Below are positions 1-64,000 of a stretch of 64,000 nucleotides of DNA, in pieces (the first letter of the stretch is position 1; each line of letters begins with the position of its first letter). The DNA is taken from the sequence record MW057919.1, one strand, 5' to 3'. Under the pieces are notes generated by a model. It was given only the letters and a program-made list of their open reading frames with translations. It searched no databases and was not told the DNA's origin. Position numbers and translations under genes: made by a program.

Positions 1-2
1 AG

Positions 3-440
3 GATGATCAGTGCTATACATCCGATTATCATGAACCATATGGACATCTATTGGGATTTAAAGGAACTACTTATTGGTCAGTACCAACTGGATACTATTT
101 ACTAAATGGACCTAATGGGGTACATGGTGTCAAATTTGGCAATGGTCCCTTAAAAGACACTTATCCTATTCGTGATGTATACATGGTAAATAATGATAGA
201 GTGATTGATGGTGAGTATCTTACACTACAAAATACTAGGGGCTTTTATAATGTAGTGTGTAGTCAACTTACACAAATGTGTAAATACTTTGGTAAAGAAT
301 ATACTTTACTAGAACTCATTCAAATTATCCCATTTGTAAAGACCACCACTTGCGATGAATTCCTTTGTTACATCAATAATGATAAAGGTAAGGTTGCAGG
401 CATCAATCCAAAACGAAAGGATATTTACGAGGGGCTGTAA
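3..440 (+). CDS. hypothetical protein, 5'-truncated by window edge
   Basis: Frame is open from base 3 (DDQCYTSDYHEPYGHLLGFKG...), so the TTG at 51 is probably not the true start. Confidence 0.75.
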   Translation, partial: DDQCYTSDYHEPYGHLLGFKGTTYWSVPTGYYLLNGPNGVHGVKFGNGPLKDTYPIRDVYMVNNDRVIDGEYLTLQNTRGFYNVVCSQLTQMCKYFGKEYTLLELIQIIPFVKTTTCDEFLCYINNDKGKVAGINPKRKDIYEGL

Positions 441-802
441 TGAACATCACCAATATAAAGCTCATCCAAACTATGGATGCTGTATTAGAGGAACTCACGA
501 AATATCACGATAACCTCAAGCCTTGTGTAGGTATTAAAATAGAGGTTTCACCATGTGACGCTAAGTGTATACTCTTATCTGAGGATATGGTTCGTAAGGT
601 AGTTATTGAGATCAATGTAGTTAAACCACTGAATATGCGTGTAACCTATCTCTTTGATGAGAAGATGGTTACTAAGATCAACAAATATAATTCACATTAC
701 TACACTGAATTAGCCAAACAAATAAATACGTTCTTTTCGGATACAAGTATCCCAACACGCACATTCGATTACCATGGATTCTTTGATTATCTTGGATTCT
801 AA
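440..802 (+). CDS. hypothetical protein (120 aa)
   Basis: TAATG overlap with upstream stop; no motif recognised. Confidence 0.8.
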   Translation: MNITNIKLIQTMDAVLEELTKYHDNLKPCVGIKIEVSPCDAKCILLSEDMVRKVVIEINVVKPLNMRVTYLFDEKMVTKINKYNSHYYTELAKQINTFFSDTSIPTRTFDYHGFFDYLGF

Positions 803-814
803 AAGGAGATTATA

Positions 815-1171
815 ATGGGTTCTCTAACTCTTGAAACAGGGCGACAGATTGAGCATCATTTGCTGAATGCAATTAGCATTCATATTAATGCATCCCGGAT
901 TGACGCTACATTGCGTGAAACAGTTAATGTCATCGATAACCCTGTAACAAAACGATCTATTGCATATGTGGTTGAGAGAGGCAAGGATATCCGCATTGCA
1001 GTTTATGATACCAGCAATGATCATCTTGGCATGATATCTCATATTGAGTCTGGTGATAGTGAATTTAAAGTTCTTAATATGGCACAGGCTGTTCGGATAA
1101 CCAAATTCTCATTGAATCAATTTGATGAGGCAGCAATATGTGCAGTAAGCTGGCTTGCCGGAAATCCATAA
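815..1171 (+). CDS. hypothetical protein (118 aa)
   Basis: AGGAG SD upstream of ATG. Confidence 0.85.
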   Translation: MGSLTLETGRQIEHHLLNAISIHINASRIDATLRETVNVIDNPVTKRSIAYVVERGKDIRIAVYDTSNDHLGMISHIESGDSEFKVLNMAQAVRITKFSLNQFDEAAICAVSWLAGNP

Positions 1172-1206
1172 TACATCATTGATTAAAGTACCACTACAGC
1201 TTAATA

Positions 1207-1263
1207 TTCAATCTCAGTCTAAACACTGATCCAATTAGGCTGAGATTGAAGACTACTGGGTCA
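1207..1263 (+). other. long hairpin with possible H-type pseudoknot
   Basis: 16-bp stem 1207-1222/1235-1250; loop TGATCCA can pair with TGGGTCA 1257-1263. Confidence 0.45.
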
Positions 1264-1326
1264 GCTCATTATTGCCTACTTCTAATTTGATATAGGTAAA
1301 TTATAAATACAAAGTCAGGTAATGTC

Positions 1327-1701
1327 ATGGATTCATTAAAAATACAAAATATTCTCTTATGCAATAAAGCATTCAAGGCGATTGTTGAGCATCCACTTCA
1401 GATTAAATCTAATAGATCTACTAGTATTCAAGTATTAAATAATGAGTTGAATTATGGGTTGACTTATATCTTTCATGATACCGACTCTACTCGTACAGTT
1501 AAATTAACAGTACGTTACGGTAATGTAGTAATCTCATTAGTGGATAGTAATAATAGATTAGAAAAAGAATTTACCTTTGATAATGAAGCTAACTATCAAT
1601 TAATGGGTAAAATAGTTTATTGTTATTTACGTAAAAATAAAGATGATTATTATCGTGGATTAAGTGATAGTGGTTATCTACAATGGTTGGGAATCACTTA
1701 A
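1327..1701 (+). CDS. hypothetical protein (124 aa)
   Basis: Co-oriented ORF, AGGT upstream. Confidence 0.8.
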   Translation: MDSLKIQNILLCNKAFKAIVEHPLQIKSNRSTSIQVLNNELNYGLTYIFHDTDSTRTVKLTVRYGNVVISLVDSNNRLEKEFTFDNEANYQLMGKIVYCYLRKNKDDYYRGLSDSGYLQWLGIT

Positions 1702-1702
1702 T

Positions 1703-2065
1703 ATGATATTTAATAAAATCATTCGATATATAAAAAGAAGGCGATGTAATAAGTCTGAATTAATTGAAATTAATGAACTTATCTTAAAAGCAGCTCGCCG
1801 TCAAAACTATGATTTATGTCATCTGATTAGTTATCTTGGTGATGGCAATGATCCAGTAGTTATCGATCTTTTAAAGAAAGAATATTCTGAAATATATACC
1901 TACTATAAATCTGTATTTGACCCTGCTGATTTTGGTAAGAATTATAAAAATAAATTACATTCTGATCTATTAGAGGCTATAACCAAAATAGATAAATTTA
2001 AAGAATTATGTGAAAAACATAATATCGACTATTCACACATTGTTGAAGATGAGATACCTTTCTAG
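1703..2065 (+). CDS. hypothetical protein
   Basis: ATG at 1703 just after previous stop preferred over the overlapping track start 1664. Confidence 0.75.
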   Translation: MIFNKIIRYIKRRRCNKSELIEINELILKAARRQNYDLCHLISYLGDGNDPVVIDLLKKEYSEIYTYYKSVFDPADFGKNYKNKLHSDLLEAITKIDKFKELCEKHNIDYSHIVEDEIPF

Positions 2066-2076
2066 GCGGAAATAAA

Positions 2077-2439
2077 ATGGAATTAATCAGTGTCAGCTCA
2101 ATGGCATTATTCTTTGGTTTAATTGTGGCACACTTCATCTTTGATTTTTCATTGCAAAATGATTTCATTGCAAAGGCTAAAAATCATACTACTGAACTAG
2201 GTTCGCTATACTGGAAATGGGTATTACCCGCGCATAGTTTTATGCATGGCGGTGCAGTTTATTTCATCACTGGTTCATTAGTTTTAGGACTTATTGAAGC
2301 AATTGCTCATTGCATTATTGATTATTTAAAATGTGATAATAAAATTACATTTAATCAAGATCAGTGGTTACACATTGGTTTTAAACTGATGTATACTTAT
2401 CTAATTGTTTACGAAGTACCTTTCGTAATGTATGGATAA
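2077..2439 (+). CDS. DUF3307-like membrane protein (His/Asp-rich, putative metal-dependent hydrolase)
   Basis: Hydrophobic helices with AHFIFDFSLQ, HSFMH, HCIID, DQWLH motifs. Confidence 0.7.
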   Translation: MELISVSSMALFFGLIVAHFIFDFSLQNDFIAKAKNHTTELGSLYWKWVLPAHSFMHGGAVYFITGSLVLGLIEAIAHCIIDYLKCDNKITFNQDQWLHIGFKLMYTYLIVYEVPFVMYG

Positions 2440-2450
2440 AGTTATATATT

Positions 2451-2472
2451 ACCCTCTCCTTCGGGAGAGGGT
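2451..2472 (+). terminator. intrinsic terminator
   Basis: ACCCTCTCC-TTCG-GGAGAGGGT followed by T-tract. Confidence 0.85.
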
Positions 2473-2581
2473 TTTATGTTTAATATTTTTTTTTATTAAG
2501 TTTTATTACCCAATCTGATAGGGCTATAATGGAGTTTAGTCTTGTGGAAGTTTATAAAACCCTATTGGGAAGAGAACTACA

Positions 2582-3070
2582 ATGGTTATTACACATCAAA
2601 CTGTAGACCAAATAGATACACAAGTAAGTTTAGGTTTACCTATTGGCTACTATGGTGCTAATGATGATTTATCTACACTAATTAGGACGATTGGTGATTG
2701 GAATATCAGACCTATTGAAGAGCGTAGGACACCAGGTACAGGCTACATTGTAGCTGTCCCATCGAATACTCGTACACGAGTGATTTACACTGCTGGTCGC
2801 AAAAGATGGCTAGAAGCATTAGATTTTAGCCCCGAATTAGCCGAGAAGTATATTCGTGCTTGTAGTGCAATAAAACGATGCTGGGACCACGATGTCGCAA
2901 CCTTTGTCCTGACACATAATAAAATTAGCGACGAATTACTTAAAGAATTGATGAGTGTTGAGAATCCTAAAGCTGTACTCAACCACTACAAAATTCCTGT
3001 AAAGATTTCTAGAAATAGAATAATTGCAGCTTGTCAAATAATCTTCAATATTCGTGGACTAAAAGTCTAA
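2582..3070 (+). CDS. hypothetical protein (162 aa)
   Basis: Purine-rich SD-like GAAGAGA upstream; no motif recognised. Confidence 0.8.
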   Translation: MVITHQTVDQIDTQVSLGLPIGYYGANDDLSTLIRTIGDWNIRPIEERRTPGTGYIVAVPSNTRTRVIYTAGRKRWLEALDFSPELAEKYIRACSAIKRCWDHDVATFVLTHNKISDELLKELMSVENPKAVLNHYKIPVKISRNRIIAACQIIFNIRGLKV

Positions 3071-3080
3071 TACTTTTATA

Positions 3081-3109
3081 GGAGAGAACCGCCATGGTTC
3101 TCTCTTTTT
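3081..3109 (+). terminator. intrinsic terminator
   Basis: GGAGAGAACC-GCCAT-GGTTCTCTCT then TTTT. Confidence 0.8.
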
Positions 3110-3160
3110 GACGTAAGTGCATTATTGTTATGATAAGACTTTCGTACAAGGAAAACTACT

Positions 3161-3592
3161 ATGTTACTTTTTGTTGATACAGAATTTGATACGCCTACTG
3201 GTACTCTTATTTCACTTGGTATTGTTAGTGAAGATCGACGTTGTGAATTCTACGAAGTTCTACCATATGACAATATTGAAGATGAATGGGTTAAAGAAAA
3301 CGTTATTCCTATTCTTCAAAAAGAACCAATCTCTTTAGAAGAATTCCATGATAGACTAGCCAAGTTTCTTGGTCAGTTTGCTCGATTACATTTTATAGCT
3401 AATCATGTTAACGATATGGTTTACACTGGTAAAGCTATGGATATGGGTAAAGGTAAACAAGTTGTTGAGTTACCAACTATATTTGAATTAAATCATGAGC
3501 TAAGTGGAAAAGGTTCTAAAATGCTTCACAACGCACTATTTGATGCTCGTGCAACTCTAGATGACTGGGAGCGTTTAAATGGTGTGAACTAA
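3161..3592 (+). CDS. DEDDh 3'-5' exonuclease (RNase AS/Rv2179c-like)
   Basis: ExoI FVDTEF, ExoII-like ND, ExoIII HNALFDA; AAGGA SD. Confidence 0.8.
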   Translation: MLLFVDTEFDTPTGTLISLGIVSEDRRCEFYEVLPYDNIEDEWVKENVIPILQKEPISLEEFHDRLAKFLGQFARLHFIANHVNDMVYTGKAMDMGKGKQVVELPTIFELNHELSGKGSKMLHNALFDARATLDDWERLNGVN

Positions 3593-3611
3593 CCTTTTTG
3601 GGATAGCCATC

Positions 3612-4271
3612 ATGACTAACACCTTTGAGAAGATGTCAGGCGACAAATATAGAAAAAGTCGTCCAGAAATCGTACTGCGTTTGCTGATCGCAACCAGTTT
3701 TCCTCAATCCGTTTTAGCCGATTTGACTTTTGATATTACTAAGCAAGTTGGTATTACTGATAACGATGAATTAGAGAAGATTGCTAATGACATGCGTGAT
3801 GTTGAACGTAAGTTTGACATGACTGATTTCGTTAGATGTATTGATCTACGTCGTAATGGTAATGACGTAAATATAACTGTTAATTGTTGGGATTTTGATC
3901 CACGTGCTAAAACTATCGAGGATCGTGCGGAGAACCATGAATTCCTGGCAAACAGTAATATTACCTTACATTCACCAGAAGCAGATTTTAATGATCCACG
4001 TGAACTGGCTAGTAAATTAGTTGGACTATTTTTTCGTAGCAAGATAGGTCAAAAGCCATCAGCTAGTAATTTTACTAAGGGATGGAAAATTCTTAGTAAA
4101 CCAATTAGTAAATCTAAAAATACAGGTGATATAGAATCAATCGATCTAGTTGATGCTATTGAACTAGTAGCTCAGAGTTTAGCTAAACGTAGGTTTAACA
4201 TTAAAATTACCACAAGCGCTATTTTATTACTTGATCAGAAAAGACGGTTATTTAATATAACGCGTGGTTAA
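3612..4271 (+). CDS. hypothetical protein (219 aa)
   Basis: Long ORF ending at a bidirectional terminator. Confidence 0.8.
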   Translation: MTNTFEKMSGDKYRKSRPEIVLRLLIATSFPQSVLADLTFDITKQVGITDNDELEKIANDMRDVERKFDMTDFVRCIDLRRNGNDVNITVNCWDFDPRAKTIEDRAENHEFLANSNITLHSPEADFNDPRELASKLVGLFFRSKIGQKPSASNFTKGWKILSKPISKSKNTGDIESIDLVDAIELVAQSLAKRRFNIKITTSAILLLDQKRRLFNITRG

Positions 4272-4282
4272 AACAACATAAT

Positions 4283-4304
4283 GCCCTCCCATTGCGGGAG
4301 GGCT
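4283..4304. terminator. bidirectional terminator between convergent genes
   Basis: GCCCTCC(C)-CATTGC-GGGAGGGC flanked by CATAAT and TTATG. Confidence 0.85.
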
Positions 4305-4311
4305 TATGCCG

Positions 4312-6261
4312 TTAAACTTTTACAAGTTTATCATTTTCTATTTTCCAATTAGCATGGAAAGAAATTGGTTGACCAGTGGTCTCATCAAGAATGTCACCAG
4401 TCTTTAACCTATTTTTAATAGCTCGGTTATTTCCAAAGAATGGAACTAGTTTAGCTACTGTTACATCAGCTAATCCTGGATCTTTCATTACATACCAGCC
4501 AGGTGTTGAAGCCAGTTCATCATACTGGACAACTTTAGAAGTATCTGCAAAGATAACAATATCACCATGTCGTCCGTTCTGGACACGTTGTGATAGTTTA
4601 CCCCATGTGGAGTTATTATCATAAACATATACATTAGCTGTATTTAATGTCTCACCAAGGAATGTACGGCGTAATGCAGTCAATACTATTGGTTTTATAT
4701 TAATGTTATTCTTATATGCATTCTCTACACGATACATATACTTGGTCATGCTAAGATTAATATATTCATAAATTTTAGCTTTACTTATCCCTTTATAATC
4801 ATCCCATGCCATTGTACCTATAAGGGATGCTTCATTATAAAGAGAAGCAGGTTTTGAACTAAGTACCACCTGATGCTGCATTGTGTAAGTATAAGGTACA
4901 CGTACGTTAATACGTATCTGATCATTATCATGGATTAAAAGAGTTGATCCATGAGTTATCAGATCCCACTGAGTAATGCCCTGACTAAATAAGAATGATC
5001 CAACTAAATAGCCATTTATTTGAATATCGCCTAGATAATCCTGATGGTCAGTACCATTTGAGTAACCTAGATTAAGATCAAAATAACGCTTAGCTGTTAG
5101 TATCTGAGTAGTATCAATAGCTTGGCCATTATCACGTGCAACAAAGATACCATCATCTACACCAACTTGGAATCTAAATGAAATAGCATACGGTTTATTA
5201 GGATTTTCAGATGTCGTACAAAGAAAATTGTAAATGTACTCGCCAGTATGATCGAAGGTAAATTCAGGAATATCTTCTTTGTTATACGCTGGGAAAGTAA
5301 CAAGCTTAATCTCACTTTCACTTGAATCACCTTTGATAACAAAGTCAGTTACTTGACCATTACCAATAGATTTATTCATACCTGTAAACAAACCAGATGA
5401 TGCAGCTTTTGGTGACCAGCTTAGCATCTGATTTACAGTATATTGAACATCTGACCTATCAACAACACCAGAGAAATAAGAACCAAAATTAAAGGCTAGT
5501 CTATTAGCGGTAAATGCAAAACTACCATTATTTTCTTTAGCATCTTCAATATTAGTGTAATCTCTTGAAGCAGAATCAGTTATAACAAAGATACCATTAC
5601 CCGATTTACGCCAAGTAGCTAGATTATCAATAGTCGCCTGACTCACTCTTTCAGGAGTTAATGCACCAGTATTATGATCTTTAGTAGAGAATAGAATACA
5701 TGCATAATACTTATTAAGATCTGTTAAAGTAAGGTCTACTGTGCCACCCATCATTTCTGGGTAATAAACATCATAGGTAGAATCTTGTACACGAGCAGCC
5801 GTATCTAGTATCTTTTTAAAACCATTACCTGACGTATTGAGGACTGAATAAGGTTCACTAGGATTACTATCTGTGATTACTAAGAATTTCTTTCCAGTTG
5901 ATTCGTACTTACTACCATTCCTAATAAACCCAATAGCATTATAAAAATATCTTACCCATCCCCATAGATCTTGAGGGTTTGTTGTATTAGCCGGAATTTG
6001 GTAAGTATCATAGTTTAAATTATAGAATTTTGGAAAACTACAATCATAAAGAACATTACCAGTGCCATCTTGCACAACAGCAATAAATGGACTACCACCT
6101 GTTGCAGGGTCACCATCATAAGCAATGTATTCAGAGAGCACCGGAGGTAACTCCGGGCTCACTGTATAATACACCTTCTGAATATCTGAACTAAAGTTAA
6201 ATTTAACTTTAGAGTTTAGTGCCACAGGACCCGGCACTTGCGACGGGACAATAGAAGGCAT
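4312..6261 (-). CDS. probable virion structural protein (phiKZ gp201-like by position)
   Basis: 649-aa Gly/Asn/Ser/Thr-rich ORF in minus-strand late block next to the helicase; assignment from recalled synteny. Confidence 0.6.
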   Translation of the reverse strand: MPSIVPSQVPGPVALNSKVKFNFSSDIQKVYYTVSPELPPVLSEYIAYDGDPATGGSPFIAVVQDGTGNVLYDCSFPKFYNLNYDTYQIPANTTNPQDLWGWVRYFYNAIGFIRNGSKYESTGKKFLVITDSNPSEPYSVLNTSGNGFKKILDTAARVQDSTYDVYYPEMMGGTVDLTLTDLNKYYACILFSTKDHNTGALTPERVSQATIDNLATWRKSGNGIFVITDSASRDYTNIEDAKENNGSFAFTANRLAFNFGSYFSGVVDRSDVQYTVNQMLSWSPKAASSGLFTGMNKSIGNGQVTDFVIKGDSSESEIKLVTFPAYNKEDIPEFTFDHTGEYIYNFLCTTSENPNKPYAISFRFQVGVDDGIFVARDNGQAIDTTQILTAKRYFDLNLGYSNGTDHQDYLGDIQINGYLVGSFLFSQGITQWDLITHGSTLLIHDNDQIRINVRVPYTYTMQHQVVLSSKPASLYNEASLIGTMAWDDYKGISKAKIYEYINLSMTKYMYRVENAYKNNINIKPIVLTALRRTFLGETLNTANVYVYDNNSTWGKLSQRVQNGRHGDIVIFADTSKVVQYDELASTPGWYVMKDPGLADVTVAKLVPFFGNNRAIKNRLKTGDILDETTGQPISFHANWKIENDKLVKV

Positions 6262-6271
6262 TTCTCACTCC

Positions 6272-6742
6272 TTACGGGGTATACACGGGAATATCAGCCG
6301 TCTTAATAGGTGAGTCAACTCGAATATAATAAGTGATTGGTACAGACAGGCTATACCCACGGATATTTAAAATCCCTGTAGATGAATCGAGATCCCAACC
6401 AATACTAGCAGAAGCGCTAATAAGCTTACCACTAGTAGGACTAGTAGTTTCAGGGTCGATAATCTTGAGATCAACGATGGCTGTAGCCAGAGTATAATCA
6501 CCCATAGAAGTAATAACTTTGGAAAGATCATAAGTAACTACATCTCCTGGGTTTAATGTACCAGTTTGAAATAGAATTGGTTTTAAACCAGTACTAGGAC
6601 CTGGACCAGGGCCACCACCAGATTCTAGGATGGTTGTTACTTTGTCAACCCACCTTAAAATCGCATTATACATTTCTTCACTGGTGGCTTCAGGCCCAAG
6701 AATAAGATCTTCACCAGTATTAGATGAATGTGGATCAGACAT
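6272..6742 (-). CDS. probable virion protein (gp202-like)
   Basis: 156 aa, GGGPGPGPS linker then beta-rich domain; GGAG SD. Confidence 0.55.
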   Translation of the reverse strand: MSDPHSSNTGEDLILGPEATSEEMYNAILRWVDKVTTILESGGGPGPGPSTGLKPILFQTGTLNPGDVVTYDLSKVITSMGDYTLATAIVDLKIIDPETTSPTSGKLISASASIGWDLDSSTGILNIRGYSLSVPITYYIRVDSPIKTADIPVYTP

Positions 6743-6753
6743 TTCTGTCTCCT

Positions 6754-8865
6754 TTAAAACCGCATATATGCGGGCTGATATGGTTTATACATACGTGTAT
6801 CAAAGTCATTAAAATCAATTGCGATATCATACTTCTCAAATGATTCTTTTAGCATCTGATAAATGATTTTATTTTCATCAAAATTATTATTTTTATCAAC
6901 ATAACTTTCTAATGACTCTGTGATCTCAAATGGAGATTTAATACCCATAATAGCTTCAACCATTGCCTGACTCCATTTTAGAATGTCATCTGACCTTGTT
7001 GAGATATTCGGTTCATCTTCTGTATCGAGAGTACATTGATATACGACTGTTTGTGAATCCTGACCTTTACGGTAAATTCGAGCAATAGCTTGTTCTAGAA
7101 TGTAATGCCTAAACGGTGAATTAATTGTCACCATAGTATCAGCCATCGTCATACGGACCGCTGTTGAAAGGGAAGCATATGTAGCTACCAATGGATTTAA
7201 TTTAGGGTCTTTCTCAAATCTACTGATTATTTGAGGTAAATTGTCATTGGTTTTACCATACACCACCGCCGGATGCATACCTAATTTATTGGTGTACTTA
7301 TCAACAGTATCAACAACCTCAACAAACGATGTAAATGCAATCGTTTTCTTCATAGTTGATTCAGTGATACCAACCCAGTCAATATACGGTACCATGTCCA
7401 CATGGCACTGAATGCGTTTAGCACCTAAAACCCTTCCCAAACATTCACCTTGTATCTTTAGCATAACGTATTTTATAACTGATTTAATATCTCTAAAAGC
7501 AGCTATTTCATTACGAGGTAAAGTTGGCTCTATAAACATTTTTTCATATTGGTTAGATTCTTTAATTTCTTCACCAATGTATCGCGGGTCTTGATTCTTC
7601 TGAATTATTTTAATCAAATTCTTATAGCGAGCGAAACCATCTTTCTGCGCCTGGGTCTTAAGAGAGTTCTCGTGTATCGCCATTAGTTTAGCCCAATACT
7701 TCTCATCTTCTGGTCGGCGCGCAGCATAGAACTTTACACGTTCTCTAATAAAAGCTTCACAATCACGTTTAATGGCATTAAGAGTATACTGTGATCCATT
7801 TGGTATCTTGATACGATACGCTTTTATCCTCGGTGGTAAAACCTCAGTATCTTTCTTTTCAATGACGTACGCAATTAACCCAAAGCGATGTTGGACAATA
7901 TCTAATCCTTTCTGTGTCTCTTTTCCAAATGCTTTCTTAAAACGTTCTTCAACCTCATTGGTGAAGAGATCGTCTAATACTCTTAATGCACTTACTAATT
8001 CAGAACCAAGTGCTTTAACAGGGGTACCTGACGCTAATAATCTGTTATTAGAGTTAGACATAAAACATATTTGCTGGAACTTAAGAGATTGTGCAGAATT
8101 AGGATCGTTCATATTGTGTGATTCATCCAGAATCACCGTAATGTTCTTACCTTTGAATATACCGCTTCTTAATAGATCAATTATTTTATCTTGCGCCTGG
8201 TAATGGGATATAAGTATTCTTTGACCGTTGTAGGCTTTATCATCAATGGTCGACCATACTTTTTGTCTTTCCTTATACATCTCAATAATAGATGGCTTCC
8301 ATATTAGATCAATAGACTTCTTTTCACAAACAACTATAATGATATCCGACTCAACCATTTCAGCAATAGCCATCGTCATGAATGTCTTACCAGTACCAGG
8401 TTTACCTGCAACAATATCACCACGTAAACCATACTGGTCAATTCGATAATTATAATTTTCAAAATAAGCTTTTTGAGACTCATCTGGTGTAAATGTCAAT
8501 TTGTCTAACATCTTGAAATTGAGTCTACCTGGTACAGAGTTGGTATCTACAGGACGAGTATTTTTTAACCAGGTATATTGAAGCATTGCTTCACGGATGG
8601 CATTAACAGTTTTAATAGAGATGTATCTACTTCTATAATTCTTTACTGCTTCTAGCATGTAATATATTTCAGGAGCAAAGAATTTATAAAATGAAATACT
8701 ACGACGACTAACCGTGTTAAATAACTGCGTAGCTAATTTAGTGGTTCGCCAATACTTGTTAATATCTCTAATGAATGCAGCACCATCAAAACCACTGATG
8801 ATAATTTCTTGATCAGTTTCAGTAATTGATAGCGAGCCCATTAGCTTCCTAAATGAGTCTATCAT
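6754..8865 (-). CDS. SF2 SNF2-like helicase/ATPase (gp203-like)
   Basis: Walker A GKPGTGKT, LDESH, motif III ASGTP, motif VI QAIARIYRKGQ. Confidence 0.9.
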   Translation of the reverse strand: MIDSFRKLMGSLSITETDQEIIISGFDGAAFIRDINKYWRTTKLATQLFNTVSRRSISFYKFFAPEIYYMLEAVKNYRSRYISIKTVNAIREAMLQYTWLKNTRPVDTNSVPGRLNFKMLDKLTFTPDESQKAYFENYNYRIDQYGLRGDIVAGKPGTGKTFMTMAIAEMVESDIIIVVCEKKSIDLIWKPSIIEMYKERQKVWSTIDDKAYNGQRILISHYQAQDKIIDLLRSGIFKGKNITVILDESHNMNDPNSAQSLKFQQICFMSNSNNRLLASGTPVKALGSELVSALRVLDDLFTNEVEERFKKAFGKETQKGLDIVQHRFGLIAYVIEKKDTEVLPPRIKAYRIKIPNGSQYTLNAIKRDCEAFIRERVKFYAARRPEDEKYWAKLMAIHENSLKTQAQKDGFARYKNLIKIIQKNQDPRYIGEEIKESNQYEKMFIEPTLPRNEIAAFRDIKSVIKYVMLKIQGECLGRVLGAKRIQCHVDMVPYIDWVGITESTMKKTIAFTSFVEVVDTVDKYTNKLGMHPAVVYGKTNDNLPQIISRFEKDPKLNPLVATYASLSTAVRMTMADTMVTINSPFRHYILEQAIARIYRKGQDSQTVVYQCTLDTEDEPNISTRSDDILKWSQAMVEAIMGIKSPFEITESLESYVDKNNNFDENKIIYQMLKESFEKYDIAIDFNDFDTRMYKPYQPAYMRF

Positions 8866-8876
8866 TGCATTTTTCC

Positions 8877-8890
8877 TTAAGGGGTATGTA
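8877..8890 (+). promoter_or_regulatory. putative late (nvRNAP-type) promoter TTA-N5-TATGTA
   Basis: Same motif and spacing as found upstream of the tRNA units; TATG is the known phiKZ late consensus. Confidence 0.5.
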
Positions 8891-9135
8891 AATATAACTC
8901 TAAGTCATAAGATTAGCTAACGAATAAAAATACGCACAGTGCAATGATATAGAGCAAGGCAGTTTGCGTAAAACGCACTGCACTTTAAGGGGGTGATCCA
9001 GTCGTAAATAAACCGGGGTACTAAAGTATCGTCAGGAACGACACGAACCCCAACTACGGTGCCTTGCTACTCACCGACCTCTAGATAGGGGTCGGACCTA
9101 TTACATTAAAGGAGCCCACCAGGGGCTCCTTTATG
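8888..9135 (+). ncRNA. putative structured non-coding RNA (~245 nt)
   Basis: ORF-free GC-richer island with nested stems, G-U pairs favouring + strand, ending in an 11-bp hairpin. Confidence 0.55.
9107..9133 (+). terminator. intrinsic terminator
   Basis: TAAAGGAGCCC-ACCAG-GGGCTCCTTTA perfect 11-bp stem. Confidence 0.8.
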
Positions 9136-9161
9136 CCATTCATTATAAATTAATTTAAATC

Positions 9162-9169
9162 TATATTAC
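9162..9169 (+). promoter_or_regulatory. phiKZ-type early promoter
   Basis: TATATTAC preceded by TTTAAATC. Confidence 0.85.
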
Positions 9170-9215
9170 AGGATTACCATAAAGATATTTATCCTTTTAT
9201 AATGAGGAAAAGATT

Positions 9216-9611
9216 ATGTCCGATATTAATAGCACCAATGTAACAGATGAATTAGTACCTTATTTTCCATCGGCGGATGCCATTACTAGTTCTACTATTA
9301 GGGATGAAGTAATTCCTAATATTTTGTTATTCTACAAGAATGCTTTTAGTGACTTCCAACACGTTAGTAATATCACAGGTACTAACCAGATTGCATCAGG
9401 TTATTTACCAGGTGTAGGTTATTATTTCGAGTATAGTGTTACCGGTAATGCTAATCTTATTCCACCTGAAGCAATTAAAGTATTACGTAATGTAATCACT
9501 AAAAATGGATATAAAGATGACATTACCATCACACCAAAAGGTTTTGGCCTAATCAATTGGTTCATTGTGAGAGTATACGTAGATGAGCAAATTAAGAAGA
9601 CTACTCAATAA
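9216..9611 (+). CDS. hypothetical early protein (131 aa)
   Basis: First ORF after early promoter; GAGGA SD. Confidence 0.85.
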   Translation: MSDINSTNVTDELVPYFPSADAITSSTIRDEVIPNILLFYKNAFSDFQHVSNITGTNQIASGYLPGVGYYFEYSVTGNANLIPPEAIKVLRNVITKNGYKDDITITPKGFGLINWFIVRVYVDEQIKKTTQ

Positions 9612-9759
9612 AGAATTAGAAAAAGAGTTAGTTAAAAAACTAGATTTTCTAGAACGTGATTTTAGAGCTATAAAAGAAGTTATCAAAACTGGAAAATATC
9701 CTGATCCTGTTAATCCGAATCGCAGACAAAGTGATTATGATTTATCTTTTAATAATTAA
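9583..9759 (+). CDS. small hypothetical protein (58 aa, below track cutoff)
   Basis: MSKLRRLLNKELEKELVKKLDFLERDF...; fills an otherwise empty gap; GAGAG upstream. Confidence 0.6.
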   Translation: MSKLRRLLNKELEKELVKKLDFLERDFRAIKEVIKTGKYPDPVNPNRRQSDYDLSFNN

Positions 9760-9775
9760 CCTATAAGAGGATGCT

Positions 9776-10177
9776 ATGGAAATCACATTTCCATCTGTAA
9801 AAGAAGTAATGACAACTGATCCAGCATTTATTGATTTGGTTCTGAAAAGTAAATTACTTACTATCCGTAAAGCAATGATTGATGTTATTCGAAATATTGA
9901 GAATACATCACTAGCATCTAGTAGGCTTGTTAAACAGAAAAGCTATCCATATCAAACTACTTTCGAACTTGTATTTAACCCAAAGGTTTTTAAATGGTTT
10001 GATAAAACAGATGCTATCAATATTAAAAATATTCTTCATGCTGAAGTAGTTAACCAGGATTGGGAGAGTATTGATATTTCTTATAATGGTAGGGATATAC
10101 ATGGTTTTGAAAAAGTGACTATTGTATTAACTCCTATGAAAGATGAAGCTATTAAATATGATCTTTCAAAAGCATGA
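9776..10177 (+). CDS. hypothetical protein (133 aa)
   Basis: GAGGA SD. Confidence 0.85.
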   Translation: MEITFPSVKEVMTTDPAFIDLVLKSKLLTIRKAMIDVIRNIENTSLASSRLVKQKSYPYQTTFELVFNPKVFKWFDKTDAINIKNILHAEVVNQDWESIDISYNGRDIHGFEKVTIVLTPMKDEAIKYDLSKA

Positions 10178-10192
10178 ATTAAGATAACATAT

Positions 10193-10217
10193 ACCCTCCC
10201 CTTTATTGGGGAGGGAT
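10193..10217 (+). terminator. intrinsic terminator
   Basis: CCCTCCCC-TTTATT-GGGGAGGG. Confidence 0.8.
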
Positions 10218-10419
10218 TATTTACTTATATGTTTAATAGAATAAGGACTCTACCTTGGAATAATGCTAATGCTCTTCACCAGAGAAAAGAGATATATAGA
10301 TAGACGTATTACACATTATCAGGTTGAGTAGTAAATTAAAACAACCAATAATACGTTATTCAATATTGAAATAGTTGTTATAAAACATTTATATTAATCT
10401 AATACAGGAAATAAAGAAA

Positions 10420-11130
10420 ATGGGTGATTATGTATATTTAGAAACTCAAGCTAAAGTAAATAATGAATGGATTGGTATCGAAGATATTGAACTAACACAG
10501 AATTATGATCTTTATGCATATCTACTTGATATTCGCAATTATTGGGATGTAAAACCATTTGCTTACCATAATGGTGTTCCTGATGATCTGAAAAAGAAAC
10601 CAGAATGGTGGAGTAGTTATGATGATGATCCACGCTGTGATGCATGGATTAGTGGTGAAGCTATTCTAAAAGGTATGAGTGAGCTTAAACCAGTTACTAA
10701 AACAGTATATATGAGTCTATATACTTATATGTCCTGGGATCGTATGTCAGAACCAGATTGCTATTCACGGTATAGCCCACGTCTTGTAACAGATGAACCA
10801 AAAATTAATAAAATCTCTCAAAAACAATTACAGTATTATAAGAATTTAACTGAAAGTTTTTATTCTCTAAACCTTAAAGCTAATTATGATTGGAAGGTTA
10901 TCGACGGTCGGTTACAACGAGTCGGGCCTAAATGTGGTAAGAATCACCTACGTAATCTACGTCGAGTATCGCGTTATCTATCTTTCTGCAATGTTCCTAA
11001 TGAACCTATCAAAGTAACTTATACACTCACGGCTGATCAACAGCGAAAAGAATTTAAACCTTTTATTTATCAAGTCCGAAATGCCGTTCTTAAGTACGGT
11101 GATATCCGTCTTCTAATGAGGGTTAGATAA
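10420..11130 (+). CDS. hypothetical protein (236 aa)
   Basis: AGGA SD; TAATG coupling to next gene. Confidence 0.85.
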   Translation: MGDYVYLETQAKVNNEWIGIEDIELTQNYDLYAYLLDIRNYWDVKPFAYHNGVPDDLKKKPEWWSSYDDDPRCDAWISGEAILKGMSELKPVTKTVYMSLYTYMSWDRMSEPDCYSRYSPRLVTDEPKINKISQKQLQYYKNLTESFYSLNLKANYDWKVIDGRLQRVGPKCGKNHLRNLRRVSRYLSFCNVPNEPIKVTYTLTADQQRKEFKPFIYQVRNAVLKYGDIRLLMRVR

Positions 11131-11783
11131 TGGCAATGACAGCTATTGTCGGTAGTCGCTATGCCCCTACATGGGCCCTAGAATTGATGATACGCGCAGG
11201 AAGAACATTTGTTGATCTAGGTATAGGTATTTCATCAGGCGATGCATATGGATCAGATAGAGCTGGTTGGTATGGTGCAATTCAGTCTGATAAATGGGAT
11301 ACAGTAGAAAGTCGTATTTACATTATTCGAAATGGATTTCTTGGAAGACGAATTGAGAATCTAGCGTGGTTTCATGATGCCTCCGTATATACTGATACCA
11401 TTCCCACAGCTATGGCAATGGCCTGTGCAGCTCGGGGAAGTTTCAATGGTTTAGGTAGAACAGGTATTGAACTACATACTCGTAATGTATTTCAAATTCA
11501 TGGCCATACTTTACGTGAACCTGTTTCAACTATTATTGCATACGGTGAACAAAAGACACCAACCTCTGTAATTAGTGGTGGTACTAATACAGCGTGGCAG
11601 TTGGCATTAGATGCAAATGTGCCAACTATGTATAACCTATACTGGTCCGATGATGTAAAGAGACTAGAAGAATGGTTAAATAAAAATGAATCTGATGAGC
11701 CATATATGCCAATTGATTGGTCTGAAATCTTAGATCCTAGAGATAGCCGTCTACCTGAATTGATGGATGAATATAATAATTAA
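11130..11783 (+). CDS. SLOG-superfamily (DprA/Smf-like) protein
   Basis: AIVGSR, SSGDAYGSD, LHTRN, SGGT motifs. Confidence 0.7.
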   Translation: MAMTAIVGSRYAPTWALELMIRAGRTFVDLGIGISSGDAYGSDRAGWYGAIQSDKWDTVESRIYIIRNGFLGRRIENLAWFHDASVYTDTIPTAMAMACAARGSFNGLGRTGIELHTRNVFQIHGHTLREPVSTIIAYGEQKTPTSVISGGTNTAWQLALDANVPTMYNLYWSDDVKRLEEWLNKNESDEPYMPIDWSEILDPRDSRLPELMDEYNN

Positions 11784-11819
11784 TTTTCTCAAATGAATTA
11801 GTTATAATAGCCAAAATAA

Positions 11820-11841
11820 ACCCTCCTCTTAGTAGGAGGGT
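11820..11841 (+). terminator. intrinsic terminator
   Basis: ACCCTCCT-CTTAGT-AGGAGGGT then TTAT. Confidence 0.8.
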
Positions 11842-11886
11842 TTATATCGTCTCAAATTAGATTATCAATTAGAAAAGGAACATCAA

Positions 11887-12987
11887 ATGAATTATCGTAA
11901 TAGCAAACTTACGTTAGTCCAGCAGAAGTGGATTGATCGTTTTATCTCCATTGCTATGGAGGTTGATAATGGCCGTGCAATTTCCAATGCATATCGCTAT
12001 ACTCTTAATGAACAGGGAATTAGTTCAGATAGTGAAGATCTACGTATTCACTATCCTTTTGGAGTTGATAGAAAAGAATTCATCAAAGAACAAATTTACA
12101 AACTATGTGATGAAGTTATAAGCCCTTTAAATCTGAAAGCATTCAGAATTAGTGGTGGTTTTGCATTACTAGATGATGAAGGAATCATTGGTTTCCTAAT
12201 GAATGGAATGGAAGGTACCACTAGTCAGAACTTTAGATTATACTCCAATGAAGAACTGATCAAAGTATTTAAATTACGTTTTGAAGAAGTATTTGATCAG
12301 ACTCGTCCACCTAGTATTAAAAGAATTCGGGTTAACTATCAAAATAATGAACTATATAGCTTTAGTGAAGTTATTTCTGTTCGTAACTACAATCCAAATA
12401 TGATGGAAATGTATCCATTCCTAGATCGATCTCCAGCTGAAATCTGGACTGAATTCGCTGCATCTGAATCTAATGTTCTACTATTGATTGGTCCTCCTGG
12501 TACTGGTAAGTCTAATTATATCAATGAGATTATTCGGGCTCGTGGTTATAATGATCGTAATGTGTATCTAGCTGATCAAGATGATGTACTTGGCCACGCC
12601 GGTTTGACTAATTTTATTCGTGGTGTTGAGGATAATTCACTCATTATTACAGAAGACTCTGATAAAATGGTGGCTAAACGTGTAGATGGTAATAGTAATA
12701 TGTCAGGGCTATTAAATGCTACAGCTGGTCTAGTATCTACTAAGACCAAGATTATCATTTCTACTAATCTTCCGACTCTTCGTGATGTTGATGAAGCTTT
12801 AGTTCGACCTGGCCGTGCTTTCGATATTCTTACCTTCAAAACACTTACTGCTGAACAAGCGAATGCAGCTCGTTTAGCTAATGGTCTAGATCCAGTTGAG
12901 TTTGTCGGTAATAATCTTACTTTAGCTGAAGCATTGAATACTAGTTCTTGCAGTAGCCCACGCAAAGCAAGTCGTGTAGGTTTCTAA
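11887..12987 (+). CDS. AAA+ ATPase
   Basis: Walker A GPPGTGKS, Walker B LIITED, sensor IISTN, Arg finger ALVRPGRAFD. Confidence 0.9.
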   Translation: MNYRNSKLTLVQQKWIDRFISIAMEVDNGRAISNAYRYTLNEQGISSDSEDLRIHYPFGVDRKEFIKEQIYKLCDEVISPLNLKAFRISGGFALLDDEGIIGFLMNGMEGTTSQNFRLYSNEELIKVFKLRFEEVFDQTRPPSIKRIRVNYQNNELYSFSEVISVRNYNPNMMEMYPFLDRSPAEIWTEFAASESNVLLLIGPPGTGKSNYINEIIRARGYNDRNVYLADQDDVLGHAGLTNFIRGVEDNSLIITEDSDKMVAKRVDGNSNMSGLLNATAGLVSTKTKIIISTNLPTLRDVDEALVRPGRAFDILTFKTLTAEQANAARLANGLDPVEFVGNNLTLAEALNTSSCSSPRKASRVGF

Positions 12988-13094
12988 GGAAAAGTAAGCT
13001 GCTTTTAAACTAGCGAAGAAACATGAATTCCAACGTGTTATTTATAATCCTGATGACCTTAAAGTAAAGCATTATTTCACATACGGAGATCAGC

Positions 13095-13697
13095 ATGCAG
13101 CGCAATAATGACCCGCAGCAAGTAATCATGTCGATTGAGATGTACAATAGCCTACTGGCTATGGCTAATGATTCACCTCATTACACGACAAAACTTATCC
13201 AACGTCACGTGCGAAAGATGAATCCTTTTTTACAACCTGCACATCTAAAGAATGTCAGAACTAAGGAAGCTATTCGGTCCCAACGTATTCGTGAAGCTCG
13301 GGCTTTCTTCGAAGCCAATCATAGAAAAATTCTGTACGCAAAGGTTGATATGGGTAACTGTAAAAAAGGAGATGATCCGGTTTACTTCCCATGCATATCT
13401 GAACGTATTGCCAAGAATAGACAACTAATCCAAGTTCGTCATGCCAATGAAGTTGGTTATGGACGGTGCATCCGGTTGGTAGAGGCTAAATATCTCACAA
13501 CCATTATTCCTGATGGATATATCCAAGGAACTGGGCCGTATAAAAAATATCTTGTTAAAGAGAATGGTCCTTACGATATCCGTGAACAAGAAGAAAAACG
13601 TAAACAAGCTTTTTCGAGTGAGATAGCTAAGAAGTTTGAGTTCAAACATGATTCTTACGATATGGATAATCTCAAAAAGAATTATTATACACAATGA
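13095..13697 (+). CDS. hypothetical basic protein, paralog of 38106..38489
   Basis: GGAG SD; shared N-terminal pattern. Confidence 0.8.
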   Translation: MQRNNDPQQVIMSIEMYNSLLAMANDSPHYTTKLIQRHVRKMNPFLQPAHLKNVRTKEAIRSQRIREARAFFEANHRKILYAKVDMGNCKKGDDPVYFPCISERIAKNRQLIQVRHANEVGYGRCIRLVEAKYLTTIIPDGYIQGTGPYKKYLVKENGPYDIREQEEKRKQAFSSEIAKKFEFKHDSYDMDNLKKNYYTQ

Positions 13698-13788
13698 GAT
13701 TAGTATAAATGGACATTAGTTTATCTCCAGTATGAGTATTCCAACTTCTTAAATATTACTAAAGAGCAGACTATGAATATATCAGTGT

Positions 13789-14157
13789 TTGCTCTTTGGA
13801 GGTAATTACTCTGGAGCATCTAATATGTGTGCAATTCCTGTAATACCTGTATCAAATGACATCACTGTTATTAAGCCAGGTGATACAGTTTGGTCAACAG
13901 GTGTTCTCGGTATGAAAGCATCCTGTGAGCATCCACCAGCGCTATTCTGTATACGGGGTGATGAACTTGAAGTTCTAGAAATTAGCCCTCCCACGGAATA
14001 TGAGAAAAAAGCAATGTATAAGTGCCGCTTAAAAAGAGGCACTGGTCATTTCTGGATCTATCGTAGTGGGTTTACTAAAATAAAGCCATTTAATCACAAT
14101 ATGACTGGTTATGAGTTTTGGGATGGTGAGAAAATTAGAGAATATGGTGGGCATTAG
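13789..14157 (+). CDS. hypothetical protein, SH3/KOW-like beta-barrel pattern (start uncertain)
   Basis: IKPGDTV...RGDELEVLEI pattern shared with three other ORFs. Confidence 0.65.
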   Translation: MLFGGNYSGASNMCAIPVIPVSNDITVIKPGDTVWSTGVLGMKASCEHPPALFCIRGDELEVLEISPPTEYEKKAMYKCRLKRGTGHFWIYRSGFTKIKPFNHNMTGYEFWDGEKIREYGGH

Positions 14158-14168
14158 AGTAAAAGAAA

Positions 14169-14294
14169 ATGGCTAGCGAAAATAATAAATCAGACATGCA
14201 ACATGAACAAGAAGAACCACCCATATTCAAAATGCTTTTTCTAAGTGCAGTTATAGGTGGATCATTATGGGAAATAATTAGACAGTGGTTTTAG
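14169..14294 (+). CDS. small membrane peptide (41 aa)
   Basis: MASENNKSDMQHEQEEPPIFKMLFLSAVIGGSLWEIIRQWF. Confidence 0.5.
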   Translation: MASENNKSDMQHEQEEPPIFKMLFLSAVIGGSLWEIIRQWF

Positions 14295-14328
14295 CCACTG
14301 TCTTTATAATGTATTTTGAGTTATAAAA

Positions 14329-14493
14329 ATGTCCATAGAAAAAGCCTATTCCAATTTAATAGCTTCAATTAAAACAGTTAGAAAACATTTTCCTAAATTA
14401 ATTCAAGAGAAGAATTTAGATGAGGAATTACGACGGGAGTTTACGACTCCTATTCAATTCGACCCGACTAAGAAATCGGGAAACTCCTTTTGA
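14329..14493 (+). CDS. small hypothetical protein (54 aa), possibly frameshift-linked to next ORF
   Basis: MSIEKAYSNLIASIK...; ends TCC TTT TGA overlapping a +1 frame ORF. Confidence 0.5.
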   Translation: MSIEKAYSNLIASIKTVRKHFPKLIQEKNLDEELRREFTTPIQFDPTKKSGNSF

Positions 14494-14677
14494 TAACGAA
14501 CAGTCAGAAATGGATAAGTTAAAACCAATCGATGACTTTTGGAAAACTAAAACAATTAAACCATCAGATGCTTATTTAGAAAGAAAGAATGAGCAACTAA
14601 AGATGATTAATCCGCATAAAGTTTATAATCCATTCAATGAAAAAGATACGGTATTAAAACCTATTTCTAAATTATAA
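14420..14677 (+). CDS. hypothetical protein (start uncertain: 14420, 14510 or via frameshift)
   Basis: Open +1 frame relative to 14329 ORF; no clear SD. Confidence 0.55.
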   Translation: MRNYDGSLRLLFNSTRLRNRETPFDNEQSEMDKLKPIDDFWKTKTIKPSDAYLERKNEQLKMINPHKVYNPFNEKDTVLKPISKL

Positions 14678-14689
14678 AAAGGATTTACT

Positions 14690-15109
14690 ATGAAACAAGA
14701 TCATCAATTCTGGCATGATAAACCATTTTCAGAAAATGAAGTTAGGAAGAAACTTGGCGGATCGTCATTATCCAAACTAAGTACAGAACAGATTTTAGAA
14801 GAGTGGCGAACAGAACATATTGAACGTAATACTCCTTTAAGTAAAAGGCTATATGACATTCGTAATAAAGCCATCAATGATTACTCACTTACTGATAATC
14901 AACAAGTTAATAATTTGTTGCAATGTGCAGTGGATCAAGTCTTAGCAGATGTGATCATTATGTTAGATGGTTCAGTGCCACATAAGCAATTTCAAATTTC
15001 TGAATATGAAATTGAAATGGACAGTAAGGAATTATCGATTAAAGAACATACTCGTCCAATAACTGAAGATCTACTAAAAAATTATTTTGAATTGGTGAAT
15101 GGCAAATGA
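14690..15109 (+). CDS. hypothetical protein (139 aa)
   Basis: AAGGA SD. Confidence 0.85.
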   Translation: MKQDHQFWHDKPFSENEVRKKLGGSSLSKLSTEQILEEWRTEHIERNTPLSKRLYDIRNKAINDYSLTDNQQVNNLLQCAVDQVLADVIIMLDGSVPHKQFQISEYEIEMDSKELSIKEHTRPITEDLLKNYFELVNGK

Positions 15110-15450
15110 CTGAACGTATTCATTACTCAGATCGTAAGTTACCGCTGTGTTTTAAAGGTGTTTATGACATTCCAGTTGTAACCATCGAAAACTATTGTAA
15201 GTGGTATGGTCTTAATATTGTCTATCCAGATGGGCGTGTTGAATGGGTTGACACTGATTTACTTGCTGAAATAGAACGGGAAAGCAAGTTCGCAGTAATG
15301 GGTGATCACAACTATCATCCAATTCTGCTGGACAAAGTAGCTGAGAAGATTGGCGGGGCGGCATGTGATGTTGCACGTGAGTTGATGACTGGCCGTTGGG
15401 TACTAGAGGTTATGGACGGTGAAATCCCTGGTCAAGAAAAATTCTGTTAA
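15106..15450 (+). CDS. hypothetical protein (114 aa)
   Basis: ATGA overlap with previous stop. Confidence 0.8.
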   Translation: MTERIHYSDRKLPLCFKGVYDIPVVTIENYCKWYGLNIVYPDGRVEWVDTDLLAEIERESKFAVMGDHNYHPILLDKVAEKIGGAACDVARELMTGRWVLEVMDGEIPGQEKFC

Positions 15451-16003
15451 ATGGATGATTAAAATGGGTATTGATGTTTTCCCTGTAGTTACCAAACGTT
15501 CCACACGTTCTTCAGATGGTGCACGTGTACTTAAATTCATTGACATGCATACATGCGAGGCTCTTAACTTTAGCCGTTGCTATTATCTTTGGGATTGGTT
15601 AACCGATAATAATGAGTATACCAACCGATTCTGTCGACCGACTCTTAAAGGCTGTGGATTTGGTACACTCGTCAGTGATGACTCGCATCCAGTATGGAAC
15701 AACTTTGAAGGTCGCCTTTCACAAATTGTCAATTCCAAACAGGACAATCTAACACCGTACGCCTATTATAGTGAAGATGGTTGGTACCCACTTACAATGA
15801 TCTTCAATATGGAAGACCTCTGGAACTTCGATTATGATCAGAAGCCAACGATGTTCGATCAAGATGTTAATGGTGAAGTCATTTCGGAAAAAACCTATCG
15901 CCAGCTATTTTTGAGCAATGGTGTGGATGATGGTTATTTCAAGTTCCTGGAAGAAACTAAAAAGATGGAGTGTGTTCACTTCATCGCCCGATTCTGGGGA
16001 TGA
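15419..16003 (+). CDS. hypothetical protein (start uncertain)
   Basis: Long co-oriented ORF. Confidence 0.75.
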   Translation: MKSLVKKNSVKWMIKMGIDVFPVVTKRSTRSSDGARVLKFIDMHTCEALNFSRCYYLWDWLTDNNEYTNRFCRPTLKGCGFGTLVSDDSHPVWNNFEGRLSQIVNSKQDNLTPYAYYSEDGWYPLTMIFNMEDLWNFDYDQKPTMFDQDVNGEVISEKTYRQLFLSNGVDDGYFKFLEETKKMECVHFIARFWG

Positions 16004-16026
16004 TTACTTAACAGGAAAAGTTAAAA

Positions 16027-16596
16027 ATGGCTATTCTATCTGATAAAACAATCACTGACTTATCTAAAGGTCGTGAACCAATGATTACGGATTTCATTGG
16101 TCACCAGGTCCGTGAAAAAGATGGTAAAAAGATTATTAGTTATGGGCTTAGTTCATATGGGTACGATGTAAGGCTAGCCCGTAATTTTAAGATCTTTTCT
16201 AATGTAACAAGTGCAGTTATTGACCCATTAGACCCTAGTGATGGATTCTTAGTAGATTGGACTGGTGATTATTGTATTATTCCACCTAACAGTTATATTC
16301 TTGGTCATACTGTAGAATCGTTTAATATTCCAGATGATGTCCTAGCTATTTGCACAGGTAAATCAACCTATGCACGACTAGGTGCAATTGTTAATGTCAC
16401 TCCTATTGAACCAGGTTTCAAAGGACAAGTCGTTATTGAGATTGCAAACTGCACTACACTACCTCTAAAAATTTATGCTGATATGGGTATTGCTCAGTTT
16501 ATGTTCTTTAGAGGTGATGCCCCATGTGAAGTTAGTTATGCAAAACGTAATGGTAAATATCAAAATCAAATTGGTATCACAACAGCGAGACTTTAA
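16027..16596 (+). CDS. dcd: dCTP deaminase
   Basis: SYGLSSYGYDVRL, GKSTYARLG, TPIEPGFKGQVVIEI, IAQFMFF. Confidence 0.95.
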   Translation: MAILSDKTITDLSKGREPMITDFIGHQVREKDGKKIISYGLSSYGYDVRLARNFKIFSNVTSAVIDPLDPSDGFLVDWTGDYCIIPPNSYILGHTVESFNIPDDVLAICTGKSTYARLGAIVNVTPIEPGFKGQVVIEIANCTTLPLKIYADMGIAQFMFFRGDAPCEVSYAKRNGKYQNQIGITTARL

Positions 16597-16598
16597 TA

Positions 16599-16835
16599 AT
16601 GCTTAGTCCTAACCAAGAAAAGTTTGTCAGTCGGCTAACTGAAATTACAAAGGCATCTGATTCAGAACTTTGTGCAGTTAATGATACAATCTCATTTGAT
16701 ATTTCAACTGATAACATGCATGCTGAATTCTTTAATTTGGTTGCTGAACTGCATTTTAAGATTGTTCATATGTTTCCAATTAACCAATATAACACTCGTT
16801 ATCGGGTTGTTATTCATGAACCATTCTATCTATGA
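16599..16835 (+). CDS. hypothetical protein (78 aa)
   Basis: Starts 2 nt after dcd stop. Confidence 0.75.
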   Translation: MLSPNQEKFVSRLTEITKASDSELCAVNDTISFDISTDNMHAEFFNLVAELHFKIVHMFPINQYNTRYRVVIHEPFYL

Positions 16836-16878
16836 TTGACCAACATAGTGGTTTATACATTCAAAGCATTTTAAACAG

Positions 16879-16886
16879 TATATCAC
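16879..16886 (+). promoter_or_regulatory. early promoter variant TATATCAC
   Basis: Lies in a 34-bp block matching 42517-42550 with one mismatch. Confidence 0.75.
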
Positions 16887-16925
16887 AAATGTGATATAAT
16901 CAACATATATAGGAGATTCTAATAC

Positions 16926-17402
16926 ATGTCACGCAATACTATTTCTTCCTGGAGTGAACTTGGTTCAATGCTGGGTGTACAGCCGAAGCCGGTTCAGAAG
17001 AAACAGAAAAATCGAGCTAAAAAGAATCATGAAGCTGCGGTTCGTAAAAATTCTAGGGAAACCTTTATGGACATTGCTGCAAAACAAACTAAATCAAGTC
17101 CTAACTTCCGTAAGAACAAACAAAAAGATGTTCGTCATTGCAGTGTATGTGATAATATTAAACTAAAAGAAAATGGTATCGAAGAAGGGCGGGCCAAACC
17201 AATTGGTATGACCGAATTAGCTAAGTTCAAAGTTGAGCTAGCAAAAAATGGTCTTGAGCTATTCGGTTGTGAAGTACGTAAGCAAGAATCTTTTGCAGAT
17301 GCATTTTATGGTAATAATACCATTTGTGAAGAAACTGCAAAGCTGATTAAAGCATACCAGGAAGAGTTTGATTCAGTCTTCCGCCGCGCTATTACTGCCT
17401 AA
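16926..17402 (+). CDS. basic early protein with CxxC (158 aa)
   Basis: AGGAG SD; Lys/Arg-rich; own promoter and terminator. Confidence 0.85.
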   Translation: MSRNTISSWSELGSMLGVQPKPVQKKQKNRAKKNHEAAVRKNSRETFMDIAAKQTKSSPNFRKNKQKDVRHCSVCDNIKLKENGIEEGRAKPIGMTELAKFKVELAKNGLELFGCEVRKQESFADAFYGNNTICEETAKLIKAYQEEFDSVFRRAITA

Positions 17403-17408
17403 CGATAT

Positions 17409-17428
17409 AGGGGACCTTCTGGTCCCCT
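17409..17428 (+). terminator. intrinsic terminator
   Basis: AGGGGACC-TTCT-GGTCCCCT. Confidence 0.75.
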
Positions 17429-17459
17429 TAGTCATTATTATTTTTTTTGGATTTTAGCT

Positions 17460-17651
17460 ATGGATGATATTGAAAAGAAAATAGCCAAAATGGAAGCTCT
17501 ATTTAGGTACCATGGTATTACCGTTGATATTAACCATAAGTTGAAACCTAATGCTAAGACAAAATTAACTCGTGCGGAAATTAACCGATTACAAATACAA
17601 TATGATAAGCTTTTAGCTGAACGCGAAGAAGCTTTAAAAGCAATTCCTTAA
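17460..17651 (+). CDS. small coiled-coil-like hypothetical protein
   Basis: 63-aa ORF. Confidence 0.7.
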   Translation: MDDIEKKIAKMEALFRYHGITVDINHKLKPNAKTKLTRAEINRLQIQYDKLLAEREEALKAIP

Positions 17652-17655
17652 ATTA

Positions 17656-17886
17656 TTGAGGATTTATAAAATGTTCAAGCGCGTTATGAGATATATTCGT
17701 GTTTTGAAATTAATTGTTATTTTCTATGTTAGGCGACAACTGGGTTTACACGATTATTGTACACGAAAAAATACAATTGCATTAGATCGTGAAAATAATA
17801 AACGTGTTCAAATAAATGCTATTTCTCGTAAAGTCGAAGAAGCATTATTTAAAGTTGAACTAGCTGCGATAATGAGTAAGCGGTAA
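17656..17886 (+). CDS. basic hypothetical protein (start uncertain)
   Basis: Co-oriented ORF ending before terminator. Confidence 0.6.
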   Translation: MRIYKMFKRVMRYIRVLKLIVIFYVRRQLGLHDYCTRKNTIALDRENNKRVQINAISRKVEEALFKVELAAIMSKR

Positions 17887-17898
17887 TGTTGTCATAAA

Positions 17899-17943
17899 GC
17901 CCTCCCTTCGGGGAGGGCTATTGCACTAAATTTTATTTGAGAT
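17899..17943 (+). repeat. terminator + promoter-upstream cassette, copy 1
   Basis: 45 bp identical to 33064-33108. Confidence 0.9.
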
Positions 17944-17996
17944 CTACATTATAGATTAGCATATACTAATGGAAACATCTACATGAGGTAATTATC

Positions 17997-18296
17997 GTGA
18001 ACGAAGCTATTATTTCACTGGACCGCAGAGGAGCCCATCATTTAGGATCTCGCGGTTATCCAATTAGATCAATTGGAGATGTTACAGTATTTGATTTGAA
18101 TCATAATCAACTATATCCCAAAATCCATTCTCTTAAAGATCAAAATCATGATGGATGGCACTCCATTAGTGTTGATGATGAAAATGGAGTAACAGCATAT
18201 ACGTTTGTTTTGAATATGGATCTTAATCTAGGATGGCTAAGACCTAAGCAGCCTAATGTTGGTGGTGGATATATCAAAATCAAATTTGAACAATAA
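17997..18296 (+). CDS. hypothetical protein (99 aa)
   Basis: GAGGT SD, GTG start. Confidence 0.8.
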   Translation: MNEAIISLDRRGAHHLGSRGYPIRSIGDVTVFDLNHNQLYPKIHSLKDQNHDGWHSISVDDENGVTAYTFVLNMDLNLGWLRPKQPNVGGGYIKIKFEQ

Positions 18297-18314
18297 GCGG
18301 TGTGTACACCGCTT
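18295..18314 (+). terminator. intrinsic terminator
   Basis: AAGCGGTG-TGTA-CACCGCTT + TTT. Confidence 0.8.
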
Positions 18315-18345
18315 TTATTCCGTGTTTATACTCAAAAGGTAATTT

Positions 18346-19479
18346 ATGATTATGTTTAAGTACTTAAAAAATGTTATTGATATTTTTAACAAACCAAAAA
18401 AGGTAGATACATTAGAACAAAAGATAGCTAATCTAAATGATAAATACATCAGAGAAAATGTAGATGTTGATCAAATTGATATTCTGTCAGGTTATTTCAC
18501 AGGAATGCTATCTGGGAAATTACATGATCGAAGTTTAGTATGGGGTTATTATACCAAAGAAACTAAGACATGGATGATTTATTTTGTTGAACAAAATTTT
18601 GATTCATTCATGTATAAAGTAACTAATAATTCATTAGATATTATTAATCTAACTGATATAGAAGATCTTAAATTATTCTATTTCTCTAATGAACAATACA
18701 TACCTGTAAATACACCAATCAATAGTGATCTAAATGTGGCTGTAATTTTCACATCAAAACCACTCACTAAGGATTTCATTGATCCATCCTTAATAGATCA
18801 AGTTAAATCAGTTAATAGTAATTACAAGATTGTGATGGGTGGGTTATCTAATAATTCCAAATTTGATAGTAACCCAATAACTCTAATTGTAGAGTCTTAT
18901 GAAGCAGATGGTGATATCGTCGTAGTTGAACTAACTAATGGTACAACTGTGGCCATCAATAGAAAACTACTTAATATGTTTATGTATCAGTCAAGAATAG
19001 TTGATACATGTAATAACTCAAAAGTGCTTATAGATTTCAATGGACGGCTAAAGTTCACACCTATGGAGAATCATTTAGGTGGTATAAATAGTGCAATGCA
19101 TTATTGGTCAAGTAATGGAATTATCAAAATTAGGTGTGACTATAGTATCATATTAGATCTAGATAAGTTTCCAGAGATTGCTAATCATATTGGAAACTGG
19201 ATACATATTGAAGCTAAGACAATTGCAAAAGTAATTGACTCGGTTGTAGTACCATACTTAACAAATGGGGAGCTTAGTACGCTCATTGTTGATTTAGATA
19301 ATATCGATATTCAGTATCGTGGTTTAACATTATCTGGTAATATCAGCTTGCGTGATCGTTTAGATAAATGCAAAATCAAACTGATAAATCCATCAACTGA
19401 TCCATATGAGATACCTAGTCTAAATGGTAAACGTGATGTCCATGGTTTTTATAGAGTAGATGGAAGTTTATTAAAATGA
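18346..19479 (+). CDS. hypothetical protein (377 aa)
   Basis: AAGGT SD; no motif recognised. Confidence 0.85.
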   Translation: MIMFKYLKNVIDIFNKPKKVDTLEQKIANLNDKYIRENVDVDQIDILSGYFTGMLSGKLHDRSLVWGYYTKETKTWMIYFVEQNFDSFMYKVTNNSLDIINLTDIEDLKLFYFSNEQYIPVNTPINSDLNVAVIFTSKPLTKDFIDPSLIDQVKSVNSNYKIVMGGLSNNSKFDSNPITLIVESYEADGDIVVVELTNGTTVAINRKLLNMFMYQSRIVDTCNNSKVLIDFNGRLKFTPMENHLGGINSAMHYWSSNGIIKIRCDYSIILDLDKFPEIANHIGNWIHIEAKTIAKVIDSVVVPYLTNGELSTLIVDLDNIDIQYRGLTLSGNISLRDRLDKCKIKLINPSTDPYEIPSLNGKRDVHGFYRVDGSLLK

Positions 19480-19946
19480 TTAAATTAGTGATTAGTCTTT
19501 TTTATAAAATAGTTAATGAAAAGATGTCTCCCACATATAAGAAATTAGTTACATTAGATAGAAATGGATACATTTTCAATAATAAACAAGATCTGTATTC
19601 GATTAATCTTTCACTCTATCTTGAACTCATTCATTCAGTGACGAATGACTATATTGTTCAAGAAATTATAATGTGTCTAAGTTCTAAGCCACAAGCAGTG
19701 AAAGAACTATTCCTTGAAGACCTAAGTACTAATAATCAACTACATTATTCATTGTTAGCTTGTAAAATAATGAATGAGAGGAAAATCATTAATAAGAATA
19801 TTAATAAAGCGTGTGCTAAAAATATGGCTACTTTTTTAAAGGGTTATTTCCCAAGAGACTACTTCACTTGGTATAGTTGTCTCTATTTAGCCCTATCGGC
19901 TAAAAATAAAGCTGAGAATAACAAAGTATCTGTTATTAATGAGTAA
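19476..19946 (+). CDS. hypothetical protein (156 aa)
   Basis: ATGA overlap. Confidence 0.8.
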   Translation: MIKLVISLFYKIVNEKMSPTYKKLVTLDRNGYIFNNKQDLYSINLSLYLELIHSVTNDYIVQEIIMCLSSKPQAVKELFLEDLSTNNQLHYSLLACKIMNERKIINKNINKACAKNMATFLKGYFPRDYFTWYSCLYLALSAKNKAENNKVSVINE

Positions 19947-20048
19947 ATACAATACTATGTAGTAGTATTTCTATTACGTACCTTTCGAGGCATATACTCC
20001 ATGACTTATGTTGTGGGGTATATGTGTTATAATGTTTAAGAGGTTAAA

Positions 20049-20396
20049 ATGCAAAAGCAACTAAATTCTGATGATCTAGATGTTCTTGACTCCTTTAATG
20101 CAGCATGGGAAATTGTTAAGGAAGAACATACTGATCTATTCTCACGTATAGCAATGATGGCTATTAATAAGTTAACTGATGATGATATCTCAGTCAATGA
20201 TACTAAAGTAAGTATTCAACAAGTAGTTAATTTCCATGAGCGAATTCGAGATATCATTCCTAGCTCTGAGATTGTTAATCTTACGATTGTTAAAACTATC
20301 TTAGGTGAAATGAATGGTTGGTTAGAATTTGATGAACTTAATGAAGAACTATTTACAGCTTTAGGCAAAGCTTATAGCACTGTTAACTTTAATTGA
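20049..20396 (+). CDS. acidic helical hypothetical protein
   Basis: GAGG SD. Confidence 0.85.
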   Translation: MQKQLNSDDLDVLDSFNAAWEIVKEEHTDLFSRIAMMAINKLTDDDISVNDTKVSIQQVVNFHERIRDIIPSSEIVNLTIVKTILGEMNGWLEFDELNEELFTALGKAYSTVNFN

Positions 20397-20464
20397 TCAT
20401 TAATATGAAAATTAAAACAATATAAGTGAGGCATGTGCCTCACTACATAGTAGAGGACTAACAC

Positions 20465-20797
20465 ATGCAGATTCAATTAGATCCATTAATGGTTTACCAT
20501 GGTAGCACTAGATCTTTATTTAATGAAGATTCTAGTTTAAATGTTGTTGATGTAAGGGGCATTCAATTAAATGCTGAAGGGATAGCTGATAACAAAAATT
20601 ACTATTTTGATTATGGACGTAAGAAAGATGATGATGGTGAAATACTCACTATTTACGTACATGATCGAAATGTAGCTAAAGATTTTATTGTACTGTACGT
20701 TGAATTCCATTTAGGCACACATAAATTTCATACGTATGTACATCCACAATATCGGCATAAATTTCCAGTATTAGTACTGGAGTTATTATTCGTTTAA
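20465..20797 (+). CDS. hypothetical protein (110 aa)
   Basis: GAGGA SD. Confidence 0.85.
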   Translation: MQIQLDPLMVYHGSTRSLFNEDSSLNVVDVRGIQLNAEGIADNKNYYFDYGRKKDDDGEILTIYVHDRNVAKDFIVLYVEFHLGTHKFHTYVHPQYRHKFPVLVLELLFV

Positions 20798-20802
20798 TAT
20801 TA

Positions 20803-20825
20803 AGGGACTCTTAATGAGAGTCCCT
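20803..20825 (+). terminator. intrinsic terminator
   Basis: AGGGACTCT-TAATG-AGAGTCCCT + ATTTATTTT. Confidence 0.8.
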
Positions 20826-20985
20826 ATTTATTTTGCGTAAGTGTATATATGAAAAAGAAAGCATTTATTGAAACTAGTCTAAAATATTCAAACACCAAAT
20901 ATAACAAAGCGATCATCTGTAATGAAATAAAATTCAAACGGTACTAAACATACTAACCCTATGAATTAAAACGCACGGTGGTTGT

Positions 20986-21384
20986 ATGAAAATCTATGGT
21001 TCTTCTTTTCATGAGGTCACACTAGAATATGGAAAACCCTTTATACGCAATGGGGTTTTAAAACATTTACCTGATCTAGGTACACCAGACTTAGGATGGA
21101 CTGATTTTAATATCCTTGAAATTATTCCAGGACCAGGTTATATCGATAAGAATACTCTAAACTTTTATAAAGAAAGAGATTGCTTATTTCCAGCAATCGT
21201 CAGGTTTACTGTATTTGAAGAAGAGCGTAATCGTATTATATCAACAATTAATGTTGATCTGGCGAAAAAGGAATTAGAGTGGAATAAGACTGATCGTTTT
21301 TGGGAAATCGAAAACTTTGCAATTAGATTCCAATTAACTCAAAATCCTTATTCAGTTTTATGGGCATCCAATGGATCACTATAG
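20986..21384 (+). CDS. hypothetical protein (132 aa)
   Basis: GGTGG upstream. Confidence 0.8.
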   Translation: MKIYGSSFHEVTLEYGKPFIRNGVLKHLPDLGTPDLGWTDFNILEIIPGPGYIDKNTLNFYKERDCLFPAIVRFTVFEEERNRIISTINVDLAKKELEWNKTDRFWEIENFAIRFQLTQNPYSVLWASNGSL

Positions 21385-21805
21385 GTGTCATATGCTTACA
21401 ATGGTTCCGTTATACCCTGGTGTGAGAGGATATCTTGAAGACTCGGTATTTTCAAAGAATGGGATTAATGATATTGGTTATCATAAATGGCTATCCCCTA
21501 AACGAGTGGTAGGTCCAGATGGGCTAATCATTAGTGAGGTAAAGATAACTCCACGTATAGCCAGAATGGAAGGCGAAGTAATTCTTAAAGTATGGGATAA
21601 ATGGCGAAGAGCCCAGCCTAAGCTAGTTGCTACTGTGTATATTGATCCTAAAGATAATTCATACAGGGTAGAAGTAGAGCCTTTTTATGCATGTCGTCGG
21701 ATATTACTTGAAGTGGATTTATGGGCTCAAGTAATACCTGGTGACCGTGCACCATTTGTAAATGACTCTGTAGATGGTACATGGGCATCAAGAGATATTA
21801 TTTAA
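21371..21805 (+). CDS. hypothetical protein (144 aa)
   Basis: Short overlap with previous ORF. Confidence 0.75.
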   Translation: MDHYRCHMLTMVPLYPGVRGYLEDSVFSKNGINDIGYHKWLSPKRVVGPDGLIISEVKITPRIARMEGEVILKVWDKWRRAQPKLVATVYIDPKDNSYRVEVEPFYACRRILLEVDLWAQVIPGDRAPFVNDSVDGTWASRDII

Positions 21806-22119
21806 TGCTTATACCAATTAAACTTCGTAAGACATTTAAAAGACTGGGCAAAAGACATTCTAAAAGAGTGTTGGCTGCCCAGTCATCTTTTCTGCCGTTT
21901 GGTGAATTAACGTTGAGGAAGCAAAGAATGCCTAAGAAAAATAAAGAATATATTCTTGATGTTATTGATACTAATACTAAAGAACTACAGGCACAGATTA
22001 ATACGTTAAGTGAACTTGTATGTGAACAACAGAAACAAATTAGTTTATTAAACAGAACACTAGTTGAGTTACAAGATAATTTGAAAAAAAAGATAGGGAT
22101 TAAAAATGAATGTAGTTGA
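21781..22119 (+). CDS. basic coiled-coil hypothetical protein (start possibly 21805)
   Basis: C-terminal heptad pattern. Confidence 0.75.
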   Translation: MGIKRYYLMLIPIKLRKTFKRLGKRHSKRVLAAQSSFLPFGELTLRKQRMPKKNKEYILDVIDTNTKELQAQINTLSELVCEQQKQISLLNRTLVELQDNLKKKIGIKNECS

Positions 22120-22435
22120 TGAGTACCTACTTTTGACCTTATTCTGGATAGTTGTTTTATTTTCATTTATCCATGTATCGCAACGTTATAAACGAATTAA
22201 AGAAAAACGAAGAGTTGATTTTCTAGTTAAAAGAGAATTAGTATATAATTATTTCAAAGTAACAGATCCTTCTGAATTAACTAATGATTCTATAGAAAGT
22301 ATTATACTTAAATTAATTGGTGATAATTATAGAAAATTAACAGATATGCAGAAATTAGTAATTAGGGCAGCAGCAGGTCGTGGTTATATGTATAACCCTA
22401 ACAGACCAATTGGCAAACATTTGAAATATATGTGA
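22106..22435 (+). CDS. N-terminally anchored membrane protein
   Basis: Hydrophobic YLLLTLFWIVVLFSFI then basic stretch. Confidence 0.75.
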   Translation: MNVVDEYLLLTLFWIVVLFSFIHVSQRYKRIKEKRRVDFLVKRELVYNYFKVTDPSELTNDSIESIILKLIGDNYRKLTDMQKLVIRAAAGRGYMYNPNRPIGKHLKYM

Positions 22436-22444
22436 GTTATAAAA

Positions 22445-22960
22445 ATGTCAGAAAACCGCCCGTTATATATAGCTGCTATTAAAAAAGATCTTTTAAAAAC
22501 AACAGGTTTGTATAAACCTTATAATGATTCACCAATAGCTGTGGTTAGTAATGAAACCAGTAAGTGGCATGTAATGCTAAATATATTACGACATGGTTGG
22601 GAATGGATTGAAATACCTGAAGGTGAGATTAAACAACCGGAAAGTTACCATGACTATGTTATTCTAGCATTAACCACTGTATTAACTGATACTTTAGATT
22701 ATAAAAATGATCCAAACTCTGATAAATATATCAAGCAAATAATCTGTACTGATATAGCACTAAAAGTTGAATATGATAAATTAATCAATGTGCTAGAGAC
22801 AAGTAACGAGTTAGATTTAGCTGATGAATACACCTTTACTAAACAAGGTAATCTCAGAGGATATTTCCATTATGATGAGTATTATGGTTTAGATGTACTG
22901 GCATGTGCATCTTATGTGATCTGTTCACATATCGAACTAACACCTAGAAATGTTAAATAA
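22445..22960 (+). CDS. hypothetical protein (171 aa)
   Basis: Tightly packed ORF. Confidence 0.8.
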   Translation: MSENRPLYIAAIKKDLLKTTGLYKPYNDSPIAVVSNETSKWHVMLNILRHGWEWIEIPEGEIKQPESYHDYVILALTTVLTDTLDYKNDPNSDKYIKQIICTDIALKVEYDKLINVLETSNELDLADEYTFTKQGNLRGYFHYDEYYGLDVLACASYVICSHIELTPRNVK

Positions 22961-22972
22961 TAGGAACTACTG

Positions 22973-23572
22973 ATGAAAAAACGTACCGCTTATATCGATC
23001 GTGCTAAATTCCGAGATTTTCTAGCCGAGAAAAAAATTAGCGTAAGTAGCCGACAGTGGATTGAAAAGAGCCACCCAGATCATAAAGAATATTACAAGGC
23101 AATCCTAGATTACGTCGTATCTAATGTAAAATTCAAAGAAGAACGTTATATTGAAAAGGCAAATGAGGTTATTATTAATGGGTGTATTCGATATCATCTA
23201 CCCATTCACGCTCAACGTGCACTAACTGTAGTTGAAGAAGAATTCATTAATAATGCTAGTCTTCAATTTACTTATCTGAATGATAATGATACTAATATTG
23301 CCAATATTAACTTTGAAGAAGTTCTTGATGCACAAGTAACTGAGAATGAAACTGAACTAAGACAAAGTTGGGAATATGTCAATTGTGATATCAACCCATC
23401 AGAATACTTTATTGATGTTGTTGATGTACCAGAAGAACTAATTCTTCGTCTATCTGTATTCCGTTTTGTACACAGTATCAAGAAACTGGAAGTAAAAGAT
23501 AAGTTAGATCTTGCCGATGTTGTAGGTAAAGATCTAGTTATTGAAGATGGTAACGTTAAGGTTGTAGAATGA
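22973..23572 (+). CDS. hypothetical protein (199 aa)
   Basis: AGGA SD. Confidence 0.85.
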   Translation: MKKRTAYIDRAKFRDFLAEKKISVSSRQWIEKSHPDHKEYYKAILDYVVSNVKFKEERYIEKANEVIINGCIRYHLPIHAQRALTVVEEEFINNASLQFTYLNDNDTNIANINFEEVLDAQVTENETELRQSWEYVNCDINPSEYFIDVVDVPEELILRLSVFRFVHSIKKLEVKDKLDLADVVGKDLVIEDGNVKVVE

Positions 23573-23649
23573 TTTAAGGCTATTTTAGTAGCTTTATATT
23601 CTGATCTTAGCAACCTAGGTACAACGTGATGCAATGTTTAACACACGTA

Positions 23650-23994
23650 ATGAAGTTAGTGGCCGTATTAAGTACGTTGTTATACGTATCAAACCCACTA
23701 GCTGCATCGTTGGTAGTTGACGAGAATTACTGTAATGGTGTTGCACTTATAGCACATGCCACAGCAGAAGCACGTCAGCGTAAAACACCCATTTTACAAT
23801 GGGAAGAAAACCTACGATCCCTAAAAGGGTACGGCGTGAAGAACAAAGATAACGTTCTTTACAATGTTCTCCCAGCAGCAATTAAAGAGGTGCACGTTGT
23901 GTATTCACGTAGACAAAGCCCACGTGATGCATACGTTACATCATTTAAAACCTGTATGGATAACAACTACGGTAAAGCTGTGGTTGTAAAATAA
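23650..23994 (+). CDS. secreted two-Cys helical protein (start 23650 or 23626)
   Basis: Signal peptide MKLVAVLSTLLYVSNPLAA; Cys near each end. Confidence 0.7.
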   Translation: MKLVAVLSTLLYVSNPLAASLVVDENYCNGVALIAHATAEARQRKTPILQWEENLRSLKGYGVKNKDNVLYNVLPAAIKEVHVVYSRRQSPRDAYVTSFKTCMDNNYGKAVVVK

Positions 23995-23996
23995 AT

Positions 23997-24016
23997 ACCA
24001 GCCCTTCGGGGCTGGT
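23997..24016 (+). terminator. intrinsic terminator
   Basis: ACCAGCCC-TTCG-GGGCTGGT + TTATTT. Confidence 0.85.
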
Positions 24017-24029
24017 TTATTTCATCTAG

Positions 24030-24347
24030 ATGAGAATCTGTGGGTTGCAAATGTATAAAGTATTTGTTATATCAATGATAACACTAACGGCTATATCAAC
24101 ATGTGTAACTTTCATTATTAATATAAAAAATCATTATATTCACTGGATGGGTGTTTATAAGGTTAGATATGTATTAGATAAAATGCCCAATGGCATAAGT
24201 TATTTTTTCTATCAAAATGCTGTCCAAGACATTATAGATAAAGAATCATCTAAAATAACAAATCAACATATTTTTACATCTTTTATTTACGATATCAACT
24301 CATTGATTATATTAAAATGTAATAATAGGGAAACAGCAAATGAATGA
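24030..24347 (+). CDS. membrane-anchored hypothetical protein
   Basis: N-terminal TM; similar to next ORF. Confidence 0.7.
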   Translation: MRICGLQMYKVFVISMITLTAISTCVTFIINIKNHYIHWMGVYKVRYVLDKMPNGISYFFYQNAVQDIIDKESSKITNQHIFTSFIYDINSLIILKCNNRETANE

Positions 24348-24630
24348 TATCATGACAGTAATTATAGGTATTTTGTTTCTGATTATAATGATGGCTTTAA
24401 TTAACTGGGGTTATTATGCCATCAAACACACGATAAAGTGTAACAGGCTTTATAAAGAAGCACTATCAATTATTGACAATATGAGTGATGGTTTATCTGA
24501 ATACCAGTATACAGTAGCTATTGGACGTTTACGTAAAAAGGCATACTCTATCGACCATTTAACTGCTGTTAAAATGTTTGAAGCATTAGACTTAGTTATT
24601 AAAGATAAGTCAAGAAAGAAAAATAAATAA
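24340..24630 (+). CDS. membrane-anchored hypothetical protein
   Basis: N-terminal TM; IDNMSDGLSEYQY resembles LDKMPNGISYFFY of previous ORF. Confidence 0.75.
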   Translation: MNDIMTVIIGILFLIIMMALINWGYYAIKHTIKCNRLYKEALSIIDNMSDGLSEYQYTVAIGRLRKKAYSIDHLTAVKMFEALDLVIKDKSRKKNK

Positions 24631-24638
24631 GCATAAAT

Positions 24639-24660
24639 AGGAGAGCTATTTAGCTCTCCT
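24639..24660 (+). terminator. intrinsic terminator
   Basis: AGGAGAGCT-ATTT-AGCTCTCCT + TTATT. Confidence 0.85.
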
Positions 24661-24687
24661 TTATTGCATTAAATTTTTTTTGAAATC

Positions 24688-24695
24688 TATATTAC
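24688..24695 (+). promoter_or_regulatory. early promoter
   Basis: TATATTAC in a 30-bp block identical to 39827-39856. Confidence 0.85.
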
Positions 24696-24731
24696 ATATT
24701 TGGTCAAGTCATATCAAAATAGGTAGTTATA

Positions 24732-24905
24732 ATGCTAGCATTACATTCACTACTATTATTAGTTATAGTGATTTGTTATATAATTCATAAGTGGTTGTGG
24801 TATACTTTCAATATGTTTAAACTAAAAGACATTATTAAAAATAAAGACAATTTAACTAATGATGAACTATTAAAATTACTCATTGATAAAATAAAGGCAA
24901 CCTAA
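24732..24905 (+). CDS. small membrane protein (57 aa)
   Basis: AGGT SD; MLALHSLLLLVIVICYIIHKW...; TAATG coupling to next gene. Confidence 0.7.
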   Translation: MLALHSLLLLVIVICYIIHKWLWYTFNMFKLKDIIKNKDNLTNDELLKLLIDKIKAT

Positions 24906-25372
24906 TGTATCCATTCTTTACAGGTAATGAGAAAGTTACTGTAGATGTTCTTGATGATAAACATAATCTACATAGAAGTTGGACTGATTATAAACATCCC
25001 ATCACGACGCGTGTGGACGGTAAACTAACCAATGTGTGGTATAAAGTTGAACCACCGATGAGTGCTAAGGATATTGAAAATAACTTTACAATTGACAAAG
25101 ATAAAGTTAAATTATCTAATCGTTTGCACCAAGCTTTAGATGCAACGTTGATTAAAAATGAATTAGAAGAGTTTAACAAATTAATTGATCTATGCGTAAA
25201 ACATGTTAATTCAGTTAGTATTCATCTAGGTCTTACTATTTGGAAATTAGCAGATACTGTAAAATATGAAAAAGCAGATTTAAAGAAACTATTTAATGCA
25301 CATTATACCAAATCTACTGAACTTGTAAAAGAAAAGAATATAGTGCCCTCAGTAGAAGATATCTTCCTATAA
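24905..25372 (+). CDS. hypothetical protein (155 aa)
   Basis: Coupled start. Confidence 0.8.
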   Translation: MYPFFTGNEKVTVDVLDDKHNLHRSWTDYKHPITTRVDGKLTNVWYKVEPPMSAKDIENNFTIDKDKVKLSNRLHQALDATLIKNELEEFNKLIDLCVKHVNSVSIHLGLTIWKLADTVKYEKADLKKLFNAHYTKSTELVKEKNIVPSVEDIFL

Positions 25373-25394
25373 TTTATTTAAAGGTAATACAAAT

Positions 25395-26303
25395 ATGCTA
25401 AAGGTAAAATCATTACTCACTGGCCATATTCTTCGAGCTACCTATGATTGGTTTCTTGAGAATAACTTCAGAGATATTCTAATTGTAGCACATACTCAAT
25501 TAGTACCTGATTTATCTGAGGTAGCTCTAAAGCATGCGAAAGAAGATCACACTATCACTTTCAATATCCATCCACGCTGTGCAAAGAATTTTTATATCAG
25601 TGACGAATATATCTCTTTCAATGTAACAGTAAATGGAGTTGGGGTCAGTATTAAACTTCCTCTTTATGCAGTATTGGGTGTAGTTACACCTATTGATGAT
25701 AATTCTAACGCATTCTTTGAAATGCCACTAGTAGATAGATATCTCAATGCAGATACTATTCGTGCAACATTAGAAGGAACTGTTAATAATGTAGTTGACA
25801 AAAACCCAGTATTAACTACCGTAGGTAATGTCACTGAGGTTAATTTTAAAAATAAAGCCGATACCACTAATGGTAAGTTAGTTGTAAGGAATACATCTGA
25901 GAATGAGCATGATCAGATGATTGAAAGCGCCATTAACAGAGTAACTGAATTTAGTAATCCAGAATTAGATGCACATATTAGAGTAGCGGTAACTGTAATT
26001 AAACAGAATGCACCAGAATTAATTATGGATTGGTGTGAGCGGGTTATTAATTGTACACGTAATGAAAACTATCAGGATAACATCAATGTACTTATGATGG
26101 AACTCCTCAGTTACCCTATTTCAAATGTGGTTAGTGAATCAACTGTGGACTCGGGTGATAATACATCTAATTCATTTGACAATGATGTAAATAAGATGGT
26201 TGAGGATTTCAATAATTCTTCCAATTCGCAGGTTATTATTAATAAACCTTCTCGTCCTACCGGTACACCAAAACTCACTGTTATTAAAGGTGGTAAGAAA
26301 TGA
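25395..26303 (+). CDS. sspB: SspB-like ClpXP adaptor with extra domain
   Basis: HILRATYDWFLEN / ITFNIHPRC / ISFNVTVNG / KLPLYAVLG align to SspB; C-terminal PKLTVIK resembles the ClpX-binding ALRVVK. Confidence 0.8.
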   Translation: MLKVKSLLTGHILRATYDWFLENNFRDILIVAHTQLVPDLSEVALKHAKEDHTITFNIHPRCAKNFYISDEYISFNVTVNGVGVSIKLPLYAVLGVVTPIDDNSNAFFEMPLVDRYLNADTIRATLEGTVNNVVDKNPVLTTVGNVTEVNFKNKADTTNGKLVVRNTSENEHDQMIESAINRVTEFSNPELDAHIRVAVTVIKQNAPELIMDWCERVINCTRNENYQDNINVLMMELLSYPISNVVSESTVDSGDNTSNSFDNDVNKMVEDFNNSSNSQVIINKPSRPTGTPKLTVIKGGKK

Positions 26304-26557
26304 ATGCAACTTTAGCAATTCTTTTTAGTAGTATCAGTATCGCTGGTTATCAAGCCAATGGTGCATCGCAGTCAACCGCTGAGTTCTCTGACATGGCTAC
26401 TTGTTTTAGCGCGATTGAGCGCATTCAAAAACTAGCTAAAGCAAGTGCTATTCGTAATAATGTAGAGACTGTAAAAATCAGTGATGGTGTTCTATTACGT
26501 TATTTTTCTTCTAGTACTAGTAAAGTAGAACATACTCTAATCTGTGTAAATAAATAG
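26300..26557 (+). CDS. small secreted/membrane protein with two Cys
   Basis: Hydrophobic N-terminus; F-x4-5-C and terminal C as in 56151..56372. Confidence 0.7.
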   Translation: MNATLAILFSSISIAGYQANGASQSTAEFSDMATCFSAIERIQKLAKASAIRNNVETVKISDGVLLRYFSSSTSKVEHTLICVNK

Positions 26558-26565
26558 GTACGGAT

Positions 26566-27273
26566 ATGTCTGAGAAAATGTATTTATCTTTTTCTGGAAT
26601 TGGACACAATGACGTAATCAAACAAGATCTTAATGGATTCGTTCCAATGGATGTATCAACTATTGATAATGAAGTGGCTGATCGATTATTTTATACTCCA
26701 TTCAATAGTTCTGAACCAGGTACCTCATTACCTAATGTTGCTAATGTGGTATTCAAGGTATTACCTATCCATATCGAGGATAACACTATCTGTGTTTTAG
26801 ATAGTTGTTCTAGTACCGAATACTCATTGAATGACTTAGTTGATACCAGTGTCTCATCATTAGAAACATATGGCCCATTAATAGATTTACGTAGTAGTGA
26901 TCCAATTGAGACATATGCTAATCAGGCAGTGTATACTTGGTTAAATAAGAATATCTGTGATATCGAATTTGAAGTACATGGCGGGCTGCAAGTGCAACTA
27001 ACTGCTGACCAAGTGCGTTCCAATGTTAATGCATTTGTAGCAGGTATTGATCTTGACATCGACGATAAATTGATGGTATATGTGGTGATTAAAATCAATG
27101 ATCGTTTATACGATGCTTGGTCTAGTCAACATGTGGTGGAACCATTAACAATGTATCATGTGCAAGGTGGTCATGAGCCTATTGTCTATAGTGAGACCCA
27201 TATTGAAAATAGCCTATTGCGATATGCTAAAGAGAAAGGTTGGGCTGAAATTTTGACTCGTATTGGTCTGTAA
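26566..27273 (+). CDS. hypothetical protein (235 aa)
   Basis: AGGT upstream; no motif recognised. Confidence 0.85.
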   Translation: MSEKMYLSFSGIGHNDVIKQDLNGFVPMDVSTIDNEVADRLFYTPFNSSEPGTSLPNVANVVFKVLPIHIEDNTICVLDSCSSTEYSLNDLVDTSVSSLETYGPLIDLRSSDPIETYANQAVYTWLNKNICDIEFEVHGGLQVQLTADQVRSNVNAFVAGIDLDIDDKLMVYVVIKINDRLYDAWSSQHVVEPLTMYHVQGGHEPIVYSETHIENSLLRYAKEKGWAEILTRIGL

Positions 27274-27337
27274 TAAAAATACTTCTTATAGACTAATAAT
27301 ATAGGTAAGATACTAGCCGATTGGTTAGTTGCGCTTA

Positions 27338-27357
27338 GGGAGTCCTTCGGGACTCCC
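27338..27357 (+). other. stable UUCG hairpin without T-tract
   Basis: GGGAGTCC-TTCG-GGACTCCC just 5' of an SD; stabiliser/processing site or weak terminator. Confidence 0.5.
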
Positions 27358-27378
27358 GTATATCGTCTAGGAGGTTTT

Positions 27379-27672
27379 ATGTATACAGTTACACTTGAAC
27401 AAGTAGGACACCGTATACCGTCTAGTTTAAGTGCTTTTGTAATTAGACCGTTTGAAAATACCATTACGCATAATGATACGTCTTATTACTTGATCATGGG
27501 TAAAGATGATTTCGATAACATGCACATGGAATGGCGAGATGTAGCTGTAGTTGATAGTCAAGCCGTTATAGTTGCTACATACACTCCATCGAAAAACTCA
27601 TTTAATCTTGTAAAAAATGAATTAGGTATTCCAGTTAATATCAAATACAAACGGATAGAGGTTGATCTATGA
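27379..27672 (+). CDS. hypothetical protein (97 aa)
   Basis: AGGAGG SD. Confidence 0.85.
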   Translation: MYTVTLEQVGHRIPSSLSAFVIRPFENTITHNDTSYYLIMGKDDFDNMHMEWRDVAVVDSQAVIVATYTPSKNSFNLVKNELGIPVNIKYKRIEVDL

Positions 27673-27699
27673 TTACCAGTAAGGTTAGAGGAATGAAGT

Positions 27700-27900
27700 A
27701 TGGATCGTCTTGATGAAAGAATCGCATTCAGTGTAAAGTCGTACAAAATTTTCAATGCTCTCTCCCATGGCCGAGTTCGGGCATTGATTATTAACTTTAA
27801 AGATGGTAAGGGTACGATCGTATCTATTAGTGATGAGCGCCGCCATGATAAACATCTCTGGTTCAACTGTGGACTAGTAGACAATCCGAGGATCAAGTAA
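27700..27900 (+). CDS. hypothetical protein (66 aa)
   Basis: GAGGA upstream; TAATG coupling to thyA. Confidence 0.75.
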   Translation: MDRLDERIAFSVKSYKIFNALSHGRVRALIINFKDGKGTIVSISDERRHDKHLWFNCGLVDNPRIK

Positions 27901-29366
27901 TGGAACAATATCTTAATTCAATCCGTTTAGTTAAAGAACACGGTGTACATAAAGGTGACCGTACTGGTACTGGTACTCAGAGCATGTTTGGTCAACAAGA
28001 ACGTTATAGTCTGCGTAATAATCAGCTACCAGTTGTAACCACCAAGAAGATTCATCTAGCTTCTGTAATTCATGAATTGTTCTGGATGCTGTCAGGTGAT
28101 ACTAAGGTGGATTACCTGATCGCTAATGGTGTACGCATCTGGAACGAGTGGGTTAAACCTGAAACCGCAGTATATGAGCCGATGACCGATGAGGCCGTTC
28201 TTAAAGCAGTAACTGCCCTCATTGGTGCCCCATTCGTAATGTACTTACATTGTATGAACGATGACTCTACTCCATTCATTGAGACTGTAGCGGAATTCGA
28301 GTCGGGTATGACTCCAGAGACTATTCAGGCCTTCTGGGATGAATATCCAGTTAACCGTGAGGAAATCCAATACATCATTGGAGTTAGCGTAACGTCGTGG
28401 AATAGGTTCGCTACTGAAGGGTTCGATGAAGCCAAAAATCCTGAAGGTATTCGTGCTGAATATAACAAGCGACTGTATCGTGCTTTGATGCATAAAGAAC
28501 CAGAGCGTCTGGTCGGCGGCGATCTAGGTGCTGTTTACGGTAAGACATGGCGTAATCTTGAAGACACTCGTGTAATCCCTAAATATGAGTGGTTTGATTA
28601 TGAGAAGCGTGGTTTTGACTTCGTGGCGGATATCCCAGGTACAACCATGGAAACCGATAGATGCGTGGTTACTCGACGTATCGACCAAATCCAAGACATC
28701 ATCGATCAACTTCGCACCAACCCGGATTCTCGTCGGATCATTGTTTGTGCATGGGCGCCACATCTTATTGATGAGCAGGCACTCCCACCTTGCCACGCAT
28801 TTATTCAGTTCTGGACCCGTGAACTGACCGTAGATGAACGAGTGCAAGCTCTAGACCAAACCCAGTTCGAAGCTGATGCTTATCATGATAAGATTAGTGG
28901 TGAGATTACTCGTGGTCAACCTCCATTCGATAGTGCTGAGCAGGTTAAAGCACTTCTGCGTGTCTGTCGTGGTTATGAAAAGGCTACAGATGAAGCAGTA
29001 GTAGAATGGCTGGATCAACATGGTGCTCCGAAACGAGCCATCAGTTGTCAACTCTATCAAAGATCTTGTGATACTTTCTTAGGAAAACCCTTTAACATCA
29101 CATTCTATAGTCTGCTGACTCACATGTTAGCTAACCAAATGAATATGATTGCTGAAGAGTTTATCTGGACTGGTGGTGATGTACATATTTACTCTAATCA
29201 CCAAGAACAGACTGATCTTCAATTAACTCGTGAACCGAAGGTTCTACCAACTATTCGTTTCAAACAAGAAGCTATTGGTAAAGATATTCGGGAAATTGGT
29301 GTAGATGATTTTGTTATCGAAAACTACGAATATCATTCACACATTGCTGGTAAAGTTGCTGTCTAA
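27900..29366 (+). CDS. thyA: thymidylate synthase with three large insertions
   Basis: DRTGTGT, TTKK, HELFW, ALPPCH, YQRSCD, PFN, GDVHIY.NH. Confidence 0.95.
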   Translation: MEQYLNSIRLVKEHGVHKGDRTGTGTQSMFGQQERYSLRNNQLPVVTTKKIHLASVIHELFWMLSGDTKVDYLIANGVRIWNEWVKPETAVYEPMTDEAVLKAVTALIGAPFVMYLHCMNDDSTPFIETVAEFESGMTPETIQAFWDEYPVNREEIQYIIGVSVTSWNRFATEGFDEAKNPEGIRAEYNKRLYRALMHKEPERLVGGDLGAVYGKTWRNLEDTRVIPKYEWFDYEKRGFDFVADIPGTTMETDRCVVTRRIDQIQDIIDQLRTNPDSRRIIVCAWAPHLIDEQALPPCHAFIQFWTRELTVDERVQALDQTQFEADAYHDKISGEITRGQPPFDSAEQVKALLRVCRGYEKATDEAVVEWLDQHGAPKRAISCQLYQRSCDTFLGKPFNITFYSLLTHMLANQMNMIAEEFIWTGGDVHIYSNHQEQTDLQLTREPKVLPTIRFKQEAIGKDIREIGVDDFVIENYEYHSHIAGKVAV

Positions 29367-29373
29367 CATAAAT

Positions 29374-29391
29374 GCCTCCCTTTGGGGAGGC
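29374..29391 (+). terminator. intrinsic terminator
   Basis: GCCTCCC-TTTG-GGGAGGC + TTTATTT. Confidence 0.85.
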
Positions 29392-29499
29392 TTTATTTCC
29401 CTATGGTTCATTTGGGATATTCAGCGAATACTACTATGCACAGACTCCTGCCTAGTGGACCGATGTAGTACGTAAATACAATACAAAGGAATTTGTCCT

Positions 29500-29907
29500 A
29501 TGAACAACACTGAACTGAAGCGTCAACTTGAAATGGTTATTGAACTGATGGGGGTCTTTCCTGATCCTCTCACGATCGGTATCGCCGGTAATAGAGTAAC
29601 CAAAGAAACTCGCTGTAGCCTTTTTAACGGAAAAGATCCAGGTGAAGAGTTTAGTATTGGTCTTGGTATCAGTAGTCGCAAACAATGGTTGAAGCTTGCA
29701 GATCATGCACTGATTCTTACTAAGCCCGAGAAAGAGCCTATTGTCATCCCGTACGAGGCTATATGCGAACTATCGGCACCACTGAAATTCGAAGAGGAAC
29801 TTGTGAGCAAAGGTTGGTTTGTATACAACTTGCTGGGTACATCGATGTTCATGTATCTGGACACAGGTAAAGAAGAAAAACTCAAATTTGAAAAGGTTGG
29901 TGGATAA
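29500..29907 (+). CDS. hypothetical protein (135 aa)
   Basis: AAGGA SD; TAATG coupling. Confidence 0.8.
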   Translation: MNNTELKRQLEMVIELMGVFPDPLTIGIAGNRVTKETRCSLFNGKDPGEEFSIGLGISSRKQWLKLADHALILTKPEKEPIVIPYEAICELSAPLKFEEELVSKGWFVYNLLGTSMFMYLDTGKEEKLKFEKVGG

Positions 29908-30740
29908 TGGATCCACGGCATCCAGTTAGCGACGAAATGCGCGCAATCATCGATACTGAACTTAATCGCATCGAGAAGAAGTATGGTGTAAAAGTCATCT
30001 ATGCCTGTGAGTCCGGTAGTCGCGGATGGGGCTTTGCTTCTATCAATAGTGACTATGATGTTCGTTTCATTTATGTTAACCATCCGAGTCATTATGTTCG
30101 TGTGGATAATGAAGCACGTGATACTATTGAAGAGATGGTGTCTAAAGAACTAGACCTAGCTGGTTGGAGTATCACTAAGACTCTTCAGCTTGCTTACAAG
30201 TCTAACCCCACTCTCTTGGAATGGCTAAACTCCCCAATCGTTTACCGTAAGGTTGATCGGGACTACAAGTTAATCCGTGATGCTGCGCTAAAGCACTTCA
30301 TCCCTGAATCGAGTTACATGCATTATATCTCGATGGCCAAACAAACCAAAATGCGTTGGTTGTCAGATGAGAAAGTCCGGATGAAGAAATACTTCTATTC
30401 TCTTCGTCCTCTGTTGGCTGCAATTTGGGTCCGTGAAAGTCTGGAACATCCACCGATGGTATTCCATGATCTACTGCCTCTTCTAACAGATCCTATCCTT
30501 TATAAACGTATCCAAGAACTGGTTAATGATAAGGTTGGGGCTACTGAACAGGATCTGATAGATCGTTGCCCTATATTAGATCAGTTCATCGATTTTCAAT
30601 TGAGTCGTGAGAAACCAGACTTCGGTAAATACGAACGTCCGGACATCTATGCACTTACCGATCTAGCCTGGCATTTTGTTGACCAGTACAAGATCGACAC
30701 ATTCGCGAAACTACAGGGCATCGAACGAAGAAAATATTAG
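29907..30740 (+). CDS. Pol-beta-superfamily nucleotidyltransferase (YcgL/RlaP-type)
   Basis: ESGSRGWGFASINSDYDVRFIY (GS..DxD); SNPTLLEWL; KKYFYSLRP. Confidence 0.85.
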   Translation: MDPRHPVSDEMRAIIDTELNRIEKKYGVKVIYACESGSRGWGFASINSDYDVRFIYVNHPSHYVRVDNEARDTIEEMVSKELDLAGWSITKTLQLAYKSNPTLLEWLNSPIVYRKVDRDYKLIRDAALKHFIPESSYMHYISMAKQTKMRWLSDEKVRMKKYFYSLRPLLAAIWVRESLEHPPMVFHDLLPLLTDPILYKRIQELVNDKVGATEQDLIDRCPILDQFIDFQLSREKPDFGKYERPDIYALTDLAWHFVDQYKIDTFAKLQGIERRKY

Positions 30741-30789
30741 TCAATAAAGAAAAAAGTTTAATACCATCTTATTAAAAGGAAAATATTTT

Positions 30790-31290
30790 ATGCTATTTAA
30801 AGATGAACTATGCATCGAAAATATCTTAGTAAAAGAAAAACTATATCTAGTTAGAAATATTGGTAGGAATCGTGAGGTATATCCTAATCCAAAAGTAACA
30901 TATAAAGATATTAAGGAATTCGCTAAAATGTATGGTGTGATTCCAATGCAATTCTTAGGGCCGCTACTTCATGAAATCGTTGAACGAGAAGATTTCGCCT
31001 TAAAAGGAAAAGAAGCACAGAAATTCATTGATGATAATCCTTATACTTTAATTGAATATGGTAGCAGTTTTCATATTTACTACATTATTCGTAATTATAT
31101 TATCCCAACTACTACTGATCCAGATTGTAATAAATTCACTATTAATCTTTATAAGTATAAAGAATTTCTAGAAGAGGTTACTAATAGGTTAAACATGCCA
31201 CCTTTTTTGGACACCAGTGAACCTTATCGTAATTTCTTACTGACAATGCAAGAAAGTCTACGTACCATCCAGGATATTGTGGAAAATTAA
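30790..31290 (+). CDS. hypothetical protein (166 aa)
   Basis: AAGGA SD. Confidence 0.8.
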   Translation: MLFKDELCIENILVKEKLYLVRNIGRNREVYPNPKVTYKDIKEFAKMYGVIPMQFLGPLLHEIVEREDFALKGKEAQKFIDDNPYTLIEYGSSFHIYYIIRNYIIPTTTDPDCNKFTINLYKYKEFLEEVTNRLNMPPFLDTSEPYRNFLLTMQESLRTIQDIVEN

Positions 31291-31389
31291 TGAAGTTTAG
31301 AATGTTAAAAGTTAATGTATTAAATTTACTCTACTACATACTTTACCCTACTCCATATTGGGGTAGGGGTATTAAGGTGGAGTATAAAT

Positions 31390-31683
31390 ATGTCAAGCAA
31401 CAAACTATCTGCACAACTTAATCGTCATCACAATACTCGTATAGTTAATTATTATGTTTCACTAGCCGAGAGTCGTTATAATGACACTAATCCTTCAGCA
31501 AAGGCTAAAGGTAAATGGCGTAAACATAATCCGTTTAACTGCGGTAGGTCTCGTTGTATGCTATGTGGTAATCCGCGTAAACATTGGAATAGGATTACTC
31601 TTAATGAATTAAAAATAAATATTTCATTAAAAGAGCAACTCAATGATCTTTATGTAGATTATGCTACGCTGACTGAGGATTAA
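31390..31683 (+). CDS. small Zn-finger-like basic protein
   Basis: HNPFNCGRSRCMLCGNPRK; GGAG SD. Confidence 0.75.
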   Translation: MSSNKLSAQLNRHHNTRIVNYYVSLAESRYNDTNPSAKAKGKWRKHNPFNCGRSRCMLCGNPRKHWNRITLNELKINISLKEQLNDLYVDYATLTED

Positions 31684-31754
31684 ATTATGCATGAAGAATA
31701 TGAAGCAATTTAATAGTTTAAATTAACCATTCGAAATAAATTTGGAATTAGCAA

Positions 31755-31877
31755 ATGAAAGTTAAAAATAAGCAACAGCCTAAGTTTGTCAATCTAGCTA
31801 CTATGCAAGCTGCTTGGCGGCTTAATAATGCAGAACTCAAAGCTAAACGTGAAGCTAAAGAAAAGCAAAAAGAATAA
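31755..31877 (+). CDS. small basic peptide (40 aa)
   Basis: MKVKNKQQPKFVNLATMQAAWRLNNAELKAKREAKEKQKE, ends at terminator. Confidence 0.55.
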   Translation: MKVKNKQQPKFVNLATMQAAWRLNNAELKAKREAKEKQKE

Positions 31878-31894
31878 AACTATTTAGTTGCATA

Positions 31895-31921
31895 AAGAGA
31901 GAGGATAAATTCCTCTCTCTT
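31895..31921 (+). terminator. intrinsic terminator
   Basis: AAGAGAGAGGA-TAAAT-TCCTCTCTCTT + TTT. Confidence 0.85.
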
Positions 31922-32108
31922 TTTATGTTGTTTTATAATTTGTGTACTACAGGTATATTTCAATATGGAATCTTATTTACACGTGCCAATGTTAAATATG
32001 GAACTATTCAATTAAGTATTAAAGATAATTATGAACTAGATAGAAATATCCTAACCGATATGTTTATTCTTTATTCTCGAATCACTGAACCTAAAGAGGA
32101 TTTTTAAG

Positions 32109-32591
32109 ATGATTGAGTTTCTAAACAAAGATAACTTCTTTTCATGGGGTGCTGTGGTAGGTGGTGCACTATTACAGTATTTTGAAAATGGTAAACTTGA
32201 AGGTGGTTATGATATATTTAAATTCGGTGGTGATGCTGATGGCCTGATTATTACAGGTGGTATAACGCATCGGAAAAATATCGGGATCCTGTGTGGTCAA
32301 GGTGATGATGAAGATCTATTTTTAGTATTTGTCATAAGTAATACCAATAGTCCATATGTCGTATGGTATTATGATATTTATAAAGATAATGAAGGTATTA
32401 GTTTTACAAATGCTTCACCTACCAGTGGTCGTATTTTTAAATCAGATACCGATGAAAATAATGACCTGTCAATAAGTCAATTACTTAAAGTAGTTAAACA
32501 CTTAGTAGATGAACGAGTTCGTTTAAATAAAAATATAGTTAATTCACCAGGTTATGAAATCATTGAAGAAGATAAAGACTTTCAACTATAA
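32109..32591 (+). CDS. hypothetical protein (160 aa)
   Basis: GAGGA SD. Confidence 0.85.
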   Translation: MIEFLNKDNFFSWGAVVGGALLQYFENGKLEGGYDIFKFGGDADGLIITGGITHRKNIGILCGQGDDEDLFLVFVISNTNSPYVVWYYDIYKDNEGISFTNASPTSGRIFKSDTDENNDLSISQLLKVVKHLVDERVRLNKNIVNSPGYEIIEEDKDFQL

Positions 32592-32618
32592 TAAGTCTTT
32601 TACAAAGTTACCATAAAT

Positions 32619-32636
32619 ACCTCCCTTCGGGGAGGT
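32619..32636 (+). terminator. intrinsic terminator
   Basis: ACCTCCC-TTCG-GGGAGGT + TTT. Confidence 0.85.
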
Positions 32637-32677
32637 TTTATATTGTGTTTTTTTTGTATTCAAACATATTTAAACAG

Positions 32678-32685
32678 TATATTAC
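32678..32685 (+). promoter_or_regulatory. early promoter
   Basis: TTTAAACAG-TATATTAC. Confidence 0.85.
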
Positions 32686-32721
32686 ACATATGAATTCAAT
32701 CTTGAAAAAAGGAGATATGTC

Positions 32722-33051
32722 ATGAATATGTCATCTATTTCCACTGGTGTTCTGGTGCTTGGTGGTATTGCATTTGGTTACCATCTCTTTGATGGGGTGC
32801 GCTCCATTTACAAAGAATGGTCTATGGAATACATTTACAAAAAGCAAATGGCTAAGGTAAAGGAGCAGCTTACCGAATATGAAAATAAGTATGTTGAGAT
32901 TCCATCAATAGCTGAAATAAATATCTATATCGAACCAGTTCTAACTGAAGCTTTAAATAAACTTGATCGGTATAGCTACAGCTGCTTCTTACATGATGTC
33001 GAACAGTACATCGAGTTTATTATTGATAATTATCGTGTAGTTAATCGATAA
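32722..33051 (+). CDS. monocistronic early membrane-anchored protein (gp241-like by position)
   Basis: AGGAG SD; N-terminal TM then helical region; own promoter and terminator. Confidence 0.75.
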   Translation: MNMSSISTGVLVLGGIAFGYHLFDGVRSIYKEWSMEYIYKKQMAKVKEQLTEYENKYVEIPSIAEINIYIEPVLTEALNKLDRYSYSCFLHDVEQYIEFIIDNYRVVNR

Positions 33052-33063
33052 TAAGAGCATATG

Positions 33064-33108
33064 GCCCTCCCTTCGGGGAGGGCTATTGCACTAAATTTTA
33101 TTTGAGAT
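33064..33108 (+). repeat. terminator + promoter-upstream cassette, copy 2
   Basis: 45 bp identical to 17899-17943. Confidence 0.9.
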
Positions 33109-33109
33109 A

Positions 33110-33117
33110 TATATTAC
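33110..33117 (+). promoter_or_regulatory. early promoter
   Basis: TATATTAC. Confidence 0.85.
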
Positions 33118-33162
33118 ATGTGTGTATTACAAAATCAAATTAATGTGTCGAGGTTTTAATAG

Positions 33163-33600
33163 ATGGACGTAGTTACTAACATTTGGGAGGACGTTCTTAC
33201 GAACGTGCATCACAAACTAAAGGTAATGGCCACTACTGCTGGCGATGTCATTCATACAGTGGAACCCAAATTAAATGAAATGATTAAATCGAATATTAAT
33301 CAACTACAGACAGAAAGGTATAGTCTTAGTTTAAACAAAACTAAAGACAATAAATACTACGCAAAATACCATGATAATCATCATGGCTGGGATGTTTATT
33401 TATTTGTTGAACAAACTAGGTATGGGGCTATTGTTGGTAGTGGGTTACGCCATCGTGCTAAAGAAGCTTGGGGGCTTAATAAATTCAGAGAATATAATCT
33501 TATCAAAGTAAGGTGTACTCGACAAAATAGTGTTGTTGATAGTATTGTCTTCTTCGATGATCCATCTGAATATTTTCTTAGAGCTGTAAATAAATTTTAA
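33163..33600 (+). CDS. hypothetical early protein (145 aa)
   Basis: GAGGT SD. Confidence 0.85.
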   Translation: MDVVTNIWEDVLTNVHHKLKVMATTAGDVIHTVEPKLNEMIKSNINQLQTERYSLSLNKTKDNKYYAKYHDNHHGWDVYLFVEQTRYGAIVGSGLRHRAKEAWGLNKFREYNLIKVRCTRQNSVVDSIVFFDDPSEYFLRAVNKF

Positions 33601-33620
33601 ATTAACTAAAAGGTAAAAAA

Positions 33621-34520
33621 ATGAATAATCTACAAGTTAATACCACTATTAAAGAATTACATAAACTTTTAATCTGTAATATTATTGATGGTAAACTAAT
33701 TGAATATAATGATATTGTGAAAGAACTGAAAATTACTAATGATGAATTAGATAATCTACTAATAGCTATTTCAAAGCTATCTGATACACCAATTAATAAT
33801 ATCTTTAAATCACTTTCACTAGCAATTGATCTACGTACAATTACATCCGTCATTGAAAAACTTAGTAATTCTACGAAACTATCTAAAAAAGAAATCCAGC
33901 TAGATCTGTTAACTAGGTTAGGAATAAAAGATAATTATTTTTCGAATAGTTTTACCAACGTGTATCATGAACTAAGTGATATTATCAAAAAGCTTGAACA
34001 TAGTGATAAACTATATCAAACAGATTATCAAAACTTTATTATTGATAAAGTAACTAGTCATTTTAAAGATGTATTGTATTCGGCTGGTTATGCAATCAGT
34101 GATATTTATAAGTACACTGATTCTAAAGTAGTTAATGTAGATAAAAATGGACTATTGATAGGTATGAGCATTACCAATTATGACTTCCATAATAAGGATG
34201 AACCAATTAGGACTATTGGTTTTTCATTAATTGATAAAACCGAGCGTTGTGTTGGAAAATCTGAAACTATTAAAAAGTTTGATGTTGAAGATTTTCTTAA
34301 TACAATGGATACTATCAATATTAATCATAATGATATTATGTTTTTCTCAAAGCAGTATCGAGAAAAAGACTTAGCCATTCATAATGCGATCATGAATGAA
34401 TTTAAGGTGAACAAGATTTCAAATGATACACGTGATAATATAATATCTTATCATATTGCCATGATGGGACATAACTGTATTATCTCATTTAATCACAGTG
34501 GGCTCCTATTAAAAATTTAA
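33621..34520 (+). CDS. hypothetical protein (299 aa)
   Basis: AAGGT SD. Confidence 0.85.
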
Positions 34521-34577
34521 TAGAATATCAATTAAAAATTATCTTATGTAGTTTATCTAATTAAGGAAACAAAAAGA

Positions 34578-34934
34578 ATGCCAACTTATATTGAATTAAT
34601 CAATATTGTCAATGATGATACTCCTGTAGATGATGCAGTTATTAGTGATCTGATGAGTCAAATGAATGATAAACAAACTGTTCTTGACAGTTGTCGTATC
34701 AATCATAAAGGCTATGCTTATTTTAAGTTCCATGTTAAGGGATCAATTAGTAAGGATAAACTTAAGGCTCTAAATGAAACTTTAAAAGATTCTAATCTTG
34801 TTGTGACTGATGCTAGTACACAACGTGGTTTCATGCCACCTAATAAGTTTGATGATATCACTTATACTGAAGAGAGTGTTGGTTATAGGGCAATGGTCTG
34901 GACAAGCTTCACTATTGAAAAGCTACTTGTATAA
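34578..34934 (+). CDS. hypothetical protein, possibly late/virion (gp244-like by position)
   Basis: AAGGA SD; TATGTA at 34545; own terminator. Confidence 0.7.
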   Translation: MPTYIELINIVNDDTPVDDAVISDLMSQMNDKQTVLDSCRINHKGYAYFKFHVKGSISKDKLKALNETLKDSNLVVTDASTQRGFMPPNKFDDITYTEESVGYRAMVWTSFTIEKLLV

Positions 34935-34935
34935 T

Positions 34936-34955
34936 AAGAGCCCTTCGGGGCTCTT
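34936..34955 (+). terminator. intrinsic terminator
   Basis: AAGAGCCC-TTCG-GGGCTCTT + T. Confidence 0.8.
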
Positions 34956-34984
34956 TCTATTTCGCAATTAGGTATCTGTATTAA

Positions 34985-35419
34985 ATGGATAAGTATCCTA
35001 TTCTACAAGCTATGTCTAAAGAAGAGGCATTTAGACTTTTAGACATACAAGGTGAGTTTAGAAAAACTCAAATGAAAGAAAGGTATTGGAATGAGGAAAC
35101 TGGTCTATGGTGGTGGGAACAACATCCCGATGTGAAATTAAGGATAGTTGCCGCCTGCAATAGATGGAAGGATGTTTATTTCATTGCAGCGAGGCATTCA
35201 TCAATCATAATGACTCAACAACAGCTAATGTATGGTGGTCTTAAGGTATTGCATGAATATGCAGGAGATGATCATGAACAAGGTTTTATTGATCAGTATG
35301 AAAACTTCCACTCTAGGGAAGAAGCAGTAATTATCGCTAAGAATAATAATCAGTTATATCGAGCTGAATTAGAAAATAGATTAGTAACTAAATATTTATT
35401 TAGTGAAGACCTATATTAG
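34985..35419 (+). CDS. conserved-type phage hypothetical protein
   Basis: RIVAAC...ARH...QGFID...SREEA...LFSEDLY pattern. Confidence 0.8.
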   Translation: MDKYPILQAMSKEEAFRLLDIQGEFRKTQMKERYWNEETGLWWWEQHPDVKLRIVAACNRWKDVYFIAARHSSIIMTQQQLMYGGLKVLHEYAGDDHEQGFIDQYENFHSREEAVIIAKNNNQLYRAELENRLVTKYLFSEDLY

Positions 35420-35449
35420 GTTTCCAATAATTTAAATAGGAATATAGCT

Positions 35450-36106
35450 ATGCTAATGAATGAAATTATCGATATTCTAGAAGGAGGGAAAGAGAATATT
35501 CTCTTAACTAACCATCTAGGTAATGGCAAATATTCCAATGCGGGTAATGCAATGGCTGCATCATATGCCATTGCGGCACATACTGCTGTTGGTCAATTGC
35601 GAGATGGTTCAGGAAAACCTTACTGGCATCATTTATTACAAGTAGCTGAGATGGCGCAATTATTCGACCTATCTCACGCTGCTTATAAAGCAGCATGGTT
35701 ACATGATGTAATTGAGGATACTGCTGTAACTGCTTCTGATCTAACTAAACTATTCTCAATCCCTGTTGTTAATTTAGTAACTGAACTAACAAATGTAACT
35801 TACGAAGGTAATCGTAAAACTAGGATTAGTTTACAACATGAAAGACTTTCTCGCATTTCATGGAGTGGTCAATCTCTTAAGTTACTAGATTCCATTTCAA
35901 ACATGTGGTCGATTGTTAATGATAAGCCTGATTTTGCTGAACTGTATCTGACTGAGAAAGCTCAACTAATCAGTAAGTTAAATAATTGTCACCCCGCTAT
36001 TAAAGATCTGGCTATATCTGTTCTCTATGGCAGGTGTACTATGGTTGGTGGGGATGCACTAAAAGAATATAATAAACTATTTTCTGATAATGAAATTGTA
36101 TGTTAA
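35450..36106 (+). CDS. HD-domain hydrolase, RelA/SpoT-hydrolase (SAH/Mesh1)-like
   Basis: AH..GQ.R..SG.PY..H, AAWLHDVIEDT, KLLDSISN. Confidence 0.85.
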   Translation: MLMNEIIDILEGGKENILLTNHLGNGKYSNAGNAMAASYAIAAHTAVGQLRDGSGKPYWHHLLQVAEMAQLFDLSHAAYKAAWLHDVIEDTAVTASDLTKLFSIPVVNLVTELTNVTYEGNRKTRISLQHERLSRISWSGQSLKLLDSISNMWSIVNDKPDFAELYLTEKAQLISKLNNCHPAIKDLAISVLYGRCTMVGGDALKEYNKLFSDNEIVC

Positions 36107-36124
36107 AATAATTACTTAATATAC

Positions 36125-36144
36125 ACCCTCCCTTCGGGGAGGGT
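36125..36144 (+). terminator. intrinsic terminator
   Basis: ACCCTCCC-TTCG-GGGAGGGT + TTT. Confidence 0.85.
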
Positions 36145-36183
36145 TTTATTTATCTTTTTTTGTATTTAAACTATTTAAAAAGC

Positions 36184-36191
36184 TATATTAC
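36184..36191 (+). promoter_or_regulatory. early promoter
   Basis: TTTAAAAAGC-TATATTAC. Confidence 0.85.
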
Positions 36192-36224
36192 AAATATGAA
36201 TTTAATAACCAAGAGGGCAATACA

Positions 36225-36488
36225 ATGACTGAACGTTTGAAATCCGTATGGTGCGCTTGCAGCTTACTGCGTGAACGCTGGAGACACATCCAAGACATTG
36301 CTGTCGGGGATGAACATCATGTCATAGTAAAAAACGATATGCTGATGGTGTTTCGTGGTCAAGTACCGGTAGGTAGCATGTACCGGGGTGACAGTGACCC
36401 ACTCATCTACGAGGGTGGTGCACTGGAAGAATTTACTAAAGTTGTATTGGATTTAGAATTCAATACTCGTGGTGAAACCAATAGTTAA
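36225..36488 (+). CDS. hypothetical early protein (87 aa)
   Basis: GAGGG SD. Confidence 0.8.
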   Translation: MTERLKSVWCACSLLRERWRHIQDIAVGDEHHVIVKNDMLMVFRGQVPVGSMYRGDSDPLIYEGGALEEFTKVVLDLEFNTRGETNS

Positions 36489-36514
36489 TAAAATTAATTT
36501 TGAGGTAATTCATT

Positions 36515-36922
36515 ATGAAATATGTAATTGTATTTATGTTGTCTATTGTAACTATCACTGCTAACTCGGCTGTCATGTACACTAATCGTGATTCATGCAT
36601 CGAGTTTGTAAAACAGGCAGATGAATTGTTTGTAAAAGGTGCATCTGTAACTGAAGTGCAAATGAAGACTTATGAAAGGATTCATTATATCCTTAATAAC
36701 ACTAAAGATCTAAAGACCAACCAGTCTAAAGTTGAAGAACTCACTGGTCTATTTTACCTATGGTCTAAGGTAGATAAAATGGCAATTGAGGCAAGTTTGC
36801 CACGTGCAACAAATGCTGCTAAAGTCTATAAGACCACTCCTGAGAAATTCATCATTGATGGTTATTTCCAGCGTTGTGTAGCGGCAGGTGCGTTTGAAGC
36901 AAAACCACTTACTCTAAAATAA
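36515..36922 (+). CDS. secreted two-Cys helical protein
   Basis: Signal peptide ending ANSA; RDSC...FQRC. Confidence 0.75.
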   Translation: MKYVIVFMLSIVTITANSAVMYTNRDSCIEFVKQADELFVKGASVTEVQMKTYERIHYILNNTKDLKTNQSKVEELTGLFYLWSKVDKMAIEASLPRATNAAKVYKTTPEKFIIDGYFQRCVAAGAFEAKPLTLK

Positions 36923-36934
36923 TGGAGGTACAAC

Positions 36935-37294
36935 ATGCTTAAGAATTGGCTATTATTCCTTTTCCTGCCAATCCTGTCCATTGCATGTCAGCCTGCCCAC
37001 GCTGTAGAAGTGGGTATTACTAAGAAATCATGTAATGTGGCAGTAAATCTTTCACAAAAAGCAACTGAGCTTTATGATAAGAACCTATCCCAATTTGAGA
37101 TAATGATGCAGTTAGACATGATCTCTCGTAAGGATATGGATGACTTAGAGTTCTATGCAGGTACCGTATATGCTAAATTAAACTTAGTTGATATTCGCGT
37201 AAATAAACGAAAAGGATTTACCAATGGAGCTATTCTAGATAGGCTAGCTGAAAACTGTGTTGAAGCAATTGGTACTAAATTTAACTTGGAGTAG
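36935..37294 (+). CDS. secreted two-Cys helical protein
   Basis: Signal peptide ending AHA; KKSC...AENC. Confidence 0.75.
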   Translation: MLKNWLLFLFLPILSIACQPAHAVEVGITKKSCNVAVNLSQKATELYDKNLSQFEIMMQLDMISRKDMDDLEFYAGTVYAKLNLVDIRVNKRKGFTNGAILDRLAENCVEAIGTKFNLE

Positions 37295-37297
37295 AAT

Positions 37298-38092
37298 ATG
37301 GTTAGTATTTATATTGTCATTATACTCATGGCTATGCTAGCTGCATTGACATGTGGTAATTTGGTAGATAGCTGGGTAAGGCCAGCTATTCTAAAGTGGT
37401 TAAATGATGATGTCGCTATTCATTTCACCAATGCTACCTGGATGGTTGGGGGGATCCCTAATAGTGTTCCAATGCAACTAGGTAAAGCTGTTTGGTTACC
37501 CAAATACGTGGGTGACGGAATACGTCTTTATATCACGGCTGATGAAATAAAATTTGGATGGAATGGTAAAGAAAAAGATGCTTTAGCACGAGCCATTGTT
37601 GAAGTTATCTTTATTGGTAAAAATCCAAATAGTAAACTTCTTGAAGTAAGTATTAAACCTATTTGGTTACACCCTTCTATCCAAAAAGAAAGTTTCTATT
37701 TAATGTTTGATTGGGAAAAGCTTTATACAAAAAATGAAGAGATGCGTATTTGTTGGAAGACAATACGTCACACTTTTTTCTATGGATTCCTAGGTTTGCT
37801 ATTTGGCGGTAGTGCCAATGCAGATAACCTTGTATTAACTGAACGTGGATGTGACCAATATGAAGCAATGGTGAGAACTATTGCATCTAAAGCTTATATT
37901 GGATTAGATCCAGTTATGGGTAGGGAATTCATTATTAATGATCCTGATATGTTAAATGCCCGTGAGAAAGCACAACGTAATACCCGTATCATTATCGATA
38001 TGGTGGAAACTGGACAAGAACCCAAAGACATTGCATTATGGATGAATACTCAATGTAAACAAGAAGCAGTGTCAAATTTAATCAAACAGTGA
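37298..38092 (+). CDS. membrane protein fused in-frame to a secreted two-Cys module (internal start 37742)
   Basis: N-terminal TM; internal MRICWK...GSANA signal peptide with GAAGAG upstream. Confidence 0.7.
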   Translation: MVSIYIVIILMAMLAALTCGNLVDSWVRPAILKWLNDDVAIHFTNATWMVGGIPNSVPMQLGKAVWLPKYVGDGIRLYITADEIKFGWNGKEKDALARAIVEVIFIGKNPNSKLLEVSIKPIWLHPSIQKESFYLMFDWEKLYTKNEEMRICWKTIRHTFFYGFLGLLFGGSANADNLVLTERGCDQYEAMVRTIASKAYIGLDPVMGREFIINDPDMLNAREKAQRNTRIIIDMVETGQEPKDIALWMNTQCKQEAVSNLIKQ

Positions 38093-38105
38093 AAAAGGCA
38101 TAGAT

Positions 38106-38489
38106 ATGAAAAGAAATTTTGAAGATGATCACGTGGTAATGGCAGTGGAAGTATATGAGAAACTGAAAGAAGCTGCTGCTTATTCATTACACTCTTCTGA
38201 AATTAGTAAGATCGAACGACATATGCGTAAGTTTAATCGTGTTCAACGCGATAAACATATTGAAAATATGCATATGGAAATGCTTGAGAAACGCGAGGCT
38301 ATTAGAAAAGCAAAATCTTTCTTTTCTCAAAATGCCGGTAAAATTGGTTGCGTAGTAGATAGGCTTGTCAAAGTATGTGAAGTGTATAAAATGGATAAGT
38401 CTATGGTGGTTGTTGAGTTTCTCCAACATAAATCTAAAATTAAAGTTCCAGTAAATCCTGAAAAAATTACTATTCTTACCATTAAATAA
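38106..38489 (+). CDS. hypothetical basic protein, paralog of 13095..13697
   Basis: Shared N-terminal pattern. Confidence 0.8.
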   Translation: MKRNFEDDHVVMAVEVYEKLKEAAAYSLHSSEISKIERHMRKFNRVQRDKHIENMHMEMLEKREAIRKAKSFFSQNAGKIGCVVDRLVKVCEVYKMDKSMVVVEFLQHKSKIKVPVNPEKITILTIK

Positions 38490-38506
38490 ATGAAGAAGGA
38501 TTTAAA

Positions 38507-38962
38507 ATGAAAAATGTAATTGCAGCAGCTTTCGCTGGTCTCATTGCCATTACCGGTATCATGTTCAATACCGCAATGGCTGAAATCAAGATTGGTAAAA
38601 AAGATGCTCAACTCACTGTGCAGTCGTGTGCAATGGTTGAAACCATTACTAAACAAGCTGTATTTCGAATGAGTGAAGGTCATAGCGCAGATGAAGTTGG
38701 TGTGCTTATGCTCAACAACTCTGCTAAACTCAAAGATGAGTTGGATACCAATAATTGGATTGCGTTAACATTCGTATTCAATAGTCTTAATAAAATCAAT
38801 AATGACCTTAACAGTAAAGAGATCCATGATTATATCCGTAGTCAAGGTTACAATGTGACTACTCCTAATCTGGCAGCTTTTATCAGCGGGTATTATGGCA
38901 ATTACTGCATGAAGCATATTGGTGAGAAATTCACTCACATGGTAATTGTTGAACTCATTTAA
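38507..38962 (+). CDS. secreted two-Cys helical protein
   Basis: Signal peptide ending AMA; VQSC...GNYC. Confidence 0.75.
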   Translation: MKNVIAAAFAGLIAITGIMFNTAMAEIKIGKKDAQLTVQSCAMVETITKQAVFRMSEGHSADEVGVLMLNNSAKLKDELDTNNWIALTFVFNSLNKINNDLNSKEIHDYIRSQGYNVTTPNLAAFISGYYGNYCMKHIGEKFTHMVIVELI

Positions 38963-38994
38963 TTCATATCGAATACTTTCAAAAGGAAAATAGG

Positions 38995-39372
38995 ATGAAA
39001 TACGTCTTCTCGCTCATTATCACTATGGTAGCAATGTCGGTTAATGCACAACCCGTAACCGTGTCATCTTGCTACGTGCTGCACAGCTTGGCAAAGAATA
39101 TGGTTCAATTCTACACTAATGGCGGTGAGCCATTGGAGATGTATGCAATACTGCAAGATGAACTATCCATTGCCATAGATAAAAACCAGAGTGATAAGGC
39201 ACTCGCTATTAATATCGCATTGGATAATGTCGATGTAATATACCAAAATCTCACTGATCCCGCACTTAAGCTTTTGGCAAAGAGCGAGGGAAGTGATCTT
39301 GGTGAGATGCTGACTGAAAAACTCAGTAATGGGTGTTTCAATATAGTCGGCGAGGAGTTGTATGATAACTAG
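38995..39372 (+). CDS. secreted two-Cys helical protein
   Basis: Signal peptide ending VNA; VSSC...SNGC. Confidence 0.75.
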   Translation: MKYVFSLIITMVAMSVNAQPVTVSSCYVLHSLAKNMVQFYTNGGEPLEMYAILQDELSIAIDKNQSDKALAINIALDNVDVIYQNLTDPALKLLAKSEGSDLGEMLTEKLSNGCFNIVGEELYDN

Positions 39373-39601
39373 AATCATCCTAATTGTTGCATGGGTATGG
39401 GTAATCTCTCTTATGGGAATGATTACGTATGTTCTTTATGATACGTATCAATTTCGTAAGAAATTAGAAATGCCTGTTGTAGAATGGGAAGATAAGGCGA
39501 AGGACACTCCTGTTAAGAAGTGTCCAGATGAAGTATTATTCGCTGAAGACCCAAAGGATGGCAAACTCAAAATGGGATGCCCTGAGAGTTATAAGAAATA
39601 A
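39362..39601 (+). CDS. membrane-anchored protein with two periplasmic Cys
   Basis: GAGGAG SD; N-terminal TM. Confidence 0.75.
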   Translation: MITRIILIVAWVWVISLMGMITYVLYDTYQFRKKLEMPVVEWEDKAKDTPVKKCPDEVLFAEDPKDGKLKMGCPESYKK

Positions 39602-39603
39602 TT

Positions 39604-39623
39604 AGAGGACCTTCGGGTCCTCT
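39604..39623 (+). terminator. intrinsic terminator
   Basis: AGAGGACC-TTCG-GGTCCTCT + TTTT. Confidence 0.85.
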
Positions 39624-39683
39624 TTTTAACCGACTGGACGGTTAAAACTAGGTGGGATAAATTAAACTATTTGAGGAAATCTA

Positions 39684-39791
39684 ATGCAACTTAGTAATGA
39701 ACTTTTCTATGTGGGTATGGTAGCTGTATCAATGTCAATCGGTATGCTATTTAGCTATATTTACCACACTCATAAGAAAAAATATAAATAA
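39684..39791 (+). CDS. small membrane peptide (35 aa)
   Basis: GAGGA SD; [35 protein letters not shown]. Confidence 0.65.
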
Positions 39792-39800
39792 AGTCATAAA

Positions 39801-39820
39801 CCCTCTCCTTTGGGAGAGGG
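39801..39820 (+). terminator. intrinsic terminator
   Basis: CCCTCTCC-TTTG-GGAGAGGG + CTTTT. Confidence 0.85.
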
Positions 39821-39847
39821 CTTTTACATTAAATTTTTTTTGAAATC

Positions 39848-39855
39848 TATATTAC
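39848..39855 (+). promoter_or_regulatory. early promoter
   Basis: TATATTAC; block identical to 24667-24696. Confidence 0.85.
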
Positions 39856-39894
39856 ACTAATACAACATTAAACTATTAAATAGGTAATTAAAAA

Positions 39895-40269
39895 ATGAAT
39901 GAAAATATTAAACGCTCATTTATTGGTATGCCACTGTCTATCAATATTGGTAAAGATATTGATTTATCAATGTATGAACGAATTGTATTTGTATCACAAG
40001 TAGATAAAAATGATATAAAATACTTTGTTTATAAATTAAATAAATCCAAATTTAAACATGAACCAAATGTAGTTAATTACGCCGAAACAGATAAGGATAT
40101 TATTATTTATCCCCCGCTTGATTTCATTCAGACAATTAATGAATATTATCGAGTATCATTGGAAAATGAATTTATGTGTCATCCTGTTATTCTAAAAGCA
40201 GATGATAGTAATAATCAAGAAGTATTTTTGAAAACTATTAAAATGGTACATGAGTATGTCGATGAATAA
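39895..40269 (+). CDS. hypothetical early protein (124 aa)
   Basis: AGGT SD. Confidence 0.8.
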   Translation: MNENIKRSFIGMPLSINIGKDIDLSMYERIVFVSQVDKNDIKYFVYKLNKSKFKHEPNVVNYAETDKDIIIYPPLDFIQTINEYYRVSLENEFMCHPVILKADDSNNQEVFLKTIKMVHEYVDE

Positions 40270-40717
40270 CTGCGCATTTATTAATTTAAGGCAACGTTTA
40301 GTTAATGATAAACTAACCTATGTGATTCATCCCATAGTGAAGGTTTATGATTTCACTAGAAAGGCTATTAGACAATTAACTGATTTTGCTATTTTAGATA
40401 GTTATAACTTCCCAGAGGAAACTTCCAATATTAGTGTTCAGCCAACTATCACAGATGATACTAATAATAAAAATTCTTTGATACATCTTGGGGTTATAGA
40501 AGAGCCTGATTTTGGACCAACTAGATTATACGCCATCTTAGATAGAGAAATCAAAGATGATTCTAATCTAATTGAAACAACTGATGATGGCTGGTATACA
40601 TTGGATGAGTTAATTCTAGTTGAAGACGATATGGATGAATTCGCGCGACTTATTGTTCAGTACTTGCGAACTATTCCGAGGAAGCCACAATGGTTAACTT
40701 CGACAAAAGATGTTTAG
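40250..40717 (+). CDS. hypothetical protein (155 aa)
   Basis: Co-oriented overlapping ORF. Confidence 0.75.
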   Translation: MSMSMNNCAFINLRQRLVNDKLTYVIHPIVKVYDFTRKAIRQLTDFAILDSYNFPEETSNISVQPTITDDTNNKNSLIHLGVIEEPDFGPTRLYAILDREIKDDSNLIETTDDGWYTLDELILVEDDMDEFARLIVQYLRTIPRKPQWLTSTKDV

Positions 40718-40920
40718 AAATAGAGCCTAATCAGTTAGGTTATGTATTTACAAAGATCGGTTGGGAAATATGTGTTACTATTGGCATACGACATATATGT
40801 GCTAAAACCTATTATACAGTGTATTCACTTAATGATAAATGCATTTATTACATTGAGCATTCAGCGCAATTTACTAAACGCATAAAACCAAACTATATAC
40901 AAAGGTTTCATGTTCTATGA
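40690..40920 (+). CDS. hypothetical protein (76 aa)
   Basis: GAGGA upstream; fills gap. Confidence 0.5.
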   Translation: MVNFDKRCLEIEPNQLGYVFTKIGWEICVTIGIRHICAKTYYTVYSLNDKCIYYIEHSAQFTKRIKPNYIQRFHVL

Positions 40921-41603
40921 TCAATACAACCGATAAAACTATAGTTGGTATAGGATTTGAAACAAAGGTTTCAGATTCACCGATTGAACAACCTGTAAAG
41001 AAAACTAAGACTCCTAAGATAAATAAACAAAAAGAATGGGAGAAAGTAGATGATCCGAGAGAATATACAAAAGAGGAACAAACTTCTCTCTTTGTAAATT
41101 GGCTTCAAAGCACACGTAATTACTGGCATAAACAGTATACCGATACTCAAAATACAGATAAGGCACTATCTATCAGAGATATGCTTGATGGATTTATATA
41201 TAGCATCGCAGCTGGCCTAGATGGCAATGATCCAAATATACCCGGATTCAAACTTATACCTAATGTTACTCAAGAGGATATTGACTACCTAATAAGTATT
41301 GGTGAGAATTATTGGCCAGTAAACCCAGTTGAAAATTTAAAAGATAATATCCGTGCAAAGTGTGATGCAGTTGATATTTCTGGTAATCTACGTTATCAAG
41401 TTTCTAAGACATTTACGGAACCTTTCAAAGGACCACATGCACTATTGAACCATTTCCTTAGTTTAGCAGGTGAGAAACCTGTTAAGTATTACTCGGGTAA
41501 TTTTACGCAAGAGCAACTTGCTATGTTAGTAGAAAAAGCTAAAGAAAAAGCGGAAAAGATACAATCACAAATAGCTGATGATATCAGTCGAATAATGCGT
41601 TAA
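40917..41603 (+). CDS. hypothetical protein, paralog of 41648..42022
   Basis: LDGNDPNIPGFKLIP vs LDGNNDDCPAFHLIP. Confidence 0.85.
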   Translation: MINTTDKTIVGIGFETKVSDSPIEQPVKKTKTPKINKQKEWEKVDDPREYTKEEQTSLFVNWLQSTRNYWHKQYTDTQNTDKALSIRDMLDGFIYSIAAGLDGNDPNIPGFKLIPNVTQEDIDYLISIGENYWPVNPVENLKDNIRAKCDAVDISGNLRYQVSKTFTEPFKGPHALLNHFLSLAGEKPVKYYSGNFTQEQLAMLVEKAKEKAEKIQSQIADDISRIMR

Positions 41604-41647
41604 TGAACTAATAAATTTATAAGCTACTGATAACAAGGTATGTAATT

Positions 41648-42022
41648 ATGATCTATTTTGAAGGCGATGGTAATGTTAAACCTGTAACACAGGAACAAGT
41701 TAAAGAACTATTTATTAGTAGTGTTGTCAATATGCGTGATAATGCTATCAATAACTCTAAACTTGATCAATTTACAGAGCCAGCTGATCGGGACAGGGCT
41801 GTAGCAGATAGTGTCATTACAGGCATGCTAGATATACTAGATGGCAATAATGACGATTGCCCAGCGTTTCATTTAATTCCAGCAGTTGGTGAGGAAGAAT
41901 ATTTAGCGGCTGTAGAAGCAGGTGCTGATTATATCCCTTATGATGATGGTAGTGATAATTATCAACCATTAGATTTAGCTGGTGAACTACGAGATTATTT
42001 TATCTTTGTTAATAGGGGTTAA
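41648..42022 (+). CDS. acidic hypothetical protein, paralog of 40917..41603
   Basis: As above. Confidence 0.85.
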   Translation: MIYFEGDGNVKPVTQEQVKELFISSVVNMRDNAINNSKLDQFTEPADRDRAVADSVITGMLDILDGNNDDCPAFHLIPAVGEEEYLAAVEAGADYIPYDDGSDNYQPLDLAGELRDYFIFVNRG

Positions 42023-42024
42023 TA

Positions 42025-42459
42025 ATGGCTGATATAGTAATTGCACTAATCCTGTCAGCAATTATTGTTTATCTAATTAATATTTTTAAACACCCAAAAA
42101 TAATTTATGCCAATAGTGTAAATGATAATGTCTTCATTGTTACTGGTTGCTCTTATATATCTGAAAATAATGAAGATGGTACATTAACAACTTTTTCACC
42201 TAAATTAAATAATAGGTTAATAATTGATTTAACTAAAGGTCAACCCAATAAAGACTTTTATATTTCAGTATTAGATAACACACTTAAATTCCATCACACT
42301 GTTGATGAAATTATCACAGCTAATAAATGGGAAGCTTTATTTAAAAATAGCATAACTAAAGAGGATGTGTGTATCTCAGGAATACCTCTTAAAAATAAAA
42401 ATATAAAATGTAATTTACACTGGGTTATAGCACCAAGTAAAATGGTGAATAAATTGTAA
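42025..42459 (+). CDS. membrane-anchored hypothetical protein
   Basis: N-terminal TM MADIVIALILSAIIVYLI. Confidence 0.75.
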   Translation: MADIVIALILSAIIVYLINIFKHPKIIYANSVNDNVFIVTGCSYISENNEDGTLTTFSPKLNNRLIIDLTKGQPNKDFYISVLDNTLKFHHTVDEIITANKWEALFKNSITKEDVCISGIPLKNKNIKCNLHWVIAPSKMVNKL

Positions 42460-42472
42460 TAGTTATTATAAT

Positions 42473-42493
42473 GCCCTCCCATTGCGGGAGGGC
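42473..42493 (+). terminator. intrinsic terminator
   Basis: GCCCTCCC-ATTGC-GGGAGGGC, near-identical to the 4283 hairpin. Confidence 0.85.
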
Positions 42494-42532
42494 TTATATT
42501 TTATTTTTTTGTATTTAAAGCATTTTAAACAG

Positions 42533-42540
42533 TATATTAC
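42533..42540 (+). promoter_or_regulatory. early promoter
   Basis: TTTTAAACAG-TATATTAC. Confidence 0.85.
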
Positions 42541-42583
42541 AAATGTGATAAAACTATCTAAATTGCAAATAGGTAAATCAATT

Positions 42584-42943
42584 ATGTTGGACTATGCTTT
42601 GGAAAAGTGTCGTGAAATCCCTTATGTAAAACATCGTCAACGTGTTTATTCAGTCATTACTGATAAACGTGGTAGGATCATTAGTGAAAGCCAAAATATG
42701 TATGGTAAAACACATCCTGTTCAGAAACGTTATTCTCTAAAAGCAGGATTGTCCGATCTACGTTGTGAGATGCATAGTGAGTTGCGCTCTATCATCCTCT
42801 CCAAGGGAAAAGGATATAGGATCTATGTTGCACGTGTCGGCGCTGATGGTAGGCCACTGGATGCATACCCATGCCCCACTTGTCAAATGGCAATTAATGA
42901 CCATGGCAAATTAAAAGAGGTAATTGTATCTATTGGTAAATAA
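42584..42943 (+). CDS. Zn-dependent cytidine/dCMP-deaminase-fold protein
   Basis: EMHSE and YPCPTC motifs; AGGT SD before ATG 42584 (track start lies inside terminator). Confidence 0.75.
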   Translation: MLDYALEKCREIPYVKHRQRVYSVITDKRGRIISESQNMYGKTHPVQKRYSLKAGLSDLRCEMHSELRSIILSKGKGYRIYVARVGADGRPLDAYPCPTCQMAINDHGKLKEVIVSIGK

Positions 42944-42988
42944 TAACACTATAGTTAATTTAATTATTTATTTAAAAAGGAAAATACA

Positions 42989-43519
42989 ATGCCTAATGAT
43001 TATTTAAATAATAAACCATCCAAATATCTTAGGAGGATTCACCTTACAGCAAATGGTACACTGACTACAACTGTAGAAGCATGCCTAGAATATCAACCAG
43101 TTAGTGATGTCCATAAGTTTTATCCTTACTTCAATTTTACACCAGCAGAACTTTGGAATATATTTTCTGAATCTAGTTCTAATGTATTAACTATTTTTGG
43201 TAAACCTGATACCAGTAAGTCAAACCTCACTAGAGAAATGCTGAATCATCGAGGCTGGGACGATAAAATTTATTTAGTTGATCGGTCTGATGTTTTAGAA
43301 CATCCTGAATTTGCTAATCTCATTAGAGATTTTCCAAATGGGTCTGTTATTATTGCCGAGGATGTTGATAACGTAGTGCGTACACGCACAGGTGGTAATG
43401 GTGTTATGGCAGCTATCCTTAATGCCAGTGAAGGAATTGCCAAACGTAATATCAAATTAGTCATCACCACTAGCCTACCAGTACTTAAGGATACTGATGT
43501 AGGTGTTTTGATGTTCTAG
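42989..43519 (+). CDS. degenerate, truncated paralog of the AAA ATPase
   Basis: GKPDTSKS replaces Walker A; IIAED; ends before RPGR. Confidence 0.75.
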   Translation: MPNDYLNNKPSKYLRRIHLTANGTLTTTVEACLEYQPVSDVHKFYPYFNFTPAELWNIFSESSSNVLTIFGKPDTSKSNLTREMLNHRGWDDKIYLVDRSDVLEHPEFANLIRDFPNGSVIIAEDVDNVVRTRTGGNGVMAAILNASEGIAKRNIKLVITTSLPVLKDTDVGVLMF

Positions 43520-43539
43520 AATTTAATTAGGATCAAACT

Positions 43540-43959
43540 ATGAAAAATAAACGTCTAGTTGAAGTAGCAAAATATGCTTATTGTCTGGTTGGTGGACTTC
43601 CTAAACCAGAAGAAATGGATGAGGCTGAAAAAGAGTATTGGGCATCTATACCAAGTGTGGATATTAAATTAGCTTCATATTGGAAAATGGTCCCACCACC
43701 ACTATATGACCTAGTGATGAAATATAGTGAAACTGATTACGAAAGGTTTTATCCTCATCCTGGTGGCCCTTCTCTTAACACTGATGAACTTGAAACATTC
43801 AGGATTCCAGGTGAAGATGAGGGCGCACTTATTTGGCGCGATGTCTGCATTACTTGGTATAAACGACCAGGGCGTTGCATGTGTGTTTCACGCGACATCA
43901 CAGATTATGAACTCGCGCAACTTGAATTGGAACTTATCAAGGCTATCGCAAAACCATGA
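43540..43959 (+). CDS. hypothetical protein (139 aa)
   Basis: AGGA SD. Confidence 0.8.
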   Translation: MKNKRLVEVAKYAYCLVGGLPKPEEMDEAEKEYWASIPSVDIKLASYWKMVPPPLYDLVMKYSETDYERFYPHPGGPSLNTDELETFRIPGEDEGALIWRDVCITWYKRPGRCMCVSRDITDYELAQLELELIKAIAKP

Positions 43960-44094
43960 CTGTATATTTCGAAGGCGCTGGTGAACCGCGTGCAGCCACA
44001 TTCAGTGAAGTACGTGATCTGTTTGTAGACGCGGTGAAAAGCAATCGATATTTCCGATGGATTAGTCGATTATTTCAAACTGGTGAATAGTTGA
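43956..44094 (+). pseudogene. internally deleted, frameshifted paralog of 41648..42022
   Basis: Frame 0 MTVYFEGAGEPRAATFSEVRDLFVDAV matches the N-terminus; +1 frame AIDISDGLVDYFKLVNS matches the C-terminus. Confidence 0.75.
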
Positions 44095-44160
44095 TGAACT
44101 ACAGCATCATCTAAACTCCCATTCTTGTGAGGATATCTCTACGTTCGATAAGGTTAACAC

Positions 44161-44373
44161 ATGAATGACCAAGCTGATCTATTGATCGAGTATTATAAAT
44201 CACGTGGTCTTGGTGGCGTAATGGCTACTCATAACCTTCATACTCAGATCAATGAACATCACACTATCTATGGTGGTGGTTGGACTGAGGAAACAGAGAA
44301 GGCTGCCAAATCTATCCGCCGTCGGATGAACCGTAATTCCATCGTAGAAATAAACGTGTGGAAGAAGAAGTAA
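44161..44373 (+). CDS. hypothetical protein (70 aa)
   Basis: AAGGT SD. Confidence 0.75.
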   Translation: MNDQADLLIEYYKSRGLGGVMATHNLHTQINEHHTIYGGGWTEETEKAAKSIRRRMNRNSIVEINVWKKK

Positions 44374-44413
44374 TTTATTCATATTTTTTAATCCAACTAA
44401 AAGGAAATTGTAA

Positions 44414-44647
44414 ATGCAACATGTAACTGTAAAAACTATGAACTCTGGACTGAAAGTTATTGATCTGGATGGTATCCGACTCAAAGACAAAAATATTATC
44501 CAGCTACGTTCTATTATGAATCACGATGCTGCAAAGCAATCATCAGCTTTCATGCATCACGATAGCCAATTCAATAATGTACGTATTGAATTTTGGCGCG
44601 AACCATCAGCGCGAATTATCTCGCTGATTAAAGATGCGGTCGCATGA
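44414..44647 (+). CDS. hypothetical protein (77 aa)
   Basis: AAGGA SD. Confidence 0.8.
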   Translation: MQHVTVKTMNSGLKVIDLDGIRLKDKNIIQLRSIMNHDAAKQSSAFMHHDSQFNNVRIEFWREPSARIISLIKDAVA

Positions 44648-44674
44648 CCGCTTTCTTTCAAGAAGGTAACTAAT

Positions 44675-44953
44675 ATGTCTATCTCTGATGTAGTATTTGA
44701 AGCTGCTGTCAAAAGTGGCGTTAGTCTTGAACACCTTGATAAAGAAGAACCTATTCTAAAAATTCGCTCTGTTAAAGAAAGTGATGGATGGGATATCATC
44801 CTCTATTATCCTGGTAAGATTACCAAGACTGTGAAACTACTATCAAGCGATGTAGCTGGGTCAGATGCATCAAAGTTTATTGAACATGTATTTGGAGATG
44901 TTCAATTTGCTAAAGAAGCAGTACGCAATGCTGAAGGCATTGTAATAAAATAA
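44675..44953 (+). CDS. hypothetical protein (92 aa)
   Basis: AAGGT SD. Confidence 0.8.
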   Translation: MSISDVVFEAAVKSGVSLEHLDKEEPILKIRSVKESDGWDIILYYPGKITKTVKLLSSDVAGSDASKFIEHVFGDVQFAKEAVRNAEGIVIK

Positions 44954-44979
44954 TCAATCTGGAAAAAAAGGAAATATAA

Positions 44980-45399
44980 ATGTATATTGATGAAAAGTAC
45001 TGGGCTCATTCTGTAAAAGCTATGGATAACAAACATCCAGTTTTGATGAATGTGCATGGTCTTCATTGGTGTTCACCATCTTTGGTTAATTGGAGCCTAA
45101 CTGCTGTCAAACGGGATGGGTCACTTTCATCAAAAGAAGTGTTTGATATCACTAGCAAATATGTCAGCCATCTCATTGATCATGAAGTTAAAATCGTTAA
45201 TGATCAATTGGTCTACCTGATCAAAAATAATCTGATTAGTGGCATTACTGAGCTTGATGATGGTTTCTTTGTATTTGCAAATATTGATGGCGAGTCATGG
45301 TCCATGCATGTTGTAATTGAATGCTTGATGGAACATGAAGAAGATTGGGAAAAACTCGCTGCCGTTAAGTACAATGAGTTGACCATTTCTGCATTCTAA
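44980..45399 (+). CDS. hypothetical protein (139 aa)
   Basis: AAGGA SD. Confidence 0.85.
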   Translation: MYIDEKYWAHSVKAMDNKHPVLMNVHGLHWCSPSLVNWSLTAVKRDGSLSSKEVFDITSKYVSHLIDHEVKIVNDQLVYLIKNNLISGITELDDGFFVFANIDGESWSMHVVIECLMEHEEDWEKLAAVKYNELTISAF

Positions 45400-45413
45400 T
45401 TAATTATGAAAAT

Positions 45414-45431
45414 GGGGGTCTAAAGACCCCC
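45414..45431 (+). terminator. hairpin/terminator
   Basis: GGGGGTC-TAAA-GACCCCC. Confidence 0.65.
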
Positions 45432-45477
45432 TATCTATTTAATAGAATGAAACTAATCTTAATAATGGTGAATACTA

Positions 45478-45774
45478 ATGAATAAATATTACCATTTGAA
45501 GAAACAGAAGGATGCTACATGGACAATTGAATTTCTAGGAAAGATGCGTAATTTTAAATTCAACCATGTAACTAAAAATAAAAATAGTTGGGTTAGCATG
45601 GGTATTGAAGGTTATCCAGCACTTAAATTTAACTGTGATGGATTTGGTAGATTAGAAAGTATTCAACCCATTGATGATGATTTAACCATCGATGAAATAT
45701 TTATTCCACGTAAACATTCTGTTTCACAGTGTATCGATATAACAACACTTTATATGGGTGGTCAATGTGACTGA
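45478..45774 (+). CDS. hypothetical protein (98 aa)
   Basis: GGTG upstream. Confidence 0.75.
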   Translation: MNKYYHLKKQKDATWTIEFLGKMRNFKFNHVTKNKNSWVSMGIEGYPALKFNCDGFGRLESIQPIDDDLTIDEIFIPRKHSVSQCIDITTLYMGGQCD

Positions 45775-46204
45775 GATAATATTAGTTATTTTATCATTGT
45801 TTGTTCTTTCAGTCATAACCGGCTATTGTATAACCCGGTTAGAGAAAACCGAAGATATAGCCTATTATGTTAAATCAATTACGTATTACTTAGGTGAACC
45901 CGGTGATACATTTTTTAATAGTGAACCCAAAGTAATACAGCTGGATAACCCTGTAAAACTAGTTTTCACTAATGAACCAGTTCAAATAAAAACACTTTAT
46001 TTAGACCTAAATAAGAAAGAATTATACCTTAATCATCCCGAACATGCTTGTATTGTGATGCGTGTTATTTTCTTTTTAAATTATCATAACCAGAAAAAAC
46101 TCATAGGTTATTCAGATGAATACTATCATGACAATGAGTATGTTGATAGTGAGTTTGATATGACCATAAAGAAAATTAGCGTAGAATGCTATAAAGGTTT
46201 ATAA
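45758..46204 (+). CDS. membrane-anchored hypothetical protein
   Basis: N-terminal TM. Confidence 0.75.
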   Translation: MVNVTEIILVILSLFVLSVITGYCITRLEKTEDIAYYVKSITYYLGEPGDTFFNSEPKVIQLDNPVKLVFTNEPVQIKTLYLDLNKKELYLNHPEHACIVMRVIFFLNYHNQKKLIGYSDEYYHDNEYVDSEFDMTIKKISVECYKGL

Positions 46205-46240
46205 TGGTCAATTTTATAGACCATCAATCAGGAGTTAATA

Positions 46241-46672
46241 ATGAGTGTTCTACAACCGCTAGGAAGTTTCCCAGTATATAAGAAAACTATTGGTGAAACT
46301 CGATTTCTATTAGACCATGATGTTGCTATCAGTATGGTTACAACTGAGCAAGGTAGTTTTATGACAGCCCCACTGAAAACAGATGGGGTAGAGTTTAATC
46401 TATCTGAAGTCTTTGGTGATTACAAAAAATTTGATAATGTGATTGTAGATAAACTCTACTATCGTGATTTATCTGGTAAAATGCAGTCAAAGGTAGTGCC
46501 AACTATCCCTCAGCTTTATAAAGACATGGCTGTATTCAAAAGTGGTTATACCACTAAAATAAATAATCTCCGTTGGGGTTATTGTTTAACTATTAAAAAT
46601 GATGGTACTGCAAAAATTTGGACAGATGACAATAGTCCTATTTGTGGTGTGTCAATTCGTTTCACAATGTAA
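46241..46672 (+). CDS. hypothetical protein (143 aa)
   Basis: AGGAG SD. Confidence 0.85.
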   Translation: MSVLQPLGSFPVYKKTIGETRFLLDHDVAISMVTTEQGSFMTAPLKTDGVEFNLSEVFGDYKKFDNVIVDKLYYRDLSGKMQSKVVPTIPQLYKDMAVFKSGYTTKINNLRWGYCLTIKNDGTAKIWTDDNSPICGVSIRFTM

Positions 46673-46682
46673 CGTCATAATG

Positions 46683-46700
46683 GCCTCCCTTCGGGGAGGC
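46683..46700 (+). terminator. intrinsic terminator
   Basis: GCCTCCC-TTCG-GGGAGGC + TTTT. Confidence 0.85.
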
Positions 46701-46734
46701 TTTTATATCCTTTTATATAAACAGGTATATTCAA

Positions 46735-47037
46735 ATGAAAATGAATGATAAGGTAATCAAATCGACTCAGTATATGTTGGATAATACTGATAAATTCATA
46801 AGTGCTGTTTTCTCTGGTGAGGATCGATACATTGATGCATGCGCTGGTCTGGTTGCTGCACATGGGGATAAAACTGAACAGTATCGTTATATCTGGGAAG
46901 AAGCTGGATTGGACTTTAACAAAGCCCAAGTAATATATTTTCTAACGTACACCAAATTACTAGGTGATACTCCTAAACATATGTCATGCCAATGGGTTAT
47001 CGATAACTATAATAAATATAATAAACTATTACCTTAA
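46735..47037 (+). CDS. hypothetical protein (100 aa)
   Basis: AGGT upstream. Confidence 0.8.
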   Translation: MKMNDKVIKSTQYMLDNTDKFISAVFSGEDRYIDACAGLVAAHGDKTEQYRYIWEEAGLDFNKAQVIYFLTYTKLLGDTPKHMSCQWVIDNYNKYNKLLP

Positions 47038-47122
47038 TACGGGGTAATAGTTTATTATAATAAAATTTAAAGTTATATAACAACCATGCCAAATAAAATA
47101 AATATTATCTGAGGTATCACAA

Positions 47123-47275
47123 ATGGAAGGAATGAAATATGTAGCATTGTTTTTAGTTATAGCGGTTTTAGGTAGTACGCTAATTGGTATTAATAAAATT
47201 ATCAATATAGGTGATATCGATGGATACCGATCAGAAAAAGAAAGAATCACCGAAATTCAATCCTATCATAAATAG
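47123..47275 (+). CDS. small membrane protein (50 aa)
   Basis: GAGGT SD; MEGMKYVALFLVIAVLGSTLIGINKI... Confidence 0.65.
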   Translation: MEGMKYVALFLVIAVLGSTLIGINKIINIGDIDGYRSEKERITEIQSYHK

Positions 47276-47331
47276 CATCTTTAACAAGTCATGGCTGACT
47301 GAAGAGAAGAGTTGTAAAGAGGTAAAAAGAA

Positions 47332-47634
47332 ATGAGTTCAACAGTGAGCTGTCTAGCAAACGCGCTAGCTAATGGTATTAGTCTTATCGCTAAGAATAAA
47401 GTTCAAGTTGGTATGATTCTACAAGCAACACAGGATATTTGGATCATGCGTACTTGTAAAAAGAATGGTTATCTAGAATGGAAGTTTGCCGATGAAGGAG
47501 ATGACCTAACCGTATTAGGCGTTGATGAGGGTAATCCCGAAGGCGGCTTTAGAGTTTTAAATGCCGACAATTATAATCAAATTGAAACTGTACAATGTAC
47601 AGATATGGATGATATTCTTCACGCATATAACTGA
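47332..47634 (+). CDS. SH3/KOW-like hypothetical protein
   Basis: VQVGMILQATQDI...FADEGDDLTVLGV; GAGGT SD. Confidence 0.75.
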   Translation: MSSTVSCLANALANGISLIAKNKVQVGMILQATQDIWIMRTCKKNGYLEWKFADEGDDLTVLGVDEGNPEGGFRVLNADNYNQIETVQCTDMDDILHAYN

Positions 47635-47642
47635 GGTGGTAT

Positions 47643-47855
47643 ATGTCAAATTCATTTAAAGCCGGTGACAAAGTTGTAGTCAATACAGATATTATTAATA
47701 GCACCGGTGAATGCGGTTATGATCTTACACTATGTAAAGCTGGTACTGTAGTTATAATCGAATCTGTTAATGGAGACCATCTGTTAGTTTATCCATCTAA
47801 TAGTGGTCCTAGTAATGGATTTTATGTTCATCTACATCAGGTTAATGCACAATGA
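47643..47855 (+). CDS. SH3/KOW-like hypothetical protein
   Basis: FKAGDKVVVNTDI...LCKAGTVVIIESV; GAGGTGG SD. Confidence 0.75.
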   Translation: MSNSFKAGDKVVVNTDIINSTGECGYDLTLCKAGTVVIIESVNGDHLLVYPSNSGPSNGFYVHLHQVNAQ

Positions 47856-48229
47856 AACTTGAATGCATAAGAGATACTGCACAGATCTTCTACAGTAAAA
47901 GAGCTTTTATAAAAGGTGATTATATTGGTAGCGAATATCATATTTACCAATTACTAACCCATCTTCATCATCGTATCGTTAATACACTTATTGAAATATA
48001 TGATGATGATTCACTAGCTGATGTGCTAAATAAAAGTCCTGATGATATTATCATCATGTTCTCTAAACATGCGACTAATGCGTATCAGCATTACAAAGTT
48101 CTTCGCCAAAATATAAATGCTAAGATTGAAGAAGTAAATGCATCACGAAATAGGTATACCCTGTGGTCTAACTTAGTAGAGGATATTCTTAAGTTTAGAC
48201 TATATTGCAGTAAACTAAAGGTGGGTTGA
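47852..48229 (+). CDS. hypothetical protein (125 aa)
   Basis: ATGA overlap. Confidence 0.8.
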   Translation: MKLECIRDTAQIFYSKRAFIKGDYIGSEYHIYQLLTHLHHRIVNTLIEIYDDDSLADVLNKSPDDIIIMFSKHATNAYQHYKVLRQNINAKIEEVNASRNRYTLWSNLVEDILKFRLYCSKLKVG

Positions 48230-48230
48230 G

Positions 48231-48593
48231 ATGATTGAATTTAATGCGACTGAAGTGGAAATGCTTGTTAAAACAGTTACTGGTGATTTATTTAACATCA
48301 CCTATGGCGCACATCCTGCTGAAATTAATTGGATGCTTAAAGCAGATGTTGCAATGTTGGATGCATGGTTTGCTAAGGTTTATCAGTTTGGTATGTCAAA
48401 GCAAATCCCATATGCCAGTATCCCATTTACCAATCTAGTGGATGTGTCAATTGAGTGGCTATTCCAATACATGGCCAATCTGGCAGCTAACCTAGGTGAT
48501 TTTGAAGAGGTCCAAGAACCTATTTTCAATATCATCAATAAGATCCATTCAATGTGGTTAGTTTATGATAAGTATTCATGGACTGGTAGCTAA
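48231..48593 (+). CDS. hypothetical protein (120 aa)
   Basis: Starts 1 nt after previous stop. Confidence 0.8.
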   Translation: MIEFNATEVEMLVKTVTGDLFNITYGAHPAEINWMLKADVAMLDAWFAKVYQFGMSKQIPYASIPFTNLVDVSIEWLFQYMANLAANLGDFEEVQEPIFNIINKIHSMWLVYDKYSWTGS

Positions 48594-48636
48594 TACTTGA
48601 CCGTCCAATTAGATAGTTATAGGACGGGAATTAACC

Positions 48637-48972
48637 ATGTTTATAGTTGATGATAAGTGTTATAGTTGGTCAAGTACTTCGCACGGTCGTGGGAAAAGAA
48701 GCGAAATAGTTGGAGCAGGTGTTTATGTTATTGAACACATTGCAACTGGGAAGTATTTGGTAGGGCTTTCAAAGACTGTTAGTAATGAAGTTGATAAACA
48801 TATCGCTGCATTACGTAATAATAGTCATCAAAATAAGGCAATGTTAGGTTTAGTACATCGGGACATGGATTTACGTTTATTAGAATATCCCATTAGTAAG
48901 GTTAGTGATCAAAAAGCACTTATTGCTAAGATCCGAGCCACTACTGAACCTAAATATTTAATGCTTAATTAG
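48637..48972 (+). CDS. stand-alone GIY-YIG domain, catalytic residues substituted
   Basis: GVYVIEHIATGKYLVGLSKTVSNEVDKH aligns to I-TevI GIYQIKNTLNNKVYVGSAKDFEKRWKRH. Confidence 0.7.
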   Translation: MFIVDDKCYSWSSTSHGRGKRSEIVGAGVYVIEHIATGKYLVGLSKTVSNEVDKHIAALRNNSHQNKAMLGLVHRDMDLRLLEYPISKVSDQKALIAKIRATTEPKYLMLN

Positions 48973-48990
48973 GGAGGGTAATACCTCCCT
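48971..48990 (+). terminator. intrinsic terminator (inverted arm order)
   Basis: AGGGAGG-GTAATA-CCTCCCT + TTT. Confidence 0.8.
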
Positions 48991-49018
48991 TTTCTTATAT
49001 AAGAAAAGGAAATATACA

Positions 49019-49705
49019 ATGAGTAATCCATTAGTTATCAAATCGGCAAGTGATCTAGTAGAACCAAAAGAGATAGATTACAAAGCACCTATTTTTAAGG
49101 CCAGTCACGAATATGAATCTATTCGTGAGAATAGCAGACAGTTAATTGAAAAGCAAATGAAACTATCCAAAAAACCTTTTGCCGTGGTTGAACGAGAAGG
49201 TGATATTGGTTCCAATGTTGTTTATTACACGTGTGGATGTAATAAAGAAGATCCACTCTTTCCTGAACTGGTGATCACTGCCTGCATTACTAAGGAATCG
49301 GCAGTAAATACCTTTTACGCCATTTTTGAAAAATTAAAAGAAGTGAAACAGATCACGGGTGGCGTAGAGATTGCAGATTTACTGAGTGCATTTGAAGAAG
49401 ATCAACGGATGGGACGCCAACCTAAATTTGGTATTCGCCTAATTGATACTCGTCAATTTGTATATGGTTTTGGTGGTAAACTCCACGCATACTACAATAT
49501 GGATGACTATTATAACCAATTGCCCATCTGGCAAATTCTCATCAGTGATATTGAAGGATTCCTACCCACTGATAGTGGTTATCTACAAACAGTTTGTCCG
49601 CAGTTTCTTCTAGCCGATAAACCTTTCGGACAAGCTGGTAATATCTATCCTACTGACATTTTTAAAACTATGAAATGTCGTCCTTCTGCAACAGTTATTC
49701 ATTAA
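49019..49705 (+). CDS. hypothetical protein (228 aa)
   Basis: AAGGA SD. Confidence 0.85.
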   Translation: MSNPLVIKSASDLVEPKEIDYKAPIFKASHEYESIRENSRQLIEKQMKLSKKPFAVVEREGDIGSNVVYYTCGCNKEDPLFPELVITACITKESAVNTFYAIFEKLKEVKQITGGVEIADLLSAFEEDQRMGRQPKFGIRLIDTRQFVYGFGGKLHAYYNMDDYYNQLPIWQILISDIEGFLPTDSGYLQTVCPQFLLADKPFGQAGNIYPTDIFKTMKCRPSATVIH

Positions 49706-49717
49706 GAGGTTAATATA

Positions 49718-49957
49718 ATGCGTGAGTTTCGTACTGGTCAATATTGTATTACTAAAATTGATATTCCTCATCCAAAACCCAATGCATTAACTGGCCCAAC
49801 TTATTTAACAGCTGGACAGCAGTGCCAAATTATCGTTTATGATCCATCGAAAACACCTTCTACTGGTATTCGTAAAGAAGGTGAAAACTTTGCAATGGTT
49901 TATGTAGACGAATCTGCACTAATTGCTGATCCATCAAAACCGGTTCCAACTCTATGA
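49718..49957 (+). CDS. SH3/KOW-like hypothetical protein
   Basis: FRTGQYCITKIDI...LTAGQQCQIIVY; GAGGT SD. Confidence 0.75.
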   Translation: MREFRTGQYCITKIDIPHPKPNALTGPTYLTAGQQCQIIVYDPSKTPSTGIRKEGENFAMVYVDESALIADPSKPVPTL

Positions 49958-50313
49958 TATTTAAATTCTTTGATGTTAATGGAGAGTATGATCCACGTAA
50001 CTTGTGGTTGCCCGCTGAACGTCAGCTATATATCTCTATTATTAATCCAGAGGGCCATGAGGTGCTCTGGTATGCTAGAAAACCAGGCACTAATGTAGCT
50101 ATGTTGACACCTAAGCGAGATGATTATGAACTTGTAAATTGTTCAAATATTCTGAAGGCTAGGGATGTTCTATTGGTTAATCATGAGGCTGGTTCAGTAG
50201 AAAAAGCATTACGTTATTTTGACTTACCTGTTAAAGGTAAATATAAATTAGCAAGTCGTACATGGGAATGTAGTGAACTATTCACTCTTCAATTTATTGA
50301 ATATAATTTTTAA
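49954..50313 (+). CDS. hypothetical protein (119 aa)
   Basis: ATGA overlap. Confidence 0.8.
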   Translation: MIFKFFDVNGEYDPRNLWLPAERQLYISIINPEGHEVLWYARKPGTNVAMLTPKRDDYELVNCSNILKARDVLLVNHEAGSVEKALRYFDLPVKGKYKLASRTWECSELFTLQFIEYNF

Positions 50314-50327
50314 ATAGGTAATTATAA

Positions 50328-50849
50328 ATGGCTCTTATTTGTGGATATGGTGAAAATGCCGTGCTATTTGGTGGCGATGTTGATGTAGTCGACTATGCGA
50401 TGTCTCAAAGAAAATATACCTTAGATAATAAATTCATTATCCGTGGTATTGCTGTTATGAGTGCTGATAAAGAAGCGCGACATAGTTTCTGCCGAGCTAA
50501 TAGTGAGCTGTTTCTTAGCCATCGCACAAAAGACTATAATGTAATCACACAACAATTCCAAGAATCGGTTAATAATTATAAAGTGATGGTTTACATTGTA
50601 TTCGATGACGAACTAGCCGTCTTTGTACCGAATACACCAATCACTGTACTGAATTATAAAAATAACCCAGATGGAGTTACTGTGATTAATAAAGGTTTCC
50701 GCTATAAACAGAGGGAGAGGCTTAAAGTTCTCATTAAAACATATCACAATGATCTACTGCTATTGGCTAAGAATATTGCAGATAATTCATTGAAAGATGT
50801 TAATCAACTAACTGTCTTTAAAGACGGAACTACCCAACGGTTTATTTGA
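50328..50849 (+). CDS. hypothetical protein (173 aa)
   Basis: AGGT SD. Confidence 0.85.
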   Translation: MALICGYGENAVLFGGDVDVVDYAMSQRKYTLDNKFIIRGIAVMSADKEARHSFCRANSELFLSHRTKDYNVITQQFQESVNNYKVMVYIVFDDELAVFVPNTPITVLNYKNNPDGVTVINKGFRYKQRERLKVLIKTYHNDLLLLAKNIADNSLKDVNQLTVFKDGTTQRFI

Positions 50850-50860
50850 GGTATCTTTAC

Positions 50861-51160
50861 ATGACCACTAAACAGCAGCGCATTACCTATCACTATCATT
50901 GTAAAGGTCTTAAACAGACATATCACCCAGTCATTGGTAAAGATGGGGAATTGAAACTGTCTGTACTTACACCTGATAATATTTATAGTCAATATCCATT
51001 ATACGAGGATGTAGAAGATGAAGCTATCGATAAATTATGCGATCAGGTAGAACTACTACTGAGAAAAGAACTTGTGGGTGTAATTGCTATTAAATATAAT
51101 GTCGATTATCTAGCTACCCCTGGTGAGAAATTAAAAGAAGTATATAGACTCGTAATTTAA
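50861..51160 (+). CDS. hypothetical protein
   Basis: ATG 50861 with GAGGT SD preferred over 50846. Confidence 0.8.
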   Translation: MTTKQQRITYHYHCKGLKQTYHPVIGKDGELKLSVLTPDNIYSQYPLYEDVEDEAIDKLCDQVELLLRKELVGVIAIKYNVDYLATPGEKLKEVYRLVI

Positions 51161-51173
51161 TAATGGTATAATT

Positions 51174-51191
51174 GCCCTCCTTCGGGAGGGC
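51174..51191 (+). terminator. intrinsic terminator
   Basis: GCCCTCC-TTCG-GGAGGGC. Confidence 0.8.
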
Positions 51192-51218
51192 TTCTATTTC
51201 GTAAAAAGGAAAATACAA

Positions 51219-51659
51219 ATGAAAGCGTTCATCCCAAAATGGCGCCAAGACCCAAATAACGTTGACCATAAGTATGGTTATGAACTGAATGCGTACACCT
51301 CTGTTTCTGGTACTCGCGTCTTCATCGAACGTCGTGTTGAATACTACAATAAGAAAAAGAAACAATGGTGCGATGAAACAATTCAAGTAATTCATCTTGG
51401 TAAACTGAATTGTTATATTTGGAAACACTATCCAGTTATCAGTTTCAGAGATGTTGGTGTAATCTACGGTCGGTTAGAATTTGATGAACTAAAGAAAGTA
51501 AATAAACTTATTCAGAGTTCAAATTCCGTATCTATTGAACTGATGGAATCTATTTCAAAAGAATATCAGGTTTATATCACAGCTGTAATTAATAACATCA
51601 AATATGTGTTCAGCCCTGAACGCACTTATGTATCTGATGAGGGTTACGTAGATGACTAA
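51219..51659 (+). CDS. hypothetical protein (146 aa)
   Basis: AAGGA SD. Confidence 0.85.
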   Translation: MKAFIPKWRQDPNNVDHKYGYELNAYTSVSGTRVFIERRVEYYNKKKKQWCDETIQVIHLGKLNCYIWKHYPVISFRDVGVIYGRLEFDELKKVNKLIQSSNSVSIELMESISKEYQVYITAVINNIKYVFSPERTYVSDEGYVDD

Positions 51660-52164
51660 AACACTCCGTGTAGTACGTGTCCGTGATGGGATCGTTGATA
51701 GTCTTAATAACGATGGTCTATGGGTTAACAAACATACCTTTTGTATGGAGGAGGTATGGGAAGCCCACAAACAAACAACCCAATTCCAGTCTTACAACTG
51801 GGGGACTATGTACTTCGTTAGTGAAAATGATGTAGCATGTAATCCATATCCCCATCATCAATACCGTGAGGTATGGATCTGTCAACGAGGTGTGCAACAA
51901 AAACTGGAACTATGTGAGGATTTAGAATCCGGTATAGTTGGGGATGATCATGTTGTAGTTATTATGACTACTACGGATGGATTAGATTATAGTTTTGTGA
52001 GTGGTGTGTATGGCGACCGTATTAAGTACAGTCCTTACTATGGTGATGCCATTTCTATACCTTGTACCAATAATCAAGAAGCAGACGATGTCTATCATAG
52101 CCTAGCTAAAATGGCCAATGGCATAAGTCTATCTGTTCCTCTAGTAATGAAGCTGATTAAATGA
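51652..52164 (+). CDS. hypothetical protein (170 aa)
   Basis: GAGGG SD; 8-nt overlap. Confidence 0.85.
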   Translation: MTKTLRVVRVRDGIVDSLNNDGLWVNKHTFCMEEVWEAHKQTTQFQSYNWGTMYFVSENDVACNPYPHHQYREVWICQRGVQQKLELCEDLESGIVGDDHVVVIMTTTDGLDYSFVSGVYGDRIKYSPYYGDAISIPCTNNQEADDVYHSLAKMANGISLSVPLVMKLIK

Positions 52165-52171
52165 AGGAGTA

Positions 52172-52537
52172 ATGATTATGGATTATAAATGGCATGATAA
52201 GTTCATTATAGAAATTATTAGTAAAAGTTGTAAAAAAGATGGAATCTGTAAAAGTTACTTAGTACGTAAAGGTTGGAGAGATGTTAATCAGCGTGATTAC
52301 GCCATTTTATCACGTATTGGTTTCCATGACACTCTTTTGCTTGATGAACATGAAGTCGAATACTATTTGAACAATGTGGTATTTGATATCGTAAAGGCCG
52401 TATGGGAGTCTGAAGGTAAACCAAAAGATACTCATATGCATATTCGGGCATTGCGTGTAGATATGGATAGTCTATCTGATAGATTCAAGATATATGCTGA
52501 TGTAAAACTAGATATGGATAAGCACCGGAAATCGTAA
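52172..52537 (+). CDS. hypothetical protein (121 aa)
   Basis: AAGGAG SD. Confidence 0.85.
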   Translation: MIMDYKWHDKFIIEIISKSCKKDGICKSYLVRKGWRDVNQRDYAILSRIGFHDTLLLDEHEVEYYLNNVVFDIVKAVWESEGKPKDTHMHIRALRVDMDSLSDRFKIYADVKLDMDKHRKS

Positions 52538-52577
52538 AAGATATCCATCGTATACATTTATTAATAGGAACCTACAA

Positions 52578-52934
52578 ATGCAACTAGATAAAGACAAATT
52601 GAAAGAATTGGTAAATATCATTGAAGAGAATACACGCCTTAAAGGTAAAGTATTCCACCAGGAAACCTACTCCAGTATTCATGGTGAAATAGAGGTTCGC
52701 AGTTACGCTGGTAATTTCATTTTCTATAAAAATCATACTACTGAACAATATGCAATGTTCAATGTAGAGTTTGACACACATGGTAAGGTAGTTAGATTCA
52801 TAGCACCTGCACTATTACGTGCGACTATTATTTGGGAATTGAACGAAGAACCAGAATACTACAAAATCAACATCGAGCAAATGCTGATCGAAGCAGTAAC
52901 CAATCACTTCAATACTGCCACACTACTACCTTGA
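52578..52934 (+). CDS. hypothetical protein (118 aa)
   Basis: AGGA SD. Confidence 0.85.
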   Translation: MQLDKDKLKELVNIIEENTRLKGKVFHQETYSSIHGEIEVRSYAGNFIFYKNHTTEQYAMFNVEFDTHGKVVRFIAPALLRATIIWELNEEPEYYKINIEQMLIEAVTNHFNTATLLP

Positions 52935-52968
52935 AGTTAATTGATAACCATAACTCTTATAAAGCATA

Positions 52969-53496
52969 GTGGATTTTATTATGAATAAACCAGAATTACT
53001 TTACCATGGTTCTCTTTATAAACAAGATGAATTAATGCCAGGATTTAAAAGATCTGGTGAACTTGTTATGTGGGATGGTATTGAGTCTAACCAATACCTA
53101 TATGCAACGTCATCTGAAAAAGATGCATCTTATTTAGGTATTGGTAGCGCTATCGAAAAGTTATTTGATAGTGATAGATATGCTACTGTTGATAGGGATA
53201 TTACAATCTATTGTCAAAATAATATCGATAAAAGTGATATTTTAAAAATGGTTGTGTATGTTTATACCATTCCATTTAGGGACTCTGACAAATGGATTAA
53301 GAATAATAATCCTCACAATAGCATTGATACTGAGTGGATTACGAAAAACACTATCCATGATGTTACTGTAAGGAAATTAGATATTGGTGAATTTTTAAAA
53401 GGTGCTCGCTTAACTGTCACTAAAGCACCAGTGGATGTTGATCCATTAAACATCATGTCACAATATCGTTCAGTAACAGAGCGTTATCTGTTTTAA
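52969..53496 (+). CDS. putative ADP-ribosyltransferase-fold protein (Arr-like); start possibly 52981
   Basis: LYHGS..L.PG, YLYAT, VYVY, NP...TEW. Confidence 0.55.
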   Translation: MDFIMNKPELLYHGSLYKQDELMPGFKRSGELVMWDGIESNQYLYATSSEKDASYLGIGSAIEKLFDSDRYATVDRDITIYCQNNIDKSDILKMVVYVYTIPFRDSDKWIKNNNPHNSIDTEWITKNTIHDVTVRKLDIGEFLKGARLTVTKAPVDVDPLNIMSQYRSVTERYLF

Positions 53497-53511
53497 TTAA
53501 ATAGGTTAATT

Positions 53512-53976
53512 ATGTATCACATATCGACAGTATACCTTGGGGATTATGTTTTATTAAGGCCATATATTCCAAGTAATAGAGCTGATGGCGAAGACAGTGT
53601 AACCAACCGTATATGTGTGGCCCCATCAGTTATTGAATGTATTGCAGCTAAAAGCGGGAGTTATGATATCGATCTTAATTTACTTGGTTCTAAATCAACT
53701 ATTTACGCATACCGAAGTAATTCTACTGACTACATTATAGGAAATGTACCTGATCAAAAACAATATAGGGAACACTGGTATTTAAAACCAACTTTATTTG
53801 CGTATGTTGGCTCTCTGCAATTATTAGAGACTGGGGTGATTAAGGTAAGTAGTGAAGTCGATATGTATTCTAAATTAATGGTATCACATCGGTTAAACTA
53901 CTTCAATAATATTATTAGTAAAGAAGAACTAATACACCATTGGCATATAGAGGCTTTATCTATTTTAAATGGTTAG
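53512..53976 (+). CDS. putative ADP-ribosyltransferase-fold protein
   Basis: YHIS..L.P, RICVAPS, IYAY, VPD...REHW. Confidence 0.5.
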   Translation: MYHISTVYLGDYVLLRPYIPSNRADGEDSVTNRICVAPSVIECIAAKSGSYDIDLNLLGSKSTIYAYRSNSTDYIIGNVPDQKQYREHWYLKPTLFAYVGSLQLLETGVIKVSSEVDMYSKLMVSHRLNYFNNIISKEELIHHWHIEALSILNG

Positions 53977-53996
53977 ATCATAATTTATTTAAGATC

Positions 53997-54004
53997 TATA
54001 TTAC
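53997..54004 (+). promoter_or_regulatory. early promoter
   Basis: TTTAAGATC-TATATTAC. Confidence 0.85.
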
Positions 54005-54031
54005 AAGTGTACTATCAATAAACTAATAGGA

Positions 54032-54394
54032 GTGATACAAGTGGATTTTATAATTGAAATTATCGATAATCCCAATAGTGATACTGCGTTGTATGTTTAT
54101 GATTATTGGGGTACCCTAACTACGGTTGTGGGTAATGCAAAAACCCTGGCAGAAGCATATAGTTTTAAATATTCATCCATTGACAGCATTGAAAAATTAA
54201 AAGCTGTCATTGGTAAAAATATCGAATGCATTTTTAAAGAAATGCATGATCAATCGAATAAGGTAATTCGTGTTAATATCGTAAAAGTAGATCTAGAGAA
54301 TAAGATTATTAGTAAGCGCATCGAAATTGTAAAAAGCTATAGTGTTATCAATAGTGATGGTGAACTTATTCTAATCACAGATGTAGTACGGTAA
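54032..54394 (+). CDS. hypothetical early protein
   Basis: AGGAG region; exact start uncertain. Confidence 0.75.
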   Translation: MIQVDFIIEIIDNPNSDTALYVYDYWGTLTTVVGNAKTLAEAYSFKYSSIDSIEKLKAVIGKNIECIFKEMHDQSNKVIRVNIVKVDLENKIISKRIEIVKSYSVINSDGELILITDVVR

Positions 54395-54435
54395 TTGAAT
54401 AAATAATTCATTAATTTAACATAGGTGATATAACC

Positions 54436-55308
54436 ATGGCACGTCGTTCTAATAAAATTCGTATTGGTTTTAACGTATCGCTTAAAGCGCTTGAACGAAA
54501 TGGATCTGATGTAATTAAACTACATGATGACATCATATCTTGTTTTAGTGAACTATATCAAAATTACGTAAAAATTGATACAACTACTGACAAAGATGAC
54601 AAATCACTAAAACAAGGCATTATTGATGTCGTGGTGTATGTCGATCTAAATACAGCGAACCAAGCCATTCGTTTTAAAGGTATTAGTGATCTGGTAAACC
54701 ATCTACAGTTTAATGTAATGGCGAATGATGTTATCGTCGATACAAGTGAATATATTCAGCCTAGCCATATGTCATATATCGAAGATGGTCACCTGAATAT
54801 GTTAGTGCGTCGAGAAGGTAAAGAGGTTATCAAAACCATTTTCACTGATGAATATGGTGTTGATCCACTAGTTAATAATGGATCAATAGGAGATGGATGT
54901 AGTGTTTCCGGGATCTATCTAATTGGTGAAGAAAATCGGGTTAATAAACTGGCACGTATTGTTTCTAACAACATTCGCAACGGAGAGTTTAATTTCAAGA
55001 CCGAAATAGGTATCCGTAAATTCTATTGGAGTGTACTCGGAAAACCAAGTGCGCAATTTAAGTATATCCACAGTGTGGTATTTAAGTACATCCACAATGA
55101 AATATGGAACCGTAATAGTTTCTATGTGGATACACTGATTAAGCTAACCAATGGCAAAGTTTATAGCTATGCTAAGAATGGTTTTGTTGGTGGACCTACT
55201 GAACTAGAATTCCATTATTATGGTGTAACTGATCGAGAAAATTGGGATAATGCGTCAGACAATTTCCTATATCAGGAATTCGAGCAAAGTTGGTCTGTAA
55301 AAATCTAA
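54436..55308 (+). CDS. hypothetical protein (290 aa)
   Basis: AGGTG SD. Confidence 0.85.
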   Translation: MARRSNKIRIGFNVSLKALERNGSDVIKLHDDIISCFSELYQNYVKIDTTTDKDDKSLKQGIIDVVVYVDLNTANQAIRFKGISDLVNHLQFNVMANDVIVDTSEYIQPSHMSYIEDGHLNMLVRREGKEVIKTIFTDEYGVDPLVNNGSIGDGCSVSGIYLIGEENRVNKLARIVSNNIRNGEFNFKTEIGIRKFYWSVLGKPSAQFKYIHSVVFKYIHNEIWNRNSFYVDTLIKLTNGKVYSYAKNGFVGGPTELEFHYYGVTDRENWDNASDNFLYQEFEQSWSVKI

Positions 55309-55315
55309 TACATAA

Positions 55316-55333
55316 AGGGCTCTTCGGAGCCCT
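55316..55333. terminator. bidirectional terminator abutting truncated tRNA
   Basis: AGGGCTC-TTCG-GAGCCCT; CATAAA on the left gives the minus-strand T-rich tail. Confidence 0.8.
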
Positions 55334-55369
55334 AACAGTCATTTGCTCTACCGACTGAGCTATCACGGA
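55333..55369 (-). pseudogene. tRNA-Asn(GTT) 5' half only
   Basis: TCCGTGA TA GCTC AGTCGGTA GAGC A AATGA CT GTT A, then terminator; no T-arm or 3' acceptor. Confidence 0.85.
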
Positions 55370-55375
55370 ATTAAA

Positions 55376-55452
55376 TGGCGCGCCCAAGGGGACTCGAACC
55401 CCTGACCACCCGCGTGACAGGCGGGTATTCTAACCAACTGAACTATGAGCGC
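55376..55452 (-). tRNA. tRNA-Asp(GTC)
   Basis: Full cloverleaf, anticodon loop CTGTCAC, GGTTCGAGTCC T-arm, encoded CCA. Confidence 0.95.
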
Positions 55453-55481
55453 AAACGTATGGACATGACTTCCTACATAGT

Positions 55482-55497
55482 ATTACATAACCAGTAA
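55482..55497 (-). promoter_or_regulatory. putative late promoter of tRNA-Asp/Asn unit
   Basis: TTACTGGTTATGTAAT. Confidence 0.6.
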
Positions 55498-55504
55498 TAT
55501 TTTA

Positions 55505-55852
55505 TTACGGGCGATCAGTCCAGTGCTTGAAATAGTTACCATCCTTGGGACGATCGTACTTAGCAAGAATATTTTTAAGTTCTTCGCCGGACAACTTAAT
55601 ACTATCGCCTACTGGGCTATCCAGTTCAGGGCAAGGTTCAGTTTTACGTGTAATGATTAAATTATCAGTCCCATCTTTGAAGATAAAGATAAACTGCGTT
55701 TCATTAGCACTAATCTTTTTCTTAACGCAATGCTTTACTTCTGGATGTTTCTTGTGGATCGCTACAAAAGATTCAACAAGAGTTAGCTTTATAAACTCAG
55801 GGCTAATAAATGTGAAATATACAGCGCTCTGCGTTGGGGTTAGATGATCCAT
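55505..55852 (-). CDS. hypothetical protein (115 aa)
   Basis: GGAG SD on minus strand. Confidence 0.8.
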   Translation of the reverse strand: MDHLTPTQSAVYFTFISPEFIKLTLVESFVAIHKKHPEVKHCVKKKISANETQFIFIFKDGTDNLIITRKTEPCPELDSPVGDSIKLSGEELKNILAKYDRPKDGNYFKHWTDRP

Positions 55853-55854
55853 AT

Positions 55855-56160
55855 TTACTCCGTATGTTTGAGATAGGCTTTAACTGCTTTAAGACCTTTA
55901 TTAAAGAACATAGCTTCAACATAAGTAATGTTACTTACATCCTCGCCGATAAGTTCCCATTTGATGCAACGTGTAACAGCGTTGATTGTAATATCTAATC
56001 CGTTTGGGAATAGGGTTACTTCATCGGTCAGGTGAATCCAATCGGGAGCCTTCGCTCCATTACGTAAACGGGGACTAAAAGTAAGATTATAAAGTGTTTG
56101 TAATGGTTGTCTCAATAGTTCTTTTTGTTCTTGATGTTCCATGTATTTTCCTAGAGACAT
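55855..56160 (-). CDS. hypothetical protein (start 56160 or 56142)
   Basis: Co-oriented with tRNAs. Confidence 0.8.
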   Translation of the reverse strand: MSLGKYMEHQEQKELLRQPLQTLYNLTFSPRLRNGAKAPDWIHLTDEVTLFPNGLDITINAVTRCIKWELIGEDVSNITYVEAMFFNKGLKAVKAYLKHTE

Positions 56161-56372
56161 TTAAAAATATAAATAGAATGGTTATCTCTTTCGGTTATCT
56201 TTAGAGTATTCTCATTTCGAATAACTTCAAGAGACTTGTATTTATGTTCCAGAATATCCAGATGAGAAATACACTGTTCCCTATTTTCAAATAGGATATT
56301 ACTTTCATTAGTCGAAATGAAACCAAATAATCCAACTTTGATAGATAATACCAACATTATTACTGTATTCAT
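56151..56372 (-). CDS. small secreted/membrane protein with two Cys
   Basis: GAGGA SD before ATG 56372; hydrophobic N-terminus; FENREQC...FKC. Confidence 0.75.
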   Translation of the reverse strand: MNTVIMLVLSIKVGLFGFISTNESNILFENREQCISHLDILEHKYKSLEVIRNENTLKITERDNHSIYIFKCL

Positions 56373-56398
56373 GTTTTCCTCAATGAGACAGTATAAAA

Positions 56399-56416
56399 CC
56401 TCCCCCAAGTGGGAGG
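56399..56416 (-). terminator. terminator after tRNA-Ile2
   Basis: CCTCCC-ACTTGG-GGGAGG + TTTT on minus strand. Confidence 0.8.
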
Positions 56417-56424
56417 CTAGTATA

Positions 56425-56501
56425 TGGTGGGCCCAGCAGGACTTGAACCTGCGACCAAGCGATTATGAGTCGCCTGCTCTAACCAACTGAGCTATAGGCC
56501 C
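56425..56501 (-). tRNA. tRNA with CAT anticodon, Ile2-type rather than Met
   Basis: 77-nt cloverleaf closely resembling E. coli ileX (AGAGCAGGCGACTCATAATCGCTTGGTCGC); C4-G69 and C5-G68; CCA encoded. Confidence 0.9.
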
Positions 56502-56508
56502 TTTTTAT

Positions 56509-56802
56509 TTATTCTGGTAAGAATGTTCCATCTTTTTGACGGACTAATACACCTGACCATTTGAATGTATTTGTATCACTAGCAGGGCACTCTCTAATTA
56601 CATTGGTTCTAAATGTGCCATGTGGATAGGTTACAGTGAATGTAATATGGTTATTACAAACATGTAATACAGAAGACTTTGCTTCTGTTAGATAGTGTAA
56701 GCCTTGAGCTAATTGAATATTAGTTAATTCAGGGTCACTAAGAATAGCGTAAAGAGCTGTTCCTATAATTTGATGTTCCCATGATATCCATTTATTATCC
56801 AT
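56509..56802 (-). CDS. hypothetical protein (97 aa)
   Basis: AGGA upstream; lies between tRNAs. Confidence 0.75.
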   Translation of the reverse strand: MDNKWISWEHQIIGTALYAILSDPELTNIQLAQGLHYLTEAKSSVLHVCNNHITFTVTYPHGTFRTNVIRECPASDTNTFKWSGVLVRQKDGTFLPE

Positions 56803-56823
56803 CCTATTTACCTATTATTAAAA

Positions 56824-56899
56824 TGGTCGGAGTGGGGAGACTCGAACTCCCGACATCCTGCTCCCAAAGCAGGCGCGCTACCAACTGCGCTACACTCCG
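56824..56899 (-). tRNA. tRNA-Pro(TGG)
   Basis: CGGAGTG acceptor, loop TTTGGGA, encoded CCA. Confidence 0.95.
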
Positions 56900-56908
56900 T
56901 ATTTAAAT

Positions 56909-56993
56909 TGGTGCCCGAAGTCGGATTCGAACCGACAAGACCGTAGCCGGAAGATTTTAAGTCTTCTGTGTTTACCAATTTCACCATTCGGGC
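56909..56993 (-). tRNA. tRNA-Leu(TAA)
   Basis: 85 nt with long variable arm, loop CTTAAAA, encoded CCA. Confidence 0.95.
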
Positions 56994-57003
56994 ATTGTGC
57001 TTC

Positions 57004-57019
57004 AATACATAACATGTAA
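57004..57019 (-). promoter_or_regulatory. putative late promoter of tRNA-Leu/Pro unit
   Basis: TTACATGTTATGTATT. Confidence 0.6.
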
Positions 57020-57051
57020 TGCTAGGTATTTTATTACAACTTATTTTAAAT

Positions 57052-57504
57052 TCAACGTGGCCATTGTAAAGAAGTTATCTTATTACCATTAATGTAGACA
57101 TCGGTCACTTCGCACCAATCATTAATTCTGTGTTCAATAATTGGAACATCATTTCGGCCAGCCACTCCAATCATATTCCATTTAACATAAATATTCATTA
57201 GATCAATTGTTAATTTCTCTTTTATGAGTTTAGGAGAAATTAATTTAATATTATTAATGTTAAAGAAGTAATTATTAACTTCTTCTAAATATTCATTAGT
57301 ATTAGTAGTACTAACTTTGCCTTCATGTTCAAGTGAGGATGGTTTATTCTGATTTACAATATTGCTCACTAGACTTCTTAAAACGGCACTTGCCCTACCA
57401 GCTTCGCGTCTTTTATACTTATCATAGTCTTTTACATTAGCTGCAATTTTATCAAATTCTTTTTGGGCATAGATTAGCCCTGGTAAAAGTTCATTTTTGA
57501 TCAT
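57052..57504 (-). CDS. hypothetical protein (150 aa)
   Basis: Co-oriented minus-strand ORF. Confidence 0.75.
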   Translation of the reverse strand: MIKNELLPGLIYAQKEFDKIAANVKDYDKYKRREAGRASAVLRSLVSNIVNQNKPSSLEHEGKVSTTNTNEYLEEVNNYFFNINNIKLISPKLIKEKLTIDLMNIYVKWNMIGVAGRNDVPIIEHRINDWCEVTDVYINGNKITSLQWPR

Positions 57505-57559
57505 TTTATAATTACTCTATGTTGTTTATACATATTTTAATATACATACGTAAAAACAA

Positions 57560-57712
57560 AATATAAAGCCTCCCCGAAGGGAGGCGATATATCGTCATTA
57601 ATGCCCAGCAAAGAGTTTTACTCTCTGGGAGCCAGTTGGAAGGGGGACTGGCTCCGATTTATTATGACTAATGTAGAAACGAGGGGGAGGGATCATTTCT
57701 ACATATCATTAC
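57560..57712 (-). ncRNA. putative sRNA with two C-rich (anti-SD-like) loops
   Basis: 9-bp and 8-bp perfect stems with loops UGAUCCCUCCCCCUCG and CCCCCUUCCA, a three-way junction, own promoter motif and terminator. Confidence 0.65.
57568..57585 (-). terminator. intrinsic terminator
   Basis: GCCTCCC-TTCG-GGGAGGC + TTTATATTTT on minus strand. Confidence 0.85.
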
Positions 57713-57723
57713 ATACTCAGTAA
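57708..57723 (-). promoter_or_regulatory. putative late promoter of the sRNA
   Basis: TTACTGAGTATGTAAT, 14/16 identical to the tRNA-Asp upstream motif. Confidence 0.65.
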
Positions 57724-57724
57724 G

Positions 57725-59608
57725 TTATTCTTCAATACCAATGACCGTATTGCGTTCATTGGTGTTCTCTACGGTTGAACCACTTGGGAAGCTACTGACA
57801 GATGCTTGCATTAGTTTCAACATGTCGATAGCAAATACTCGATATGTAGATTCAACCTTAGCGTCGTCGTACGATGCATGAATGTTAAGAATGGCATTAT
57901 CGGCCCTTTTAGCCAGCAGATATACATCCTCAAGAGCATCTTTATCTTTAATAGTGGATAGCTTATGTTTGTAGATATCCCCATTGACAGATAGGTCAGG
58001 ATACTGGGCTACCCAAGTGTCCGCAATAGTCTTAGTGTTGTTAGACAGAACGTCAATGATAACGTTAGCTGCTTCCACAATACCGGTAGCATCAAGCAAC
58101 TTAATCTTAGCACCAGCATTATCTGGCCATTTGGGTTCTTGGAAGTTTGTCTTTACATTGGGTTTCCATTCAGCCAGAAGAGTAGCGACTTTCTTAGGGT
58201 CTTGCCAATCATTCCCTTTGAACAGATTAACCACGGGGGCTAGTATCTTACTGTTCTCATCCAGAACTTTCTGGTTGTGACGATCAGCTTTAGCTACAGC
58301 ATTAGTGATATTGGCTTTTGCGGTCTTAGGATCATTAGACGCGAACGTCTCGTAACTCGATACTTTTACTTCGCCGGTTTTAAGCTTTGCTTCTGCCACC
58401 CATTTGGCATCACCATAGGTACTTTTCAGTGTAGCAATAGCTTTCTTCTTTTTATCAAGATTGATCTCAGGGCCAGAGTCGAAGATACTCTTAATGGTGT
58501 CGATAAGACCTTCATTTGAGACTTGTATAAAACCGGGAGTATTAACGATGGACTTCTCTACATACCCGCCACGAATAACTCGATTTATAAAACCATTAAG
58601 ACCACTACCAGTTTCGGCCATATCTTTCATGATTTCTATATTTGTTTCACCAGCACTCTGGGCATTGTATAAATAATAAGAACCATCTTTAAATTTTAGT
58701 ATAATCCAGTCATCTCCAGTTAGATATGAATCAATATTACTATCATTCATACTTTGGTATTTAATGAATTCTGGATTAGTACTTAGTACTTCTTCAATAA
58801 ACTCTTCTAATGCCGCAGAATTATTAATAGCATCAACAGGTGGAATTTCACCATCAATGGGTTCAGTAGTTGGACCAGTAACAATGGCAGGTAACGGATC
58901 CTCCTCTACAATAACAGTTTCTTCCACTGGTAGAGCACCACATGAAGCATCAATTAGTTTATTAAAACTACTAATGATCTCACCAAGTGCTACAAGAACT
59001 GCTGGCTGTTCAACTTGTTCAACTTTAGCAATACCAGTTTCTGTAAATTCTTCAGTGATTCGGTTATAAACTTCTACTAGTTGGTTAGTAAGTTCTGCTA
59101 CTTTTGACAGAGTCTGCTTAGACAGAGGTTCAACTACAGTTGTATCTGCTTCAACAAAAATAGAATCATCTTCTTCTAAACGGCTAGTATTAGCTGAGCC
59201 AGCTGTGAAGTTATAAGGCATATCTTGAATTACTTCATTAATTTCAGATGCCTCCATATCTTCATTTAGACGACCACTATAAGTACGCATCATACCTTCT
59301 GCTTCTTTAATAGTGGAATGCGCTAAGCGTCCCCAATCACCACGCATAATACCGCGCTCGGTAAGACCGCGTGCAGCTGAACCAAGATCAATAGGTTCTT
59401 CAATAAATGATTGTTCTTCAACCCACTCTTCATTACTGTAACATTCTTTTAGAATGGTTTTAAATTTAGTACTAAAGGGTTGTAGAATCTTTTTATCTAC
59501 TTGTTCAACATTTGTTTTAAAGTGTTCTAGACTTGGTGTAGCTTTTGAAGATACTTTTTCAGTACCGCTATATAGCGTACGGTTTAGGAAGTTTAGCATT
59601 TTATTCAT
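57725..59608 (-). CDS. head/inner-body-type virion protein with acidic propeptide (gp303-like)
   Basis: Acidic N-terminal half, SLE and SNE|G protease-type motifs, KTSC-like segment. Confidence 0.7.
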   Translation of the reverse strand: MNKMLNFLNRTLYSGTEKVSSKATPSLEHFKTNVEQVDKKILQPFSTKFKTILKECYSNEEWVEEQSFIEEPIDLGSAARGLTERGIMRGDWGRLAHSTIKEAEGMMRTYSGRLNEDMEASEINEVIQDMPYNFTAGSANTSRLEEDDSIFVEADTTVVEPLSKQTLSKVAELTNQLVEVYNRITEEFTETGIAKVEQVEQPAVLVALGEIISSFNKLIDASCGALPVEETVIVEEDPLPAIVTGPTTEPIDGEIPPVDAINNSAALEEFIEEVLSTNPEFIKYQSMNDSNIDSYLTGDDWIILKFKDGSYYLYNAQSAGETNIEIMKDMAETGSGLNGFINRVIRGGYVEKSIVNTPGFIQVSNEGLIDTIKSIFDSGPEINLDKKKKAIATLKSTYGDAKWVAEAKLKTGEVKVSSYETFASNDPKTAKANITNAVAKADRHNQKVLDENSKILAPVVNLFKGNDWQDPKKVATLLAEWKPNVKTNFQEPKWPDNAGAKIKLLDATGIVEAANVIIDVLSNNTKTIADTWVAQYPDLSVNGDIYKHKLSTIKDKDALEDVYLLAKRADNAILNIHASYDDAKVESTYRVFAIDMLKLMQASVSSFPSGSTVENTNERNTVIGIEE

Positions 59609-59658
59609 GTCTACTCTCTCGTTGATGACTGTTAATAAGAGTGCTATAGAATTGTTAG

Positions 59659-59685
59659 CATAAACCCTCCCAATTAAGGGAGGGT
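59659..59685 (-). promoter_or_regulatory. terminator followed by late promoter TATG
   Basis: ACCCTCCC-TTAATT-GGGAGGGT-TTATG directly upstream of the head protein gene. Confidence 0.7.
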
Positions 59686-59693
59686 CATTATGT

Positions 59694-60107
59694 CTACATT
59701 ATATCTCGTGTACCATCATTCATTTCAACAACAGTGACTTTATCACCAACCTTTGGTTTTTCATTGGTAACTGTTTGAACCATGTACTGCTTGCCATCTG
59801 TATTAACAATCAGTTTACATTGAAATGTTTCAGTAGCACTAACATTATTACCGACTGCGCCGCCTGCGGCACCACCGATTAAACCACCTACCCAACCTCC
59901 AGATTTACCAAAGATTGCTCGACCTAACACAGCGCCTGCGGTGGCTCCAACCGCACCTCCAACAGTAGTGCCGACAACACTACTATCTTTAGCAACTAGC
60001 TGACATTCTGAATGTGCAATAATACCATCTGTAGTTGATTTTACTTCAGTTGCTGCAAATAGGACAGTGGACCACATTAAAACTACGAATGCGATAATCT
60101 TAATCAT
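59694..60107 (-). CDS. secreted glycine-zipper protein (SlyB/YcfJ-like)
   Basis: Signal peptide; GGAVGATAGAVLG...GGLIGGAAGGAVG; C-terminal VGDKVTV. Confidence 0.8.
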   Translation of the reverse strand: MIKIIAFVVLMWSTVLFAATEVKSTTDGIIAHSECQLVAKDSSVVGTTVGGAVGATAGAVLGRAIFGKSGGWVGGLIGGAAGGAVGNNVSATETFQCKLIVNTDGKQYMVQTVTNEKPKVGDKVTVVEMNDGTRDIM

Positions 60108-61267
60108 AAGAAGTCAACCTCAAATTCTTCTTCTTCACCAACATCATTTACAACGTTGACCATGTAATCAGGCTTCTCTTCTTCCTGAGGAGATGCTTGG
60201 GTTGATGAAATATCTAGGTAGTCTTCCATATAAAGAAGTGGGTTCTTCTCTGGCCAAACAAAATCAAATCCAGCTGATTCTTTAAACTCCACTTGATACT
60301 GTTCTACAACATCATTTTCAATACTTAGGAATGTTGCTGCGGCATTAGCATTGAAAAGTACCCAGTTAATAAGTTTAGTCGCATTAACACCAGTTAGTTC
60401 ACGACCTTCAGAGAATAGATAATTAACCCAGGTAACTTCAGTCTTTACAATTTCCCATAGTAGTTCAATGATTTTATCTTTACATTGACTGTAAGCGAGT
60501 TTACCGCGTTCAGTTGCCAGTAGTGCACGAATAACTTCTTGTCCATATTGTGCATGGATTTCGAATTCGTCTTGGGCAATTTTCTTAACAGCGGCTGCAA
60601 TTTGCTGGAATGCACCAGTACGACCAATAGCAAAGGTTACTGCAAAGGATGCCATGAACTGGATACGTTCTAGGAAATATAGAGCGATGAAGAACATGAA
60701 TACTTTATTGTAAAGTTCTTGATCATTGGGTACCTGATTAAGAGCATACGCATGAACTGCGTCATGTGCTTCACCCATAGTGCGGGCTACTGCAACCATT
60801 CGTTCTTGTGCTTCTTCTACCCTAAGAATTTCGTCTAGAATAACTTTAGGATCTTTAAAGCTATTACGTACAATTTCAGAATAAGTTAAAGCATGTACGT
60901 CTTCATTATCATTAATACGTACATATCCCGCCCATACTCGTGAATCTGTCATGACAGGTGATAGAATATTAACAATGGAACGACTGGCTACAGAGTCAGC
61001 TTCCCATTGCCAGGCCAGTGTCTTAATCATCATGTCATAAGTTGATTTATCACACGTTTCAAATTCTACTAGACAAGTGGAAAAGTCAAATTCTAGCTCA
61101 TCCCAATCAAGCATCTTTAGACGCTTATATAGCTCCCACATTTTAGGATAATGAGTGTGGATTGAATCTAGTAGACCTGGATCATCTCCAAGAATAATTT
61201 CCGGTAGATGATAATCACTCTTAGCAACATTGAAGATTTTCTTTGGTAGTTGAGATTTAGTAGACAT
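60104..61267 (-). CDS. nrdB: ribonucleotide reductase class Ia beta subunit
   Basis: WDELEFD, DS, NEDVHALTYS, LERIQFMASF, DEFEIH; C-terminal Tyr. Confidence 0.95.
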   Translation of the reverse strand: MSTKSQLPKKIFNVAKSDYHLPEIILGDDPGLLDSIHTHYPKMWELYKRLKMLDWDELEFDFSTCLVEFETCDKSTYDMMIKTLAWQWEADSVASRSIVNILSPVMTDSRVWAGYVRINDNEDVHALTYSEIVRNSFKDPKVILDEILRVEEAQERMVAVARTMGEAHDAVHAYALNQVPNDQELYNKVFMFFIALYFLERIQFMASFAVTFAIGRTGAFQQIAAAVKKIAQDEFEIHAQYGQEVIRALLATERGKLAYSQCKDKIIELLWEIVKTEVTWVNYLFSEGRELTGVNATKLINWVLFNANAAATFLSIENDVVEQYQVEFKESAGFDFVWPEKNPLLYMEDYLDISSTQASPQEEEKPDYMVNVVNDVGEEEEFEVDFL

Positions 61268-61335
61268 ATCAGTTCCTTTACAATTTAAAAATATTTCTTA
61301 CAATAAATAATAGAGGTTAGTATAAATTGGGAATA

Positions 61336-61361
61336 ACACCCTCCCAATTAAGGGAGGGTGT
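61336..61361 (-). terminator. terminator between nrdA and nrdB
   Basis: ACACCCTCCC-AATTAA-GGGAGGGTGT; 22-bp core identical to 59664-59685. Confidence 0.75.
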
Positions 61362-61367
61362 ATACAC

Positions 61368-63656
61368 TTAAAGAGTGCACGAACCGCCTGCACACCCAAC
61401 TTCAGTATTAGTTACCTCAACAGCACGTTCAAGTGATTTAATATCAAGTCCTGCTGCTGTTTCTAGATTTACATAATACCGGGTTTTCATTCCACGTTTC
61501 ACCATGTAGAAGTGATTACCTAGCATTTCATTAGAAGAGATCTTTTCAGAACCTACAATGCGTCGATAGAGATCCGCACTGATTGTTTGATCGGTCCACT
61601 TTTGAATAATGGCATAGCAATCAATAAGATCTTTAGTGGGGATATCATAAGCCGATTCATACACATAGGAATCATCATCGCCGTATGGGGCAGCCCATAG
61701 CACACGTGCGCCATTATCAGTCTTATTAAGAATTAGGCGACGTACCGGGTATGGACCATTAGTTGACCCTAGTGCCTTAGATGATGCTTCACCAGGCATG
61801 TATGCAGCTAGTACGGAGTGTGCAATACCACCATTCTCCTTAATTTCTTTCTCTAGCTCATCCCATGGATAAAGTTCTTCAAAGCCACCTTCAATGATAG
61901 TATCCACTGACTTATTATAAGTCTTACGTGGAGTCCATCCCTCTGGCCATTTAGTCTTATGAATCCAAGGCGCATTCCCGCGTTCTTTAGAAATCTTAAG
62001 TGACGCCTTGATAAGGAAGTACATATGCCGTTCAGCAATGAAGTGGATTTCAGCTTTACCAGCATCGCTGCTATATTTAAGGCCAGCACGTGCCATATGT
62101 GTGGCTAGACCCATGATACCAACACCAGCACTCATTCGATTCTTAGCGGTTAGTGCAAGGTGTGGGAAAGCATACTCTGCATTAAGGATACAATAGTCAA
62201 TCATCTTAAGTGCGTAGTAAGCCGCCATTTCATAAGTTTGCTTATCAGGAACGTTATCCACTGCAATAGCAGCCAGTGAACAAGTAGCAATCTCACCGCG
62301 CCCGTGATCCTCACTAGAATAAAGATCTTCCATTCGATAGTAAGGCTTAGTGGGTTCTGCGATTTCAAGGCATAGGTTAGAACTGTAAATAGGTTCTTTA
62401 AATGGTGTATGATGATTGAGTTCATCAATTTGAGCTGAATAGATGGTTCCAGTCTCATATGCTTCAACTAGCATTGATTTGAGAAGATCCCGAGCATTTA
62501 CATAAGTTTTCTCAAATTTAGGATCCGCTTCATATTTTTCATAAAGCTTAATAAACTTATCAATATCACCACTATAGAAAGCATCATGTAGATCTGGAGC
62601 AGTAAATGGATTGAATACAAAGATCATGCCATCTTTCTGAGCCGCTTTCTTAGCAAAGAACTTATTACTTAGGAATGCATAGTGAAGATCACGGTTCTTC
62701 CTATCCTCAGTAGAACGTGGATTACGTAGCTGAGTAATCATATCTGCTTCAGGATCGAAAGCACTGTAGTAACACGTAACAGCACCACCTCGACCATTTT
62801 GTAGGTTAGCCCTTACTGCTTTACCAATTACATCGATGTATGGTTTCTTACCTTGGTGAATGATTAGGCCATTACGGATAGGATCACCAATTGACCTAGT
62901 CATTAAGTTAACACCAATGCCTGCTGATGATTGGGTCATGATGTTAGCAATATAATCGCCCATTGCCAGTGATACACCATTATCACCAGAAGCAAATAGG
63001 CAACATGATGCAAAACCACGAAGCTTAGTACCTAGGTTAACGTAGTTAGGTGTTGGCGCACTAAGAATTTTATTAGAAAGTAGTTTATAGTAATTCTCCA
63101 CATGAGTCATGCGAGTTTCAGCTGGCTCTTTTTCAGCTAGAGCCATTGCCATTCGCATATATACAAACTGGGCAGTCTCATATTCTTGACCAGTTTTACG
63201 ATTACGTAGAGCATACTTTCCACGAATGTGATGAAGTGAAAAATGCGGACAAAGTAGGTCAAGATCGTGATCAATGATCTTTTCAATCTGAGCGTATTCT
63301 TTACTACTATAATCTAATTTAACAATGATACCATCTTTACGCATCCTGGTTTGAAGCGCTTTAACAGTTGGGATGCCATTTAGACCATAGAACTTCTTAC
63401 GAAGATAAATCGCATATAGTCTACCAGCCATTAGATAATAAGACCATGTCTTACGATTTAAACATTCTTCAATAAGTTGTAATTGTAGTTCTTGTGATGA
63501 AGTTTTATCACCAAGAGCTTGAACAGCATCCATCACAACACTACTCCAATCCACCTTATCGCCAAGATGTTGGGCTGCCCATTCACCCCAACCATTAATC
63601 TTAGCAGGTGAGTATGCTTCTTCAGTACCGTCTAGTTTAATGATAGTTTTTAACAT
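61368..63656 (-). CDS. nrdA: ribonucleotide reductase class Ia alpha subunit
   Basis: ATP-cone IIKLDGTEE, APTP, SCC, SNLCLEI, MPGEASS, C-terminal CAGGSC; ATG 63656 preferred. Confidence 0.95.
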   Translation of the reverse strand: MLKTIIKLDGTEEAYSPAKINGWGEWAAQHLGDKVDWSSVVMDAVQALGDKTSSQELQLQLIEECLNRKTWSYYLMAGRLYAIYLRKKFYGLNGIPTVKALQTRMRKDGIIVKLDYSSKEYAQIEKIIDHDLDLLCPHFSLHHIRGKYALRNRKTGQEYETAQFVYMRMAMALAEKEPAETRMTHVENYYKLLSNKILSAPTPNYVNLGTKLRGFASCCLFASGDNGVSLAMGDYIANIMTQSSAGIGVNLMTRSIGDPIRNGLIIHQGKKPYIDVIGKAVRANLQNGRGGAVTCYYSAFDPEADMITQLRNPRSTEDRKNRDLHYAFLSNKFFAKKAAQKDGMIFVFNPFTAPDLHDAFYSGDIDKFIKLYEKYEADPKFEKTYVNARDLLKSMLVEAYETGTIYSAQIDELNHHTPFKEPIYSSNLCLEIAEPTKPYYRMEDLYSSEDHGRGEIATCSLAAIAVDNVPDKQTYEMAAYYALKMIDYCILNAEYAFPHLALTAKNRMSAGVGIMGLATHMARAGLKYSSDAGKAEIHFIAERHMYFLIKASLKISKERGNAPWIHKTKWPEGWTPRKTYNKSVDTIIEGGFEELYPWDELEKEIKENGGIAHSVLAAYMPGEASSKALGSTNGPYPVRRLILNKTDNGARVLWAAPYGDDDSYVYESAYDIPTKDLIDCYAIIQKWTDQTISADLYRRIVGSEKISSNEMLGNHFYMVKRGMKTRYYVNLETAAGLDIKSLERAVEVTNTEVGCAGGSCTL

Positions 63657-64000
63657 TGTTAATTTCCAATTGTGAGTCGTAAGTTCATGTGAAAAAGTAT
63701 TCAACATATCTTTAGATCAACTAAGTATTTTTACGACCCATTTTAAATGAATTTAGTTGATCTATTGTAAAAGCATATTATGGTACATTGGATATCTTTA
63801 TCTTAAAAACCTCTGTAGCCTTAGTGCCTTAAGGGTTACAGCTATATAGTCCAATATCGTTCTACCATGCTATTTAAGAGCTTTAAATAATAACCCACTA
63901 TGTACCCTTAGGTTTTATTTTATCAACAATATAGCTTAAAATAGAAATATACCTAAGTGCTTTTTACTATACTACTATTATTTATCGGAGTTAATTAAGA

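Follow-up and report, generated by a model that had tools for sequence, protein, structure and literature searches.

A structured small RNA with conserved C/U-rich loops downstream of the gp303 homologue in Phikzvirus and related jumbo phages

Organization of the locus and transcription signals

The window analyzed here, a stretch of 64,000 nucleotides from sequence record MW057919.1, belongs to a phage of the genus Phikzvirus and carries on its minus strand a small RNA that is located between a gp303-like gene and the gp302 homologue, upstream of the phage tRNA cluster. According to the annotation and to the supplement entry for phiKZ TU238, the same region doubles as the 3' UTR of the gp303-homologue mRNA. 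The features of the locus are the following:

57725-59608, minus strand: upstream gene, homologue of phiKZ gp303 (virion structural or head protein), 627 codons, from annotation
57702-57723, minus strand: promoter (TTACTG, 2 nt, TATGTAAT, 2 nt, TATG), abutting the TSS just past the upstream stop codon; aligned with phiKZ P144 of the published map entries
57560-57701, minus strand: small RNA, 142 positions including both ends; the orthologue is published as 141 nt in the phiKZ entry
57560-57585, minus strand: intrinsic terminator and 3' end (7-bp stem, UUCG loop, UUUAU tail); phiKZ T131 in the published map entries
57530-57550, minus strand: second promoter with tandem TATGTA, inferred TSS 57530; phiKZ P143 of the map entries by alignment, serving the gp302 homologue and tRNAs
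57052-57504, minus strand: downstream gene, homologue of PHIKZ302 (gp302), reached by read-through according to annotation and the entries for TU233-236

The existence of the small RNA is already known from phiKZ. In the sections on this locus, Putzeys et al. (2024, microLife; PMC10914365, Fig. 6B and Table S7) describe an abundant small intergenic transcript of 141 nt upstream of PHIKZ302 with its 3' end at T131, which was found by ONT-cappable-seq, confirmed by Northern blot with probe JVO-21409 and accompanied by a read-through form. The entries for this interval in the preprint supplement (10.1101/2023.10.13.562163) specify TU237 at 274148-274007 on the minus strand (141 nt), with promoter P144 (TSS 274148), typed as a 'late promoter' and not seen before, and terminator T131 (TTS 274007). 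The same entries contain TU233-236 as read-through units into PHIKZ302 and the tRNAs, as well as TU238, the gp304-gp303 mRNA, which ends at T131 as well. These sections of PMC10914365 label the RNA a PHIKZ302 5'UTR-derived ncRNA candidate with 'conditional termination' and assign neither a structure nor a function to TU237, nor do they trace its conservation outside the genus. Table S7 of the preprint, in its entry for this RNA, prints plus-strand letters for the minus-strand RNA at phiKZ 274007-274148, so that the RNAfold value given there (-48.7) is that of the antisense sequence.

The RNA region of the window shares 96% identity with phiKZ over 177 nt and 100% identity with the genomes of several Pseudomonas aeruginosa phages of the genus Phikzvirus; the homology covers the whole RNA, and the promoter core, the terminator and the strand are the same at both loci. 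By alignment, the ends published in the phiKZ entry map onto position 57701, the T of the second TATGT, and onto position 57560. A primary 5' end and a discrete species of about 141 nt were recorded in phiKZ, and in MW057919.1 it is the promoter and terminator letters of this RNA that are read. The RNA is almost certainly the orthologue of phiKZ TU237 (the '5'UTR_PHIKZ302' candidate), that is to say a stable, non-coding and highly structured RNA of about 141 nt whose TATG-type promoter, placed at the gp303-like stop codon, is used by the non-virion RNA polymerase of the phage itself and whose 3' end is set by an intrinsic terminator of the usual phage type. A preliminary description of this DNA, all quoted letters of which were found on the minus strand within 57560-57723, had proposed a discrete minus-strand small RNA with its own promoter and a UUCG terminator, as is published for phiKZ with Northern blot evidence in the sections cited above. 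The 3' end proposed near 57560 coincides exactly with the mapped phiKZ TTS, whereas the 5' end proposed near 57712 lies 11 nt too far upstream of the mapped TSS at 57701 in the second TATGT.

The core of the promoter is invariant in Phikzvirus, Pawinskivirus and PhiPA3. The complete 23-nt geometry (TTACTG, 2 nt, TATGTAAT, 2 nt, TATGT) is repeated with identical spacing before tRNA-Asp at 55497-55475, a promoter type that the phage RNA and tRNA-Asp thus have in common. Before tRNA-Leu the motif recurs loosely only, and the near-identity to the motif upstream of the tRNA units that had been noted earlier holds for tRNA-Asp but not for tRNA-Leu. In its supplement entry, the tRNA-Asp promoter of phiKZ is classed as 'middle', and Wicke et al. 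observed it at 10 min. The copy in phiKZ proper differs from that of the window in lacking the upstream half of the promoter motif, the full TTACTG...TATGTAAT element being present in the latter, and this may be why the phiKZ copy was typed 'late'. In the phage of the window, the small RNA is presumably expressed at the middle or late stage.

The terminator hairpin GCCUCCC-UUCG-GGGAGGC, followed by UUUAU at 57585-57568 (minus strand), fits the published phiKZ terminator consensus. Just downstream of T131, the supplement entries place P143 (TSS 273977), a 'late promoter' that was also seen by Wicke et al. Since a promoter of the P143 type is located directly past the terminator, the gp302-tRNA operon is independent of read-through from the promoter of the small RNA. 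The designation as the 5' UTR of PHIKZ302 is just part of the picture. The locus moreover has the organization of a type I 3'UTR-derived sRNA, with its own promoter right after the upstream stop codon and, in the phiKZ entries, a terminator common to TU238 and TU237.

The arrangement of gp303-like gene, RNA and tRNA-Leu cluster on one strand is apparent from the annotations of PA7, phiKZ, PS119XW, phiHQ, BRkr and PhiPA3. Four tRNAs were predicted in the window by ARAGORN (Leu-UAA, Pro-UGG, Met-CAU and Asp-GUC), and Rfam at gathering thresholds likewise yielded four tRNAs. Downstream of the RNA region, the window is collinear only with vB_PaeM_kmuB (266.6 kb). At 55334-55371 (minus strand) it contains only the 5' half of the phiKZ tRNA-Asn gene, up to the anticodon, and the 3' half is found nowhere in the window. 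Homology to phiKZ and PA7 ends at 55333, and the segment that continues past this position in the window is located about 12-14 kb further on in other Phikzviruses. The break and the displaced segment point to a deletion of about 12 kb or to an assembly join, with one end in the anticodon loop of tRNA-Asn. Both the PHIKZ298 homologue and the locus of a further phiKZ ncRNA that has been published would be expected in the missing 12 kb or so. A 290-codon open reading frame at 54436-55308 (plus strand) is convergent on the truncated tRNA-Asn gene. A Pfam search with the flanking proteins and this 290-aa product detected no family above threshold, the single match of the latter being too far below the cut-off to indicate a function.

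Predicted fold, homologues and covariation

A 170-nt stretch of the minus strand was predicted to fold with -60 kcal/mol (z = -6.3; none of 200 dinucleotide shuffles was as good), whereas the opposite strand folds more weakly (z = -3.9). The transcript between the published ends (57701-57560) reached -52 kcal/mol (z = -6.4) and comprises hairpin 1, the terminator and, between them, a three-way junction that contains hairpins 2 and 3:

57674-57701, minus strand: hairpin 1, 9-bp stem UAGAAAUGA/UCGUUUCUA with the 10-nt loop UCCCUCCCCC at 57683-57692, from folding
57594-57668, minus strand: three-way junction, closing stem GUCAUAAU / AUU-A-AUGAC around hairpins 2 and 3, from folding
57628-57655, minus strand: hairpin 2, stem GGAGCCAG / CUGGCUCC with a 12-nt loop, core CCCUUCCA at 57637-57644
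57609-57627, minus strand: hairpin 3, CAGAGAG / CUCUUUG with the loop UAAAA, from folding

This model retains the main elements of the preliminary fold. The 9-bp stem of hairpin 1 was recovered, but its exact arms follow from the mapped 5' end at 57701, which defines the pairing UAGAAAUGA/UCGUUUCUA. The three-way junction is predicted and conserved, but its closing stem carries a bulged A. The outer CCCAG/CUGGG helix that had been drawn for hairpin 3 was abandoned, as it claims two C residues in common with hairpin 2 and the relatives back the pairing CAGAGAG/CUCUUUG. On the plus strand, a simple scan flagged 57628-57655 (hairpin 2 followed by GATTTATTAT) as terminator-like; no plus-strand transcript is known here.

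Homologues with 72-78% identity were detected by blastn in Pawinskivirus (PS119XW, phiHQ, BRkr, PA1C and HHBS36_1) and in PhiPA3 (Miltoncavirus), in each case directly after a gp303-like gene. The RNA region was the sole part of a 191-nt query that blastn aligned to Pawinskivirus, the neighbouring proteins being 40-66% identical. The Pawinskivirus genomes have retained the RNA without the gp302 gene, and the RNA is located there directly before tRNA-Leu. When folded separately, the RNAs of PS119XW and PhiPA3 adopted the same architecture as the window copy. A first covariance model, built on five Phikzvirus sequences alone, produced full-length matches to PhiPA3 (51 bits, E = 4e-10) and Pawinskivirus (46-49 bits), and detected a single copy, hence no paralogue, in the window. 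A second covariance model recovered HPP-Temi with 88 bits. Phabio, Viktualia and 201phi2-1 have hosts other than P. aeruginosa, and the roughly 6 kb of syntenic sequence searched in each genome contained nothing that scored above 8 bits. Pattern and protein scans of IMG/VR returned PA7 itself alone, and a metagenome pattern scan one chance hairpin that matched 24 model positions only. The Pawinskivirus RNA carries about 45 extra nt between junction and terminator, including a third C-rich run, CCCCUCCUUUC; the corresponding stretch is found in phiHQ, PA1C and HPP-Temi.

Among nine distinct sequences, 95.7% of the cells in the alignment were paired and both sides had changed in 13 of the 32 pairs, a number that was reached by none of 500 shuffles and compares with at most five in slid controls; these figures represent about four independent lineages in an alignment that was fitted to the structure by the model, with a doubtful placement of the junction stem in PhiPA3. 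The double changes include five of the nine pairs of hairpin 1 among the relatives and six of the eight pairs of the junction closing stem, which in Pawinskivirus and PhiPA3 consists of unrelated yet complementary letters, e.g. GACCACAGC / GUUGUGGUC in PS119XW. In hairpin 3, one pair runs through A-U, G-C and U-A between the genera, and the loop reads UAARA or CAAGA. The stem of hairpin 2 is 100% paired, with a top pair that changes from G-C to C-G or A-U, while six of its eight pairs never vary. Compensatory changes in relatives had been named beforehand as a check of the stems, and they are found in three genera along with the covariance-model matches.

The core of loop 2, CCCUUCCA, is identical in eight distinct sequences and additionally in HPP-Temi, and is predicted to be unpaired in five lineages with a probability of 0.99-1.00. 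It is invariant despite the full replacement of the surrounding junction stem and represents the kind of accessible, conserved single-stranded seed that is expected of a trans-acting sRNA. Loop 1 reads GAUCCCUCCCCCUC in Phikzvirus, GUCACUCCUC in Pawinskivirus and CCUACUCCUCG in PhiPA3, with a CUCC core kept in all of them and a probability of being unpaired of 0.8-1.0 in four of five lineages. Of the two C-rich loops that had been described at the outset, the C/U-rich apical character is thus conserved, but long C-runs in loop 1 occur in Phikzvirus alone, the other genera having the CUCC core only. The homologues in two further genera, the covarying fold and the invariant loop 2 are new descriptive results.

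Comparison with known RNA families

The Rfam search of the RNA region yielded no family. Under permissive thresholds ar14, PK-PYVV, SAM-III, Phe_leader and others appeared far below their cut-offs, and only tRNAs passed. The best model below threshold was that of cuckoo/ar14 (RF02344) with 19.9 bits versus a gathering threshold of 58.8, and the relatives from other genera gave no match to RF02344 at E <= 1. Like this CcsR-type family of Alphaproteobacteria, the phage RNA comprises tandem hairpins with C-rich, possibly anti-SD-like loops, and the family model aligns both loops to its loop motifs; cuckoo/ar14 differs in that it belongs to another host clade, is not a phage gene and has a family model without a three-way junction. 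Where RF02344 would have two or more hairpin loops with a CCUCCUCCC-type motif, the phage RNA has two C-rich loops, whose conserved parts are just the CUCC core of loop 1 and CCCUUCCA of loop 2. The resemblance to cuckoo/CcsR that was pointed out in the preliminary description is therefore an analogy in design and neither homology nor family membership. In S. aureus RNAIII and RsaE-type sRNAs, C-rich (UCCC) apical loops pair with G-rich ribosome-binding sites; these RNAs share the proposed principle of the C-rich loop with the phage RNA but no sequence or structural relationship.

With respect to gene organization, the phage RNA resembles type I 3'UTR-derived sRNAs that are transcribed from a promoter of their own where the upstream gene ends, such as DapZ and MicL in enterobacteria, both in the position of the promoter at the upstream stop codon and in the terminator shared with the upstream mRNA. 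It differs from them in being made by the phage multisubunit RNA polymerase from a TATG-type promoter. The tRNA cluster of T4 contains two stable RNAs of unknown function. These RNAs and ncRNA1 and ncRNA2 of PAK_P3, as entered in Table S7, are likewise abundant, structured and located beside phage tRNA genes; no sequence similarity to them was found, and the RNA described here has its own terminator instead of being released by tRNA processing.

Possible modes of action

Beyond the transcript known from phiKZ, its ends, the fold and the conserved loops, we infer, tentatively and with somewhat less than even confidence, that the RNA acts in trans by base-pairing with specific G-rich targets, probably host transcripts. 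The rigid scaffold of hairpin 1 and the three-way junction would display two single-stranded C/U-rich loops, and these loops (CCCUUCCA and the CUCC-core loop 1) would be seeds for G-rich sequences of the GGAAGGG or GGAG(G) type. The partners would most plausibly be Shine-Dalgarno-like regions of a few specific mRNAs, host mRNAs being likelier than phage mRNAs, and pairing would reduce the translation or stability of the targets at mid to late infection. An anti-Shine-Dalgarno mechanism of this kind, which had been suggested in the preliminary description, is compatible with the sequence data. That earlier interpretation is partly supported, namely with regard to the RNA, its strand, its promoter and terminator and its C-rich loops.

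K-mer and duplex scans of the 64-kb window gave no target for the proposed pairing, their matches being confined to terminator arms and weak ribosome-binding sites. Apart from the antisense strand of the RNA itself, the window does not contain the exact complement of the loop-2 core, and the sense-strand sites for it comprise just one 7-mer inside a gene. Ribosome-binding sites of the phage are short in this region, with GGAGG in three of 102 upstream regions. Pairing between the loops and ribosome-binding sites is predicted to be weak, with mean energies of -5.5 and -4.9 kcal/mol that do not surpass those of a generic anti-SD reference, a 13-nt '16S 3' tail' string composed of 10 letters from the preliminary description and three further, unverified ones. 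Since the phage sites in the window are short, long G-rich partners are likelier to be host sequences. A general competition with ribosomes for all SD sequences appears stoichiometrically implausible. At 47124 (plus strand), an AT-rich intergenic stretch contains TGGAAGG, a 7/8 complement of the loop-2 core, a few nt upstream of ATG codons; it is the only RBS-like partial match seen in the window.

Two properties of the RNA argue against trans pairing. Loop 1 differs greatly between the genera, and the stem of hairpin 2 is nearly invariant, which is more typical of a hairpin recognized by a protein than of a mere seed holder. The RNA might alternatively bind a phage or host protein by means of hairpin 2 and the other loops in order to titrate, recruit or localize it, a reading that we consider rather unlikely and place second, behind trans pairing and ahead of a mainly cis-acting role. 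The conservation of hairpin 2, comprising six of eight stem pairs and the eight loop letters, extends far beyond the needs of pairing and contrasts with the fully replaced junction stem around it, and the scans of the window revealed no RNA target. No candidate protein is known, however, and the C/U-rich loops are unlike the motifs of well-known Pseudomonas RNA-binding proteins, RsmA binding GGA and Hfq/Crc A-rich sites.

Somewhat less probable than protein binding is a role mainly in cis, in which the region would be a 3' UTR and terminator module of the gp304-gp303 mRNA and a leader or attenuator of the gp302-tRNA operon, with the 141-nt species as a by-product of strong termination. This reading agrees with the phiKZ map entries, in which T131 ends the gp303 mRNA (TU238) and P144 gives rise both to transcripts that end at T131 and to others that extend into gp302 and the tRNAs (TU233-236), as well as with the 'conditional termination' of a 5'UTR-derived RNA in the locus description of Putzeys et al. 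(PMC10914365). The cis role is weakened, however, by the separate promoter P143 of the map entries, which serves the operon from just past the terminator, by the persistence of the RNA in Pawinskivirus without gp302, by a covarying scaffold of 110 nt with an invariant loop that a plain terminator does not need, and by the lack of a conserved antiterminator. The sole partner of the G-rich arm of the terminator is loop 1, and the corresponding alternative fold is 11 kcal/mol worse and impossible in the other genera. A cis antiterminator or riboswitch leader was rejected in the same context, as no conserved competing pairing was detected and no Rfam leader or riboswitch came near threshold.

The remaining explanations are improbable. 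In all three genera, loop 1 seems to resemble the 3' tail of 16S rRNA in the letters quoted for it in the preliminary description. The RNA could on this basis be a mimic of that tail, with loop 2 as a second pyrimidine-rich decoy and without regulation of mRNAs, but such a function is improbable. The mimic would be carried beside the tRNAs for the purpose that phage tRNAs presumably have, namely to absorb or blunt a host factor that attacks the translation apparatus; in the case of the mimic, this factor might be an endoribonuclease, or else a protein for modification or defence, aimed at the anti-SD region. Ideas relating the RNA to tRNAs, i.e. a codon-like CCA in loop 2 or pairing with the anticodon loop of tRNA-Pro, were dropped because the complementary letters are not conserved in other genera.

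Very improbable, slightly more so than the mimic, is an invasion of the G-rich 3' arms (GGGRRGG type) of the phage's own terminators by the loops. Loop 1 of Phikzvirus resembles the 5' arm of the published terminator consensus, GGGAGGG and GGGGAGG occur 20 and 11 times in the window, and duplexes with the arms are predicted at -8.5 to -11.2 kcal/mol. The perfect 10-nt complement of loop 1 that had been reported in a terminator, GGGGAGGGAT, was indeed located at 10208-10217 inside the terminator at 10195-10217, but with many terminators of one motif family such a match to one of them is expected. The arms are, however, sequestered by stable hairpins of their own, and no CCYCCCC run occurs in loop 1 of Pawinskivirus or PhiPA3 even though these phages have the same terminator type.

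That the region encodes a small protein, or acts through a plus-strand RNA (as an RsmA sponge that offers several GGA sites), is hardly credible: a 33-codon ORF starts at AUG 57695, a 40-codon ORF spans 57601-57723 on the plus strand and tiny ORFs are annotated in some records, but AUG 57695 is ATA in phiKZ, T2P and 124.01 and absent in other genera, where the ORFs start upstream of the mapped TSS, the amino acids change non-conservatively exactly at compensated RNA pairs, the plus-strand ORF is missing in phiKZ and Pawinskivirus, and the TSS and TTS entries retrieved for the interval are all on the minus strand, the plus-strand fold being weaker. With neither start codon nor amino-acid sequence conserved, a small protein gene was rejected, and the dismissal of the plus strand in the preliminary description agrees with the map entries for this interval and with the z-score of its fold. 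Automatic annotation has placed 'hypothetical proteins' of 30-35 codons inside the Pawinskivirus RNA, which are not conserved between genera and look spurious.

To our knowledge, the function is known for very few of the small RNAs that lytic phages make, and for none of those from phiKZ. The literature searched contained no paper that assigns a function to the phiKZ 141-nt RNA, and reviews up to mid-2026, in the passages on this phage, mention merely that phiKZ 'expresses non-coding RNAs'. The RNA can now be described as a family that is defined by a covarying scaffold and an invariant 8-nt loop in three genera of nucleus-forming P. aeruginosa jumbo phages. This description makes comparative target prediction and interactome analysis feasible and singles out loop 2 as the place to look, and the conserved loops are a useful lead on a real, previously reported RNA. 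If the loops pair with G-rich ribosome-binding sites, the RNA would represent a phage counterpart of the cuckoo/RNAIII principle and would provide a phage that possesses its own transcription machinery with a route to tune translation in the host cytoplasm.
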